Source: a virus
Taxonomy: Duplodnaviria > Caudoviricetes
Length of the DNA: 64,000 nt
Virus record (IMG/VR): IMGVR_UViG_3300025713_000650
Span: 1-64,000 of that record
Strand: one strand, 5' to 3'
Under the pieces are notes generated by a model. The model was not told the DNA's origin and searched no databases. It worked only from the letters and a program-made list of their open reading frames with translations. The translations under genes were made by a program, and so were the position numbers. Positions 1-64,000 of the stretch are shown piece by piece (position 1 is the first letter of the stretch; each line of letters begins with the position of its first letter).

Positions 1-3000
1 CTTCTGGCTCAAGTGGTATTTCAGGAACCTCTGGGACAAGCGGAACATCCGGAATAAGTGGTTTTTCAGGAACCTCTGGTACAAGCGGAACATCCGGAAT
101 AAGTGGTATTTCAGGAACCTCTGGTACAAGCGGAACCTCAGGATCATCTGGTAACTCAGGAACCTCTGGGACAAGCGGAACTTCTGGCTCAAGTGGAACC
201 TCAGGAACTTCTGGGATTAATGGAGAAAATGGCACATCAGGAACAAGTGGAACCTCAGGAATTAATGGTATTTCAGGCTCTAGCGGTTCAAGTGGAACTT
301 CAGGAACCTCAGGTTCTTCAGGAACTTCTGGCTCAAGTGGTATTGATGGAACTTCAGGAACCTCTGGATCTTCAGGAGATAGTTTTATTTGGAAAGGTGG
401 ATGGTCTTCAGGTATTTTATATTATAAAAATGATATTACTAAAACCGAATATAATACATATATTTGTAAAGTAAATCATACTTCCCAATATATTACTCAG
501 CCAGGTATAGGAGAAAATTGGGGGGGTAATTGGGATATCTTTACTCAAGGTGGCGTTGGATCTAGCGGAACTTCAGGGTCAAGTGGAACCTCCGGGATAA
601 ATGGGACAAGCGGATCTTCAGGTAGCTCTGGAAATTCAGGTTCTTCTGGCTCTAGCGGAACAAGTGGTATTAATGGTATTTCAGGAACCTCTGGTTCTTC
701 AGGAACCTCTGGTTCTTCAGGATATAGTTTTATTTGGAGGGGATCTTGGTTAAATCTAAAAAATTATTATATAAATGAAATTGTTGAAAATAATGGAAAT
801 ACTTATGTTTCCATTGAAGATCATACATCGTCTTTAGAAACAGAGCCAGGAGAAGGAATTAACTGGGAAACATGTTGGGAATTATTTGTTCATGGAGGAA
901 GCGGATCTTCAGGTAGTTCAGGAACATCTGGCTCTTCTGGTACAAGTGGTTCTTCAGGAATAAATGGTATATCAGGGACAAGCGGATCTTCGGGGACTTC
1001 TGGTCAAGATGGCTTAACAATGAATTGGAAAGGTGAATGGAGTGAATTAATTACTTATAATTATTATGATGCTGTTTTTAGATTAGGAGCATCTTATCTT
1101 TGTATTGATGAATTGGGAAGTCAAGGTGATGATCCCACAAATAGTCCATTAAAATGGTCAATTGTTGTTGAAGGAGGTACTTCGGGATCTAGCGGAACAA
1201 GTGGCTCTTCAGGTTCGTCAGGAATAGACGGTTCTTCAGGAACATCTGGAACAAGTGGTATTTCTGGGACATCAGGTACTTCTGGCCAAGGTTTTATTTG
1301 GAGGGGATCTTGGTCTTTATCTCAAGATTATTATGTAAACGATATATGTGAAATAGGAAATATTATATATTTATGTATTGAAAATAATAATTCAGATGAA
1401 AATAATAAACCCGGAGAAGGAATTAATTGGGAAACATATTGGGAAATATTTATAATAGGAGCTTCAACAACATCAGGAACATCAGGAACCTCAGGATTTT
1501 CAGGAACAAGTGGAACTTCAGGAACTTCTGGAATTAGTGGAACTTCAGGAACTTCTTCATATTTAGAATTAGATGAATATGATTTAGGAAACTCAGGATC
1601 TTTAAAAAATATAGATTGGACAATATCAAGATTACAAGAAATTACATTAACTGCTCATTGTCAAATAACATTTTCAAATCCCTCTAAAGGAATGACAATA
1701 TTATTAAAAGTAATACAAGATTCAACAGGAGGATGGGATATTTCATGGCCGGATAATGTTATTTGGCCTGGAGCAATAATTGATAATAAAACTGCGAATA
1801 GTACAAATATTATTGTATTTCTTTATGATGGAACAGATTATTTTGCTGCACCAATGACAAGTCCTGGAACTTCAGGAACAAGTGGTTTATTTGATCATAA
1901 TCTTTCTCAAACATTAAATGCAAATCAACATGATATTTCTCATTTATTAGCTTTAACATATAATTCTGAATATAATAATGGCAGTTCAACATCAACAATA
2001 ACAATTGATTGGTCAAATGGTCAAGTTCAAAGATTATTATTATCTGAGGCTTGTACAATAACATTTTCAAATCCTCAAGGTGTTGGATATTATTTATTAA
2101 GATTAACAACTGGTACATTTAATGCAACATTTAATAATGTCACTTGGACAGGAGAAACTCCTACTTTTGGAGAAGATGCTGAAAATATAATTTTATTTTA
2201 TTTTAATGGGACTAACTATTTTGGTCATGTTTGGGGAACAGGAGGTGGAAGCGGTGAATCAGGAACTTCAGGAACTTCTGGGACAAGTGGAACCTCTGGA
2301 ACAAGTGGTTCTTCAGGATCAAGTGGAAGTTCTGGTCTAACTGGTACTTCAGGAACCTCAGGAACTTCTGGGACAAGTGGAACTTCGGGTATAGGAATAT
2401 CAGGAACTTCAGGAACCTCAGGAACTTCTGGGACAAGTGGAACTTCGGGTATAGGAACTTCAGGAACTTCAGGTACAAGTGGTACTCTTGCATTAACTGA
2501 ATATGACAATGGTAATAGTGGATCTTCAATAACTATTGATTGGAATACTCATGGACGACTTCAAGAAGTAATACTTACTGCTAATTGTTCTATATCCTTT
2601 ACTGCACCATCTCCATCTGTATCACTAATATTGAAAGTAACACAAAATGGTACTGGTGGGTATATTATTACATGGCCACTTTCTGTTGAATGGAGTGGTA
2701 CTGCACCAACTATTGATCCAGATCCTAATGCTACTACTGTTATAGTATTCCTTTATGATGGAACATATTATTATGGTGCTCCTCTTGTAGGTCCAGGTAC
2801 ATCAGGAACAAGTGGTTCCTCTGGTACATCTGGAACAGGAACATCAGGAACTTCAGGAACCAGTGGAACTTCTGGGACAAGTGGAACTTCGGGTATAGGA
2901 ACTTCAGGAACTTCAGGAACCAGTGGAACTTCTGGGACAAGTGGAACTTCGGGTATAGGAACTTCAGGAACTTCAGGTACATCAGGAACTTCTCCTGAAC

Positions 3001-3545
3001 CAGGAGATAAATATTTATTTACACAAGAAACAGCAAACACAACTTGGTCTATAAATCATAATTTAAATGATAAATATGTTATTGTTGAAGTATATGATAA
3101 TAATGATGAAATAATATATCCCGAATCAATAACTGCTGTTGATTCAAATAATTTAACAATTACTTTTTCAACAGGAGTTAATGGATATGCAACAATAGCA
3201 TCAGGAGGTGGTGGGGGAGGTGCATCTCCTATAATGATTGAAGAAGATTTAGGTACACAAACAACTTCTATTGAAATTGATTGGTCTATCTCAAGATTAC
3301 AAAAATTAATCTTAGGTGGAGATAATATTACAGTTACAATGTTACCTCCTGATGGTTGTCAATCTTTAATTTTAAAAATTTATCAAGATAGTACAGGAAA
3401 TAGAATAATTACATGGCCCACAAGTGTTTTATGGCCAGGAGGTATTGAGCCATTGTTGACAACTTCAGCCAATAGTTTTGATATTGTTACATTTTTATAT
3501 GATGGTACTAATTATATAGCTTGTGCATCATTAGATTTGAAGTAA
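1..3545 (+). CDS. Gly-Thr-Ser (collagen-like G-X-X) repeat tail fibre / virion protein, 5'-partial
   Basis: The frame of ORF 1020..3545 stays open back to position 3. Long (SGT)n tracts alternate with repeated W-rich modules (FIWRGSW...NWETYWE) and repeated 'IDW...LQ..IL...I.F..P....L.L...QD.TG...ITWP..V.W' domains. Confidence 0.8.
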   Translation, partial: SGSSGISGTSGTSGTSGISGFSGTSGTSGTSGISGISGTSGTSGTSGSSGNSGTSGTSGTSGSSGTSGTSGINGENGTSGTSGTSGINGISGSSGSSGTSGTSGSSGTSGSSGIDGTSGTSGSSGDSFIWKGGWSSGILYYKNDITKTEYNTYICKVNHTSQYITQPGIGENWGGNWDIFTQGGVGSSGTSGSSGTSGINGTSGSSGSSGNSGSSGSSGTSGINGISGTSGSSGTSGSSGYSFIWRGSWLNLKNYYINEIVENNGNTYVSIEDHTSSLETEPGEGINWETCWELFVHGGSGSSGSSGTSGSSGTSGSSGINGISGTSGSSGTSGQDGLTMNWKGEWSELITYNYYDAVFRLGASYLCIDELGSQGDDPTNSPLKWSIVVEGGTSGSSGTSGSSGSSGIDGSSGTSGTSGISGTSGTSGQGFIWRGSWSLSQDYYVNDICEIGNIIYLCIENNNSDENNKPGEGINWETYWEIFIIGASTTSGTSGTSGFSGTSGTSGTSGISGTSGTSSYLELDEYDLGNSGSLKNIDWTISRLQEITLTAHCQITFSNPSKGMTILLKVIQDSTGGWDISWPDNVIWPGAIIDNKTANSTNIIVFLYDGTDYFAAPMTSPGTSGTSGLFDHNLSQTLNANQHDISHLLALTYNSEYNNGSSTSTITIDWSNGQVQRLLLSEACTITFSNPQGVGYYLLRLTTGTFNATFNNVTWTGETPTFGEDAENIILFYFNGTNYFGHVWGTGGGSGESGTSGTSGTSGTSGTSGSSGSSGSSGLTGTSGTSGTSGTSGTSGIGISGTSGTSGTSGTSGTSGIGTSGTSGTSGTLALTEYDNGNSGSSITIDWNTHGRLQEVILTANCSISFTAPSPSVSLILKVTQNGTGGYIITWPLSVEWSGTAPTIDPDPNATTVIVFLYDGTYYYGAPLVGPGTSGTSGSSGTSGTGTSGTSGTSGTSGTSGTSGIGTSGTSGTSGTSGTSGTSGIGTSGTSGTSGTSPEPGDKYLFTQETANTTWSINHNLNDKYVIVEVYDNNDEIIYPESITAVDSNNLTITFSTGVNGYATIASGGGGGGASPIMIEEDLGTQTTSIEIDWSISRLQKLILGGDNITVTMLPPDGCQSLILKIYQDSTGNRIITWPTSVLWPGGIEPLLTTSANSFDIVTFLYDGTNYIACASLDLK

Positions 3546-3562
3546 AAAGGAGAAATTAAAAT

Positions 3563-4024
3563 ATGTCTAAACTCTTATGTATTAATTCAAAATCTTGGAA
3601 ACCTGAAATTAATAATATAGGTGATATTGTTGGAGAATATCCAGATAATCACATATTTTCAGAATCTGAAAAATTATTCTTTGATATAATTGATATATCT
3701 GATATTAGTGTTGATGAAATAAGAGAAACATTAAAAATAGATATTGAAAAAATTTATGAAGCTGAAGATGGTAAATTCATAAAGAATATTAAAGATATTA
3801 ACAAATCAAAAGAGATTTTATTATTAAATGATAATGGAAAGAAAATTGAAATTATCAATATGCCAAAATATAAAAGAAGTTTGATAAATCTTAAAAAAGA
3901 AGAAATAGAATTATTAAAAAATTCTAAAGATAAAAATATTAAACTTAATATTATTAGAAATAGTAAAAATAATATTAAAGAATTAAATCAAAAAGAATTT
4001 AATGTTTCAAAAATAGAGGATTAA
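3563..4024 (+). CDS. hypothetical protein in tail-fibre cluster
   Basis: 153-aa ORF with AAGGAG RBS. Confidence 0.65.
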   Translation: MSKLLCINSKSWKPEINNIGDIVGEYPDNHIFSESEKLFFDIIDISDISVDEIRETLKIDIEKIYEAEDGKFIKNIKDINKSKEILLLNDNGKKIEIINMPKYKRSLINLKKEEIELLKNSKDKNIKLNIIRNSKNNIKELNQKEFNVSKIED

Positions 4025-4028
4025 AAAT

Positions 4029-6536
4029 TTGGCTATTTATTCATGTATTTATCCATCAGGTTATACTCTTAATTCAGAAGAACAGACTTTATATGGATTA
4101 AAGTGTTATACATCAATGTCTGCTTGGGAAGCAGTTGAAAATACTAATCTTAGTGATATATTATATTGTAATATCTTACCTGGAGATGTAAATAATAATT
4201 GGGGCACAGCAGGTAAAGATACAAATAATGTTACATTTTCAGGATGGATTTGTACTGTAAACAGTAAATATATTTTGATTTCAACCGTTGATAACCCTTC
4301 TCCTTTATGGGATGAATCAAAATATGTTTTCAGTGGAACAGCAACATCAACTAGAAGTTTTTATATTAATAATTCAGGACTTTTAGATATAAGATTTGTT
4401 GGCATCCAAATTGAACAAGCACAAGGATATAATGCTAATTTAATTTATTTATATAATAGTGCAAATATGAGTTTTATAAGATTTTTTTCTTGTAGAATAA
4501 GACAAAATAATGCTTATTCTGGTATATATCATGCAAACTCATATATTTGGCTTGGTTTATACTCATGTATTTTTGAGGGAAATGGAATTGGAACATATGG
4601 TTATATAAATAATGGAGAAAAAATTTATTCACATGTTGTAAATTGTTTATTTACAGGATGGACAACATATGCAGTTTATTATAATAGTTATTCTAAAAAT
4701 TATAATTTAAATAATGTTTATTTTAATAATACTAACGATACTTATAGGGGAATTTATGAGAACTGTGCTGCTGATAAAAGTATTGATTGTCCATTTATAG
4801 TAATTTTAGGAAATTCTTCTGTATGGAATAAAACTTTTAAAGATTATATAAATGGAGATTATAGACTTAAAAATGAATTTGTTCCATTATTTGATGCAGG
4901 AACATTTTCTTGTCAAAATATGATAGATTGTTCTAATACATCAATAGATTATTTAAGAAATACAATTCCGAAAAGACTTAATCCTTGTATTGGGCCTTTT
5001 GAACATCAAACCAATATTAGTTGGTTACCTGGATGGAGGAAAAGAATAAGATTATCAATTAGTTCAGATAAAATAGATTCTGATCTTACTTGGTTTCCTG
5101 TTACTGTTTTTCTTAATGAAAATAATATTGGAGAAGAATTTTTTCAAGAATTAACACATAATTCTTTATATAATAAAATTGCTTTTACAACAGGAGATGG
5201 AATTTCTGTATTAAACGCTGAGTGTGAATTATTTGATTCTGTAAATAAACAAGCTATTTATCATATTTCTCATAAAAATTGGACTTTGAAAGGTAATCAA
5301 CCTAATTATATTTATTGTTATTATGATTATAAAAAAACTTCAAATGGATTAAGAACAGGAATAATTACTTCTTATAGTGCTTCCTTAGTATGGGATGATA
5401 ATTATATTGGTGTATTTCACGGATGCATGTCTCAACAAGCTAGCCAATTTCGTTTTAATGTTTTAGGTGAAGGTGATTATGGTCAAGATGGAGAATTGTA
5501 TATTTTTGACGATAAAGGTAATTGGTGGAATTGGAAATATTCTTATACAACATATTGGCAAGAAATAGTTGTAGATTTAAGAAATCCTTATTCTAAAAAT
5601 GGTGAATTGGATTGGGCTAATATTGATTATTATAGATTTGATTTAAATACATCTGGGAGAACAGTTTATATTGATAATATAAGAGTTTTTAATTTTAATG
5701 GTAATTATATTCACACTAATAGTTGTGAATCAACAAATTCTTGGTACGCATCTAATGGTACTATAGCTAGAAATAGTTCAAATAAATATGAAGGAAATTA
5801 TAGTATTAAATTTACATCAACTGCTAATGATGGTATTGCTCTTTATAATCCTTCAGGAAATTTTAAATGGGGAGGAATTTTAAATTCAAAAGAAACGGAT
5901 AATTTATTAGCTGTTGGATTTAATAATGGTTCTTTAAATATTAAACCTGGTTTACAATTTGATGGTGATGATTATATTAAATTTTCAGATGTTGAAGTTT
6001 TTCAAGAAACAGGAAGTCAAACATTAGAAACTGTTGCAAAAGTCTCCTCAGCTGGAATAGATACTATTCAATGTATGTTTATGAAGGGGGATGATTATGG
6101 TGGTTCTTGGGGATTTCGTAGTTACATACAGGACCCAGGTATGTTATTAGCTTCAGCAATTGTTACTATGAATCCATCTATTGTACAATATTCTGTAACA
6201 GATAATTCTCCTAAAGATTTTAATGTTAAATTTCATCATGCTTCTGTTTTTGATAATTCAGCTCAAAAATTAAAACTTTATTCAGATGGAATTTATATAA
6301 ATGAAGTAGCTACAGGAAATACAATTAGACATAATGGTTCTAGTCATATTGGATGTTTTTTTACGGGTGCGGGAGATTTTAGAGCTGGATTTAATGGTAT
6401 TATTTATGAAGTAAGATTATCTAAAATAGTAAGATCATCTACTTGGGTAAAAGTTTCTTCATTATCATTATTAGATCAATTATTAGAATATGGTAATGAA
6501 GAAACTCAAAATAATTTATTTGTTAAAACTTTATAA
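4029..6536 (+). CDS. putative receptor-binding protein: beta-helix-like N-terminus, DUF2341-like, carbohydrate-binding-like insert, LamG-like C-terminus
   Basis: WLPGWRKRIRLSI..KIDSDLTWFPV and IYCYYD...VWDDNY are DUF2341-like; FDGDDYI...FNGIIYEVRLSKIVRS is LamG-like; TTG start. Confidence 0.65.
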   Translation: MAIYSCIYPSGYTLNSEEQTLYGLKCYTSMSAWEAVENTNLSDILYCNILPGDVNNNWGTAGKDTNNVTFSGWICTVNSKYILISTVDNPSPLWDESKYVFSGTATSTRSFYINNSGLLDIRFVGIQIEQAQGYNANLIYLYNSANMSFIRFFSCRIRQNNAYSGIYHANSYIWLGLYSCIFEGNGIGTYGYINNGEKIYSHVVNCLFTGWTTYAVYYNSYSKNYNLNNVYFNNTNDTYRGIYENCAADKSIDCPFIVILGNSSVWNKTFKDYINGDYRLKNEFVPLFDAGTFSCQNMIDCSNTSIDYLRNTIPKRLNPCIGPFEHQTNISWLPGWRKRIRLSISSDKIDSDLTWFPVTVFLNENNIGEEFFQELTHNSLYNKIAFTTGDGISVLNAECELFDSVNKQAIYHISHKNWTLKGNQPNYIYCYYDYKKTSNGLRTGIITSYSASLVWDDNYIGVFHGCMSQQASQFRFNVLGEGDYGQDGELYIFDDKGNWWNWKYSYTTYWQEIVVDLRNPYSKNGELDWANIDYYRFDLNTSGRTVYIDNIRVFNFNGNYIHTNSCESTNSWYASNGTIARNSSNKYEGNYSIKFTSTANDGIALYNPSGNFKWGGILNSKETDNLLAVGFNNGSLNIKPGLQFDGDDYIKFSDVEVFQETGSQTLETVAKVSSAGIDTIQCMFMKGDDYGGSWGFRSYIQDPGMLLASAIVTMNPSIVQYSVTDNSPKDFNVKFHHASVFDNSAQKLKLYSDGIYINEVATGNTIRHNGSSHIGCFFTGAGDFRAGFNGIIYEVRLSKIVRSSTWVKVSSLSLLDQLLEYGNEETQNNLFVKTL

Positions 6537-6563
6537 ATTTTGATAATAAAAGGTTAAAATCTA

Positions 6564-6809
6564 ATGAAAGAATATGGAAAAAATTTTAAAGCCTTAGCTT
6601 ATTTTGATCAAGAAATAGATAATGGTAATTCTGGAACAGAAGATTCAACAGTTAAACCTGCTGCTGTAACAACAGAATATTTACAAGGGGTTACTAGCTC
6701 TAATATAGATACAATAAGATTATACTCGGGAACCACTCCAGGAATTGGTTATATATTTGATCAAATTATAGTTTCTCAAACCAGTATTGGATCTGGAGAT
6801 GAACCATAA
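6564..6809 (+). CDS. short chimeric fibre-related ORF, possible remnant
   Basis: N-terminus resembles 7923..8198 (MKEYGKNF vs MRDFGKTF) and carries the fibre motif DNGNSG. Confidence 0.4.
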   Translation: MKEYGKNFKALAYFDQEIDNGNSGTEDSTVKPAAVTTEYLQGVTSSNIDTIRLYSGTTPGIGYIFDQIIVSQTSIGSGDEP

Positions 6810-6845
6810 AATAAATGATATATATTTTTGTATAGGATTTTAAAT

Positions 6846-7523
6846 ATGGCAAAATATAAAAGATTTTATTTTCCATCATCAGGAACTCCTAATATTTCTC
6901 CTGCATATGGAAATATGTGGGATTATTACTCTTATGCATCAAGAGGAATATTATCTCCTATTAAAACAGATAGTATTATATCACAATCTAATAAAATTTT
7001 CTTTGAAGGTAGTTTTACCATTGGATCTAGATTAGCTAAACAATTTATTTCTCAAGAATTACCTGAACAAATAGTGCCTTCAGGAACAATAAAAGGTGTT
7101 GTAGATTGTTATGTAAGTAGTTCATCATATGATCGTAGTTATTTAGCTTTATCTGTAAGAATATGTGATAATTTAGGTAATCATGTTAATGACATAATAA
7201 ATTTTAATTATGATGATAATGATTTTACAAATACATTTTATAGCAAATTATTTACTAATCAAGGGGAAGAAATATCTTATAATACATTCCATATACCCCA
7301 TAGAGGAAGAATAATTATTGAAATAGGTTGTTTTGCAGATAATAATCCACGTAAAGATGCATATACTAGATATTATTTTGGTGATAGTTCATTAGATGAT
7401 ATTGCTCCATATGAAAATATAAGATATCAACTACGTAATCCTTGGATAGAATTTTCAAATTATATAAATTATACATTTGAAGATAGAATTTATGGAAATC
7501 CTTTATCTATGTTAATTTGGTAA
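6846..7523 (+). CDS. putative tail-associated protein
   Basis: ATG at 6846 after AGGA; C-terminus IYGNPLSMLIW shared with 8283..9800. Confidence 0.6.
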   Translation: MAKYKRFYFPSSGTPNISPAYGNMWDYYSYASRGILSPIKTDSIISQSNKIFFEGSFTIGSRLAKQFISQELPEQIVPSGTIKGVVDCYVSSSSYDRSYLALSVRICDNLGNHVNDIINFNYDDNDFTNTFYSKLFTNQGEEISYNTFHIPHRGRIIIEIGCFADNNPRKDAYTRYYFGDSSLDDIAPYENIRYQLRNPWIEFSNYINYTFEDRIYGNPLSMLIW

Positions 7524-7603
7524 AAATCTTATTGGCAAAAATATAGTGAAATCTTTAAAGATTAAGCTTCTAAAATCAGAAGAAAATAAATTTTGGAGGA
7601 TAC

Positions 7604-7810
7604 ATATCTAATGATTTAGTTAAAAAAGATGGTGATTTTAGTATATCAGAATTGTTTAAACCCAGTAATTTATTAAAACCAGAAGATGCTGAGTTTCTTA
7701 AGAAACACGCTGATAAGTTTGAACAAAGATTTGCAACTAGATCTTTGTTTAGATCTAGATTTGAAATGGAATCTTCTGTCCTTAATGATGATGTTCATAA
7801 GATTCGTTGA
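7604..7810 (+). pseudogene. truncated paralog of ORF 10493..10894
   Basis: Translates to ...FLKKHADKFEQRFATRSLFRSRFEMESSVLNDDVH, versus FLKDHSDQFEKRFRTRSLFRSKFEMEASVLNEDVH in the paralog. GGAGG RBS but ATA at the start position; cut by a mini-element at 7799. Confidence 0.75.
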
Positions 7811-7847
7811 GTGGAAACCTCGTGCCCTTGTGGTCGAGGTAATTGAC
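7799..7847. mobile_element. 49-bp IS200/IS605-type mini-element, copy 1
   Basis: One mismatch to 17962-18010; central hairpin; ends GTAATTGAC like the IscB element end (GTAGTTGAC); preceded by TTCAT. Confidence 0.7.
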
Positions 7848-7922
7848 TGAATTTTCTTTTAACTTTAAATCTTAACAAATTAATAAAAATATAAATTATT
7901 TATTTAGGAGTTAAATCTTTAA

Positions 7923-8280
7923 ATGAGAGATTTTGGAAAAACTTTTGAAGGTCCTATTATTATTGAAAAAGTACCTGAGTTACCAGATCATAATGAAAAT
8001 GATAAATCAAGATTAATATTTACAGAGAATACCGATGATTTATATCTTGGTAAAACTTCAGAATGGTATAAATTTGAATCGGGAACTTCGGGAACTAGCG
8101 GAACTTCAGGATCATCAGGTATTGATGGTGAAAATGGTTTACCAGGAATTCCAGGTTTACCGGGAACAAGTGGGACAAGCGGATCATCAGCCTCCTGATG
8201 GTTGTCAATCTTTAATTTTAAAAATTTATCAAGATAGTACAGGAAATAGAATAATTACATGGCCCACAAGTGAGGATTAA
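7923..8280 (+). pseudogene. collapsed remnant of a GTS-repeat fibre gene
   Basis: N-terminus and GTS repeats fused out of frame to an 82-bp exact copy (8191-8272) of 3345-3426. Confidence 0.7.
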
Positions 8281-8282
8281 TT

Positions 8283-9800
8283 ATGGCAATATACTCTTGT
8301 ATTTATCCATCAGGATATACATTATCTGCAGAAGAATCTGCATTGTACAGTAGCAGAGCATACACATCCATGTCAGCATGGGAGACTGCTCGTGATGGTA
8401 CATTAACTCAAGATGAAATATGTCATATTCTCCCTGGTGATGTTAATCATAATTGGAGTACAGCAGGTGCAGATACTGCAGATGTTACTTTTACTGGATG
8501 GCAATGTGGTTCTTATAAGATAGATATAATAGCATTATCTGGTGCAGATTATCCCAAAGGGAATTATAGCTCATCAAGATACAGATTAGAAGTAAGTGGT
8601 GTAGCCATAACTTTTGCTAATGGTAAAGGCAGTGGTTATGCTCTTCATGTTAATTTCTATGGTATTCAGCTTTATAATACAAAAAGATCTGTATATACTC
8701 TAAGATGGGGTTCAGGTCATAATAACGGTGACTATGTAAATTTTTATAATTGTTATGTAAGATCTAATTATGGTGGCATTGAATTATCTGGAGGTAGCAC
8801 GGGTCAAGGATTAAAATGGTGTTTTTATAACTGTAATATAGTTGGAAATTTTGCTTCTGATGGTATCTCTGCAAACAACACTCTTTATAATAATTGTGAC
8901 TTTGTAAATTGCAATATAACTAAATTTAATGTTGGTGTGGGTGGTGGTGCTTATGCAAACAAAAGATTTATAAACTGTAACATCTTCAATAATGCAACAG
9001 CAGACCATGATTCTGGTGCTGGATATTTTGAGAATTGTGCTACTGATGATTCTATAACAGGTACAAGTGTTATAAATAGAATTGATATATCTCCTTCTGC
9101 TGAAGTAGGTGCTTTAGGTAGTATAAAGTTCTGGGTAAAAGGTGCTGGTACTTATACTAATGATGGAGAATTTTTTGTTATAGATACAAGCTATAATTAT
9201 TATAAGTGGGATTTTTCTTATACTACTAGTTATGTAGAAATAACTTTGGATTTTAGTAGTCCCACATGGACTTCAGGTACTATGAATTGGGGTGCTATTC
9301 AGTATTATCGTTTTGATGTCAATACCACAGGCAGAACAGTATATGTTGATGACATAAGATTTTATGATCTTGCTGGTAATCTTCTTCATCGGAATACTTG
9401 TGAAGTTTCAACTAACTGGTCTTGTGGTAATGGTACCTTAACTAGAGATAGTTCAAATGAATATTCAGGTACTTATTGTATAAAGGTAGTCTCAACTGCT
9501 AATGATTGTTATTCTCATTATAATATGACTTCAGTAAATTGGGAAGTACTTCATGAGTCGAAGTCATGGTCAAAATCTTTTAGTAGTATCTATTATAATA
9601 GATATTGGTTACCAAATCCATATGGTTATACTTATGACAAAGGTGTAGCATCTTCTTCACTTTCTGGTGTTACTATTCCATTAACTGATATTCGAGGATA
9701 TAGAAGACCACAAAGATCATTGCCATCAACAGGTCCTTTTGAATATATGAAACCAGGTAGTGCCATATATGGTAACCCATTATCATTGGTTATATTCTAG
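8283..9800 (+). CDS. putative receptor-binding protein, paralog of 4029..6536
   Basis: Same N-terminus (MAIYSCIYPSGYTL..EE..LY....YTSMSAWE) and the same ~140-aa insert. Confidence 0.7.
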   Translation: MAIYSCIYPSGYTLSAEESALYSSRAYTSMSAWETARDGTLTQDEICHILPGDVNHNWSTAGADTADVTFTGWQCGSYKIDIIALSGADYPKGNYSSSRYRLEVSGVAITFANGKGSGYALHVNFYGIQLYNTKRSVYTLRWGSGHNNGDYVNFYNCYVRSNYGGIELSGGSTGQGLKWCFYNCNIVGNFASDGISANNTLYNNCDFVNCNITKFNVGVGGGAYANKRFINCNIFNNATADHDSGAGYFENCATDDSITGTSVINRIDISPSAEVGALGSIKFWVKGAGTYTNDGEFFVIDTSYNYYKWDFSYTTSYVEITLDFSSPTWTSGTMNWGAIQYYRFDVNTTGRTVYVDDIRFYDLAGNLLHRNTCEVSTNWSCGNGTLTRDSSNEYSGTYCIKVVSTANDCYSHYNMTSVNWEVLHESKSWSKSFSSIYYNRYWLPNPYGYTYDKGVASSSLSGVTIPLTDIRGYRRPQRSLPSTGPFEYMKPGSAIYGNPLSLVIF

Positions 9801-9809
9801 GAGAATGTT

Positions 9810-10409
9810 ATGCAGATTATCTATGATCCTGTAATGTGCAAATATGTACTTCATGAGGATTTTACATTACAGCCTTGTGATATCTTTTTTACTCGTGGAA
9901 ATGGTCTCTTTAGTAAACTGATAAGGTTAGGTGAGAAAACTCCAGGTGACCTAATCTCTATTGTTAATCATACCGGTATTATTACTGAACCTGGTACAAT
10001 TAAAACTGCAAATGTTATAGAAGCCTTATGGAAAGTTGAACATCATACATTATGGAGTCAGTATCATAATAAGAAAGATGAAGTAGCTATATTCAGACCA
10101 ATAGGAATTGATGACGAACAGAAAACCATTATAGTTAATAAAGCCTTAGACTATGAAGGTAGGAATTATGGTTGGTTGAAGATAGCAACTCATGCTGGAG
10201 ACTTTTTTATTGGTGGTCATTACTTTTTCAGAAGATTAACTGATGATGACAAATATCCTATATGTAGTTGGGTTGTTGCTCATTCTTATGGTAAAGCTGG
10301 TTTGCATTTTGGTTGTGATCCAGGTCAAGCAAATCCTGATGATATTTGGGATTATTGTATAAACCATCCTAATAAATATCAATATATCTTCCCTTTAAAT
10401 CGTATCTAG
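9810..10409 (+). CDS. permuted papain-like (NlpC/P60, YiiX/YebB-like) amidase/peptidase
   Basis: DIFFTRG...HTGI...EAL...ICSWVVAHSY, with His before Cys (permuted order). Confidence 0.7.
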   Translation: MQIIYDPVMCKYVLHEDFTLQPCDIFFTRGNGLFSKLIRLGEKTPGDLISIVNHTGIITEPGTIKTANVIEALWKVEHHTLWSQYHNKKDEVAIFRPIGIDDEQKTIIVNKALDYEGRNYGWLKIATHAGDFFIGGHYFFRRLTDDDKYPICSWVVAHSYGKAGLHFGCDPGQANPDDIWDYCINHPNKYQYIFPLNRI

Positions 10410-10492
10410 GATTTTTCAGAAGTTTCTAACGTTCTACTGTCAGCTAACCCGAGCTGGGTTTAAGATTATTAGTCAAAAAACTAGGAGGTTGT

Positions 10493-10894
10493 GTGAGTAA
10501 GAATGATTTAACAACACATCAATTTGATATACCTAAGGTGTTGGGTGACACTAATCTTCTTTCTGCAGAAGATTTTACTTTTCTCAAAGATCATTCGGAT
10601 CAGTTTGAAAAGAGATTTAGAACAAGATCTCTTTTTAGATCCAAGTTTGAGATGGAAGCTTCTGTTCTTAATGAAGATGTCCATCCTACTCCTGATTCCA
10701 AATACTGGCAGGCTATTGGAGAACAGAATGTTCATATAACAGAATTAATTTCTTTATCTTATCAGTCTAAGAAAATGGGTAAAGATCTTGAACTGAAGGA
10801 GATAGAGAGGAAGATGATATACTTCAGGATTATGGTTCTCCAACAGAAAATGATATTAAAGAAAATGAAACATATCAGGCTTATAAAAGATTAG
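10493..10894 (+). CDS. hypothetical protein, probably 3'-disrupted
   Basis: GTG start after AGGAGG; the C-terminus overlaps an unrelated-looking frame. Confidence 0.5.
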   Translation: MSKNDLTTHQFDIPKVLGDTNLLSAEDFTFLKDHSDQFEKRFRTRSLFRSKFEMEASVLNEDVHPTPDSKYWQAIGEQNVHITELISLSYQSKKMGKDLELKEIERKMIYFRIMVLQQKMILKKMKHIRLIKD

Positions 10895-11058
10895 AAGAAA
10901 TTGATAAAGAATGTATAAGATCAGTAAGAGCTATTTTATACGATGGGGGATCAACAGAAGATATTCAAAAATTAGAACAACTTGAAACAGAAGCTAGAAC
11001 TGAAAGATCTAAAATTTCACAACCTTCTGATCCAAAACCTCCGATAAAAGAAACTTAA
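10810..11058 (+). pseudogene. start-less C-terminal fragment, tail-fibre chaperone-like
   Basis: Open frame EDDILQDYGSPTE...RLEEIDKECIRSVRAIL...KLEQLETEARTER...KET* with no start codon or RBS. Confidence 0.4.
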
Positions 11059-11128
11059 TTTTAAAAAGATTTTTAATTTTTAATTAAGAATTAAATAAAA
11101 ACCTTTTTAAAAAAGAAAGGATATTAAT

Positions 11129-14100
11129 GTGAATATTTTAATAATGAATAAAAATTTACAAAATGTTGGTGGTACTGAAACATGGTGTTTTACAATTATA
11201 AAAGAATTAATAAAAAGAAATCATAATGTTGATGTATTTGCATTAAATAAAGGAGATTTTTTTAATTATATTGTTAAAACATTTCCAAATGTAGGTACTG
11301 AATTAAAGAAAAAATATGATTTAATTTTAGTTAATCATAATTCATCATTACAATATCTTATTGATAATAATATTAAAGGTTATAAGATTTATACTTGTCA
11401 TGGTATTCAATCTGATGATGAAAAACCAATAAAAGGTGCTGATTTTTATGTTTCAATTTCAGAAGAAGTTTTTGATTATTTACAATCTTTAGGTTTTAAT
11501 TCAACAATCATAAGAAATCCCATTGATATTGATTATTTTTCATGTAAGAATAATCCAAATCCAGTTGTAAAAAATGTTCTTTGTATATCCGATTGGCAAA
11601 ATTCAATTAATAATATCAAAGAGTTATGTCTTCAATTAAATCTTAATTTTAAATCTTTAGGAAAACAAAACTTTGAATATGACATAAGAGAATATTTAGA
11701 ATGGTCTGATATTGTTATTTGTGTTGGAAGAAGTTGTTATGAGGCAATGTCTTATTCAAGACCTGTTATTATTTACGATCATAGAGATCTTTATTCAAAT
11801 AATAAAGGTTTGGGTGATGGATATATTACAATAGATAATTTTAATGAATTTAAAAAGAAGAATTGTTCTGGAAGAACTAATAAATATGAATATAATGTTT
11901 CTGATTTAAAATTAATTTTATTAAATAAATATAATCCTGTTGATGGTCAAACAAATAGAATATTAATTGAAAAAGAATTTGATGTTAAAAAGATAGTTGA
12001 TTCATATTTAAATATTTATAATATTAAAGATTATACAGTTGTTATTCATGGGTGTTTCTTAGGTAAGACTGGTTATGCATATCATACAAGAAATTTTGCA
12101 ATTCATTTAAATAAGTATCTTCTTGTTAGAGTTAGAAATTTTTCATATGATGATGATCCATATTATTTAGATGATGAACAGAGAAACATGATTATTAAAG
12201 ATCATGAGGGTGAATTTTGGAATGATAAAAATAAGAAGATAATCAATATCGTTTTATGTGAAACAAATCATTATTATTTCTATGATGAATATAATAGAGA
12301 TAATCCTTTAATTTTTTATAATGTATGGGAAAGTACAAGACAACCAAAAGATTTCTTTAAAGTTTTTACATCAAAACCTGATCAAATTTGGGTTCCTTCT
12401 GAATGGCAAAAAAAATATACATTTTCTCAAATGATAAATGATGATTTATATGCAGATACATCTAAAATAAAAATTGTTCCAGAAGGTATTGATGTTAATA
12501 GATTTTATTTTTCAGAAGAAAAATTCAATCTTAGAAATGAATCTAAAAAATTTACATTTTTAATTATTGGAAGATGGGAATATAGAAAAGCAACATTAGA
12601 AATGATTAAGGCATTTTATAATGTTTTTAAAAATTATGATAATATTCAATTGTTAATTCTTGGAGATAATCCATTTGATTGGCAAAAAAAACATACAGTA
12701 AAAGAGAAATTAAAAGAATATAATTTAGAATGTGAAAATATTATTCCTATTAGTAAACTAAACGATAAACAATATGTTGATTTAATTCAATCATCTCATG
12801 TCTTTTTATCATGTTCAAGATCTGAAGGTTGGAATTTACCCTTAATTGAAGCTATAGCTTGTGGGATTCCCTCTATTTGTTCAAATTGGAGTGGTCAATT
12901 AGAATTTGCACAAAATACAGCTTCAAAACTTGTTCCTATTAAAAAGTTTTTACCTGCAAAATTTGATGATCCTTCTAGACATTGTCCTGGTGAATATGCA
13001 GAACCAGATTTTGAACAATTAGAAAATATTATATTTGATGTTTTTAACTCATATCATAAATATGAAGAAAAAGCAAAGAAAAGCGCAAAATATATAAGGG
13101 AAAACTTTAATTGGAAGAGATCAACAGATATTGCATTTAATAATTTAATTGATATTATTAATAAAAAAGAAAATATAAATATTAATAAAGATGATATTAA
13201 TATAATTGATAAAAAGGATAATTTTAATATGAAAGAAATTATAGTTATTGATTCATATACAAATTCAAAAGAAAAAGAAGATAAATTAATAAATCTTATC
13301 AAAACTATTAAATCTTTTAATATACCCATTCTTTTAGTATCACATTATCCATTAAATTCAGATATTCAACAAATGGTAAATTATTATATTTTTGATATAG
13401 ATAATTCAAAAGGATCTCATTATTTAGATTGTACATATAACCTTAAAAATGTTCAAATAAAATGTAAATTAGATGAAGAATACCATGTATTACCAATTAT
13501 TAAATCAATAAATAATTCAGTTAGATTCTGTTTAAATAAGTATGATATTATTCATTGGTTTGAATATGATGTTAATGCAAATTTCAATGAATATCTTAAT
13601 AGTGCAAGAAATAATCTAGAAAAATATAAATTATACGGTTTGATGTATGAAAATATGGGTATTAATACAACTATGTTTTCTTTCCATACTGATTTTATGA
13701 AAGATGTTAATTTACCTGAAACATGGGATGAATATTATAAAAATTGTGGATCAAATCAAGAAGATATTATTTTTGAAAATTGGTTATATAAATATTTATC
13801 AAAAATAGATATTAATAATTTTCATATTGATTCAAATACAAATTGTTTATTTAAGAAGGATTCTTTTAAACAATTAGATAATGATATTAAAATATTAGCT
13901 TGTCCGAAGAATAATTTTGAAGATTTTATTTTTATTATAAATAAATCTAATAAAATTATTAATAATTTTGAAGTATTTTTAAAAGGTGAAAAAAAAATTT
14001 CAAGTGTTATTAAACCTTCTTTATATAAATATTTTGTTTTAGAAAAAAAAGATGATTTAAATAAAAAAGATATTAATATTTTAATAAATGGTAAATATAA

Positions 14101-15313
14101 ATCTATTAATTATGATAAAGAAAATAAATGTAAATTTGATAATGGGATTAAATCTTCAAATTGGATTGAAGATAATAATAATGTTATGATAGATAATAAT
14201 GAATCATTTAGAATATTTTTTGTAAATAAACCTTTTTGTGAAATCTTAGGTAAAGAAGAAAAAGAATATTTAGTTAAATTTATTGATAAAGATTCAGATG
14301 AAGTTGTTTATGAAACTAAAATAAAAAATAATAATTGGTGTCGTTGTTTAAGAGAGTATTATACTAATTGGAGAGTTGAAATTTATTATAACAATAAATT
14401 AATTAAATATCATGATTTTGATTTAAAAGATAAAAAAGTATTAATAAATATTGATAGTAAATCTTTAGGTGATACTATTGCTTGGGTTCCTGTTGTTAAT
14501 GAATTTAAAAAGAAACATAAATGTGAGGTTGTATTATGTACATTTCATAATTATTTATTTAAAGATGTATATAAGGATATTTCATTTATTGAACCGGGAA
14601 ATACAATTTTAAATCTTTATGCAGGATATACAATAGGTTGTTTTGATAATAATATATATAAAAACAAAGAAGATTGGAGAACAGTTTCCCTTCAACAAAT
14701 TGCTTGTGATATTTTAGGAATTGAATACAAAGAAGATATATATCCAGAAATATCATTTATACCAGGAGAACGACCTATTGAAAAAAAATATATTTGTATT
14801 TCAGAACACAGTACCATGCAATGTAAATATTGGAATAGAAAAGATGCATGGCAAAAGATTGTTGATTATTTGAAAAAATTAAATTATGAGGTTGTTGTCA
14901 TAAGTAAAGAAAAATCAAATCTTGAAAATGTTATTCATAGAACAAATAAACCATTATCTGATACAATCAATACGATATATCATTCTGAATTTTTTATAGG
15001 TTTAGGAAGTGGTTTATCATGGATTTCTTGGGCATTAATGAAACCTGTTATTATGATTGCAGGATTTAGTGAACCTTGGTTTGAATTTAATACAGGTATT
15101 ATAAGAATATTACCACCTGAAGGTATTTGTTCAGGATGTTTTAATGATCCTAATGTTGAATTTGATAGAGGATGGAATTGGTGTCCTTATAAAAAGAATT
15201 ATGAATGTTCAAGATTAATTAGTGAAAAAATTGTTTATAAAGCAATTAATAAAGCAATAGATTTTACAAATTCAGGTCTTAATATTGATACATTATCTGA
15301 ATTCTATTCATAA
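11129..15313 (+). CDS. multidomain glycosyltransferase: two GT-B/GT4-like domains plus an autotransporter (TibC/Aah-like) O-heptosyltransferase domain
   Basis: GGTETW and GRSCYEAMS (GT-B 1); SRSEGWNLPLIEAIACG (GT4); SLGDTIAW, STMQCKYWN, FIGLGSGLSW, CSGC...WCP...EC (BAHT family). Confidence 0.85.
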   Translation: MNILIMNKNLQNVGGTETWCFTIIKELIKRNHNVDVFALNKGDFFNYIVKTFPNVGTELKKKYDLILVNHNSSLQYLIDNNIKGYKIYTCHGIQSDDEKPIKGADFYVSISEEVFDYLQSLGFNSTIIRNPIDIDYFSCKNNPNPVVKNVLCISDWQNSINNIKELCLQLNLNFKSLGKQNFEYDIREYLEWSDIVICVGRSCYEAMSYSRPVIIYDHRDLYSNNKGLGDGYITIDNFNEFKKKNCSGRTNKYEYNVSDLKLILLNKYNPVDGQTNRILIEKEFDVKKIVDSYLNIYNIKDYTVVIHGCFLGKTGYAYHTRNFAIHLNKYLLVRVRNFSYDDDPYYLDDEQRNMIIKDHEGEFWNDKNKKIINIVLCETNHYYFYDEYNRDNPLIFYNVWESTRQPKDFFKVFTSKPDQIWVPSEWQKKYTFSQMINDDLYADTSKIKIVPEGIDVNRFYFSEEKFNLRNESKKFTFLIIGRWEYRKATLEMIKAFYNVFKNYDNIQLLILGDNPFDWQKKHTVKEKLKEYNLECENIIPISKLNDKQYVDLIQSSHVFLSCSRSEGWNLPLIEAIACGIPSICSNWSGQLEFAQNTASKLVPIKKFLPAKFDDPSRHCPGEYAEPDFEQLENIIFDVFNSYHKYEEKAKKSAKYIRENFNWKRSTDIAFNNLIDIINKKENININKDDINIIDKKDNFNMKEIIVIDSYTNSKEKEDKLINLIKTIKSFNIPILLVSHYPLNSDIQQMVNYYIFDIDNSKGSHYLDCTYNLKNVQIKCKLDEEYHVLPIIKSINNSVRFCLNKYDIIHWFEYDVNANFNEYLNSARNNLEKYKLYGLMYENMGINTTMFSFHTDFMKDVNLPETWDEYYKNCGSNQEDIIFENWLYKYLSKIDINNFHIDSNTNCLFKKDSFKQLDNDIKILACPKNNFEDFIFIINKSNKIINNFEVFLKGEKKISSVIKPSLYKYFVLEKKDDLNKKDINILINGKYKSINYDKENKCKFDNGIKSSNWIEDNNNVMIDNNESFRIFFVNKPFCEILGKEEKEYLVKFIDKDSDEVVYETKIKNNNWCRCLREYYTNWRVEIYYNNKLIKYHDFDLKDKKVLINIDSKSLGDTIAWVPVVNEFKKKHKCEVVLCTFHNYLFKDVYKDISFIEPGNTILNLYAGYTIGCFDNNIYKNKEDWRTVSLQQIACDILGIEYKEDIYPEISFIPGERPIEKKYICISEHSTMQCKYWNRKDAWQKIVDYLKKLNYEVVVISKEKSNLENVIHRTNKPLSDTINTIYHSEFFIGLGSGLSWISWALMKPVIMIAGFSEPWFEFNTGIIRILPPEGICSGCFNDPNVEFDRGWNWCPYKKNYECSRLISEKIVYKAINKAIDFTNSGLNIDTLSEFYS

Positions 15314-15339
15314 AAATAAAAAAAATAGGAGTTAAAATT

Positions 15340-15574
15340 ATGTCAAGACTTTGGACTTTATCAACTGGAGATTTTCTAAAAGGTGGGATTGTGGCTGTTA
15401 TTTCAGGAATTCTGACTTTTTTTTGTTGATCTTATTAATACAGGTGCATTAACAGATCTTAATGTAAATATGATTGGGGGTGTTGCTATTGCTTCTGGTA
15501 TTTCTTATATTCTAAAGAATTTCTCAACAGACGAAAATGGTAAGATTTTGAAGAAGATTGATACAAATAAGTAA
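15340..15574 (+). pseudogene. small two-TM holin-like protein with a one-base frameshift in a T8 run
   Basis: Removing one T from 15417-15424 gives 77 aa MSRLWTLSTGDFLKGGIVAVISGILTFFVDLINTG...SYILKNFSTDENGK...; AGGAG RBS. Confidence 0.6.
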
Positions 15575-15592
15575 TTAAATTTAACTTTATGG

Positions 15593-15664
15593 GGGCCTAC
15601 ATAGCATTTGTTTAATGTTAGCATATTGGGTGTAATGTTTCAGATTTAAATGCTATGTAGGCCC
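15593..15664. terminator. long inverted repeat between convergent genes
   Basis: GGGCCTACATAGCATTT ... AAATGCTATGTAGGCCC, 17-bp perfect arms. Confidence 0.55.
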
Positions 15665-15839
15665 AGTGATGAGAATTACCTGTATTTACTTTTGTTCTTT
15701 GTACTTTTTGTATTCGTTTTTCGGACAATAAACCCATTCTTTTTTATCAACAAGCTCCATGGCTTCAGAATCTCTAATTTTCTTTACTTCTTGAGTTCTG
15801 ATGTTCTTTACACACTTCATCGCTTATTCCTTTCTTTGT

Positions 15840-16355
15840 TTAGGAATTTTTTTTGTTTTTTAGATCAATTAGAATTTGATTATTGATAATTTTTTTAATT
15901 TCTTCAAAAGAATAAGGATAATAATTATTTGTATCAACTCCAATATCCATTTGTGTTGGAAAATAATCTTTTAATTTTCCATGTGAATGACCAAATAATT
16001 GCCAACTACCATAATGACTTTTTGGCCAGGTTCTCATGCAGTAATGACAAACAACAATGTAATTTTTATCAATATTTTTTTCCCATATTGTTATAGCTTT
16101 TCTTTCTAACCAATAATCATGATTACCTTTTAAGAAAACATGAGTACCATTTAATCTTTTGATAATAGCTTGTGTATATTGTTCACTTCTAATACAAAAA
16201 TCACCACTGTGAATAACTGTATCTCTTTTTGTTACAACTTCGTTATGTCTTTTAATTAATTCTTCTTCCATTTCTTTAATATTTTTAAATGGTCTTTCTA
16301 AATGCTTAATAATATTATTATGTCCATGATGTTCGTCTGCTGTAAAGAAAAACAT
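15840..16355 (-). CDS. calcineurin-like metallophosphoesterase
   Basis: DEHHGH, GDF, GNHD, HY and GHSH motifs. Confidence 0.9.
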   Translation of the reverse strand: MFFFTADEHHGHNNIIKHLERPFKNIKEMEEELIKRHNEVVTKRDTVIHSGDFCIRSEQYTQAIIKRLNGTHVFLKGNHDYWLERKAITIWEKNIDKNYIVVCHYCMRTWPKSHYGSWQLFGHSHGKLKDYFPTQMDIGVDTNNYYPYSFEEIKKIINNQILIDLKNKKNS

Positions 16356-16365
16356 TTATCTTTTC

Positions 16366-16608
16366 TCAATTTTTTTTAGATATTAAATTTAAAAATAAAT
16401 TTTTATCTTCACTAGTAATATTTTCATAATCGTAAAGAATTTTAACTTCAATAGGTGACAAACCTTTTTCTACACATTTATAAATTAAAATTTTTTTTGA
16501 AAGTAAATCAAGAAATGTAAAAGTTATGCAGATAGTAAGAAAAATTAAAATATAAAAAGATATTTTATATAGTAAATAATTGATTTGAATATCTTCTTCT
16601 TTAGGCAT
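16366..16608 (-). CDS. small membrane protein
   Basis: Single hydrophobic stretch; overlaps the upstream stop. Confidence 0.5.
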   Translation of the reverse strand: MPKEEDIQINYLLYKISFYILIFLTICITFTFLDLLSKKILIYKCVEKGLSPIEVKILYDYENITSEDKNLFLNLISKKN

Positions 16609-17326
16609 ATATATCTATACCCCACTTTCCATATTCATCATATGTATTTAAAGCATTCATCCACCACCACGCATCAACATACTTGTTGTCTTCTTCAAAA
16701 GAATCTCTTTCAGATATTGGTGTTTTTTCTGGATAATAACACCAATCTAATTCTATCCAATTATTATCAGATTCTCTTTTATAGATTGTCCAAGCATGTC
16801 CTCCAAATGGAGCATTTATTCCTGCTTCAACATAACCCGCATATGTTCTAATTCTTTCATAAGGTATACCAGAAGCTAACATTAAAGAGTGAATTAAAAA
16901 AGCACCATCCTCACAATCACCTTTTAATGTTTGTAATGATTCTGTAGGATATGCCCAATATTCATCTCGTTTATATTGTTCAATATCTGAAACATATGTA
17001 AAATTTTCTTGTACCCATTTTAATATTTTTTCAGCTTTAACATCATTTGAATCTGTAGGATTTACAATTTCTAATGCTTTTTTCTTCACTTGTAAATTAT
17101 TAACTTGTAAATATTCTCGATAATCAATTGAATTTAATTTACCAGAAGGATTATATGTATTATTATATTTTAAATCAAATTTAGAATTTAAAATAGAAGA
17201 TAAATCATTATCTTTGTAAATTGAAGATTTAAATAAATCAATTAAACTTGATTTTGGAATTACAGAAGAAGATTGAGGAAATAAGTTTTGAACTATAAGA
17301 TCATTAATTATATGACTCATTTTCAA
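16601..17326 (-). CDS. transglutaminase-like cysteine protease (BTLCP-like)
   Basis: EYWAYP.E.L....GDCEDGA, GHAW, LDW triad. Confidence 0.8.
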   Translation of the reverse strand: MKMSHIINDLIVQNLFPQSSSVIPKSSLIDLFKSSIYKDNDLSSILNSKFDLKYNNTYNPSGKLNSIDYREYLQVNNLQVKKKALEIVNPTDSNDVKAEKILKWVQENFTYVSDIEQYKRDEYWAYPTESLQTLKGDCEDGAFLIHSLMLASGIPYERIRTYAGYVEAGINAPFGGHAWTIYKRESDNNWIELDWCYYPEKTPISERDSFEEDNKYVDAWWWMNALNTYDEYGKWGIDIYA

Positions 17327-17394
17327 AATTCCTTTCTGTTAAATTTTAAAAAAAAGGTTTCATCATAAAAGATAAAACCTTTTTTAAAATTTTG

Positions 17395-17799
17395 TTATTC
17401 ATACCAAGGAAAGTATTTTTTATATTCCCCCTTGATATTTTTTGTAGGTTTGAATCTTTTCTTTTTGATCAATGAATTAGACGATATTTGTTTATGTATA
17501 TCCTCCAACTCCATACGAATGAACATAGATATTGTCATATTATCATTATGGTCTTCTCGTAAACTAATCAGACCACACGCAACTTTATCAAAAACCTCAA
17601 TTGCTCTTTGATTATCGTTTGAATTGTTTTTGATAAAATCTAAAGCAATGTTTGAACTTTTGTTTAAAATCTCAACATCAATTAAAATTTTTTCAACATT
17701 GTATTCGATATTTTCTTCAACTTTAATTCCCTCATAATTATAAAATGCTTTTTCAGCACCCATTTCAATACAATTTGTTAAATAATTACAAAGATACAT
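17395..17799 (-). CDS. hypothetical protein
   Basis: GAGGAGG RBS, downstream of promoter motif A, followed by a hairpin at about 17351-17385. Confidence 0.7.
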   Translation of the reverse strand: MYLCNYLTNCIEMGAEKAFYNYEGIKVEENIEYNVEKILIDVEILNKSSNIALDFIKNNSNDNQRAIEVFDKVACGLISLREDHNDNMTISMFIRMELEDIHKQISSNSLIKKKRFKPTKNIKGEYKKYFPWYE

Positions 17800-17822
17800 T
17801 TTTTCCTCCTCTCTTTTTTTAC

Positions 17823-17843
17823 TTCACTAATTAATATATATAG
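17823..17843 (-). promoter_or_regulatory. promoter-like motif A (CTATATATATTAATTAGTGAA)
   Basis: One of 8 intergenic copies, just upstream of an RBS. Confidence 0.7.
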
Positions 17844-17961
17844 ATTGGAGGTACGATAATTAATTTTCTAATAATTTTAAATTTTGTTTAATTAATTCGA
17901 TTACCTTATCACTATATGTATTATATTTGTTTGAATTTAATTGTTCTATTAATTTTTTCAT

Positions 17962-18010
17962 AAGATTCGTTGAGTGGAAACCTCGTGCCCTTGTGGCCGA
18001 GGTAATTGAC
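17962..18010. mobile_element. 49-bp IS200/IS605-type mini-element, copy 2
   Basis: Near-identical to 7799-7847; also preceded by TTCAT. Confidence 0.7.
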
Positions 18011-18083
18011 GTATAATAAGTTCTGTGTAATGTCTATACATATTATAAGTAAAATTTTTAATTTTACTTTTCTAGATATTTCT

Positions 18084-18104
18084 CTATATATATTAATTGA
18101 TGAA
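18084..18104 (+). promoter_or_regulatory. promoter-like motif A, + strand, no obvious downstream gene
   Basis: CTATATATATTAATTGATGAA. Confidence 0.55.
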
Positions 18105-18117
18105 GTGAAGAAGGGAT

Positions 18118-18594
18118 TTAAAGAAGAATATAGATATTAACTTTAAATTTATCTAATGTTTTTCTTATAATACCTTCAATCTTATTCCAATCACCACCTG
18201 CTAAACCTGATCCGATTTTAGGCATATGAATTGAAACATTTGAAGGGAATTTATTCTCTTCAATATATCCTGCTAATTTATTTAAACATTTTTCAAGATA
18301 ATTATATTTCAATGGTATTGAATTATTAAGGTTTCTAACATTATGTTGACATATCATATTAACAACATATATATTTTCTTCAACTTTAACTAAAATATTT
18401 TTTCCAAGATTATGTATTCCTGGTTTATTTTTTAAAATAAAACTCTTATACATTAATTCTGGAGTTTTCCATTTTTTAGATAATTCTTTTGTAAATCCAG
18501 CACCCCATTTTCCAATATCGTTACAAACATGTACTATAAATTTTATTTCATTTCCTTCTTGTCTGAGTACATCTCCATAAATATGATGTATCAC
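18118..18594 (-). CDS. macro domain protein (ADP-ribose hydrolase, Poa1p/TARG1-like)
   Basis: HVCNDIGKWGAGF and MPKIGSGLAGGDW motifs. Confidence 0.85.
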   Translation of the reverse strand: MIHHIYGDVLRQEGNEIKFIVHVCNDIGKWGAGFTKELSKKWKTPELMYKSFILKNKPGIHNLGKNILVKVEENIYVVNMICQHNVRNLNNSIPLKYNYLEKCLNKLAGYIEENKFPSNVSIHMPKIGSGLAGGDWNKIEGIIRKTLDKFKVNIYILL

Positions 18595-18879
18595 TTAACC
18601 TCCTTTTTTAACTTCAAAAAATATTTTAGTTTCAAATACATTTTCACAACCCATTACCCAATATTTACCTAATTTATTCATTAAGTCCCATAATTGCCAT
18701 TTAGACCATCCATCTTTATCTTCTTCGTGTATTTTAAAATGTTCTCTAATTTTTTCTTTTTGTTTTTCTGGAAGATATGAAATTTCTTTTTCAAAATTTT
18801 CTTTTAATTTTTCTTTTCCATAATCTGTTAATTTAATATAAACATAATCATTAATATTAAAAGGTATTTTTTCAAACAT
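18595..18879 (-). CDS. conserved-looking phage hypothetical protein
   Basis: FNINDYVYIKLT..G...DGWSKWQLWDLM. Confidence 0.6.
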   Translation of the reverse strand: MFEKIPFNINDYVYIKLTDYGKEKLKENFEKEISYLPEKQKEKIREHFKIHEEDKDGWSKWQLWDLMNKLGKYWVMGCENVFETKIFFEVKKGG

Positions 18880-18928
18880 TTTTAGACTCCATATTATTTT
18901 TAGATTTGATTTCTTTAATACCTCCTTT

Positions 18929-19504
18929 TTAAGTTAAAATTGCTGAATAATTAAACCCTTCAGCAATTTTCTTTAATTTTCCAAATTCTGGTCTTAACCT
19001 CAAATTAAAATGTTTATAATTATCTAATGCTATTTCACTATCATGATTTGCAATGTGCAATGGTGGGGTAGTATATGTTGTATCTAAACGAATCAAATAA
19101 CCATTTTTATTTTTTATGTAATCAGCTTCATTAGGAAAACGAATATCATTGATAATAATAATATCACCTGATATAGATCTATCTAATTCTTTAACCCAAT
19201 AATCTATATCTACTTGTTTTCTCATTACATCAGTACCCCACCATTGCAATATTTCTCTTACTGTCATATATTTTTTTTGAGCCGGAATATATACTTTAGA
19301 TTCTTTTCCTTCTTGAGAGTAAGCTAGATTAATATCAAATTCAAAAATTCTTGAACATTCTTTTTTTAAAATATCACCTACTGCAATTGTAATACATGAA
19401 TAATTAGATTGAGTTAAATTATCTATTATATTTTTCATATGTTCAGATAAAGTTGTTTTACCACTACCTATTTTTCCAGAAATTCCTATAAATTTTTTAT
19501 CCAT
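18929..19504 (-). CDS. deoxynucleoside monophosphate kinase
   Basis: GKIGSGKTT P-loop, REILQWWGTD, DIRFPNE, HDSE. Confidence 0.85.
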   Translation of the reverse strand: MDKKFIGISGKIGSGKTTLSEHMKNIIDNLTQSNYSCITIAVGDILKKECSRIFEFDINLAYSQEGKESKVYIPAQKKYMTVREILQWWGTDVMRKQVDIDYWVKELDRSISGDIIIINDIRFPNEADYIKNKNGYLIRLDTTYTTPPLHIANHDSEIALDNYKHFNLRLRPEFGKLKKIAEGFNYSAILT

Positions 19505-19533
19505 AAATTTAAATTTCTCCTAGTTAATTTTTA

Positions 19534-19734
19534 CTAATCGATTTGATAGATGGGAATATTTTTTAAATCTTCTGTAAATTCAACTGATCGCTTTGCTATT
19601 CCTTTAATCAATTGAACATTACATTTAGGACATTCATAAATATCTGCATAATAATATAAATTTTCTTTTTTAACTAAAATACCATTTTGTTTACATTTAA
19701 ACATACATTTACATTTTACACAAAAGATATCCAT
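19534..19734 (-). CDS. small zinc-ribbon protein
   Basis: CVKC...CPKC. Confidence 0.6.
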   Translation of the reverse strand: MDIFCVKCKCMFKCKQNGILVKKENLYYYADIYECPKCNVQLIKGIAKRSVEFTEDLKNIPIYQID

Positions 19735-19736
19735 TA

Positions 19737-20075
19737 TTAATACTCATCATTTATAATATCATTTTCTAAAATATCCATATCTTCCTGAGTTAAACTTTCA
19801 TTCTCGACTTCTAATGATTCTTCTTCAAAATCAATTTCTTCTTGATTAGATGATTCTTCATCATCTATTGCTGCAATAATAGCCTCTCGAATTGAATCTC
19901 TCCATTCATCTTTAAATACTAAGAATGTTGTTTGTATATCTTCGGGGTCACCACCAGACGCAACATTTTGAAAACCAGTTCCAGAAACAGCCCAATGACC
20001 ATTATCATCATTGATGAGACCATATCCATATCTTTCTTCAAGCCAATCAATAAGTTCTTTATCTGTATATTTCAT
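19737..20075 (-). CDS. hypothetical protein with acidic tail
   Basis: ORF with RBS, in operon. Confidence 0.6.
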   Translation of the reverse strand: MKYTDKELIDWLEERYGYGLINDDNGHWAVSGTGFQNVASGGDPEDIQTTFLVFKDEWRDSIREAIIAAIDDEESSNQEEIDFEEESLEVENESLTQEDMDILENDIINDEY

Positions 20076-20096
20076 TTACTTTTTCCTTTCTTTTTT

Positions 20097-20489
20097 TTAG
20101 TTAAATTTTAGAAAATTGAATGTTTCAAATGTATCATCATTAAAATAGTAAATCAAAATTTTTAATCCTTTGTTTTTTGCTTTTTCAATCATATCTCCGG
20201 TTCCTTTACTAATATCATCCCATAAGGCAATAAGAGCATCTGCATAATTAGCCATTTGTAAATTTCTAATAGGCCCTGCAGAATTTCCATATTTATTCCA
20301 ATCTGCAGGAAAAGATTTAATTGGTATTTTATTTTCTCTTGCCCATCTTTCACCTAATGTGTCGACACCTTTAGCTTTTCCACTAACAATTTCCGTTATA
20401 TTTTTTTCTAGATCTGGATATAATAAAAATACTTTTAAAAGCTTGTTGTAATCATTAAAGTTTCTTGGACCTGCAATTATAGTCTTCAC
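20097..20489 (-). CDS. SLOG family (YspA/DUF2493-like) protein
   Basis: IIAGPRNF, IVSGKAKGVD, ADWNKYGNSAGPIRN, SKGT. Confidence 0.85.
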   Translation of the reverse strand: MKTIIAGPRNFNDYNKLLKVFLLYPDLEKNITEIVSGKAKGVDTLGERWARENKIPIKSFPADWNKYGNSAGPIRNLQMANYADALIALWDDISKGTGDMIEKAKNKGLKILIYYFNDDTFETFNFLKFN

Positions 20490-20782
20490 TTTAATTGTTT
20501 TAAAACCTCTTCCCTTTTTGTATTGATGATATTTAATGAATCATCTAATTTTTTTTGAAGTTTTGTTTTTTCTTCAGAAATTTGAATTAAAAATTTATTT
20601 AATTTTTCTTCTTGTTTTTTTTCATCTATTAACTCAGAAGATAATTTATCAAATGTTTTGCTTTTCTCAATTAAATTTTTATCTTTTTTTACAATTTTAT
20701 ATACCCCATTCATTAATTTATTTATGAATGTTTCTTTTGTTTCATTCTTTCTTATGAACTTCTTATAATCAATTACATCCAT
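20486..20782 (-). CDS. hypothetical coiled-coil protein
   Basis: ORF overlapping the next start. Confidence 0.55.
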   Translation of the reverse strand: MDVIDYKKFIRKNETKETFINKLMNGVYKIVKKDKNLIEKSKTFDKLSSELIDEKKQEEKLNKFLIQISEEKTKLQKKLDDSLNIINTKREEVLKQLK

Positions 20783-20798
20783 ATTTTTAAATCCTTTT

Positions 20799-20893
20799 GT
20801 GAACTGTCTCCCGCTTTGAGAAGCGGGAGCTTTCTAGTCAATATCTCTACTGAGACAAGTTTACCTAGTCTTACAAGGCCGTTCCGGCCTCTT
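20799..20893 (-). mobile_element. 95-bp IS605/TnpB right-end (omegaRNA-scaffold-like) element, copy 1
   Basis: Two mismatches to 27060-27154; terminal hairpin CTCCCGCTT..AAGCGGGAG then GTTCAC; preceded by TTTAA. Confidence 0.65.
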
Positions 20894-20909
20894 TTAAAAA
20901 AATATTTTT

Positions 20910-21323
20910 TTATCTTAAATTTTTTTTAGTGATCTTTTCTAAAATTTTTTTAAGTAAAGATTTCTTTGTTTTTGTGTTTGTTTTTTTCTTTGGACTTAAA
21001 ATCATAAGTTCTTTAACACTCATTGATGTTGAAATTTTATACATATGAATATCATCACTATAAAACTTTTCAAATTCTAGACATCTTTCTATAATATTTT
21101 TAGCATCTTTTCTTAAAATAGGAAGAGAATTTTTTTGTGTTATTAATGCTGTAAAAGCTCTTTCATATGCAATACTTCTTCCTTTCTTTTTAATTGGATA
21201 ATCCATATCTGAACAAATTGAAACACCTTTACCGAACATATTGTTTGCTTTATCTCTTAAAAGACAAATTGTTACTATAGGTCTATTCTCTTTGTCACGA
21301 AGATAAACAAATTTTTTAATCAT
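20910..21323 (-). CDS. hypothetical protein
   Basis: ORF with AGGAG RBS. Confidence 0.6.
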   Translation of the reverse strand: MIKKFVYLRDKENRPIVTICLLRDKANNMFGKGVSICSDMDYPIKKKGRSIAYERAFTALITQKNSLPILRKDAKNIIERCLEFEKFYSDDIHMYKISTSMSVKELMILSPKKKTNTKTKKSLLKKILEKITKKNLR

Positions 21324-21436
21324 TATAAATTCTCCTTTTTTAGTTTTATTTTTCTTAAAGACTTACAATTTTCACAAATTGTTTCTTCTTTACCCTCAGA
21401 TTCAAAGATTTTAAAGCATATAGAACATGTTTTCAA
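21323..21436 (-). CDS. 37-aa zinc-finger-like peptide (not in ORF track)
   Basis: MKTCSICFKIFESEGKEETICENCK...; stop overlaps the next ATG. Confidence 0.45.
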   Translation of the reverse strand: MKTCSICFKIFESEGKEETICENCKSLRKIKLKKENL

Positions 21437-21450
21437 TATTTTCACTCTCT

Positions 21451-22587
21451 TTACTCCTTTTTATTTTTTCTGAATTTTTCAACACATTCTGCTATTATTG
21501 GTATTGCTTTATCAATTTCTTCTCTTGTGTTATATTTTCCAAGGCTTATTCTAATTGTCTCATTTGCTTTTTCTTCTGATAATCCTATTGCTTTTAAAAC
21601 ATGAGAAGATCTATGTGAATTACTATGACATGCAGATGAAGCCGAGACCATTATTTTATGATAATTTAATAAAATAACAAATCCTAAATTATCTCTAATA
21701 CCATTAAATGTAATACTTATTGTTCCGGATAAACTATTTTTAAGAAAAATATTAAATGAAATATTTTTAATCTTTTTTGCAATTTGTCTTATAAGATAAC
21801 CTCTTAATTGATTTAGTTTCTTATGTTCATTTTGATGTTCTTTTATTCTTAATTCAACAGCTTTTCCAAATCCGATAATACCTAGTGTATTTTCAGTGCC
21901 GGCTCTTAAATTATTTTCTTGATCTCCACCATGAATTAAATTTTCAAAAGGTACATTTCTTTTTTTATATATAGCACCTATTCCTTTAGGTCCATATATT
22001 TTATGAGATGTAAATGTCATATAATCAATATTTAAATCTTTTACATCAATTGGTATTTTTCCAAATGCTTGAACCGCATCAACATGTAATAAACAACCAT
22101 TATTATGAACAATTTCAGAAATCTTTTTTATATCTTGAATAATACCTATTTCGTTATTTGCAAAAATAATAGAGACTAATGATCCTTGATTATTTTTTGT
22201 TAATCTTTGTAGATTTTCAATATCTATTAAACCATAATTATCATTTTTAACTTGAATTATTTTTCTACCTTTCTTTTTTAAATATTTACATGTATTAATT
22301 ACACTTGCATGTTCAATCTCAGATGTAATAATTGTTTGAAAATAATCATTCTTAAGAATTGTATTATTCCCTTCAGATGCACCACTATTAAAAATAATTT
22401 CTTCTGAATCACAATTAATAAATGATGCTATAATTTCTTTTGTTTTTTCTAATTCTGATTTTGCTAAATATCCTAATTGATAAAGACTTGATGGATTACC
22501 ATAATTATTTAATTCTTTTAGCATTTCAGATTTAACACGATTGTCTAATCTAGTTGTTGCATTATTATCCCAATAAATATAATCCAT
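21451..22587 (-). CDS. iscS: cysteine desulfurase (IscS/NifS family)
   Basis: YWDNNATT, HVDAVQAFGK, SHKIYGPKG (PLP Lys), SASSAC (catalytic Cys). Confidence 0.9.
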   Translation of the reverse strand: MDYIYWDNNATTRLDNRVKSEMLKELNNYGNPSSLYQLGYLAKSELEKTKEIIASFINCDSEEIIFNSGASEGNNTILKNDYFQTIITSEIEHASVINTCKYLKKKGRKIIQVKNDNYGLIDIENLQRLTKNNQGSLVSIIFANNEIGIIQDIKKISEIVHNNGCLLHVDAVQAFGKIPIDVKDLNIDYMTFTSHKIYGPKGIGAIYKKRNVPFENLIHGGDQENNLRAGTENTLGIIGFGKAVELRIKEHQNEHKKLNQLRGYLIRQIAKKIKNISFNIFLKNSLSGTISITFNGIRDNLGFVILLNYHKIMVSASSACHSNSHRSSHVLKAIGLSEEKANETIRISLGKYNTREEIDKAIPIIAECVEKFRKNKKE

Positions 22588-22670
22588 AAAAAAATCTCCT
22601 GTTTAAATTAAAATTTTTCTGTATTGATTGATACGTTATTATATAAATATATTTCTCCTTTCTTTTATTT

Positions 22671-22691
22671 TTCATTAATTAATATATATAG
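22671..22691 (-). promoter_or_regulatory. promoter-like motif A
   Basis: CTATATATATTAATTAATGAA upstream of the iscS operon. Confidence 0.7.
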
Positions 22692-22740
22692 AAAAATTAA
22701 TTCAAAAAATAAAAAAATTCAATAAAATTATAAGAAATTT

Positions 22741-22749
22741 CAGAACAAA
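22741..22749 (+). promoter_or_regulatory. promoter-like motif B (YAGAACAAA)
   Basis: Recurring intergenic motif upstream of gene blocks. Confidence 0.45.
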
Positions 22750-22781
22750 TTTAAAATAAACATATATAGGAATTATTTAAA

Positions 22782-23348
22782 ATGGAAAATGAAATTAAAG
22801 ATTTTATTGTTAAACCATGTGATATATTTTTTACAAGAGGTGAAAATTTTTTTAGTAAAGCTATAAGAGTTTTTGGAATAGGTAATGATCGAAAAGCAAA
22901 AATAAATCATGTTGGTATTGTTGTTGAAGAAGGTCCTATATATAAAGCAAATGCTATTGAAGCACTTACTAAAGTTAAAAAACATACAATTTTTACACAA
23001 TATCATAATTCACCTAATAAAGTTGCTATTTTCAGACCACTGAATTTAACAAAAGATGATAGTGATAAGATTGTTGAAAAAGCTTTATCATATGAAAATC
23101 TTGATTATGGTTATTTAAAAATAGTAACTCATTTTTTAGATTTTTTTACTGGTGGTAATTATATTTTTAGAAGAATTACAAATAATGATGATTATCCAAT
23201 ATGTAGCTGGATTGTTGCACATGCATATAAAGTTGCTGATAAACATTTTGGTTGTGAACCCGGTATGGCAAACCCAGATCATATTTGGGATTTTTGTATA
23301 AATAATACTAAAAAATATTCTAATGTCTTAAAACTTCAGAGGATTTAA
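22782..23348 (+). CDS. permuted papain-like amidase/peptidase, paralog of 9810..10409
   Basis: PCDIFFTRG...HVGI...YPICSWIVAHAY. Confidence 0.7.
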   Translation: MENEIKDFIVKPCDIFFTRGENFFSKAIRVFGIGNDRKAKINHVGIVVEEGPIYKANAIEALTKVKKHTIFTQYHNSPNKVAIFRPLNLTKDDSDKIVEKALSYENLDYGYLKIVTHFLDFFTGGNYIFRRITNNDDYPICSWIVAHAYKVADKHFGCEPGMANPDHIWDFCINNTKKYSNVLKLQRI

Positions 23349-24014
23349 ATGTATATATCTTTACAAGAAGGTATAAATAAATATGTTTTTTCATTTATTC
23401 TAACAAGTGGAATTTATGCCTATTCTAAATATCTTCGTAGAAAATATTTAATTGATAAAATTCAAAAAATAGTATCTAGTGAAGTAGATGAATTTTTAAA
23501 TAAGAATAAAAATATATATGACAAAAAAATATTTAATGAAGTTAATCAATTCTTAAAAATATTTGAAAAATATCCTATACAACTTATTAATGTTTTTAAA
23601 ACTGAAGAATATTATAACATTTTTAATTCTAAAAAATATTCGGATTATTTTATATATTTTATTAAAAAAATCCTTGAAGAAAAATCTAAAAAAATAAGTA
23701 AAAAGAAAAATTATAAACAAATTGATTCTTGTTTTTATAGTGACATAAAACCAAATTTTATATTGACTGATAAAAATATTATTGATGAAGAAATATTTTT
23801 AAAAGATATAAACACAATATTTGAAAATGAATTAGGAAGAGGAAGAGGAAAAGTTTTTGTATATAAAACTGTTTATGAAATTCTTTTAGAAATAAATAAA
23901 TCAAATAAAAGAATATTAAAAATTATTGATCCTGTTTTAAAAAAAATTGATTCAATTATTATTAATGTTTTTAGAAAACAAATTGATACCATTAAAGAAA
24001 ATTATTCTATATGA
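23349..24014 (+). CDS. hypothetical protein
   Basis: 221-aa ORF in operon. Confidence 0.55.
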   Translation: MYISLQEGINKYVFSFILTSGIYAYSKYLRRKYLIDKIQKIVSSEVDEFLNKNKNIYDKKIFNEVNQFLKIFEKYPIQLINVFKTEEYYNIFNSKKYSDYFIYFIKKILEEKSKKISKKKNYKQIDSCFYSDIKPNFILTDKNIIDEEIFLKDINTIFENELGRGRGKVFVYKTVYEILLEINKSNKRILKIIDPVLKKIDSIIINVFRKQIDTIKENYSI

Positions 24015-24385
24015 ATAGAACAAAAAACAAAGAAATAATTATTTTAAAAAAATTGAAAGACATAAGAGGAAAAATATTAATATCAGTTTTTGATGATACT
24101 ACTACATTAGGACTTTTTGTTGGTAAAGAACGTTTTATTTATTCTTTTTCAAATTTTTTAAAATTACAAAAAAGAGATAAAATTAAGATTTCAGCTTGTT
24201 CATATAAAAAATTATTATTTGAATGTAGTAAAAAAGAAGTATTTACGGGTATTTCTTCTTTTAAAGGTTATAAGAATGATTCTTATCCTGAAACATTTTT
24301 TATAACATTTGAATCAAAAATTTTTCCCGGTATTTGGAAGATTACTTCTGAAGATGGAAAAATATTTTTGACTAAAATTAGATAA
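24011..24385 (+). CDS. hypothetical protein
   Basis: 124-aa ORF. Confidence 0.5.
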   Translation: MNRTKNKEIIILKKLKDIRGKILISVFDDTTTLGLFVGKERFIYSFSNFLKLQKRDKIKISACSYKKLLFECSKKEVFTGISSFKGYKNDSYPETFFITFESKIFPGIWKITSEDGKIFLTKIR

Positions 24386-24514
24386 TTTTTCAACCCACAA
24401 AATTGATTAGATAAATTCTATTGATTATAATTTTTCTAGAACAAAAAATAAATTACTTTCCAATAGTTTAACTTGATTAATTAAATTCAAGGAGATTGTG
24501 GGTAAAAAAACAAA

Positions 24515-24805
24515 ATGTCTAATTTTAAAAATTTAGCAAAAAAATTATTACATGAGATTAATTCTGATGATTTATCATTTATTGATTCAATGGTTGAACT
24601 ATATGAACAACTTGAGAATAAAAACGAACCTGATAAAGATGAACTTTATCTAATTTCTGCATTAAGTCAAACAATCGAAAAAATAAAAATCTTAGAATCC
24701 TTTCTAAAAGAATTTTCAAAAAATAACAAACTCTCCTCAAACAAATTACAAGATTTATACGATAAGATCGAAGGATATGGTTCATCTAAATTTTATAATT
24801 ATTAA
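24515..24805 (+). CDS. hypothetical protein
   Basis: 96-aa ORF after motif B (24437-24445). Confidence 0.55.
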   Translation: MSNFKNLAKKLLHEINSDDLSFIDSMVELYEQLENKNEPDKDELYLISALSQTIEKIKILESFLKEFSKNNKLSSNKLQDLYDKIEGYGSSKFYNY

Positions 24806-24827
24806 AAATAACTTAAGGTAAAAATTA

Positions 24828-25172
24828 ATGCATGATCACGATAAAGTTCAAGAAACACCATTAAGTTATAAAGATTTTACAATTTTAATGGAAGCATATA
24901 AAAATAATGTTGAGTTTACAACGACACTCCTTGAACAACAAAAACAACTTTTCATCCAACAAGAAGAATTACTTGAAATGAATGAGGAAATTAAAAAAAA
25001 TACATTTGATACAAATATAATTTTAGAAAATAAATTTAAAGATATGGCATTTAAAATTCATTGTGCATGGATTGCTTCCTCAACAATTATAATTTCTTTA
25101 ATAGGATTAATATATACAATTACTTCAAAATTTCAAATACTTGAACAAATAGCTATTAAAATATTAGGTTAA
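24828..25172 (+). CDS. coiled-coil protein with C-terminal TM segment
   Basis: Hydrophobic AWIASSTIIISLIGLIYTI. Confidence 0.55.
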   Translation: MHDHDKVQETPLSYKDFTILMEAYKNNVEFTTTLLEQQKQLFIQQEELLEMNEEIKKNTFDTNIILENKFKDMAFKIHCAWIASSTIIISLIGLIYTITSKFQILEQIAIKILG

Positions 25173-25185
25173 TGGGAAAATAAAA

Positions 25186-25725
25186 ATGATAAAAGAAAAG
25201 AAGGAATTGTTTACAAGTTTATGGGATATTATAGATTATTCTATAAGTTATTCATTAGTTCTTGATTCAGAATTAAAAATAAGATTAATTAATTTTACTT
25301 TAGCAAAAGAATTAACAAATGAAGATAGAGATAAGTTAATAGGTAAATCATGGTTAGATTTTGTTGTTGAAAATGATAGACCTTTATTAGAATACGCAAG
25401 AAAATCTCTTTTTGGTGAAGTTAAATTTTATTTTGAAGAGTGTTACAATATTATTTGTAAAGACTCATCTTTAAAAAAAGTAAAATGGATTATGTCCTAT
25501 ATTAATAGCGATTTTAATTCAATTATTTCAATTGGAACACCATTTATTATAGAGAAACGAAACAATATTAGAGAATTATCAAGAACACATTATGAGAATA
25601 TTGTTCTTGCTGATAGAATAAAAATTAGAGTGGCAAAAGAATTAGCTTTGAAAAATTCTGAAAGAATAATTTCAAGAAGAATTGCATCTGTTTCTGGTAA
25701 TACTATTTTAAAAGAACAATTATAG
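25186..25725 (+). CDS. PAS-domain-like protein
   Basis: VLDSELKIRLIN...LIGKSWLDFV..NDR...ICKDSS.K.VKW. Confidence 0.6.
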   Translation: MIKEKKELFTSLWDIIDYSISYSLVLDSELKIRLINFTLAKELTNEDRDKLIGKSWLDFVVENDRPLLEYARKSLFGEVKFYFEECYNIICKDSSLKKVKWIMSYINSDFNSIISIGTPFIIEKRNNIRELSRTHYENIVLADRIKIRVAKELALKNSERIISRRIASVSGNTILKEQL

Positions 25726-25775
25726 ATTAAAAAAAAATTAAATTAAAATTTTATCGAAAAGGATTTAAAATTTAA

Positions 25776-26540
25776 ATGGGTAAAAATGCTTTAGCAAATA
25801 AGATTGCATCAGATATTTTATCTAAAGGAATTGGGACTATTAAACCCAATTTTTTAAAATCTATTAAGATTGTTAAATCTAATTTACAATCAAATAATAT
25901 TGATATTACATCTATAGAAAAATTAGCATTAACAACAATTTTATCAAGTAAGAAATTAATATTAAAATTATTTGATGAAAAATTTGATTATGTTTTATGT
26001 TTATTATTAATCAAAAAGATTAATTCTAATATTCTTGTTTATATTAATTCAATAGAAAAAAAAGATCCTTTAATTTCTTTATATATTAGAATCTATTTCT
26101 TTTATTATTGTCTTTTATCAACATTTAGATATGTTCTTAATGAACCACTTATACTTAATATTCCTACTGCGGCTATTTATTTTGTACCACTTATTGATGA
26201 ATTAAGTTTTGTTTCTTCAATGAAAAGTGAAAATAAAGAACTTCCTTTTATTAATATATTTAAATCTTCAAAATTTGCAAGAAAAGTATTAGATGATCTT
26301 TTTATATCTAATAAATTTAAAAGACCATTTTCTATTATAACATTTATATTTGTTATTTATTCAAATATTTTTAATATTATATTTAATGATAATAGAATTC
26401 AAAAAATTTTAAAATCTAAAAAATTTATATCTAAACAAAATGAATTTACTAAAATGTATTTATTATTACTATTTTCAATTTTTATTGATGATATAACATC
26501 AAATGCAACAAAGTTTTCAAAATTTATAAAAAATTTATAG
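25776..26540 (+). CDS. hypothetical hydrophobic protein
   Basis: 254-aa ORF. Confidence 0.55.
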   Translation: MGKNALANKIASDILSKGIGTIKPNFLKSIKIVKSNLQSNNIDITSIEKLALTTILSSKKLILKLFDEKFDYVLCLLLIKKINSNILVYINSIEKKDPLISLYIRIYFFYYCLLSTFRYVLNEPLILNIPTAAIYFVPLIDELSFVSSMKSENKELPFINIFKSSKFARKVLDDLFISNKFKRPFSIITFIFVIYSNIFNIIFNDNRIQKILKSKKFISKQNEFTKMYLLLLFSIFIDDITSNATKFSKFIKNL

Positions 26541-26553
26541 GGGTTTAACTAAA

Positions 26554-27033
26554 ATGAAAAAATCTAAGTTAAAATTAATAAGTTCTTTAATTATTAATGA
26601 ATCAAATATAAATGAATTAGAAAAAAAGGAATTATTTAAATTAGTAGAAAATTCTAGTAAAGAAGATTTAATTAATTTTATTAAAGAGAATCAAACTGTA
26701 TTAAATGAATTAATTACTCCAAAGATTAAATCATTTTTATCTGTTGGTGGTGCTACTACAGGATTTGGAATTCCTTTTGTTATTTACAGAGCGATATTAT
26801 CATTACATGGTAAATGTACTAGAAATTGTGGAAGATTTGAGTATAATACAATTAGACGTCAAGTTTGTATGGTAAGATGTAAAATTGATAAATATGAAAA
26901 AATGTTAGAAGCTGCTAAAAAACATAATGCTTCAAGTAACAATATAAAAGATTTACAAAATAAAATTAATAAATATAAAAAGAAATTAGCTGAATACATG
27001 AGACATGCAAAAAGAAGAGGAACATCGTATTAA
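26554..27033 (+). CDS. hypothetical protein, possibly virion-associated; distantly similar to 46011..46466
   Basis: IINES N-terminus and a Cys/Arg-rich C-terminal half in both. Confidence 0.55.
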   Translation: MKKSKLKLISSLIINESNINELEKKELFKLVENSSKEDLINFIKENQTVLNELITPKIKSFLSVGGATTGFGIPFVIYRAILSLHGKCTRNCGRFEYNTIRRQVCMVRCKIDKYEKMLEAAKKHNASSNNIKDLQNKINKYKKKLAEYMRHAKRRGTSY

Positions 27034-27059
27034 TTGACTAAATAAATTTTCACATTTAA

Positions 27060-27154
27060 AAGAGGCCGGAACGGCCTTGTAAGCCTAGGTAAACTTGTCT
27101 CAGTAGAGATATTGACTAGGAAGCTCCCGCTTCTCAAAGCGGGAGACAGTTCAC
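27060..27154 (+). mobile_element. 95-bp IS605/TnpB right-end (omegaRNA-scaffold-like) element, copy 2
   Basis: Inverted copy of 20799-20893. Confidence 0.65.
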
Positions 27155-27174
27155 ATAATTAGAAAGGAATTACA

Positions 27175-27744
27175 ATGGATTTTAAAGAACGAATTGATGT
27201 TTTGATGAAAGAGAATCTAACAGAAAAAAGTTATAAATTCTATGAGTCATTGAAGTTAATTATTCCTTCAGTATGGGATAGATATACATCATCATCTTTC
27301 AAATATCATCAGAAAGAAGATGGTAGAGTTCCGAGTATAGCTGAACATACATATGAAATGTTATATGCTTGTTCAAAAGTAATAAAATTATTTGAATTTG
27401 AACAAAAAAGTAAAAATTCAGATGTTTTATTTTTATCAATTTTTTTACATGATTCATTTAAGTATGGAATTAAAAATCCTTTAGAAAGAAAACATACAGA
27501 TTCAACACATGATCAAATTATCGGAAATACAATTTTTTCAAATCGAAAAAAGTTTTTAGAAATATTAAATGAAGATCAAATTAATAAATTGGAACACATT
27601 ACTCGATATCATTCTGGTAAATGGAGTACAGATTTTGGAAGAAATGATTCTTTAAAAAATTTAAGTGTTGAGACATTATTTGTACATTTCTTAGATATGC
27701 TTAGTGCAAATAATTGTTTAAAAATACCCAATATTAAGGAATAA
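27175..27744 (+). CDS. HD-domain phosphohydrolase
   Basis: KYH, AEHT, LHDSFK, HSGKW, HFLD. Confidence 0.8.
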   Translation: MDFKERIDVLMKENLTEKSYKFYESLKLIIPSVWDRYTSSSFKYHQKEDGRVPSIAEHTYEMLYACSKVIKLFEFEQKSKNSDVLFLSIFLHDSFKYGIKNPLERKHTDSTHDQIIGNTIFSNRKKFLEILNEDQINKLEHITRYHSGKWSTDFGRNDSLKNLSVETLFVHFLDMLSANNCLKIPNIKE

Positions 27745-27746
27745 AA

Positions 27747-28439
27747 ATGGTAACAAGTACAAGGTTGGTTCCGGATTTACAATTTTACATTAACAAATTC
27801 ATTACAGAATCTACTCTAAATAAAGATTTTGTAAAAATACCAACACAATTAAATGTCTCACTTTTACATGATAATAAATCTTTTATTCGTTTATTATTTG
27901 ATGATGATTGGCCCGAATTTTATTTAAATTATAAATATTTATTTAGACTTGTAGATAGACAATATTATCCAAATCAAATATCTAGACGATTAAATCTTTA
28001 TGCACAAAGCGCACAATATTATAAATGTGATCTAGATAATGATGAATGTCATATAAATTTATTTAGTCTTCAAGATAATGATTTAATGATGCTCGATAGA
28101 TTATTATCTTTTAGAATAAAAAATGATTTTGATTTGTCTGAAATTGAATATGATGAGTTAAACACACCATTATCAAAATTAATTTATATTTATCTTGATT
28201 TTAAAATAAATGAAAGTTTTGAAAAATACAATAATGATATATTAATTAGTGATTTTGCAACATGGGATGATGGATCATTTGGATCTAGAGTTTTTTCAGA
28301 TGAAGGCGAACGTTCTTGGTCAACATTAGAAGAGCAAGCATATAGAGGAATCAAAACATTATGTTATTTCTATGAAATGTATATAATTAATGATTTCTTT
28401 ATACATATATCAAATAGATCTATACGAGGAGAATCATAA
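27747..28439 (+). CDS. hypothetical, likely structural protein
   Basis: Adjacent to a baseplate-like gene. Confidence 0.5.
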   Translation: MVTSTRLVPDLQFYINKFITESTLNKDFVKIPTQLNVSLLHDNKSFIRLLFDDDWPEFYLNYKYLFRLVDRQYYPNQISRRLNLYAQSAQYYKCDLDNDECHINLFSLQDNDLMMLDRLLSFRIKNDFDLSEIEYDELNTPLSKLIYIYLDFKINESFEKYNNDILISDFATWDDGSFGSRVFSDEGERSWSTLEEQAYRGIKTLCYFYEMYIINDFFIHISNRSIRGES

Positions 28440-29969
28440 TTGTTTTCAATAGATGATTTTTTTAATATTTTTAATTATTTAAAAACAGGTGATGATAACA
28501 TACAATTAGATGATACAACTAAAAATATCGCAATTTCAGAAAAAATCAAAATTGAAAAATTTTTTGAAGAAACAATAGATCAAGAAGTCTTTATATCAAA
28601 TGATTATAAGAAATTTAGAAAATTAATAATTGATTGGTATTCTTCTTTTAAGACAATTGTTTATCATATAAAAAATGCATCAGATATTTATTCATTACCC
28701 GAATCTCATATAAATGAATTATTTAAAAGTTTTGGTTTTAATAATACATATATAATTTCTGAAATGAGTCATGGAAATAAAATATCTTTTTTCTATGAAT
28801 TAGTAAATCTTTATAAGATTAAAGGAACACCTCGTGCTTTAGCAAAATTAGTTTCATTTTTAGGTTTACCCGGTGTTGAAATTTCAGAATATTGGCTTCA
28901 ATATGATCAATATAATAATTTAATTTTTAAAAGTGAGAAAATAACATCAACTTCGGGATCAAGAGAATCTTTTAATCAAACAATACCATTTACAATTACT
29001 GAAAATGATCCTCATTGGATTTTAAGTGAACCCCAAATAGTTCAATTATTTAATGAACATAAAATATCTTTCCCTATAAAAGCCCCATATGTTTCAATTA
29101 AACCATTATTTCATTTTTCAGATATCATCCAAGCTCAAATTATAATTTCAAAAAAAATTCATGATGACTATTATCAATGGTCTCTTAATAGATCATTAGA
29201 TAAAAATATTACAATAAAAGATTATGATGAACAAATTTCATTTTTAGAATTATATTTGGCTTGTGTACATCTATTAAAAAATATTTATAATATTGATATG
29301 GGTCAATCAATAGGTAAATTTTTACATTATAATGGAACTAATCAAGATTCTTCTGATATTATTTTAGAATTCAATGAATTAGCAAATTATAGACCTATAT
29401 CAAGACAAGACCAAAAAGAAAAAGTAATTGAATATACAAATTTATTTACTTCTAGTGTTGAAAATAATTTATTAAATGATTCTTCTGCTTTTGAAGTTTT
29501 AGAATTGATAAATCCTTCATTTAAACAACATGTAGAAAATATTATATCTCTTGGAGATGAAATTGTAATTTATTTTATTCAGAAATTTAGTGAAAGTTCT
29601 TCAAGATTAGGTATTTCTTCATTTGCGATTTCAAATTTAATTCTTGATCTTGGTGATTTAACATTTAATTTTATTAAAGAAATTGTTGGATTTTTTAAAC
29701 CATTCAGATCAAGATTATTATTTGATCAAAAAACATTTTTGATTAATTCCCCATTACATGATTCAATTATACTAGAAGATTCAATTGAACAAGAAATAGA
29801 TTTACAATTTGTAAATCATGCTACTGGTGATAGTAAACCTGGATATAATCCAGAAAAAACAGATTTAACATATTATTCAAGACAGACATATGACACTGGA
29901 TCATATTTTGATGCTGGTGTTTGTATGGATAGTTGTGAAGTGACCGTAAACGAAATACAACCTTCCTAA
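28440..29969 (+). CDS. putative baseplate wedge / tail protein
   Basis: LYKIKGTPRAL...VEISEYW and FFKPFRSRL resemble tail protein I / wedge motifs. Confidence 0.55.
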   Translation: MFSIDDFFNIFNYLKTGDDNIQLDDTTKNIAISEKIKIEKFFEETIDQEVFISNDYKKFRKLIIDWYSSFKTIVYHIKNASDIYSLPESHINELFKSFGFNNTYIISEMSHGNKISFFYELVNLYKIKGTPRALAKLVSFLGLPGVEISEYWLQYDQYNNLIFKSEKITSTSGSRESFNQTIPFTITENDPHWILSEPQIVQLFNEHKISFPIKAPYVSIKPLFHFSDIIQAQIIISKKIHDDYYQWSLNRSLDKNITIKDYDEQISFLELYLACVHLLKNIYNIDMGQSIGKFLHYNGTNQDSSDIILEFNELANYRPISRQDQKEKVIEYTNLFTSSVENNLLNDSSAFEVLELINPSFKQHVENIISLGDEIVIYFIQKFSESSSRLGISSFAISNLILDLGDLTFNFIKEIVGFFKPFRSRLLFDQKTFLINSPLHDSIILEDSIEQEIDLQFVNHATGDSKPGYNPEKTDLTYYSRQTYDTGSYFDAGVCMDSCEVTVNEIQPS

Positions 29970-30077
29970 AAAAATTCAAAAAAATCAATTAACTAATCCT
30001 CTATCAATTACCTATTCATCACTATTTACAAAGAATAGAACAAAAAATAAATAAATAATTTGAGGTAATATTAATCT

Positions 30078-31292
30078 ATGGACAAATATAGTTATGAATC
30101 AAAAAAATTTATCGTTCAATTAGTTAATGAAAACTATTCTATTAAATCAATTTATGAAAAATTTATGCTGCGTTATGGTTATAATGGAAGCTATGAATCA
30201 TTTAGAAAATTTGTATATAGATTAAAAAAGAAAAACATATCAGAAGAAGTTTCTACAGATTTTAAAAAAAATAATGATATTATGAAATTAAATTTTATAA
30301 ATTTATTATCTAAAAGAAGATCTTTTACCATAATTGAATTATCTAATTTATTTAATTGTACACCTAATAAAATTATAGAATTAGTAAATGAATTTAAACA
30401 AGAAGGTTATGAAATTAATAATGATGATCATTTAGTTTACATGAGTAAAAATCTTGTTCTTAATTCAAACGATCATATTATTAAACCTTTAGAAACAGAT
30501 GAAATAATATTTGGGGTAGCTTCAGACCTTCATTTCGGATCCAAATCTTGTCAAATAACAGCTTTAAAAGATTTTTGTGAGATTTGTAAATTAGAAGGCG
30601 TTAAACATATATTTTCACCTGGAGATTTAACTGCAGGGATTAATGTTTATCCTGGACAGATTTATGATTTATATGAATCTAATATAACAGGTCAAACAAA
30701 TTCTTTATTAGCTAATTTACCTACGGGTTTTCAATGGTATTTCCTAGGTGGAAATCATGATTATGCATTTATTAAATCTACAGGATTTAATGTTTTAAGT
30801 TATATGGCTAATAAAAGAGATGATATTCATTATGTCAGTTTTGATGATGCAGATGTTCCGATATTAAAAAATGTTGATTTAAAAATGATTCATCCTTCTG
30901 GAGGAGTACCATATTCAATTTCTTATAGACTTCAAAAAAATGTAGAACAAGTTGCATATAATGAACTTAGAAAATTAGCTGATGGTAATAATAAATCAAG
31001 AATTAGATTTATTTTAGCAGGACATTTGCATATTCAGATGCAAGCAATGTTTGGAAATATTTTTGGTTGTCAATGTGGTTGTTTTGAAGGTAGGACAAAT
31101 TATCTTAAAAGAAAAGGTTTATTTCCTCATATTGGTGGATATATTATTAAAGCATCATTGAATAAGAATGGTCAATTAAAAAATTTTGATGCAAAATTTC
31201 ATATGTTTGATGAAATAGAAGATGATTGGAAGAACTTTAATCATATGTTTATTTCAGATGAAAGTGAAAAAATTAAGAATCCTATATTCTAA
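30078..31292 (+). CDS. HTH-fused calcineurin-like metallophosphoesterase
   Basis: SDLHFG, GD, GNHD, H, GHLH motifs; N-terminal HTH-like segments. Confidence 0.8.
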   Translation: MDKYSYESKKFIVQLVNENYSIKSIYEKFMLRYGYNGSYESFRKFVYRLKKKNISEEVSTDFKKNNDIMKLNFINLLSKRRSFTIIELSNLFNCTPNKIIELVNEFKQEGYEINNDDHLVYMSKNLVLNSNDHIIKPLETDEIIFGVASDLHFGSKSCQITALKDFCEICKLEGVKHIFSPGDLTAGINVYPGQIYDLYESNITGQTNSLLANLPTGFQWYFLGGNHDYAFIKSTGFNVLSYMANKRDDIHYVSFDDADVPILKNVDLKMIHPSGGVPYSISYRLQKNVEQVAYNELRKLADGNNKSRIRFILAGHLHIQMQAMFGNIFGCQCGCFEGRTNYLKRKGLFPHIGGYIIKASLNKNGQLKNFDAKFHMFDEIEDDWKNFNHMFISDESEKIKNPIF

Positions 31293-31405
31293 ATTGTATC
31301 AATATTTTCTAATCATTCAATCCACATAGATTTTAATATGCTAACATGAATAAGGGTATTAAAATAATTAGTCAATTCGTTGTAGGTGGTTTTAAAGCAA
31401 AAAAA

Positions 31406-31681
31406 TTAATTAGATATATAGATTTTTGAAATGAATTTGGGATACATTAATTTTCCATTAATTCTGATTAATGATATTTTAGATGATTCAGATGAAATTA
31501 TTTTAAAAAAGAATCTTCGATTTTTACATAATTTAGCTAAAGATAAAAAATCATCCTGAATTTTATTCGTATTTTGACATTTTGAAGACCATAGATTAAA
31601 CTTGTTAATAATCGTTTGAATGTTTGTGTTTTTTTCATTTTTATCACTTGTGCTATCGAAAATAACAAAACGATATTTCAC
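31406..31681 (-). CDS. hypothetical protein
   Basis: GTG start after AGGAG. Confidence 0.5.
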   Translation of the reverse strand: MKYRFVIFDSTSDKNEKNTNIQTIINKFNLWSSKCQNTNKIQDDFLSLAKLCKNRRFFFKIISSESSKISLIRINGKLMYPKFISKIYISN

Positions 31682-31696
31682 AATTTCTCCTTCCTT

Positions 31697-32344
31697 TTAA
31701 AGTAAGTAAAAATCTTTAATTATTATTTTTGCTTTCTTTCCCTTATCTAATTTATCTAATAAATTATAAAATATATTTAAAGAAGATAGAATTCCTTTTT
31801 TTTCATGAAGAAAACCATATTTTTTACCCACGGCAATACACCCTTCTAATTCACTCATAAGATTTGCAGAATGAATCAAAATATTAGATCTATTTTCAAC
31901 ATCTTTAAGACGATAAATTAGTCGATTATATCTAGGAAAAAATTTAGGAGATTTGAATAGTTCTAAGTCATATTCTCCTGAAGGAATACAACTTATATAA
32001 GGTTTATTATCTAACCAAGGTCTTTCTAATGTTACACAGAATACGGAATGATTGAGTTTTAATACCCCAAACATTCCGTATTCTAAATTATTTTCTAGTC
32101 TTATTATTTCTAAAATATTATCATAAACCATTATGTTTTTCTCTTTTTGTTTTTCTTTAATATTTCCAGAATCATTAACTGTTTCTTCTTTGACTGTTAC
32201 TTCAGAAGAAATAGTTATAGTTTCGTTATTTTCTTTTTTAGGTTTTTTGTTCTTAGTTGAGGTTCCAAAGTTTATTAAAATGTGTAAGAGTTTTTGAATT
32301 ATATTTTGACCAATCAATATTTTCTTTTCTCCATTTATTAACAA
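31697..32344 (-). CDS. DUF5675-family protein (start uncertain)
   Basis: TLERPW...CIPSGEY...RSNILIHSAN...GCIAVG. Confidence 0.75.
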   Translation of the reverse strand: MLINGEKKILIGQNIIQKLLHILINFGTSTKNKKPKKENNETITISSEVTVKEETVNDSGNIKEKQKEKNIMVYDNILEIIRLENNLEYGMFGVLKLNHSVFCVTLERPWLDNKPYISCIPSGEYDLELFKSPKFFPRYNRLIYRLKDVENRSNILIHSANLMSELEGCIAVGKKYGFLHEKKGILSSLNIFYNLLDKLDKGKKAKIIIKDFYLL

Positions 32345-32591
32345 GATAATTAAACAAAATTGGATTTGCTTTTTTTAGTAAAAATCCAATTCGATTTTCA
32401 AAATTAATAATTGTTTTTCCTGTTTTTTCTTTATATCTTTTCAATTCTTCTCTAATATCAATCTCTTTTGGAATTTGTTCTAAAGGTAAATCATTAAGAT
32501 ATCTTTCAAAATTTGCTTTACTGAATTTTGATTTAAGAAAAACAATTTCGTTGTTTTTTGTAATACATGTTCCTTCAAAAAATTTCTCCAA
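32253..32591 (-). CDS. hypothetical protein
   Basis: TTG start after AGGAGG. Confidence 0.55.
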   Translation of the reverse strand: MEKFFEGTCITKNNEIVFLKSKFSKANFERYLNDLPLEQIPKEIDIREELKRYKEKTGKTIINFENRIGFLLKKANPILFNYLVNKWRKENIDWSKYNSKTLTHFNKLWNLN

Positions 32592-32618
32592 TTTTTCCTC
32601 CTTTCTCTTTTTTTTAAA

Positions 32619-32695
32619 TGGTGGACCGGGCGGGGCTCGAACCCACGACCTACTGATTAAAAGTCAGTTGCTCTAGCCAACTGAGCTACCGGTCC
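32619..32695 (-). tRNA. tRNA-Lys(UUU)
   Basis: Cloverleaf; anticodon loop CTTTTAA; encoded CCA. Confidence 0.95.
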
Positions 32696-32698
32696 ATG

Positions 32699-32774
32699 TG
32701 GCAGGGGAGGAGGGATTTGAACCCCCGTAAACAGCTTCAAAGGCTGCCATCTGTAACCACTCGATTACTCCCCA
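32699..32774 (-). tRNA. tRNA-Gln(UUG)
   Basis: Loop CTTTGAA; GTTCAAATC; CCA. Confidence 0.9.
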
Positions 32775-32788
32775 ATAATTATTTTTGA

Positions 32789-32861
32789 TGGTCCAGTCAG
32801 GATTTGAACCTGAAACCATTCGGTTATGAGCCGAGGGCTCTACCAATTGAGCTACTGGACC
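32789..32861 (-). tRNA. tRNA with CAU anticodon (Ile2-like or elongator Met)
   Basis: CGG-CTCATAA-CCG; G1-C72 paired; no encoded CCA. Confidence 0.9.
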
Positions 32862-32887
32862 TAAATTTTAATTTTATAAATATTTGG

Positions 32888-33209
32888 CAAGAAAACCGCT
32901 ATCCCTTTAGGGTAGCGGATGAATTGCCTACCCTATTGGATAATTCGCCTTACGGCGTTATGCGTACTCCGCAACGCTGTTACCACGTTACTTTTCCGAC
33001 ATCATCTCGACAATGATATATAGGCTTTTTACATCCACAACACCGAAGTGTACCCTTAGCTTCTACTTAATTGTGGACAACAGAGCAACGGTCTGATGCG
33101 TCAACCGAGGGTGTTATGACCTAAATATCGTAGCTATGATTTCTCATAGCTTAGTCTGGTGAACTGGCTCAATAGAAGCCCCGACCCTTTAGGGTCGTGG
33201 GTAGTTCAC
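32888..33209 (+). mobile_element. non-autonomous IS200/IS605 derivative (about 320 bp)
   Basis: Left-end hairpin CCGCTATCC CTTTA GGGTAGCGG followed by ATGAATTG; right end GAAGCCCCGACCCTTTAGGGTCGTGGGTAGTTCAC; no transposase. Confidence 0.75.
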
Positions 33210-33371
33210 TCTGATTTTAAATTTTTTATCTTTGATATAGTAATGCTTTAAATTGACTTATTCAATTTGTTTATCAAGAAGTTTTAATTTAATCAATGCT
33301 CTTGCAACTTAAATTCTTTCTTTTTTTCACAATTTTCCCATTTTAGGTTTGAAGTTTAAATCTTATTTGTA

Positions 33372-33461
33372 AGGAGAGTAAGGGATTCGAACCCTTGGTG
33401 CCACGCTAATGACACAACGGTTTTCAAGACCGCCGCCTTAATCCATCTCGGCCAACTCTCC
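33372..33461 (-). tRNA. tRNA-Ser(UGA)
   Basis: Loop CTTGAAA; long variable arm. Confidence 0.9.
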
Positions 33462-33535
33462 ATTAAAACCCCCAGTCTTAACGGCGACTGAGGGGGTGCC
33501 ACAACCCTAAACCTTAGGTAAAGGATTATCCTAAT

Positions 33536-33742
33536 CTAATATAAATTAGAATTAGTTCCGTGTAAGTAACCTAACCAAAATGGCCAGAAAAACATGTTAA
33601 TAAATAATAATACTAAAAAGAACATAATCTTATTTAAATTATAAAATTCTTTTGGTTTACCATATCTGAATTTAACTGTAAAACAATAAGAAAAAGTATA
33701 ACTAAATCCTAAAATCCATAGAAAGATTATCAGTTCCCACAT
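33536..33742 (-). CDS. small two-TM membrane protein
   Basis: Two hydrophobic stretches; FWPFWL. Confidence 0.6.
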   Translation of the reverse strand: MWELIIFLWILGFSYTFSYCFTVKFRYGKPKEFYNLNKIMFFLVLLFINMFFWPFWLGYLHGTNSNLY

Positions 33743-33782
33743 ATTTTATTCCTTTCTTTTGATTTTTTGGATTTAATAAGAA

Positions 33783-33855
33783 TAGGGCCGGAGGGGTTCG
33801 AACCCTCGATTACAAGATTGAAAATCTTGTGACCTAACCACTAGTCCACGGCCCC
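33783..33855 (-). tRNA. tRNA-Glu(UUC)
   Basis: Loop TTTTCAA; GTTCGAACC. Confidence 0.9.
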
Positions 33856-33872
33856 ATATAATTTTTAATTTC

Positions 33873-33949
33873 TGGTCCGGATGGAAGGATTTGAACCTTC
33901 GACCCCCTGATCCCAGGTCAGGTGCGCTACCAGACTGCGCTACACCCGG
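33873..33949 (-). tRNA. tRNA-Pro(UGG)
   Basis: Loop CCTGGGA; CCA. Confidence 0.9.
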
Positions 33950-34001
33950 AAATATTTTTTTAATCTATTTATTTATTCCAATTTTTTTTAAAAGAAATAT
34001 C

Positions 34002-34592
34002 TTAATTTTCTTTATATTGATGTTTACGATATTTTTTCCAATTTTTATGATGTTCTTTTACAATATCATCCCAAGAATTTGGAATATATTTGAAGCTTCT
34101 TTTGGTTCTTAATTTTATGGGGTAATCTTCATTTTCCCCAAGAAATGACCAACGTCTTTCTTGTGTTGTTCTCATGTATCTAAAATATGATTTATACCAA
34201 TGACGTTTTCCCGTATCCGGCACTGGTGTTTTTCTGTAAATAAATTTTTTAATATATTTCTTATTTCTATTTTTTCTTTTATTTAAGTTATATTTTCTAA
34301 AATCATTTTTAATATTTTCAGGATCTAAAGTAACTCCATCCTTTTCAACAACATAGAGTGTTGATTTTTCGTCAATTAAAATAGGTTTACGATTAAAAGG
34401 ATTTAAAAATTGACAATATCTATATTGATATAAAGCAACTGAATCAAAACTTTTACCAATTCTTAAAATAATATCCATATTCAAATATGATAAAAATTCT
34501 TCATAAGAATCATAAACAATTATTCTGTTTTCTCTTGTATATAAGAAAACATGTGATTCTTTTTTCTCAACAACATAAAACTTTTGTTTCAT
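34002..34592 (-). CDS. basic hypothetical protein with an R/K/W-rich C-terminus
   Basis: PVPDTGK...RTTQERR...IPNSWDD...WKKYRKHQYK. Confidence 0.7.
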   Translation of the reverse strand: MKQKFYVVEKKESHVFLYTRENRIIVYDSYEEFLSYLNMDIILRIGKSFDSVALYQYRYCQFLNPFNRKPILIDEKSTLYVVEKDGVTLDPENIKNDFRKYNLNKRKNRNKKYIKKFIYRKTPVPDTGKRHWYKSYFRYMRTTQERRWSFLGENEDYPIKLRTKRSFKYIPNSWDDIVKEHHKNWKKYRKHQYKEN

Positions 34593-34617
34593 TTTTTAAA
34601 CCTCCATTTTTACTTAC

Positions 34618-34647
34618 TTAATGGAAGCCTGAAAAATATATTCTCAT
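34618..34647 (-). CDS. putative leader peptide MRIYFSGFH
   Basis: Own GGAG RBS; its 3' end pairs with the RBS of the next gene. Confidence 0.55.
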   Translation of the reverse strand: MRIYFSGFH

Positions 34648-34669
34648 ATTTATCTCCGTTGAAATATTT

Positions 34670-34822
34670 AAGTCCCCGTCTCTCCGGGTGTCAAGCCTTT
34701 GATAGTCGGCTTTCACTCCAGGTGCCATTTCACTGTGGCCTCAATGCACCTGGTTGAGTGTTCCATTTCCACAGTCTGGATCTGATCTTCCAGTTCGTAA
34801 ACACATTATCTATCGGGATTTA
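34670..34822 (-). ncRNA. candidate structured ncRNA
   Basis: GC-rich non-coding island with four hairpins inside the tRNA cluster. Confidence 0.55.
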
Positions 34823-34853
34823 GATAAGGGTTTAGAAGAATATTTTTGATTAA

Positions 34854-34926
34854 AGCTGGAGGTGAGAATTGAACTCACGACCTATTGATTACAAATCAAT
34901 TGCTCTACCTGCTGAGCTACTCCAGC
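34854..34926 (-). tRNA. tRNA-Thr(UGU)
   Basis: Loop TTTGTAA. Confidence 0.92.
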
Positions 34927-35001
34927 AATATTTTTAATTATGTTCTAGTACAGGTTTGTAATTATCTTCAATATATTTTCATCAATTCATCTAAAAAAAT
35001 T

Positions 35002-35076
35002 TGGCTCCCCGTCTTGGATTTGAACCAAGGACACTCTGATTAACAGTCAGATGCTCTACCACTGAGCTAACGGGGA
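35002..35076 (-). tRNA. tRNA-Asn(GUU)
   Basis: Loop CTGTTAA; CCA. Confidence 0.95.
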
Positions 35077-35091
35077 ATAATTAACTTTGAG

Positions 35092-35165
35092 CACGCTCGG
35101 AAGGATTCGAACCTTCGACCTATGGATTAGAAGTCCATTGCTCTATCCAACTGAGCTACGAGCGC
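35092..35165 (-). tRNA. tRNA-Arg(UCU)
   Basis: Loop CTTCTAA. Confidence 0.92.
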
Positions 35166-35200
35166 ATAAAAAAAGAATACTCTCTTAGAGTATTTTTTAT

Positions 35201-35221
35201 TTCACTAATTAATATATATAG
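35201..35221 (-). promoter_or_regulatory. promoter-like motif A heading the tRNA cluster
   Basis: Exact consensus copy. Confidence 0.7.
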
Positions 35222-35461
35222 TTATTGTTTGCTTAAATGATTGTTAATCTCGAGTATATTATCTCTTAAATTTTTAACTAGATTATTAAAAGTTCTTTCA
35301 ATGTTTTGTTTCCATAATTCTTTTTCTTCAACGGGAGTATCATTTCTTAAAATTTGTTCCGTATTTTTAAAAAAGAATCTAAATTGTAATTCAACTCTAT
35401 TTAATTTTTTTAAAATCGTGTTATTTTGTTTTATCTGATCTATCTGTTTTTGATTTGTCAT
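35222..35461 (-). CDS. hypothetical protein
   Basis: 79-aa ORF. Confidence 0.45.
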   Translation of the reverse strand: MTNQKQIDQIKQNNTILKKLNRVELQFRFFFKNTEQILRNDTPVEEKELWKQNIERTFNNLVKNLRDNILEINNHLSKQ

Positions 35462-35517
35462 TAAGCAAAAAATAGAAGGTATATTTAAATAATATACCTT
35501 CTTTCTCCTTTATTTTT

Positions 35518-35805
35518 TTAGAAAATTTTAATTATCTTTATCTTATTAAAGAATTTTATATACTTAACATAAAGAATATAATCTTTAGGAAATTTATTAA
35601 ATATTTCTTTACTTACTTTAATTTTTATAATCTTTTCTGGATAATTTCTTAAACTAATATTGAAAAAGAAATTATTTGATAATTTATTTGATAATTTTCT
35701 AACAATTTTTCCTCTCCCAATAAAAATACCAAATCTTTCGTAAATTTTCTTAATACTAAAAATTATTAATAAGATTATTAAAATTGTAATTATTATATTT
35801 CTCAT
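35518..35805 (-). CDS. small membrane-anchored protein
   Basis: N-terminal TM segment. Confidence 0.5.
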   Translation of the reverse strand: MRNIIITILIILLIIFSIKKIYERFGIFIGRGKIVRKLSNKLSNNFFFNISLRNYPEKIIKIKVSKEIFNKFPKDYILYVKYIKFFNKIKIIKIF

Positions 35806-36005
35806 CCAGCAATCCTTTTATTTTCCATTTGTTTAATCCATGTTGTTTTTGTTGGAACCTCTTTTTCTTTATGAATTAATGCACAATTAGGACACAATGG
35901 AACATCTTTTTTAGGATGCCAATATCTAGTCTCTTTTCCACAAAAACAACAATTTTCAGCAAATCCTGAATGTAAATTTTTTGGTTCTAATTCTATTCTT
36001 ATCAT
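35802..36005 (-). CDS. small zinc-finger protein
   Basis: CCFC...CPNC. Confidence 0.6.
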   Translation of the reverse strand: MIRIELEPKNLHSGFAENCCFCGKETRYWHPKKDVPLCPNCALIHKEKEVPTKTTWIKQMENKRIAG

Positions 36006-36006
36006 T

Positions 36007-37875
36007 TTATTCCTCCTCTTGTTTTTTAGTTATCATTTTTATAAAATCCAATTCGGTTATAATGGGAATACCGTGTTTCTTTGCTTTTAAATATTTTGAA
36101 GAAGAAGATGATTCATTAGTAATTAAATATTTAGTATTTTTACTGATTGTCCCTAATGAAATCCCATTTTCATTTAATATTTTTTCAAACCTGTTTCTAG
36201 GCATTGACAATTTACCTGTAACTGCAACTGAATATTTTATTTTCCTCTCTTCTAATTGCTCATTTGAAATTGGAATAATTTTTGATAATAAATTCCAAAA
36301 ATCATATTTTCTATATAATTCATTTTTAATATTTATAGGAACATCTAATGTATTAATTTCACTTAATAAGAATGTTTCGGGAACTACTTTTCTTAAAGCA
36401 TATGATGCAGATTTACCCAAACCTGTTAAATTACAAATATACCAAAATTCAGATATTGTAAAATTATTATTAAATTTCTTTAATAAATTATATTCTAATT
36501 CTGTTATTAATTTTCCATAATGATTCCCAAATAAATTTTGATTATCTTCTAATCTTTTTTCTTTATTTACATTTTTTAAATATTCAACTAACTCACAAAC
36601 TAAAGATACTGTTTTATATTTATTTATCCATTCTTCTAATGTATTAGGACCCAAACCATCAGGAATACCAGATATTTCTAAAATCTTTAAAATATTACCT
36701 TTTATTCTTGCAGGACAATCTAAATTGTTGCAAACTAAATGAACGCTTTCCCAATCTAAATGAAATCCACAAACAGGACATCTTTCAGGAAGATCAACTT
36801 CTTGTTCTTGTAAAACATTTCTAATATAAGGTATAACATCACCAGATCTTATAACAGTAATTAATGAATTTCTATTTAAGCCATTATCTTTAATATACTG
36901 AGCGTTGTGAGCTGTAATATTTTGGATGTTTGCTTGACAAATAAAAATAGGTTTTTTAAGTTTAACAACGGGAATAACTCTTCCTGATATTCCTGTTTTC
37001 CATATTATATCCTCAACTAAACCTACACCAGTTTCACCTTCAAATTTATAAGCTATCATATTTTCAATAATATCTTTTCCACTTCTTATAACTGAATTTT
37101 TATTTATAACTAAACCATCAATAGGAAATAAAAATTTTATTTTTTCATATATTTCTTTAAGATTTTCTACATTTATTTCATCAATAAAAGAATAAATTGG
37201 AAAATCATCAAAAAACCCCCAACTAGATAAATAAGTAAATATATCTGTTTTATAATCAACTTTATATGATTTATCTTCTAAAATTCTAATACTATATGGA
37301 ATAAATTCTACCATATCTAAATCTTTTGTAATTTCATCACGATTTAAAATTCCTGAAACATAATTTCTTGGAGATGGAATATCTCTATTTTTTAATTCTT
37401 GTTCATATTTAATAGGAATAATACATTCACCTCTTATTGATAATAAACCTTTTGGTAAATTATGAATATTATATTTTTCTAAAATATATTTTATTTTATT
37501 TGTGCAAACTCTTCCATTTAACCCATCACCTCTTGATAATGCTTTTATTAAAATACCATTTTGATAATATAAAACAAAAGAACCTCCATCAAATTTTGGA
37601 GAGATAATAACATTTTTTGTAAAATCATAAGGAATATTTTCATTATATTTAAATTTTGAATTTATTGATCCAACTAAAGATCCAATGTGTCTTGATTTAC
37701 TTTTTTCTTCAGGTTTATATCCCCAACCGACAGATTGTAATATCTCAGAATTTGGATTTTGTATTTTTAAAATCTCAACTAAATTATCAAATTCTTCATC
37801 AGTAATAAACGCTTGACCTTCATAATATGATTTACTTGCAGAAATGATTTTTAATTCTAAATCTGAATATTCCAT
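36007..37875 (-). CDS. ligA: NAD+-dependent DNA ligase
   Basis: YY.G...ITDEEFD, KFDG, SRGDG, RGE, AYKF, SGDVIP, Zn finger, C-terminal BRCT. Confidence 0.92.
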   Translation of the reverse strand: MEYSDLELKIISASKSYYEGQAFITDEEFDNLVEILKIQNPNSEILQSVGWGYKPEEKSKSRHIGSLVGSINSKFKYNENIPYDFTKNVIISPKFDGGSFVLYYQNGILIKALSRGDGLNGRVCTNKIKYILEKYNIHNLPKGLLSIRGECIIPIKYEQELKNRDIPSPRNYVSGILNRDEITKDLDMVEFIPYSIRILEDKSYKVDYKTDIFTYLSSWGFFDDFPIYSFIDEINVENLKEIYEKIKFLFPIDGLVINKNSVIRSGKDIIENMIAYKFEGETGVGLVEDIIWKTGISGRVIPVVKLKKPIFICQANIQNITAHNAQYIKDNGLNRNSLITVIRSGDVIPYIRNVLQEQEVDLPERCPVCGFHLDWESVHLVCNNLDCPARIKGNILKILEISGIPDGLGPNTLEEWINKYKTVSLVCELVEYLKNVNKEKRLEDNQNLFGNHYGKLITELEYNLLKKFNNNFTISEFWYICNLTGLGKSASYALRKVVPETFLLSEINTLDVPINIKNELYRKYDFWNLLSKIIPISNEQLEERKIKYSVAVTGKLSMPRNRFEKILNENGISLGTISKNTKYLITNESSSSSKYLKAKKHGIPIITELDFIKMITKKQEEE

Positions 37876-37916
37876 TTATTCTCCTTTCTTTTTTTAGATT
37901 TAAAAAAAGAGAGTGT

Positions 37917-38546
37917 TTAACTCTCTTTAATAACTATTGACATATACCCGTACATATCCAATACATTCTTCACATAGTTTAATGTCTCGGTATATGGTGG
38001 AATGTCATTATATTTATTAACAGCTCCAATTCCAGCATTATAAGCCGCAAGTATTAATTTTATATCCTCAAATTGTTGATGACAATAAGCTAATATCTGT
38101 GCTCCAACATCAATATTTACTTCAATATCATAAATACTTGATTCATCAATACATCTTATTTCTAATAATTTAAGATGTTGATCAATCATTATTTGAGTTA
38201 ATCCTTTTGCACCTTTTGGTGATTTTGCATTTGGATTCCACTGTGATTCAATATCTATTACTGATGTTAAAAGAATAGGATCAATATCGTATCTTGTTGC
38301 AGAATTAACAATACATTTTGCAATATTGATTCTTGTTTTTTCATCTAGATTACTTCTTAAAGAAATTAAATAAGAAATGTCATCTGAATAAATTTGTCTC
38401 CCAACCTCTACCGTAATAACTTCGATTTCGGGTTCACATGTACATTCATTTTCATATACTTTAGAAAACACAGATAAATTGACAAAGAACAATATCCCAA
38501 AGACACATAAAAACGTAATAAAAATACTTGTCTTAATTTTAATCAT
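37917..38546 (-). CDS. lytic transglycosylase (SLT domain) with N-terminal TM/signal
   Basis: IESQWNPNAKSPKGAKGLTQIM, AAYNAG, ETLNYV; ATG at 38546 after GAGGAGG. Confidence 0.9.
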   Translation of the reverse strand: MIKIKTSIFITFLCVFGILFFVNLSVFSKVYENECTCEPEIEVITVEVGRQIYSDDISYLISLRSNLDEKTRINIAKCIVNSATRYDIDPILLTSVIDIESQWNPNAKSPKGAKGLTQIMIDQHLKLLEIRCIDESSIYDIEVNIDVGAQILAYCHQQFEDIKLILAAYNAGIGAVNKYNDIPPYTETLNYVKNVLDMYGYMSIVIKES

Positions 38547-38568
38547 AATAAATCCTCCTCTTATTTTT

Positions 38569-38589
38569 TTCATTAATTAATATATATAC
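38569..38589 (-). promoter_or_regulatory. promoter-like motif A
   Basis: GTATATATATTAATTAATGAA. Confidence 0.65.
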
Positions 38590-38629
38590 AAAATTACAAC
38601 TAAAAATAAAAAAGAAAATTGAAAATGAT

Positions 38630-38638
38630 TAGAACAAA
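38630..38638 (+). promoter_or_regulatory. promoter-like motif B upstream of the sheath operon
   Basis: TAGAACAAA. Confidence 0.5.
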
Positions 38639-38665
38639 AATTAAAAATGAGAAGAGGTTGATTAA

Positions 38666-39355
38666 TTGAAAAATCCTGTTGATAATAAAGATAATGAAAA
38701 TAGGACAATTATTATTGAGGCCCAAGAAAGATATTCAGATTGCCTGAATGATTCTATGCATAATCCTATTAAAAGAGGATATCGAAGAGTACCTAGGAAT
38801 TATGTTGATATTTATGAGGTAAAAGATAATAAAAGAAAACTTTTAACAAGAAGTAACCTAGTTGTTTCAGCTGGTAGAGAATGGACTGCATCCAGGATTT
38901 TAAATATGCAAAATGTTAATATTTCTGCAACACCTAATGAATTTTTATGTTGGTTTGGTGTAGGTTCTGGTGGATGTTTATTAGAAGATCCATTAAATCC
39001 CATTTCTCCAACAAATGCAGATACTGACTTATCAAATAAAGTTATTTTAAGTGAAAATAATTTTTCATATGGTGATTATATTACAAGTGAAGGATATTAT
39101 AAAAAACAATTTGATAATATTGAGTTTGTCCAAGATCAAGATAATAATGATGCATATTTAATATGTTTAGTTACAAATTCTTTGACTCAAGATGATGCAA
39201 ATGAACAAACAATTAATGAAGCTGCTTTATATACAGGAATTTCAAGTTTATCTGGTTATGGTGGTCCTTTTACTTTATATGCTAAAATTACATTTCAAAC
39301 AATTATAAAAAAGCCTAATATGAATTTAGTTTTTGCTTGGTATTTATTTTTCTAA
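38666..39355 (+). CDS. baseplate / tail-fibre attachment-like protein
   Basis: NLVV..GR, FGVGSGG, INEAALY, F..I.K motifs; next to the sheath gene. Confidence 0.6.
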   Translation: MKNPVDNKDNENRTIIIEAQERYSDCLNDSMHNPIKRGYRRVPRNYVDIYEVKDNKRKLLTRSNLVVSAGREWTASRILNMQNVNISATPNEFLCWFGVGSGGCLLEDPLNPISPTNADTDLSNKVILSENNFSYGDYITSEGYYKKQFDNIEFVQDQDNNDAYLICLVTNSLTQDDANEQTINEAALYTGISSLSGYGGPFTLYAKITFQTIIKKPNMNLVFAWYLFF

Positions 39356-39425
39356 AAGGAAGTCTAAAAAATATTAAAAAAATAAAAAAAAGAAAAGTAG
39401 AGAATATCTCGGAGGATTTTTTTAA

Positions 39426-41396
39426 ATGTCAAATAATATTTCTGCTGGTGTTTATTCTAAAATTATAGATTTAAGTGAATATGTACAACAAGTACCGGGA
39501 ACAATAGGATATATTAATGCTCTAACTAAAAAGGGAAGAGATAATCAATTGATATTCATAAGTTCAAAAAGTGATTTAATTAAAGAATGGGGTGAACCAA
39601 ATATTACAGATTATGGAAAATATTATGGTCAGGGTTTATATTGTGCCTGTAATTTCTTAAGTGAATCTGGATCATTATTTTTTATGAGATGTCTTCCAGA
39701 TGATGCAACTTATGCAAATATAGTTTTATCTGCTACCAAAAGTGAAGAATTTGATAATCCTACAGTAACTGTATCTTATAATTCTTCTTTTAATTCAATA
39801 TCTGAAATAAAAACATCTCTTGAAAAAACTGATGATAATATTTACCCTTTATGTATTTTCTATCCGGTAGGTAGAGGTGAATATTACAATAATATTGGAA
39901 TAAAGATTACTGCTCATGCAAATCCAATGTTAAATGGAATTTATATTTTAGATATTTATGAAATCCAGTCAGATGGTTCAGAATTAATCGTAGAATCATT
40001 TGAAGTTTCTTTTGATCCAACCGCTATGGATCAATCTGGTGATTCTATCTGGATAGGTTATGTTTTAGAACAATATTCTTCTATTCTTAGAATGGAAATG
40101 TCTTTAACAAATGGTAATTATTCATCTGGATATGATTATCTTGTTAAAACATTTGATAAAAATATTGGAGATATTTCGGTTAATACTACCGATGGAACAG
40201 CTTCAATAATTGATACAAAACAAGATTTTTCTCCTTGGGCTGCCGTAGATTCAACTGCCGAATATATGATTATTGCAAAAGATGGATTCGGAAATAAGAT
40301 TTATGGTTGGCTTGGTGAACCTTCAGAAGAAAATGATTCAATTGGTGTTTATAATTCAAAAAATATATCTACTGGAGAAAATAATTGGTCAGGTGATGTT
40401 GAATTATTTAAAACAGAATCAAACATCACATATGAAGTAAAAAAATCAGATGTTCTTATTTCAACAGTATTTTCAGCATCACCATTACCTCTTAAAAGAG
40501 GTTCTGATGGAAATATAGTTAATGAAGATGGATCATTTAATTCTGAAAATGGAACAGATGTTTTACAAAAAGCTTTTTCTGGTCTTTTAGTCAATCCCAT
40601 AACTGGAAATAAAGAAGATGTAATGTATGATATAGATACTGTTTATTTTAATTTAGTATTTGATTGTGGGTATCCATCAGATGTTAAAACTCAAATTTCA
40701 AATCTTGTAAAAGCAAGAAAAGATTGTGTGGCTATAATTGATAATGGTGATAATTCATCTTTAACTAATTCTATTTCTGCCAGAAATGATCAATCATTTA
40801 ATAATTATCTTTGTGCAATTTATGATATTTATTCAAAAATTAATGACCAATTTACAGGACAGGATATTTGGGTTTCACCAGTTTATCATATGTCTTATAT
40901 TTTACCAAGAAATGATAGAGTTAGTGATTTATGGTATGCTCCTGCTGGATTTAATAGAGCATCAATTGATTCAATTAAAGAACTTAGATATGTACCGAAA
41001 CTTGGCGATAGAGACCAATTATATCTAAAACAAATAAATCCAATTGTAAAATTTGGAACAAATTATGTTGTTTGGAGCCAATTGACAAGTCAAACAAAAG
41101 CATCAGCTCTTCAAGATTTAAATATTACAAGACTTGTTCTTTATATAAAAAGAGCATTAGAAATTTATACTAATAATTATATATTTGAACAAAATGATCA
41201 AATTACATGGTCAGCTACTTCTGATGAAGTTTGTTCATTTTTAGAAGATATTAAACGTAAAAGAGGATTATATTCATATTCAGTTGAAGTTGGTGCAACT
41301 GAATATGAAAGAAAAACAAAGACTTATCATGTTAATGTTATTTTAGAACCAACAAGAACAACCGAAAAGATTCTCTTAAATTTCTATATTAAATAA
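39426..41396 (+). CDS. tail sheath protein
   Basis: SAGVYSKIIDLS, WYAPAGFNR, LYLKQINPI, LNITRLVLYIK. Confidence 0.92.
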   Translation: MSNNISAGVYSKIIDLSEYVQQVPGTIGYINALTKKGRDNQLIFISSKSDLIKEWGEPNITDYGKYYGQGLYCACNFLSESGSLFFMRCLPDDATYANIVLSATKSEEFDNPTVTVSYNSSFNSISEIKTSLEKTDDNIYPLCIFYPVGRGEYYNNIGIKITAHANPMLNGIYILDIYEIQSDGSELIVESFEVSFDPTAMDQSGDSIWIGYVLEQYSSILRMEMSLTNGNYSSGYDYLVKTFDKNIGDISVNTTDGTASIIDTKQDFSPWAAVDSTAEYMIIAKDGFGNKIYGWLGEPSEENDSIGVYNSKNISTGENNWSGDVELFKTESNITYEVKKSDVLISTVFSASPLPLKRGSDGNIVNEDGSFNSENGTDVLQKAFSGLLVNPITGNKEDVMYDIDTVYFNLVFDCGYPSDVKTQISNLVKARKDCVAIIDNGDNSSLTNSISARNDQSFNNYLCAIYDIYSKINDQFTGQDIWVSPVYHMSYILPRNDRVSDLWYAPAGFNRASIDSIKELRYVPKLGDRDQLYLKQINPIVKFGTNYVVWSQLTSQTKASALQDLNITRLVLYIKRALEIYTNNYIFEQNDQITWSATSDEVCSFLEDIKRKRGLYSYSVEVGATEYERKTKTYHVNVILEPTRTTEKILLNFYIK

Positions 41397-41406
41397 GTTG
41401 ACTAAA

Positions 41407-41447
41407 AAAATGGGAAGGATTAGAATTAATATTCCTTCCCATTTTTT
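41407..41447. terminator. bidirectional intrinsic terminator
   Basis: AAAATGGGAAGGA...TCCTTCCCATTTTTT. Confidence 0.75.
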
Positions 41448-41456
41448 ATTTTTTTA

Positions 41457-41561
41457 TTACAAACTCGTTGTATCCAATAAGCTTATGTATATGAATAATC
41501 CCACAAGTATAAGAATACCCTCACCTATTGACTTAATCCGATCTTTAACACTTTTTTTCAT
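41457..41561 (-). CDS. 34-aa single-TM peptide (not in ORF track)
   Basis: MKKSVKDRIKSIGEGILILVGLFIYISLLDTTSL; AAGGAG RBS; motif A upstream, terminator downstream. Confidence 0.6.
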   Translation of the reverse strand: MKKSVKDRIKSIGEGILILVGLFIYISLLDTTSL

Positions 41562-41633
41562 TTTGAATCTCCTTACGGTTTTTTCTATGCTCCTAAAAAC
41601 TCAAACCGTAATCACATATAATCAATATTATTT

Positions 41634-41654
41634 TGCACTAATTAATATATATAG
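41634..41654 (-). promoter_or_regulatory. promoter-like motif A
   Basis: CTATATATATTAATTAGTGCA. Confidence 0.65.
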
Positions 41655-41751
41655 TAATATGGTTATTTAGATAGGATATTTTGGAAGGAAAAAAGAAAAA
41701 TTAAACAATAGATTTTAAAAAGATTAAATTATAGATTAGAATTATTATTTT

Positions 41752-42873
41752 TTAACAAAATCTATTTCTTATTATTAAACATAAATAAAATGCCATAAAT
41801 GAAGAAATTTGAAATTTTGTTTGATTTGTTAATTCATCATATTTTTCTTTTATAGAATTTGAGGATTGTAAAAGTTTACATACTAATTTAGTAACTTGTT
41901 GTTTAAAATAAATAGGTTTTGAAGTTTTCTTAATTGCCATTAATTTTTGAACAATTCTAAAAAAGTTTGTTGAACATAGATCTTCTTTTTTATTTATTTC
42001 ATTTAGAAATAGTTCTAATATTACTCTAATATCATCAATATATTTAATATCATTTATTGATTTAACTAAAAATTCACAAATAAGATAATTAACTTTAGTT
42101 AAACTTCTTGCTGAATTAAATGCTTTTTGATCTACTTTTTTGAAAATTGTAATTTCTTTAGAAACAGCAATTGCAATTTTTTGTTTTGAAGATCCTAATG
42201 TTTTAGATTCTAGATCAATGTCATATTCTTCAATATCTTTAAAACCTCCTCCAGCTTCAGAAATTTTGAAATATGTTTGTGCAAAACTTCTAACACTCTG
42301 AGCAATTTTATTTCTTATATCATATACACATTTTGATATTTTCTCAGGATTATCAAATTCCTTTAAAATTTTATTAAATTTATTAATTGCAAAATTAGAA
42401 AGATAATAAATAGCATTTGATATTGTTTTTTCTCTTACAAATAAATGATTTTTTGATAAACTATCTAATGCTAATCTGAATACATTAGGATCACAATAAA
42501 CTCTTAAATGAACTCTTAATCTACTTGAATAAAATTTAATATTTAGATATGTCATTGTTGCTAATGCAGAATGTTTATCATTTTTCTTTAAGAAATAATA
42601 TATGATAAATAATAAAATATTTGTTCCATTATCCCTTAGAATAAGTTCTTTAGATAATTTGGCCGGGTAAAATTCTTTTATAAATTTACTAATATCAGTA
42701 TTTTTTAAACCTGTTAGATATAATAATTCAGTGTATTCTTTTTTAAATGGAGGAAAATAACAAGGTTTAGATAATTCCATTAACTCATTTGCGGTTTTTG
42801 TACTAACCCATTTTTTTAATTCTTTATGTTTAACATTTGATTTATCATATAAAAAATCTATAGTTAATGACAT
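41752..42873 (-). CDS. hypothetical protein in structural operon
   Basis: 373-aa ORF. Confidence 0.6.
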   Translation of the reverse strand: MSLTIDFLYDKSNVKHKELKKWVSTKTANELMELSKPCYFPPFKKEYTELLYLTGLKNTDISKFIKEFYPAKLSKELILRDNGTNILLFIIYYFLKKNDKHSALATMTYLNIKFYSSRLRVHLRVYCDPNVFRLALDSLSKNHLFVREKTISNAIYYLSNFAINKFNKILKEFDNPEKISKCVYDIRNKIAQSVRSFAQTYFKISEAGGGFKDIEEYDIDLESKTLGSSKQKIAIAVSKEITIFKKVDQKAFNSARSLTKVNYLICEFLVKSINDIKYIDDIRVILELFLNEINKKEDLCSTNFFRIVQKLMAIKKTSKPIYFKQQVTKLVCKLLQSSNSIKEKYDELTNQTKFQISSFMAFYLCLIIRNRFC

Positions 42874-42885
42874 ATTTTAGATTCC

Positions 42886-45342
42886 TTAAAAAATATTAAT
42901 ATTTATACTATCTCTTGTAAAATGAACAAGCTGTGGTGAATATTCAAATAATTCTTCCTGTATAAAAGTATCTATATCATAATCAAAGAATATATTAGAT
43001 TTTGGATGAATTAAATTACAATGAGATACCCCATCAATACTCTGAACAGTTTTTATTATTCTAGATCTATATAAATTGGTATTATTTCCAAATGTTTCAT
43101 AAAAAGTTTCTATAAGTGTATCTTTTATGGTATTTATTAAATCTACTTTATTTCCAGTATAAGATTGATCTGTAAAAACATCCAATTGGAGTTTAACAGG
43201 AATATCATAGATTGGTTGAACCCATTCAGTACCTGTGAAAATATATTTATAATTTTTATTTTCAACAAAAATCATATCATCTGTAGATACATCCATATAA
43301 ATCCAATTTGATCCGGTATATTGACAAATTTTATTTCTATGTTCCGAAAATTCTCCTGTTGGATTTTTATCAATAATATATCTATCTCCAGAAACAGGTA
43401 AATCTGGTGGTGAAGAAATAATATCAATAACAGGTAACGAACTAACATTATTAAATCTCATATTATCTAATTTACCACAAGTTGTAGTAAATTTTATATT
43501 AGTAAAATCTGTCAACATTCTAAAATTTTCTAATTCTAAATTTATAATATTTTGAAAACACGATAATTCAAAAAATTTTTTATCTTCTATTTCATTATAA
43601 TATTCTTTTTTAATTAGAGGTACATCATAAATAATTGTTGATGTTGAATCACAAATAACATTAGACATCATAATTGATTTTAATGGTTTTCTAAATGTTA
43701 ATGATGTTGAGAATGTAGAAATATCTCCAATTTCTGGGTTTGAGATTGTAAAATAAATATTCACATTATCTTTTGGAAAAGTAGTATAAGGAGTAAATTC
43801 ATAATAAAAACATTTATTGATTGGATCATTTGTCATTTCTGCAACTTTACCATTTTGAAGGATTCTTAATGAACATTCAGCATATTCATCTTCACCATTA
43901 TATGTCAATTCAAATCTTCCAGAATTTTCAGTTTTCTTAACATTTAAGTCTACTATTGTAATTCCTTCATATTCTGAATTATATGTATAATTTAAAATAG
44001 GTACTAAAGAAACTTCATTAATAATATATGAATAATTTGCTGAAGAATTAATTCTATCTATTTCTAAATCAAAAAATGTATAAAATTCTTCATCATTAAT
44101 TGTTATTTCTGTTAATTTAGGAATGTAATCTGTACTATCATTTAATTCTATTTTTCCATTTCTCATAGGAATAAATTCATCATTAAAATTTATAGTTGTG
44201 AATAATTGAATTTCATTACATTTTAAATCAGATCTTTTTAATATTGGTAATGAATTCTTGCCAAAAATATTATTTTTAAGAATCGTATTCATATTAATAT
44301 AATCAGTTTCAGATACAAGTCTTGACATTGAAACTAAATTATTGATTGCATTATTTCTTATTTCATTTATATCTTCTTCATTTTCACCATTTAATGCTGG
44401 AGAAGGATTTATACAAGAATAATCAACAAGTTTTACCTCATTATTTTCATTTGTCAAATAAATTCTATTACCTTTATTTATAGATCCTGCTATTATATTC
44501 CCATCGGAACCTAATGTTGTATAAATTGTTACATTAATTTTTGAACCCGGTTCTGGTTGGAAACCCATTAATCCATTTCCAAAGTATAATTTTAAACCAT
44601 TAGATGTTCTTTTGGAAATATAACCATATTGTGTATTATTCATTAGATATAGACTATTAAATTTTTCATATGTTACTGAAAATCCATTTGGAGAAACAAC
44701 AGAAACCTCAACACTAGATGGTTGACCTTCAAATGCAACATCAAATTCTAAAAATTGAAATGCTTGTAGATCTGAATCAACTTGAAATTCCTGTTCAATT
44801 ATTTTATATTGTCTAACAGGAAGTAAAAATGAAAATTCAGAACCTTCGGAATTAATATAAACAGGTAAATCATAAATTTTATTTCCTGTTTGTAAACTAA
44901 CTTTAGAATTTATGTTATCTATAACTGAAATATTTACAGAATAATATGTATTAAATTCAATTTCTCCTGCATAAAATTTAAAATCATTAGGAATTGTAAA
45001 TGAAACATTATTTGATTCAAATTGTAAAGGAATTGTTATAAGAACATCACAAGTTGAATATTTTGCAGATCTTGATGAATAACCCAAAAACGCTGATAAA
45101 TTTAAAACAGATTCATTTAATTGAGCCTTTGTCATAAAAAATTCTTTATAAACAGAGGTTGCATAAAATAAAATATTTGAAGTAAAAGTTGACATATTAT
45201 CAATAAAGTATGATAAGAATGAACTTTTAGTCAAATCAACTTGTTGTAAATCACCATAATATTTCAACATTTCAATCATAAATAATCTAATTTTATCTCT
45301 AGATAAAAATATATCCGAACTTGTTGATGTAATATTATTCAT
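42886..45342 (-). CDS. baseplate wedge protein (T4 gp6/J-like) with a DUF2793-like insert
   Basis: AQLNESVLNLSAFLGY, FGNG..G..P, TLGSDGN, GENEE.I.EIR, RLVSETDY; PP..P..GDRYII. Confidence 0.8.
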   Translation of the reverse strand: MNNITSTSSDIFLSRDKIRLFMIEMLKYYGDLQQVDLTKSSFLSYFIDNMSTFTSNILFYATSVYKEFFMTKAQLNESVLNLSAFLGYSSRSAKYSTCDVLITIPLQFESNNVSFTIPNDFKFYAGEIEFNTYYSVNISVIDNINSKVSLQTGNKIYDLPVYINSEGSEFSFLLPVRQYKIIEQEFQVDSDLQAFQFLEFDVAFEGQPSSVEVSVVSPNGFSVTYEKFNSLYLMNNTQYGYISKRTSNGLKLYFGNGLMGFQPEPGSKINVTIYTTLGSDGNIIAGSINKGNRIYLTNENNEVKLVDYSCINPSPALNGENEEDINEIRNNAINNLVSMSRLVSETDYINMNTILKNNIFGKNSLPILKRSDLKCNEIQLFTTINFNDEFIPMRNGKIELNDSTDYIPKLTEITINDEEFYTFFDLEIDRINSSANYSYIINEVSLVPILNYTYNSEYEGITIVDLNVKKTENSGRFELTYNGEDEYAECSLRILQNGKVAEMTNDPINKCFYYEFTPYTTFPKDNVNIYFTISNPEIGDISTFSTSLTFRKPLKSIMMSNVICDSTSTIIYDVPLIKKEYYNEIEDKKFFELSCFQNIINLELENFRMLTDFTNIKFTTTCGKLDNMRFNNVSSLPVIDIISSPPDLPVSGDRYIIDKNPTGEFSEHRNKICQYTGSNWIYMDVSTDDMIFVENKNYKYIFTGTEWVQPIYDIPVKLQLDVFTDQSYTGNKVDLINTIKDTLIETFYETFGNNTNLYRSRIIKTVQSIDGVSHCNLIHPKSNIFFDYDIDTFIQEELFEYSPQLVHFTRDSININIF

Positions 45343-45356
45343 TCTGAACTCCTAAA

Positions 45357-46007
45357 CTATATAAAATAAAATCCACTATTGTTATCAAAAAGAGGATTTG
45401 ATTTATTTTTTAAAATTTCATTTTTTTTAAGCAATCTACTTAAAAAAAGAGAATTATCTAGGGTATGAATATTTTTATCATATTCAAAAAACATAAATGT
45501 TTCTTCTAGTTGATCTTGAATATGAGTTTCATTTCTACTCTGTTCTACAACACATGTTAAATGCCAAAATGTTTTATCATAAGGAGATTGCTTTTTTATT
45601 CCTGAAATTGAATACAAATTACCTTTATTTTTATTTTCATTATTTAATAGATATGTATCATCAAGTTTAACCAAATCATTTTGATATGGAATTATTCCAT
45701 ATGAACCAGGAATTACAAATTCAAATGTTTGATCTGCTATATATCCAGTTTCTTGAGCATCAAAAATTGTATCAATATCACCCAAAAAGAAAATAGGTAA
45801 CAATAAATATTTATTCCATTTTATTCCAGATAGATTTCCAATTTTTTCATAAGAACCACTGAAAATAGTGTCATTATCCCATACTGTTGTTTCTTTATTA
45901 ATATTATAATAAGTTGATAAAAATGCTACACCATCTTTACTATAAATATCATATAATAAAAACCAATATTCCTGTATATAATCATAAATTCTCTTATAAT
46001 TTTGCAT
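45357..46007 (-). CDS. putative structural (neck/head-tail) protein
   Basis: Position in the structural operon. Confidence 0.5.
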   Translation of the reverse strand: MQNYKRIYDYIQEYWFLLYDIYSKDGVAFLSTYYNINKETTVWDNDTIFSGSYEKIGNLSGIKWNKYLLLPIFFLGDIDTIFDAQETGYIADQTFEFVIPGSYGIIPYQNDLVKLDDTYLLNNENKNKGNLYSISGIKKQSPYDKTFWHLTCVVEQSRNETHIQDQLEETFMFFEYDKNIHTLDNSLFLSRLLKKNEILKNKSNPLFDNNSGFYFI

Positions 46008-46010
46008 TAA

Positions 46011-46466
46011 TTAATCTAGTCCTACTTTTTTATTATATTTTTCAACAGCTTGTTGATAAACTAATCTCCATTTAATAACTTGTTTTTCTAATCTCTGTAG
46101 ACATTTTTCTGGATTTGCTGCATGTTCACACATTTTCATATTTTGAATTATTTTTTCAACTACTTTTTTTGCAGCCATGGCTCTACAATAATGAAACTCC
46201 ATTGCTCTTTTTCTACCAAATTTTTCTTTTTTTGATTTTTCTCTACATTCCTTATTTAAATATGAAAACAAAAGACTTGACATTGCAGAAGGTTTAAGAA
46301 TAAAATCATTTATTGCTTCATTGAGATAAATACTTATAATTTTGTCATCAGATTGTTTTTGTATATATTCAACAACTCTTTCAAAATTTTTAAAATCTAA
46401 TTTTTTTATAGATTCATTAATAATAGATTCTTTTATTCTTTTTGATATTTTATTTTTTGATTTCAT
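46011..46466 (-). CDS. hypothetical protein
   Basis: 151-aa ORF. Confidence 0.55.
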   Translation of the reverse strand: MKSKNKISKRIKESIINESIKKLDFKNFERVVEYIQKQSDDKIISIYLNEAINDFILKPSAMSSLLFSYLNKECREKSKKEKFGRKRAMEFHYCRAMAAKKVVEKIIQNMKMCEHAANPEKCLQRLEKQVIKWRLVYQQAVEKYNKKVGLD

Positions 46467-46999
46467 TATTTTATTGCCTCTTTTTGATACTTATATAATA
46501 ATTTTGTAAATTGATCTTTAGAAACATTCCTTTCAACATTTTTTTTACTTAAAGTAAATTCATCAGAAGAAAAATTTAAGAATCCAACCAATTTATAAAT
46601 TTTTTTAGTTAATGTACTATATTCAGGTAAATGAAAAATTTCTAAACTTGATTTAATAAAAGATCCTTTATTAAAAATTTTAATTTTTGAATTATAATAT
46701 ATACAATCTAATTCTTCAACAATTTTAAATCTACCTTTAAATAATTTTACTTGATGATAAATAATATCATTAACTATATCAGAGGGTACAATTGAAAGTA
46801 ATGTACAAGCATAATCTTTAATATACTTATGTTTATTTAATGGTTTATCATTATCATCTAACATTTCTCCAATAAGACCAAAATAACCATATGTATCATT
46901 TCCTAAAGGTATAAAAAATAAATGGGTATTTCCTAAAAATTTCTTTTTAAAAATCCCTTTACTATTTTTTAAGATACAATAATAAAATTTATCTTTCAT
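46466..46999 (-). CDS. hypothetical protein
   Basis: 177-aa ORF. Confidence 0.55.
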   Translation of the reverse strand: MKDKFYYCILKNSKGIFKKKFLGNTHLFFIPLGNDTYGYFGLIGEMLDDNDKPLNKHKYIKDYACTLLSIVPSDIVNDIIYHQVKLFKGRFKIVEELDCIYYNSKIKIFNKGSFIKSSLEIFHLPEYSTLTKKIYKLVGFLNFSSDEFTLSKKNVERNVSKDQFTKLLYKYQKEAIK

Positions 47000-47050
47000 T
47001 TAAAAAATTTCCTGTAAAATAAATAATTGTAAATTTTTAAGCTAATCTTT

Positions 47051-47455
47051 TTATTTAAATACATTTACTTTTAAACCTGCTTTTTCACCTTTATATGACG
47101 CAACAATATCAACAACAAACCCTTTTTCATTTTTTAAAAAATCTACATCTATACTTTCAATTTTAGCTCGATTATCAAATTGTGTTAAAATATCTCTTAT
47201 GGCTTCACCTATCTGTTGTCTAGTGTCTTCGTCAAAAGGTTCAAATAAAAAATCTTCAATATAACTTGATGTTTCTGGATCATGATCTTTGGTTCTTCTT
47301 CTAATTCTTAAAAGATTTTTCCATGAATTAATTATAACATCAATCCCTGTAATTTTTTTAAAGTCCCCCGAAGGTGAAATTTCATTTGTATAATCAACAA
47401 GTGTATCATTTGAACCTATAAGATCTTTATTAAATTTTTTTAAAATTCCTGACAT
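47051..47455 (-). CDS. baseplate gp25-like protein
   Basis: I.NS..NLL.....DPE......FLFEPFD...FDNR. Confidence 0.75.
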   Translation of the reverse strand: MSGILKKFNKDLIGSNDTLVDYTNEISPSGDFKKITGIDVIINSWKNLLRIRRRTKDHDPETSSYIEDFLFEPFDEDTRQQIGEAIRDILTQFDNRAKIESIDVDFLKNEKGFVVDIVASYKGEKAGLKVNVFK

Positions 47456-47658
47456 TAAGAAGCCTCATTTTTTAAAATTTTAGCTTTTTCATTTTCTACA
47501 TCAGATTTCCATTTAATATAATCATGAAAAATTTTAACTGGCATTTCAATAATATTCTGATATTGTTGTTTACCTAATTCCATACAACAAAAAATATTTT
47601 CATGTAATTCTTTTCTAAATTGATTTATTTGATTATATTGAGTGCACCATACGAAAAA
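47455..47658 (-). CDS. second (frameshift-extension) ORF of tail/baseplate chaperone, T4 gp51-like
   Basis: Open +1 frame ELHENIFCCMELGKQQYQNIIEMPV...; no RBS; stop overlaps the gp25 start. Confidence 0.55.
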   Translation of the reverse strand, partial: FFVWCTQYNQINQFRKELHENIFCCMELGKQQYQNIIEMPVKIFHDYIKWKSDVENEKAKILKNEAS

Positions 47659-48418
47659 AGTTTTCCACTAAATCAATATTAATAATTTCTTCATTACTAC
47701 AATGTATGCAAGTTCCCTTCATTTTTAATTCAATACCATATTTACCAAAAGTTTTTTCATATTCTTCAAATATGATTCTCTTATCTTTTGAAGGTAATGA
47801 TCTATATGCATAAATAATATCATCTCTTGAATCATAAACAATTGAATCATTTGATTCATTACTTTCTTGAATAAATTTAGTAATAATTAATGTTTCAAAA
47901 ACAGTTTCTAATGTAAATTCAGGAGATGCTAAAGATTTTATTGCCTTCTGTTCATCTTCTAATGTCGGTTGTTTTAAAATTACAGAAACACCGGTTGCAA
48001 CCTTTAAAGGAATAGTTAGTGTTTTTGTAAGTATATTATCTTCTGGATAAGGATAATAATTAAATGTATCAGATGCATTGATTGTTACTTCATACTTTTT
48101 TTCACATCTTGAACATCTAATACTATAATCTCTTATCTCATCATATGTAATATGATAAAGACCATATAAAAGACAATCTCTATCTTTAACTGTTGTATTT
48201 TTTAGAAAACTATTAAAATCTGTAATATGATCAGGTTTTGAAACTATGCACTCATAAATACATTTATTTAGATGATCTGTAATCTTAGATGCAGTCATCA
48301 TACTGCCTTTTAATCTTTCTTCTTCTTGAACTGTTAATGTTCTTAATGTAAATGAATCATGAGTATGAGGAGTTATAACCTCATACTCGGGTAATTTATA
48401 ATTAAAACCTTTAAACAT
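47633..48418 (-). CDS. baseplate hub / tail assembly chaperone (T4 gp26-like)
   Basis: LPEYEV..P, RTLTVQEE, DRD.LL, two CxxC, ends ENFFR. Confidence 0.75.
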   Translation of the reverse strand: MFKGFNYKLPEYEVITPHTHDSFTLRTLTVQEEERLKGSMMTASKITDHLNKCIYECIVSKPDHITDFNSFLKNTTVKDRDCLLYGLYHITYDEIRDYSIRCSRCEKKYEVTINASDTFNYYPYPEDNILTKTLTIPLKVATGVSVILKQPTLEDEQKAIKSLASPEFTLETVFETLIITKFIQESNESNDSIVYDSRDDIIYAYRSLPSKDKRIIFEEYEKTFGKYGIELKMKGTCIHCSNEEIINIDLVENFFRMVHSI

Positions 48419-48485
48419 GTTTATCTCCTTTCTATTTTAGATATTCGTTTTTAAAATGTATAAGAATTCTTGAAGTTTACAAAAA

Positions 48486-49202
48486 TTAAGAAACAGGTCT
48501 ATAATTTTCAACTGTTTCTTTACTTTTTCTAAGAGAACTAATTAGATTTTTACATCTTTCTTTAACCCAAGGTTCATGCCAAGTATAATCTACGTTAAAT
48601 TCAATTTCAATATCTAATCTACCAACAGATTCAACATCACTTCCCATCATATCTTGAGGATCTCTTGTTGGAAAAACACCATCATAACATGCATAATATT
48701 GAATTGTTTCAGCATCAGGTGCCGTTGTAAAATATAACATAGTCCCAGCATATGCTTTTTTAGAATATCCTTCGCCTGAATCACCAGCAACTAGACTTGA
48801 AACACCGGTTCTATAATCTCTTATCATCTTAACCCATCCATGCATAATATCAAAGATAGGTGTATTCATAAATTCTAAGAATTTTACAGAAACAGAGTTT
48901 CCATAATCAATATTTCCAGGAACTGACCATCTGATCCCACCTAAACCTGTGAACTCAATTTTATTTAATGTTCCTCCTGGGGGTGTTACACTTAAACAAG
49001 ATGCTGCTAAAATGTTTTTGACTTCTTCTTCAGTAGATATACCACTATTCATATTTACAGTATAATCTATTAATTTAGGTGGAACTTTAGTAAACCAGAT
49101 AAAATGCGTACCTGTAACATATGGTTCGGCAATACCAACAGAAGTTCCGCCAAACTTTCTTGTTAAAATGTTATTATTAAGTTCGGCAAAAGAAAATTTC
49201 AT
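48486..49202 (-). CDS. tail tube protein
   Basis: SVTPPG.T, VPG.IDY, YDGVFP, IEFNVD; context. Confidence 0.7.
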   Translation of the reverse strand: MKFSFAELNNNILTRKFGGTSVGIAEPYVTGTHFIWFTKVPPKLIDYTVNMNSGISTEEEVKNILAASCLSVTPPGGTLNKIEFTGLGGIRWSVPGNIDYGNSVSVKFLEFMNTPIFDIMHGWVKMIRDYRTGVSSLVAGDSGEGYSKKAYAGTMLYFTTAPDAETIQYYACYDGVFPTRDPQDMMGSDVESVGRLDIEIEFNVDYTWHEPWVKERCKNLISSLRKSKETVENYRPVS

Positions 49203-49261
49203 AATTTTATTTCCTCCTAAAAATCACTCTCTATAATAAATAAAGTTTATAATTTTTTTAA

Positions 49262-49270
49262 TTTGTTCTA
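49262..49270 (-). promoter_or_regulatory. promoter-like motif B upstream of the tube/baseplate operon
   Basis: TAGAACAAA. Confidence 0.5.
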
Positions 49271-49297
49271 ATTAAAAATTAAGAATATCAAATTTTT

Positions 49298-49816
49298 TTA
49301 ATTTTCTATTTTTTTTAAAAATTTTTTCATTATAAATAATGTTTTTATCCAGTTATCAAATTGAATAGCCATATCATCAATATAAGCAACTGCGGGTATT
49401 TTTATGCATGTAATATCATCATAATAAATATTATGTTTCTTTAAATATTTTTCAATATCTATTTTAGATTGTCTTGTTTTTTCTTCATCACCATTATTTG
49501 CTTCTAAACTTAACCTTGCTGTAAAAATAACAATTCTAAAATATTTACTTAAAATATCAATTGCTTTTTTTACACCATTCGTAGGTACATCATAAATAGT
49601 CCCATCATTAAATCCTTTAGAATATTTATGAATGGGACCATCAAAATCAATTAAAATATTTAATTTTCTTTCGGGTTTTTCATTTGATTCTTCTAATTCT
49701 TCTTTTTCCTTTTTATCTGTAATTTCATTGCCTCCTGGAAAACTATCTATTGCAAAAACTGATTCTAATTCACCATTTAATTTTTTTTCTAAAAGTTTAA
49801 ATATTTCTTTTTTCAT
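49298..49816 (-). CDS. HAD-superfamily hydrolase
   Basis: IDFDGPIH, IFTAR, KIPAVAYIDD. Confidence 0.8.
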   Translation of the reverse strand: MKKEIFKLLEKKLNGELESVFAIDSFPGGNEITDKKEKEELEESNEKPERKLNILIDFDGPIHKYSKGFNDGTIYDVPTNGVKKAIDILSKYFRIVIFTARLSLEANNGDEEKTRQSKIDIEKYLKKHNIYYDDITCIKIPAVAYIDDMAIQFDNWIKTLFIMKKFLKKIEN

Positions 49817-49880
49817 TTTGGCTCCTTTGTTTTTTGTTCTAAAATAAGTATATTCTTGACAAAAAAAAATTATTAAATTA

Positions 49881-50003
49881 GAGTGAGAATAGCCATAAGA
49901 TATCCCGATGATATCTCATTTCGCTTCCCCTCACTCACGGGGCGAACATCTCTACGTTTATGAAAGAGGAGGAAATACTAAACGTAGATAGGGCTGGGGC
50001 TTC
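49881..50003 (-). ncRNA. pseudoknotted multi-stem RNA, copy A
   Basis: Three hairpins plus a loop-tail pseudoknot; covaries with copy B; motif A upstream. Confidence 0.7.
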
Positions 50004-50033
50004 TTTAAAAGAGATATTTATCTTATATATTTA

Positions 50034-50054
50034 TTCAAATATTAATATATATAG
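50034..50054 (-). promoter_or_regulatory. promoter-like motif A
   Basis: CTATATATATTAATATTTGAA. Confidence 0.6.
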
Positions 50055-50056
50055 AC

Positions 50057-50986
50057 TCAATTCTTTATAAATGACTGTAAATTATTATAAAAATTTGAAA
50101 TAATATTCCAATTTTTTAATTCAGGAACTTTATTATAATTAATTATATAATAATTAATTTTCTCAATTAGCTCCTTACTTGTATTATAAATATATTCTTT
50201 TGGTAATAATTCAGGATAAGAACATCGGTTAGGAGCTAAAACAATAGTATTATTTAAAATAGCTTCAAGTATACTATAATTAAATGTATCTTCTTTACCT
50301 GTTATCAATAATATTTTACCTTGTGATAGAAATTTATAATATTCTAACCACGAATTATTATTATTATTTCTTTTTATTTTTCCAAATATTTTTTCAACTT
50401 TTTTTTCAACTGATCTTGTTATTTTTTGTTTACAAGGTCTAGCTACAGATATAATATCAAATATTTTTTTTTCATTGAATGATGGATAAGGTGGAATAGG
50501 TAAACCAATAACCTCAATATTTTTCCATCCTAATTTGTTTGCATGATATTCAGATCCAACAAATATTTTATCAAATAATTTTGATTGTCCTGTTTCAACA
50601 AGCCATTTAGATTCTCTATCCATTTCAAAATAATCTAATTTATTTTTTGATGTTCCATGAACATATGCAAACATTTTTCTTGTTTTCTTATGATGTAATA
50701 TATTTGAAAATAATCCAGGGAATGATAAATCATTTAAATATAAATAATCTATGTCTTTTGTATCTAAATCCATAAATTGTTTTATTTGAGAAAGTTCAAA
50801 ATCTATAGCTGAATTTATTGGAGAAAACATCTCATCTGTTTTGTCACTTAAAATATCTTGTTTTAATTCACCTAATGTAATTACATTTTTAAATTTTCTT
50901 TCAAAAAAATTTTTGATACTAGAATAATGCCATTGTTGGTATCTCATTTTTGTTGGAAATTGCGGTACATAAATTATTTTAGACAT
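50057..50986 (-). CDS. glycosyltransferase (GT-B-like)
   Basis: EDTFNYSILEA...LAPNRCSYPE; start MSKIIY after GGAG. Confidence 0.75.
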   Translation of the reverse strand: MSKIIYVPQFPTKMRYQQWHYSSIKNFFERKFKNVITLGELKQDILSDKTDEMFSPINSAIDFELSQIKQFMDLDTKDIDYLYLNDLSFPGLFSNILHHKKTRKMFAYVHGTSKNKLDYFEMDRESKWLVETGQSKLFDKIFVGSEYHANKLGWKNIEVIGLPIPPYPSFNEKKIFDIISVARPCKQKITRSVEKKVEKIFGKIKRNNNNNSWLEYYKFLSQGKILLITGKEDTFNYSILEAILNNTIVLAPNRCSYPELLPKEYIYNTSKELIEKINYYIINYNKVPELKNWNIISNFYNNLQSFIKN

Positions 50987-51018
50987 TTTTTCTCCATTTA
51001 AAAAATTGTAAAGCAAAA

Positions 51019-51125
51019 AAGTGAGAATGTCTGTTTTACATAATTTACGTAAAACATCCACTTACCCTCACTTACGGTGTGGAATATTCTTAATTATAAG
51101 AAATTTACAATTAAGAATACGATCC
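51019..51125 (-). ncRNA. pseudoknotted multi-stem RNA, copy B
   Basis: Same architecture as 49881-50003. Confidence 0.7.
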
Positions 51126-51174
51126 TAAAGTTGTAACAACGCATGAGTACATCAATATTTTTAAATATGTCTAT

Positions 51175-51639
51175 TTAAATTAACCATTTACATCTACCTT
51201 CAAATAAGATAAATGTTTTATCATATTCCCATAGTTTATTCTGTAAAGGATATATTTGATTCAAAAGAAATTCTTTATTATCTGGATTTTTAACCTTATG
51301 AATATATGGGGCTTTCATATTAATTGAATAAAATATTACATTATATCCACTTCTTAAAAATGATTCTCCTATTGCACCAATTTGTCTATGATCTGGATGA
51401 GTTTCATAAACAGGATCAGGAAAATAATAAGTATATTTTTTTTCAAAAGTTGAGAATGAATAATCAAATAATTGATCTTTAATATTAGGCAATAAACTTT
51501 TTAAATTTTTCGCTTCATCTATCCTATTCATATTTTCAGGATGAGTATAATATATTATAAATTCTTCATCTGGGTTACAAATTAATTCAAAACATCCAAT
51601 TATTTCATCATCACAATGGGGAGCATAAATAATATTCAT
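51175..51639 (-). CDS. PIG-L/LmbE family deacetylase
   Basis: APHCDDEIIG and HPDH motifs. Confidence 0.8.
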   Translation of the reverse strand: MNIIYAPHCDDEIIGCFELICNPDEEFIIYYTHPENMNRIDEAKNLKSLLPNIKDQLFDYSFSTFEKKYTYYFPDPVYETHPDHRQIGAIGESFLRSGYNVIFYSINMKAPYIHKVKNPDNKEFLLNQIYPLQNKLWEYDKTFILFEGRCKWLI

Positions 51640-51662
51640 TATTCCTCCTCTCTTATTTTTTT

Positions 51663-52076
51663 CTAAAGTAATTTTAAATAACCTGTTAATCTATCAATTT
51701 TTTCCGAGTAGTCCGGACCCAACGCAATACATGTATTTGTCGGAATACCATAGAATTCTGTTAATCCCGAATCTGTAATTAAACTACATATTATATTATT
51801 TTGTTTTGCTAATTCGTAAATCTCTAATAATTCTTTTTCACTATTAACGTAAACACAAATTTTTGTAAAAATTCCATTTAACCATTTTTCTAAAGGTGTA
51901 TTCTCTTCAGCTGATATTATCCATTGATATTCATAAGAATCTGAATTTTTTTCTTGTTTTTTAATACAATTTTCAAGTAACGATTTTAAACATGCATGAC
52001 AACCTTGAGCTATCATTTTTCCTTTACGCATGTTAAGATCTTTACGAATGACAATAACCTGTTTAATATTATTCAT
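51663..52076 (-). CDS. pth2: peptidyl-tRNA hydrolase type 2
   Basis: KQVIVIRKDLNMRKGKMIAQGCHA, DSGLTEF, ALGP. Confidence 0.92.
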   Translation of the reverse strand: MNNIKQVIVIRKDLNMRKGKMIAQGCHACLKSLLENCIKKQEKNSDSYEYQWIISAEENTPLEKWLNGIFTKICVYVNSEKELLEIYELAKQNNIICSLITDSGLTEFYGIPTNTCIALGPDYSEKIDRLTGYLKLL

Positions 52077-52102
52077 GTGTATTACCTGTAAATTTCTTTT
52101 AA

Positions 52103-53687
52103 CTAAATTACCGAGAAGTCCTCCACTTCTAAGCGTAAGCGAAAGTGGAGGATGAATCGGTTATCCAATTGTTGTTTCTACACGCCAATCGAATTTTTTC
52201 TGTGCTAATTTGCTTATATTTAGATGTTGTTTGTAAATAATTACCTTGTATATCTTGCACATATACCCAATTACCAGTGAATCCCGATATAAAACCAATC
52301 TTATTTATTTCTGGTATATACACTTTATCCCACAAGCACCACTTCTTTTCTTTTACAATTATTTCTTTTGTATTTTTGCTATTTCTTTTTGCTTTCCTAT
52401 TAGGTTCTTTTCTACCTTTACGCGGTATTTCTTCATGTAAACTACGTTTCTTTTTACGTACCTGCTTTATATAATATATATTATCGCTATACTTCATTGG
52501 TTTTATATTTGCAATTACTACTGCATCGTTTATATGCGACTTTTCTATATTCCACTCTTTACGTTTTCTGCGTGTGTATAGTCCAAAAGTATATTGCGTT
52601 GGTGTTATTTCTTGTAGTTTAGGTACAAGATAATCTTTTAGTACATTCATAAATGCCGTTTCCTGAAATTGCTTTATCTTAGGTAGATTTTTACCTGTAA
52701 ATTCTTTGTATTCCATGTTGTCTTTTGCTTTATTATGCGCTTCACAACTACATACTAAATTGCTTGGATTATTGCTACCACCCTTGCTTCTTGGTATAAT
52801 ATGGTCTACTTCAAGAATATCATTGCAAGGTATGTCTGGTCTTAATTTTGCATAATGACAAGTAAAATTATCTCTTATTTTTACATATTCTTTTACGCTA
52901 TCATATCCATACATTTCTCCCTGTTGATATTCTATACCATTAATATCTGGATTAACTAATGCCTGTGTATCAAATTGCCCTATTTCTACTCTTATTCTGC
53001 TTATTGGTAGAATTTTTACAATATCATTTACAAGTCTTATATGAGCATTAATCCTTGATTGTATACTTGGCGGTAACCATCCTTTTTTTCTTTTTCTATT
53101 TAAGAACCTTGCTTTTCTATACCTTGTTTTTCTATTACGTCTTGCATGTCGAAGTCGTCTCCTTGTATGAATATTCTCTTTTATGTCTTGTCTTAATTCT
53201 GCTTCGGCACGATAAAGCACATTACCTTGTTCCGTTGTAACTGCCACACCTATATGTTTGCTTCCTGCGTCAATACCTAATACACATTCTTGTATTTGAT
53301 TTTCACACTCAAATAATAATTGAATTGTAAATGGTTCATATTTTACTATTTTAGCCTTCTTGTTTTTCAGCAATTTTCTTGCCTTAGCAGGCTTGCAAGG
53401 CATTAAAGGCTTACCTTCTATTGAAACTACATATACTAACATTTTGGCTTTACGCCCTCCTTTTTGGAGTTATTTGCCCATCCCCAATGTTGGAATAACT
53501 TTGCAGTATAACTGCCAATTGTGGTTGACCGTTCCTACCCATCAGAACTTTTACAGAGCCACCTTAGAGCCTGAAACTTGGGCATCATTTCAGGGTAAGA
53601 TAATTATTCCAACGTAGTCAGTTAAGACTTAGGGTAGTCAACTAAGGCTTTTACAAGCCTCCGTTTCTATAAACGGGGGTAGTTGAC
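52103..53687 (-). mobile_element. non-autonomous IS200/IS605 element carrying IscB and omegaRNA
   Basis: GTCAACTACCCC end with hairpin; terminal hairpin TCCTCCACTT..AAGTGGAGGA; no tnpA. Confidence 0.85.
52129..53442 (-). CDS. iscB: IscB RNA-guided endonuclease
   Basis: PLMP, RuvC-I GIDAG, Arg-rich bridge helix RRRLRHARRNRKTRYR, RuvC-II E, HNH DHIIP..GG, RuvC-III HINDA. Confidence 0.95.
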   Translation of the reverse strand: MLVYVVSIEGKPLMPCKPAKARKLLKNKKAKIVKYEPFTIQLLFECENQIQECVLGIDAGSKHIGVAVTTEQGNVLYRAEAELRQDIKENIHTRRRLRHARRNRKTRYRKARFLNRKRKKGWLPPSIQSRINAHIRLVNDIVKILPISRIRVEIGQFDTQALVNPDINGIEYQQGEMYGYDSVKEYVKIRDNFTCHYAKLRPDIPCNDILEVDHIIPRSKGGSNNPSNLVCSCEAHNKAKDNMEYKEFTGKNLPKIKQFQETAFMNVLKDYLVPKLQEITPTQYTFGLYTRRKRKEWNIEKSHINDAVVIANIKPMKYSDNIYYIKQVRKKKRSLHEEIPRKGRKEPNRKAKRNSKNTKEIIVKEKKWCLWDKVYIPEINKIGFISGFTGNWVYVQDIQGNYLQTTSKYKQISTEKIRLACRNNNWITDSSSTFAYA

Positions 53688-53707
53688 ATATTCAGGTTTA
53701 ACCATTT
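53443..53707 (-). ncRNA. omegaRNA (HEARO-like) with 5' guide from the flank (about 53688-53707)
   Basis: Structured leader directly upstream of iscB beginning GTCAAC...GTTGAC...CTACGTT. Confidence 0.8.
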
Positions 53708-53757
53708 CTTTAACTGTTTGTTCAACTTGACCTTTATAATATAAATATACCTCCTTC

Positions 53758-54450
53758 TTAATATTCGATATCTTCAAATATTACAGGAATTTTTTCTTTT
53801 AATTCATCTAAAAAAGGTCTCATTATTTCTCTCATTTGAGGGTGAGCAGCAAAATCAGTTCTTAATTTTAAAATATGTCTCCATTCTCTAAGATTTGCAG
53901 AAACAACAATTTCTGTTTTTGTAGCGGTTGGTAATATATCTCTTGCTTTTTCAGCTGACCATCCACCTTTTATTAAATCAAGATAAGTAATTTCAATATT
54001 TAATAATTCTTTTAAATATTTAATCGTACATTCATCAACTTCAACATTTTTATTATTATAACATACATTATTTCGTATATCATAATAATATTCTCCATCT
54101 TCTAATTCGGGAAGCCATTCAGGAATAATAAATGTTAATTGATTTCCAAATTTATCTTTAGAATAATTTACGTAACGAGTACTTTCCTGTGAGTAACTTG
54201 CTAAACGATGTCTTACAATTTCATGACTAACACCACGATCAATAATAAAATTGACTGTAAATGAAAAATGTTCAATTACTGATTCATGTTTTCTAACATG
54301 AATTATTTTTCTTAAAAATTCTTTAGTTTGTTCAAAATTATTACTTAAATTAGATTTATAACAAGTTCTTGCACACATTTCAATTTTTTCTAAAATATAT
54401 ATAGGATCTAAATTATCAATAATTTTATAACTTGGTTTTATTAATTTCAC
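53758..54450 (-). CDS. thyX: flavin-dependent thymidylate synthase
   Basis: HESVIEH, RGVSHEIVRHRLASYSQESTRY, NLREWRH. Confidence 0.95.
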   Translation of the reverse strand: MKLIKPSYKIIDNLDPIYILEKIEMCARTCYKSNLSNNFEQTKEFLRKIIHVRKHESVIEHFSFTVNFIIDRGVSHEIVRHRLASYSQESTRYVNYSKDKFGNQLTFIIPEWLPELEDGEYYYDIRNNVCYNNKNVEVDECTIKYLKELLNIEITYLDLIKGGWSAEKARDILPTATKTEIVVSANLREWRHILKLRTDFAAHPQMREIMRPFLDELKEKIPVIFEDIEY

Positions 54451-54481
54451 GCTTACTCCTATTTAAACATTATTTTCTAAA

Positions 54482-54973
54482 TTAAATATGAGGTAACATA
54501 CCAATTATACCTGACCATTCTATACGACATGAAGTATGGTTCATAAAATCACCAAAAAAGTTTTCAATTGCACATTTATCTATATATAATAGAATTGCGA
54601 TTCCTTCTACACAATTCTTTTTCTTATCATTATAATATATTTGAATAGTTTCTGATAAAATACCTGTTATATTTCTCATCTGTTGAATATTATTGGATTC
54701 AATCATATAAGAACATGCATCAATTACACCATTAACTATGTGATCTAAATCAGATAAATCTTCATCACATATTAAACCTAAATATAAAGGCCATCCCTTT
54801 ATAATATTATATTTTCTTACTATCATTGGTGAATAATGTTTAGAAATTAAATTTGTATTAACATTATTATCATTTATTCCCATTCGATTATTATCTAATT
54901 TTCTATCTTCAATAAGTCCCTTAGCTATATTATAAGACTTTATAAATTCTTTATTATTTTCCATTATTTTCAT
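54482..54973 (-). CDS. hypothetical protein
   Basis: 163-aa ORF between queC and thyX. Confidence 0.6.
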   Translation of the reverse strand: MKIMENNKEFIKSYNIAKGLIEDRKLDNNRMGINDNNVNTNLISKHYSPMIVRKYNIIKGWPLYLGLICDEDLSDLDHIVNGVIDACSYMIESNNIQQMRNITGILSETIQIYYNDKKKNCVEGIAILLYIDKCAIENFFGDFMNHTSCRIEWSGIIGMLPHI

Positions 54974-54993
54974 TTTCCTTTCTTTTTTAATAT

Positions 54994-55563
54994 TTATTCT
55001 TCATATCCAGAGAACATTCTATCCTCTGTAATATTATATTCTTTTTTTAATAAATCCAAAATTGTTTCTTTTGTCAACCCCAATAATGGAGCTTCAATTT
55101 TAATTTGAGATGTACAAACTAAAGAAAACAATTCATTTATTTTAACAACATACTCTTGATAACAATCTGGAAATAAATTAATTCTATCTGAATAATCAGC
55201 ACCAAACCAAATCAATGGAATTTTATTTGTTTCAGCATATGCAGATGCAATCGTTAGAAAAAAAGTATTTCTCATTGGAACATAAAATTCATTTACTTTT
55301 TCATATAAATTATTTTCAAAATGTCCGGTTAATGCACTATTTGTTAATGCTGAATAAGTTTGAAAATTTGTATAAAGAATATGTGCATTTTCTTCATTTG
55401 CATATTTTTTAGCAAATTCTAATTCTTTAATATGTTTTTGACCGTAATCAATAAATAAAAGAATTGATTTATAACCTAAACTTTTACTTAATTGATGTAA
55501 AAGAATACTATCAGCACCACCACTAAATAATATTATAATATTATATTTTGATTCTTCTTCCAT
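54994..55563 (-). CDS. queC: QueC-like PP-loop protein (short; lacks the C-terminal Zn-Cys cluster)
   Basis: SGGADS, DYGQKH..EL, YVPMRN.FFL, FPDC, APL..LTK. Confidence 0.8.
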   Translation of the reverse strand: MEEESKYNIIILFSGGADSILLHQLSKSLGYKSILLFIDYGQKHIKELEFAKKYANEENAHILYTNFQTYSALTNSALTGHFENNLYEKVNEFYVPMRNTFFLTIASAYAETNKIPLIWFGADYSDRINLFPDCYQEYVVKINELFSLVCTSQIKIEAPLLGLTKETILDLLKKEYNITEDRMFSGYEE

Positions 55564-55609
55564 ACTATTCTCCTTCGTTTCTTTTTTTAAAAAAAATAAA
55601 GTTTAAAAA

Positions 55610-55641
55610 TGGAGGAGGTATTATTTCTAATACCTCCTCCT
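55610..55641 (-). terminator. intrinsic terminator after the Ubl gene
   Basis: GGAGGAGGTATTA..TAATACCTCCTCC followed by a T-run on the minus strand. Confidence 0.75.
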
Positions 55642-55679
55642 AAAAATGAAAGGGGAATTATTGGAAATTTAAATTAATT

Positions 55680-56132
55680 TTATCCTTTGCTACCAGAAGG
55701 CATTATGAACTCAAGATTGTCATACTGTCCGAGAATATAATCCTCAGAAACCTCACGACCATTCACAATTGCCTTTGAAGAAGGAGCAATGTTGAGAACT
55801 TCTGTAAAGAATGCTGCAACTTCACATACCTTCTTACCCACAACGGGATAGTTACCAGAACTAGCACCACTCGAAACTGTAATCATTGCTTCATTGTAAC
55901 CAGCATCATTCTTAGAATGGAAGGTTGTATTCAGATTGGTGATCTTTGAATCATTCGCGGGTTTTACCTCTTCTTTGAGATTTGATTGTGCTTGATCCTT
56001 CTGTGCTTTGATAATTGCAGAAATCATGTTATCCTTAACTTCCTTGACCTTGAATGAGATTCCAAAAGATTGTGCAATTACTCTGAGTTCAGCCTTCGTC
56101 ATTTCTTCCAATTCACGAACTGTGTAATTCAT
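55680..56132 (-). CDS. ubiquitin-like protein with N-terminal Rho-N/HeH-like domain
   Basis: ELEEMTKAELRVIA...KDNMISAI (HeH); beta-grasp-like C-terminus AIVNG..V..DY.L...D.LEF...GSKG; start after AGGAGG. Confidence 0.75.
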   Translation of the reverse strand: MNYTVRELEEMTKAELRVIAQSFGISFKVKEVKDNMISAIIKAQKDQAQSNLKEEVKPANDSKITNLNTTFHSKNDAGYNEAMITVSSGASSGNYPVVGKKVCEVAAFFTEVLNIAPSSKAIVNGREVSEDYILGQYDNLEFIMPSGSKG

Positions 56133-56154
56133 ACTTCCTCCTTGCTTCATTTTT

Positions 56155-56862
56155 TTAGTTTTCTTTAGGATGACGTACTTTTGAATCTGCTTTCATTTTT
56201 AAAATATCAAAATATATCTCACTAATTTCTATTGTATCGTTTTTATCATGATAATAAAATGGCCACATCATTAAATTTGCAACCGTTGAATTTGTAAATA
56301 ATAACTGTGGTTCATGTACAGATAATTCTTCACAAGACATTTCATGAGGACTTTTATCTTCTGGATTTTCGATTTCTGGATGATAATCTGTAAGAGAAGG
56401 TGTAATATCTATTCCATTTTTTCTGAAATAAATTTGAACGTTTCCGTCAATATATTCATTACCACCAGAAATTAATAATATATTATCTAATGTCTTACAA
56501 TAATCAGACACTATTTTACGAGTTTTATGATTATCTACACACATAAAAATCACATTAATATTTTTAAGAACAGAATTAATATTTGATTTATTAATATATG
56601 CTTGGCAAAAGTTAAAATCTATAATATTAAATTTTCTAGATAATTCTTTAAATTTTTCTTCTGCTTTACCACCAAATGATTGAAATTCTTGACGATCTAG
56701 ATTGTGAGATTCATATTCATCACCATCTATTAATAAAATAGAACTTTTACATGTCTTTGTAAAATTTAAAAATCTACATAAAATATTAATTAAATTTGTT
56801 CCTATACCACCTAAACCAATTACTGCAATTTTATAGTTTTTCAATAATATCCCCCTTTCCAT
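56155..56862 (-). CDS. ThiF/E1-like activating enzyme
   Basis: GLGGIG, DGD.YE.HNLDRQ, CVDNHKTR, SGGNE, SCEE....PQL..TN. Confidence 0.9.
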   Translation of the reverse strand: MERGILLKNYKIAVIGLGGIGTNLINILCRFLNFTKTCKSSILLIDGDEYESHNLDRQEFQSFGGKAEEKFKELSRKFNIIDFNFCQAYINKSNINSVLKNINVIFMCVDNHKTRKIVSDYCKTLDNILLISGGNEYIDGNVQIYFRKNGIDITPSLTDYHPEIENPEDKSPHEMSCEELSVHEPQLLFTNSTVANLMMWPFYYHDKNDTIEISEIYFDILKMKADSKVRHPKEN

Positions 56863-57898
56863 ATTTTTTTTGAATATAGTTTCTCAACGCCAATGATTTA
56901 AAATACGAACATTTTGTAATACAAATACCTTTATATTTACAATCTTTGCATATATGATCTTCTAAATAAGTTTTTTCAGAATCTTCAATTGAATTATAAA
57001 CTTGCATAAATGATTTACCGTTTAATTCTTCACTTTCAATTTTTGAAAGATATTTTTCACGAATTGAATTAATCATTAAATTATTTTTATTTTTTGATTC
57101 TATAATATTTTCATTCTTTGTTATCACTTTTTTATTTTCTGAATAATTTTCTGAAATATCACCCATATATCCATATCCATAAAATGGAAAAACATCATCA
57201 TAAAACCCATAACCATAGAATTGTTCACAATCTTTACTATTTATCATTTCATTGTAATTTATCATATCTAACCAATAAATAGGAAACTTTTTTGGAGCAA
57301 TAAAGAATTTTTTATTTGCTTTTGCTTTTATATTAATATATTCTGATGGGTTCTTTTTAATTCTATGACCATTACAAACAACAGAACAAACAACTTCATG
57401 ATAATAGTCATCATTTAACTTACCTACTGTTATATGAAGTCCATCCATTGTTTTTTCATCACTAATATCTACACCTGAATGAAATGCTCCAAAATCAGAA
57501 TGACTATGAATTGTTCCAACTAATAATTTATCTGTAAATGAGATATTTCTTTCATATTTTATACTTGCTCTTGTAACTTCTTGTTCAGGTACATGAATAT
57601 AATATTCTCTTGTTTGACGATCCAAATATAACATAACAACTGATTCTGTTTTATATTTTTCAAATACTGTTTTAAGAAATGATACAATTTTTGAAAATAA
57701 TGAATAACTTATTTTTGGTAAATCCAAATTGATATACGGTTTCTTATTTTCTAAAAATGAAATTTTATCAACTGGAACTAATGCATCAATTAAACCTACT
57801 TTTTTTCTTAATAATATTCCTTTTTTTGTTATGATATAATAAATATCATCATTGGGTAAAGGTTGTTTTTTATCATATAGAGCTATGACTTTAAACAT
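56831..57898 (-). CDS. JAB/MPN+ metallopeptidase (PRTRC protein A-like)
   Basis: E...PEQEV...GTIHSHSDFGAFHSGVDISDE. Confidence 0.85.
   Translation of the reverse strand: MFKVIALYDKKQPLPNDDIYYIITKKGILLRKKVGLIDALVPVDKISFLENKKPYINLDLPKISYSLFSKIVSFLKTVFEKYKTESVVMLYLDRQTREYYIHVPEQEVTRASIKYERNISFTDKLLVGTIHSHSDFGAFHSGVDISDEKTMDGLHITVGKLNDDYYHEVVCSVVCNGHRIKKNPSEYINIKAKANKKFFIAPKKFPIYWLDMINYNEMINSKDCEQFYGYGFYDDVFPFYGYGYMGDISENYSENKKVITKNENIIESKNKNNLMINSIREKYLSKIESEELNGKSFMQVYNSIEDSEKTYLEDHICKDCKYKGICITKCSYFKSLALRNYIQKKYGKGDIIEKL

Positions 57899-64000: not shown

What the first reader, a model, noticed from the sequence alone, without database searches (positions are those of the whole stretch)
49881..51125. 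Two copies of an unrecognised pseudoknotted RNA motif with compensatory base changes
Seen on the minus strand. Copy A (49881-50003) has TTCGC-CCC-[GTGAGTGAG]-GGG-AA-GCGAA with tail ATTCTCACTC. Copy B (51019-51125) has TCCAC-ACC-[GTAAGTGAG]-GGT-AA-GTGGA with tail ATTCTCACTT. Both have a 5-bp stem, an AA bulge, a 3-bp stem and a 9-nt loop, with different but still-pairing stem sequences. The loop pairs 7 bp with the 3' tail, with a compensatory G-C to A-U change. In both, this core is flanked by two long hairpins of unrelated sequence, G-U pairs fit the minus strand, and T-rich sequence follows. Copy A has its own motif-A promoter. The two copies flank the glycosyltransferase gene. I cannot match it to a riboswitch or ribozyme I know. 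Inference: a structured ncRNA family (ribozyme, riboswitch, nuclease-blocking element or protein decoy).
Basis: seen in the sequence. Interest (0 to 1): 0.8.

Follow-up and report, generated by a model that had tools for sequence, protein, structure and literature searches.

The report
New pseudoknot RNA flanking phage glycosyltransferase
Two copies of a previously uncatalogued, about 110-base folded RNA (three hairpins locked by a pseudoknot) sit on either side of a sugar-transfer gene in an uncultured giant wastewater phage. The fold is conserved through compensating mutations, one copy shows up as a short RNA in RNA-sequencing data, and its function (most likely control of read-through into the sugar genes) is still untested.

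Summary
On the minus strand, copy A (49881-49990) and copy B (51019-51120) share one architecture. It runs: hairpin 1, a 5-bp plus 3-bp stem with an AA bulge, a 9-nt loop, hairpin 2, a 6-8 nt spacer, a tail that pairs 7 bp with the loop, then a U-rich tract.

A related metagenomic phage (glycosyltransferase 83% identical) carries the same pair at the same two positions. Across the four sequences all 25 modelled pairs are standard, and 14 of them show changes on both sides. Two natural variants keep pairing only through G-U, which fits RNA of this strand.

Four Rfam searches found no family. Scans of three large DNA collections found only these two phage lineages, with two copies each.

Copy A follows a promoter-like motif that recurs eight times in the window. 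In two runs labelled RNA-seq, both from one study, copy A is the only part of the 2-kb stretch covered by perfect contigs.

The neighbouring genes are sugar-related. My best reading, at about 40%, is a cis-acting attenuating leader whose conserved pseudoknot core binds a metabolite or a protein. A stable small RNA, a nuclease block and a ribozyme remain open. This is a real, new and narrowly distributed RNA family.

The parts
49881..49990 (-). Copy A, whole folded element (hairpin 1 through pseudoknot 3' strand)
   Evidence: Sequence. Model hits of 102 and 79 bits. Pair counts.
49949..49990 (-). Copy A hairpin 1, about 10 bp, with a CU-rich 20-nt loop (UUUCCUCCUCUUUC)
   Evidence: Folds. The loop is conserved in the orthologue (L014:2459-2497) although the stem sequence differs.
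49920..49946 (-). Copy A core hairpin: 5-bp stem, 3-bp stem, 9-nt loop (49938-49930) and AA bulge (49926-49925)
   Evidence: In one search, helix 1 is 100% paired and 4 of its 8 pairs are compensatory.
49895..49919 (-). Copy A hairpin 2 (10 bp, 5-nt loop)
   Evidence: 9 of its 10 pairs are compensatory across the four sequences.
49881..49887 (-). Copy A pseudoknot 3' strand CUCACUC, which pairs with 49936-49930. It is preceded by spacer GGCU and AUU (49894-49888).
   Evidence: In one search, helix 2 has 7 pairs, is 100% paired, and has 1 compensatory pair. It was not part of the model used to align the sequences.
49861..49880 (-). U-rich tract after copy A (UAAUUUAAUAAUUUUUUUUU)
   Evidence: The RNA-run insert ends at 49877.
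50034..50051 (-). Promoter-like motif TATATATTAATATTTGAA upstream of copy A
   Evidence: It recurs eight times in the window in front of genes and of the tRNA array. It is identical in L014.
49819..50012 (-). Region covered by perfect contigs of two runs labelled RNA-seq (X19: 49819-49997; X20: 49877-50012 between adapter sequences)
   Evidence: tables 7 and 8. The strand is inferred from the promoter and the fold; the contigs do not show it.
51019..51120 (-). Copy B, whole folded element
   Evidence: Model hits of 41 and 78 bits.
51084..51120 (-). Copy B hairpin 1 (12 bp, 13-nt loop), directly abutting the core
51057..51083 (-). Copy B core hairpin (UCCAC-ACC-loop-GGU-AA-GUGGA)
51032..51056 (-). 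Copy B hairpin 2. The natural variant at 51048 turns a G-U pair into A-U.
   Evidence: run X13
51015..51025 (-). Copy B pseudoknot 3' strand CUCACUU (51025-51019), running straight into a U tract
50057..50986 (-). Glycosyltransferase gene (309 aa) lying between the two copies
   Evidence: Weak Pfam Glyco_trans_1_2 hit. 401 homologues, some named glycosyltransferase by their source.
49298..49816 (-). Gene downstream of copy A: 172 aa, matching the PHROG family labelled phosphoheptose isomerase
   Evidence: phrog_1238, E 2e-12
51175..51639 (-). Gene upstream of copy B: 154 aa, with a weak N-terminal PIG-L deacetylase-like match
   Evidence: below the Pfam cut-off

Best explanation
The two elements are paralogous copies of a lineage-specific structured RNA, transcribed with the surrounding minus-strand genes. 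Each folds into hairpin 1, a bulged core hairpin and hairpin 2. The 3' tail pairs with the core loop to give an H-type pseudoknot with an embedded hairpin (the HLout topology). This much is shown by sequence and covariation.

What follows is inferred. The element acts in cis as an attenuating leader within a small sugar-modification gene cluster. The pseudoknot helix ends at a U-rich tract, so when it forms it behaves like a terminator stem and stops part of the transcripts. Copy B would then gate read-through into the glycosyltransferase gene. Copy A would gate read-through from its own promoter into the downstream kinase/methyltransferase and phosphatase-like genes, leaving a stable short RNA of about 136-190 nt.

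The pseudoknot, the 3-bp stem, the GU linker, the AA bulge and the AU before the tail are nearly invariant, while all other stems drift. That pattern suggests the core is a binding site for a metabolite or a phage or host protein that sets how much read-through occurs.
For: Fold. All 100 cells of 25 pairs are standard pairs across the four sequences. 14 pairs have changes on both sides, and no shuffled or slid control comes near. Hairpin 1 is also kept with unrelated sequence in all four. Two natural variants keep pairing through G-U: 51048 in run X13 and the first pair of hairpin 2 in G002.

Geometry. The 2-nt linker, the zero-nucleotide junction and the 6-8 nt spacer are the lengths an H-type pseudoknot over an 8-bp stem needs. 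This is read from the sequences and interpreted from general knowledge of pseudoknots.

Cis role. There are only two copies in the 64-kb window and only two in a 136-kb contig of the sister lineage. Both lie within 1.2 kb, in a cluster of sugar-related genes.

Copy B in L014 starts 16 nt after the upstream stop codon and ends about 30 nt before the glycosyltransferase ribosome-binding site. That leaves no room for a copy of the recurring promoter motif, so the glycosyltransferase must be reached by read-through.

A U-rich tract follows all four copies at 0-10 nt. The nested alternative fold is a 9-10 bp stem plus hairpin 2 followed by U6-U8.

Other uses of the same promoter motif have leaders of only 15-30 nt, whereas copy A adds about 215 nt.

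In two runs labelled RNA-seq, the only perfect contigs on 49500-51500 cover copy A. One ends 4 nt after the pseudoknot. The other reads through to 49819, as expected for partial termination.
Against: No ligand, protein or termination event has been shown.

The U tract of copy A is interrupted and starts only loosely after the pseudoknot, so it is a poor canonical terminator.

The phage lineage encodes its own multisubunit RNA polymerases, and I do not know what termination signals they obey.

The core stem and the pseudoknot overlap by only two G residues, so no clear mutually exclusive switch is visible. The candidate anti-terminator pairings I found are not in a conserved register.

The two RNA runs come from one study, are labelled RNA only by their record, and are held as contigs. 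Contigs cannot prove ends, strand or abundance.

The covariation rests on four sequences from two lineages, and helices 1 and 3 were aligned with a model that contained them.
Confidence: 0.4

Rival explanations
1. Stable trans-acting small RNA or decoy. Copy A is a small-RNA gene with its own promoter, and copy B is a second copy released from the mRNA. The RNA would titrate a protein, or pair with ribosome-binding sites through the CU-rich loop of hairpin 1.
For: Copy A has a promoter directly in front of it and a U-rich end behind it. The RNA-run contigs cover only copy A, and one is a 136-nt insert bounded by adapters. The hairpin-1 loop UUUCCUCCUCUUUC is kept in the orthologue although its stem is entirely different. 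That loop is complementary to the GGAG-type ribosome-binding sites common in this phage.
Against: Copy B and its orthologue lack the CU-rich loop and have no copy of the recurring promoter motif upstream of them. One RNA contig reads on to the next gene's start. In the folded state the conserved core is almost fully base-paired, leaving little for trans pairing. Both copies are tied to one gene cluster.
Confidence: 0.25
2. Nuclease-blocking or processing element. The knotted fold would stop exoribonucleases, or mark a cleavage site. The result would be a different stability for the glycosyltransferase message than for its neighbours, much as class 3 exoribonuclease-resistant RNAs of plant viruses work.
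For: The topology is the same as that described for class 3 xrRNA: two coaxial helices whose apical loop pairs with 3' sequence (PMC11702639). The copies flank one gene. The RNA insert ends 4 nt after the pseudoknot, as if 3' trimming stopped there. Earlier notes of this scan report small pseudoknots of this general kind in many phages; I treated these as untested leads.
Against: No sequence or model match to any catalogued xrRNA. The RNA insert begins about 60 nt upstream of the core stem, not at its base as a 5'-to-3' block would predict. Only two copies per genome is few for a general stability device. The host and its nucleases are unknown.
Confidence: 0.15
3. A pair of self-cleaving ribozymes that cut the glycosyltransferase message out of a longer transcript.
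For: A conserved core with a pseudoknot, two copies bracketing one gene, and discrete RNA ends near copy A.
Against: No hit to any ribozyme family in Rfam, even at E up to 10. By my own reading of the published consensus structures, the order of strands does not fit the HDV-like, pistol, twister, hatchet or hammerhead topologies. Only about six conserved unpaired nucleotides are available for an active site.
Confidence: 0.05
4. No special RNA function. The copies would be ordinary terminator or hairpin clusters, or DNA-level repeats marking the ends of a mobile glycosyltransferase cassette.
For: The nested alternative fold of copy B and its orthologue is a long imperfect hairpin followed by U6-U8. 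The direct repeats flank a single gene.
Against: The 5-bp and 3-bp stems covary, which a plain terminator does not need. An ordinary terminator in this phage is a simple hairpin plus T run (55640-55611). The G-U pairs and the much weaker opposite-strand scores argue for RNA. Relatives with the glycosyltransferase at 51-57% identity carry the gene without the elements, so the gene is not a cassette defined by them. The flanks of the two copies are unrelated.
Confidence: 0.05

Closest known systems
preQ1-II and preQ1-III riboswitches (HLout-type pseudoknots with an embedded hairpin)
   Same: Same strand order: a stem-loop whose loop pairs with a 3' tail, with a hairpin inserted between stem and tail. 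Small size and a 5'-leader position. I make this comparison from my own knowledge of those structures.
   Different: No Rfam match. Here the tail is not a Shine-Dalgarno sequence; it runs into a U tract instead. The downstream genes are sugar enzymes, not queuosine transporters or synthesis genes. No ligand is known.
wcaG and manA RNA motifs of T4-like cyanophages (Weinberg et al. 2010, PMC2864571)
   Same: Orphan, pseudoknot-bearing candidate cis-regulators carried by large phages in front of sugar or exopolysaccharide genes.
   Different: No model match to RF01761 or RF01745 at E up to 10. Different habitat (wastewater, digesters, landfill) and different consensus.
Class 3 exoribonuclease-resistant RNAs of plant viruses (PMC11702639)
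   Same: Two coaxially stacked helices whose apical loop pairs with downstream sequence.
   Different: The element here has a 25-nt hairpin in the linker, an extra 5' hairpin and a U tract. It has no sequence similarity to these RNAs, and the observed RNA 5' end does not lie at the base of the stem.
EAR / epsC RNA of Bacillus (processive antitermination within the eps operon)
   Same: A multi-hairpin, pseudoknotted RNA lying between genes of a polysaccharide cluster. The epsC motif and its pseudoknot are mentioned in PMC2864571; its antitermination function is from my own knowledge.
   Different: No match to the epsC model. Different size and consensus. Here a U tract follows directly, which points towards termination and away from antitermination.

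Membership tests
Any Rfam 15 family (4227 models, including riboswitches, ribozymes, xrRNAs, C4, Y RNA, tmRNA) | Covariance-model score at or above the family's gathering threshold | tested here: not met
   There was no hit on either copy at gathering score. At E up to 10 only scattered snoRNA, miRNA and sRNA noise appeared, and it differed between orthologues.
preQ1-II/III type HLout pseudoknot riboswitch | Stem-loop whose loop pairs with the 3' tail, with a hairpin embedded in the connecting loop | tested here: met
   Strand order read. All three helices are 100% paired.
preQ1-II/III type HLout pseudoknot riboswitch | Pseudoknot 3' strand contains the ribosome-binding site, and the element is linked to queuosine-related genes | tested here: not met
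   The tail is AUUCUCACUY. The ribosome-binding sites lie 25-60 nt further on. The adjacent genes are a glycosyltransferase and sugar enzymes.
wcaG / manA phage RNA motifs | Match to RF01761 or RF01745 | tested here: not met
Intrinsic (factor-independent) terminator | Stable helix ending 0-2 nt before a run of U | tested here: inconclusive
   Met for copy B and both L014 copies if the pseudoknot or nested long helix counts as the stem. For copy A the U-rich tract is interrupted. The consensus scan did not call either copy.
Class 3 xrRNA | Blocks a 5'-to-3' exonuclease, leaving RNAs whose 5' end lies at the base of the first helix | not testable with these tools
   The only hint is the RNA-run insert, which starts at 50012, about 60 nt upstream of the core stem. 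That does not fit, but contigs cannot prove ends.
Self-cleaving ribozymes (hammerhead, twister, twister-sister, pistol, hatchet, HDV-like) | Family consensus core and strand topology | tested here: not met
   No Rfam hits. The strand order differs on inspection against topologies recalled from the literature.
Pseudoknot RNA of phage tRNA islands noted earlier in this scan (e1-5367724) | Presence in Listeria phage A511 and Vibrio phage KVP40 | tested here: not met
   Model R2 found nothing in either complete genome at E up to 10. I did not have that family's own consensus, so a very distant relation is not excluded.

The most novel reading that the evidence does not exclude
The element is a new riboswitch class. 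Its pseudoknot core would be an aptamer for a metabolite of the phage's sugar or DNA-modification pathway, such as a nucleotide sugar or a modified-base precursor. Ligand-stabilised pseudoknot formation would terminate transcription by the phage's own multisubunit RNA polymerase ahead of the glycosyltransferase and its partner genes.
Probability: 0.15. Interest if true: 0.8.

Novelty: new variant of a known kind. Interest (0 to 1): 0.55.

Why it matters
Large phages that bring their own RNA polymerases are thought to regulate genes mainly through promoter classes. Very few cis-acting RNA regulators are known in them. This is a compact RNA supported by covariation and possibly expressed. It has an invariant pseudoknot core and is confined to a cluster of sugar-modifying genes. 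If it senses a metabolite or a protein, it would give a handle on how such phages time or dose glycosylation, of DNA or of the cell surface. It would also add a new small pseudoknot aptamer or terminator design. Even if it is only a stability element, it is a clean and easily testable 66-nt core.

Tried and rejected
Rfam. One search of the whole window at gathering score and three permissive searches on the copies and their orthologues gave nothing consistent.

Cultured phages. A blastn search of the 3.2-kb region against 50,697 phage records found no match.

Own genome. It is not held. The nearest record, G001, is a 17.9-kb fragment without the motif.

Pattern scans. Scans of IMG/VR, JGI metagenomes and GTDB genomes returned only the two known lineages plus chance hits: L002, L003, L005, L020, L021, L024 and L033-L042 (checked).
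- L039 and L037 looked similar at first. They are a plain 9-bp inverted repeat at a phage genome end, with no bulged stem or hairpin 2.

Relatives. Contexts of glycosyltransferase homologues at 51-57% identity (L016-L019, L028-L030) and of 172-aa protein homologues (L008-L013, whole records) gave no hit with R1 or R2. DNA for P0003 and P0006 could not be obtained.

Descriptor scan. My own scan for the bare topology over 300 kb of held sequence drowned in AT-rich false positives. It gave no credible variant.

A511 and KVP40. No match with R2.

Small ORF. A small ORF starting at hairpin 2 and reading through the tail exists in three copies. The L014 upstream copy lacks any start codon, so I rejected it.

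Weak model hits. The R1 hit at 52122-52183 (+), E 0.05, was not found by R2 and I treat it as chance.

RNA runs. No listed holder is firmly on record as RNA. Runs X19 and X20 are labelled RNA-seq only by their library record. Copy B and the coding regions were not covered by perfect contigs in them.

Literature. Searches for a matching phage pseudoknot RNA turned up nothing specific.
Full report
**What is there**

Read on the minus strand, the two intergenic regions on either side of the 309-codon glycosyltransferase gene (50986-50057) hold elements with one architecture. In 5'-to-3' order:
- hairpin 1 of 10-12 bp (A 49990-49949, B 51120-51084);
- 0-2 nt;
- a 5-bp stem and a 3-bp stem enclosing a 9-nt loop, with an AA bulge on the 3' side (A 49946-49920, B 51083-51057);
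- hairpin 2 of exactly 25 nt (A 49919-49895, B 51056-51032);
- a spacer that begins with G (GGCU in A, GAC in B), then AUU;
- seven nucleotides complementary to loop positions 3-9 (A 49887-49881, B 51025-51019);
- a U-rich tract.

**Is it more than chance?**

A covariance model built from copy A alone (R1) finds copy B at 41 bits, E about 1e-10. It finds nothing else of note in the 64-kb window. The 13-nt core occurs exactly twice. The reverse strand scores only 10-17 bits.

**Independent support from a second lineage**

The glycosyltransferase has hundreds of metagenomic homologues. Its closest relative, at 83% identity, lies on contig L014. L014 carries the same two elements at the same two positions, at 1328-1387 and 2500-2569. 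A 136-kb contig of that lineage, binned into a Hyphomicrobiales MAG, has exactly these two copies and no others.

I aligned the four distinct sequences to the model (A5; rows) and counted pairs for the full structure with the pseudoknot added.
- All 100 cells of 25 pairs are standard pairs.
- 14 pairs carry changes on both sides.
- No shuffled control (0 of 500) and no slid control (32-55% paired) comes near.
- The 5-bp stem changes at three pairs and the 3-bp stem at one.
- Hairpin 2 changes at nine of its ten pairs.
- The pseudoknot changes at one pair. It was not part of the model that made the alignment.

Hairpin 1 is also present with unrelated sequence in all four.

Two natural variants keep pairing through G-U, which works only for RNA or single strands of this sense. 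A G-U pair becomes A-U at 51048 in run X13. The first pair of hairpin 2 changes from A-U to G-U in G002.

The caveats are that there are only four sequences from two lineages, and that helices 1 and 3 were aligned by a model that contains them.

**Geometry**

The strand order is that of an H-type pseudoknot with a hairpin embedded in the third loop (HLout). The loop lengths are:
- a 2-nt GU linker across a 7-bp helix;
- no nucleotide between the pseudoknot 5' strand and the 3-bp stem;
- 6-8 nt between hairpin 2 and the pseudoknot 3' strand, to run along the 8-bp bulged stem.

These are lengths such a fold can accommodate; this is my reading from general pseudoknot knowledge. Energies from ViennaRNA support the idea. 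The nested fold that contains the core hairpin (-24 to -34 kcal/mol) plus a 7-bp duplex (-7 to -9 kcal/mol) is comparable to the best nested alternative. In that alternative the loop plus two G residues pair 9-10 bp with the tail around hairpin 2 (-32 to -39 kcal/mol).

**Conservation pattern**

All stems except the pseudoknot and the 3-bp stem drift freely. The pseudoknot, the CC/GG of the 3-bp stem, the GU linker, the AA bulge, the first G of the spacer and the AU before the tail are invariant or nearly so, both between paralogues and between orthologues. A helix that is needed only for its shape would be expected to drift like the others. The pattern therefore points to sequence-specific recognition or tertiary contacts.

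**Not a catalogued family**

Rfam 15 gives no hit at gathering score on the window. It also gives none at E up to 10 on the 1.6-kb region, on copy A alone, or on the L014 orthologues. Those searches returned only unrelated, inconsistent noise. The window does contain two HEARO RNAs and ten tRNAs, so the search itself worked.

**Distribution**

Pattern scans of IMG/VR, JGI metagenomes and one genome per GTDB species returned only the two lineages. The remaining hits were chance, as shown by the model and by reading them.

Phages with the glycosyltransferase at 51-57% identity keep the gene and parts of the synteny but lack the element within 6-10 kb. So do relatives found through the downstream 172-aa protein.

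The family is therefore young or fast-evolving, and narrow. The window's phage type occurs in activated sludge, anaerobic digesters, landfill, wastewater and groundwater samples from a dozen studies.

**Genomic setting**

The phage is AT-rich, about 25% G+C. It has T4-type baseplate genes, ThyX, PTH2, IscB with HEARO RNA, and a tRNA array. The sister lineage's 136-kb contig carries two beta-prime-like genes.

The genes around the elements are sugar-related:
- a protein with a weak PIG-L-like match upstream of copy B;
- the glycosyltransferase itself;
- downstream of copy A, a 172-aa protein matching the PHROG family labelled phosphoheptose isomerase;
- in L014, an extra 394-aa protein between copy A and that 172-aa homologue, with weak kinase and methyltransferase matches.

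**Transcription signals**

The 18-nt motif TATATATTAAT..TGAA recurs eight times in the window. It usually lies 15-30 nt before a ribosome-binding site and once lies before the tRNA array. One copy, identical in L014, sits at 50051-50034, between the glycosyltransferase stop codon and copy A. Copy A thus lies in an unusually long leader of about 215 nt.

Copy B has no such motif. In L014 it starts 16 nt after the upstream stop codon and ends about 30 nt before the glycosyltransferase ribosome-binding site. The glycosyltransferase must therefore be transcribed through it.

An ordinary terminator of this phage is a plain hairpin plus T run, for example 55640-55611.

**RNA evidence (weak but pointed)**

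Two wastewater runs from one study are labelled RNA-seq. Within the 2-kb stretch laid, they contain perfect contigs only over copy A.
- In X19, a 180-nt contig covers 49819-49997.
- In X20, a 165-nt contig consists of adapter sequence, then 49877-50012, then adapter sequence.

That is a 136-nt insert. It starts 22 nt after the promoter-like motif and ends 4 nt after the pseudoknot. DNA runs cover the stretch evenly.

This fits an abundant, discrete RNA from the copy-A promoter with partial read-through. There are limits. Contigs cannot prove ends, strand or level. The two runs are not independent. Their RNA label comes only from the record.

**Interpretation**

Four points are best explained together by a cis-acting leader that attenuates transcription into the sugar genes:
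- only two copies per genome, both within one small functional cluster;
- each copy lies directly upstream of a gene that must be reached by read-through;
- each ends in a U-rich tract;
- each has an invariant core.

In this reading the pseudoknot helix serves as the terminator stem, and the conserved core is the binding site of a metabolite or a protein. I put this at about 0.4.

It is weakened by four things: the poor U tract of copy A, the lack of a clear mutually exclusive alternative fold, the unknown termination rules of the phage's own polymerases, and the complete absence of functional data.

**Rivals**

1. Stable trans-acting RNA or decoy (0.25). The copy-A promoter, the RNA contigs and the CU-rich hairpin-1 loop favour it. 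That loop is conserved although its stem is not, and it is complementary to GGAG-type ribosome-binding sites. Copy B, which lacks both features, argues against it.
2. Nuclease block or processing signal (0.15). The two-dimensional topology matches class 3 exoribonuclease-resistant RNAs. However, the observed 5' end is in the wrong place, and no sequence relation exists.
3. Self-cleaving ribozyme pair (0.05). No family or topology fits.
4. Plain terminators or DNA repeats of a mobile cassette (0.05). The covarying core stems, the G-U pairs, the strand specificity and the relatives that have the gene without the elements all contradict this.

**Earlier notes of this scan**

The same stretch had been flagged before, from an overlapping window. 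Notes on other genomes describe several uncatalogued phage pseudoknot RNAs. One is said to occur in phages A511 and KVP40. I tested this, and model R2 finds nothing in either genome. I found no evidence that the present family is the same as any of those.

**Verdict**

This is a real, new and narrowly distributed structured-RNA family with good comparative support for its size, and a hint of expression. Its function is unproven. The most likely role is a cis-regulatory attenuator of a phage sugar-modification cluster.

Noticed in passing
window 53469-53687 (-) with ORF 52129-53442 (-); window 32998-33209 (-): Two full-length HEARO RNAs (141 and 123 bits). The first lies directly upstream of a 437-aa IscB-type protein (RRXRR plus HNH domains). 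In L014 this insertion between PTH2 and the copy-B gene is absent, and an RNA-ligase gene lies there instead.
   Followed up: partly
window 17840, 18087, 22688, 35218, 38586, 41651, 50051, 61498 (motif starts): A promoter-like motif cTATATATATTAATTAGTGAA recurs eight times, mostly 15-30 nt before a ribosome-binding site. It is probably a promoter class of the phage's own RNA polymerase.
   Followed up: partly
window 35200-35166 (-): Between one such promoter motif and the first tRNA of the array lies a small hairpin plus U7 (AAUACUCUAAGAGAGUAUUCUUUUUUU). This is a second case of a promoter followed directly by a terminator-like signal.
   Followed up: no
window 49979-49960 (-) and L014:2468-2486 (+): The loop of hairpin 1 in the A-type copies is CU-rich and anti-Shine-Dalgarno-like (UUUCCUCCUCUUUC). 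It is conserved between lineages although the stem sequences differ. DNA variants carry a 2-nt insertion in this loop (L004).
   Followed up: partly
L028:192-1829 (+): A related phage (glycosyltransferase 57% identical) encodes a 545-aa Ro60/TROVE plus vWA protein. I did not look for a partner Y-like RNA.
   Followed up: no
G002:C5 (CAYYIP010000005.1, 136 kb): A contig binned into a Hyphomicrobiales MAG is a large phage contig of the sister lineage, with two beta-prime-like genes, tRNAs and both RNA copies. It is probably a binning error.
   Followed up: partly
L014:2674-3858 (+): The sister lineage has an extra 394-aa gene between copy A and the 171-aa gene. It has weak matches to kinase families (Pkinase, APH, Kdo/WaaP) and to methyltransferase domains.
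   Followed up: no
window 41633-41560 (-): Another promoter-motif copy is followed by a leader with a long-range stem (ACGGUUU ... AAACCGU) just before the ribosome-binding site. This may be a second structured leader.
   Followed up: no
L039:10570-10632 (+) and L037:90-152 (-): An unrelated, higher-GC phage has GUGAGUGAGGG ... CCCUCACUC as a plain inverted repeat next to its genome end; adapter sequence follows in L037. The resemblance to the motif is by chance.
   Followed up: yes
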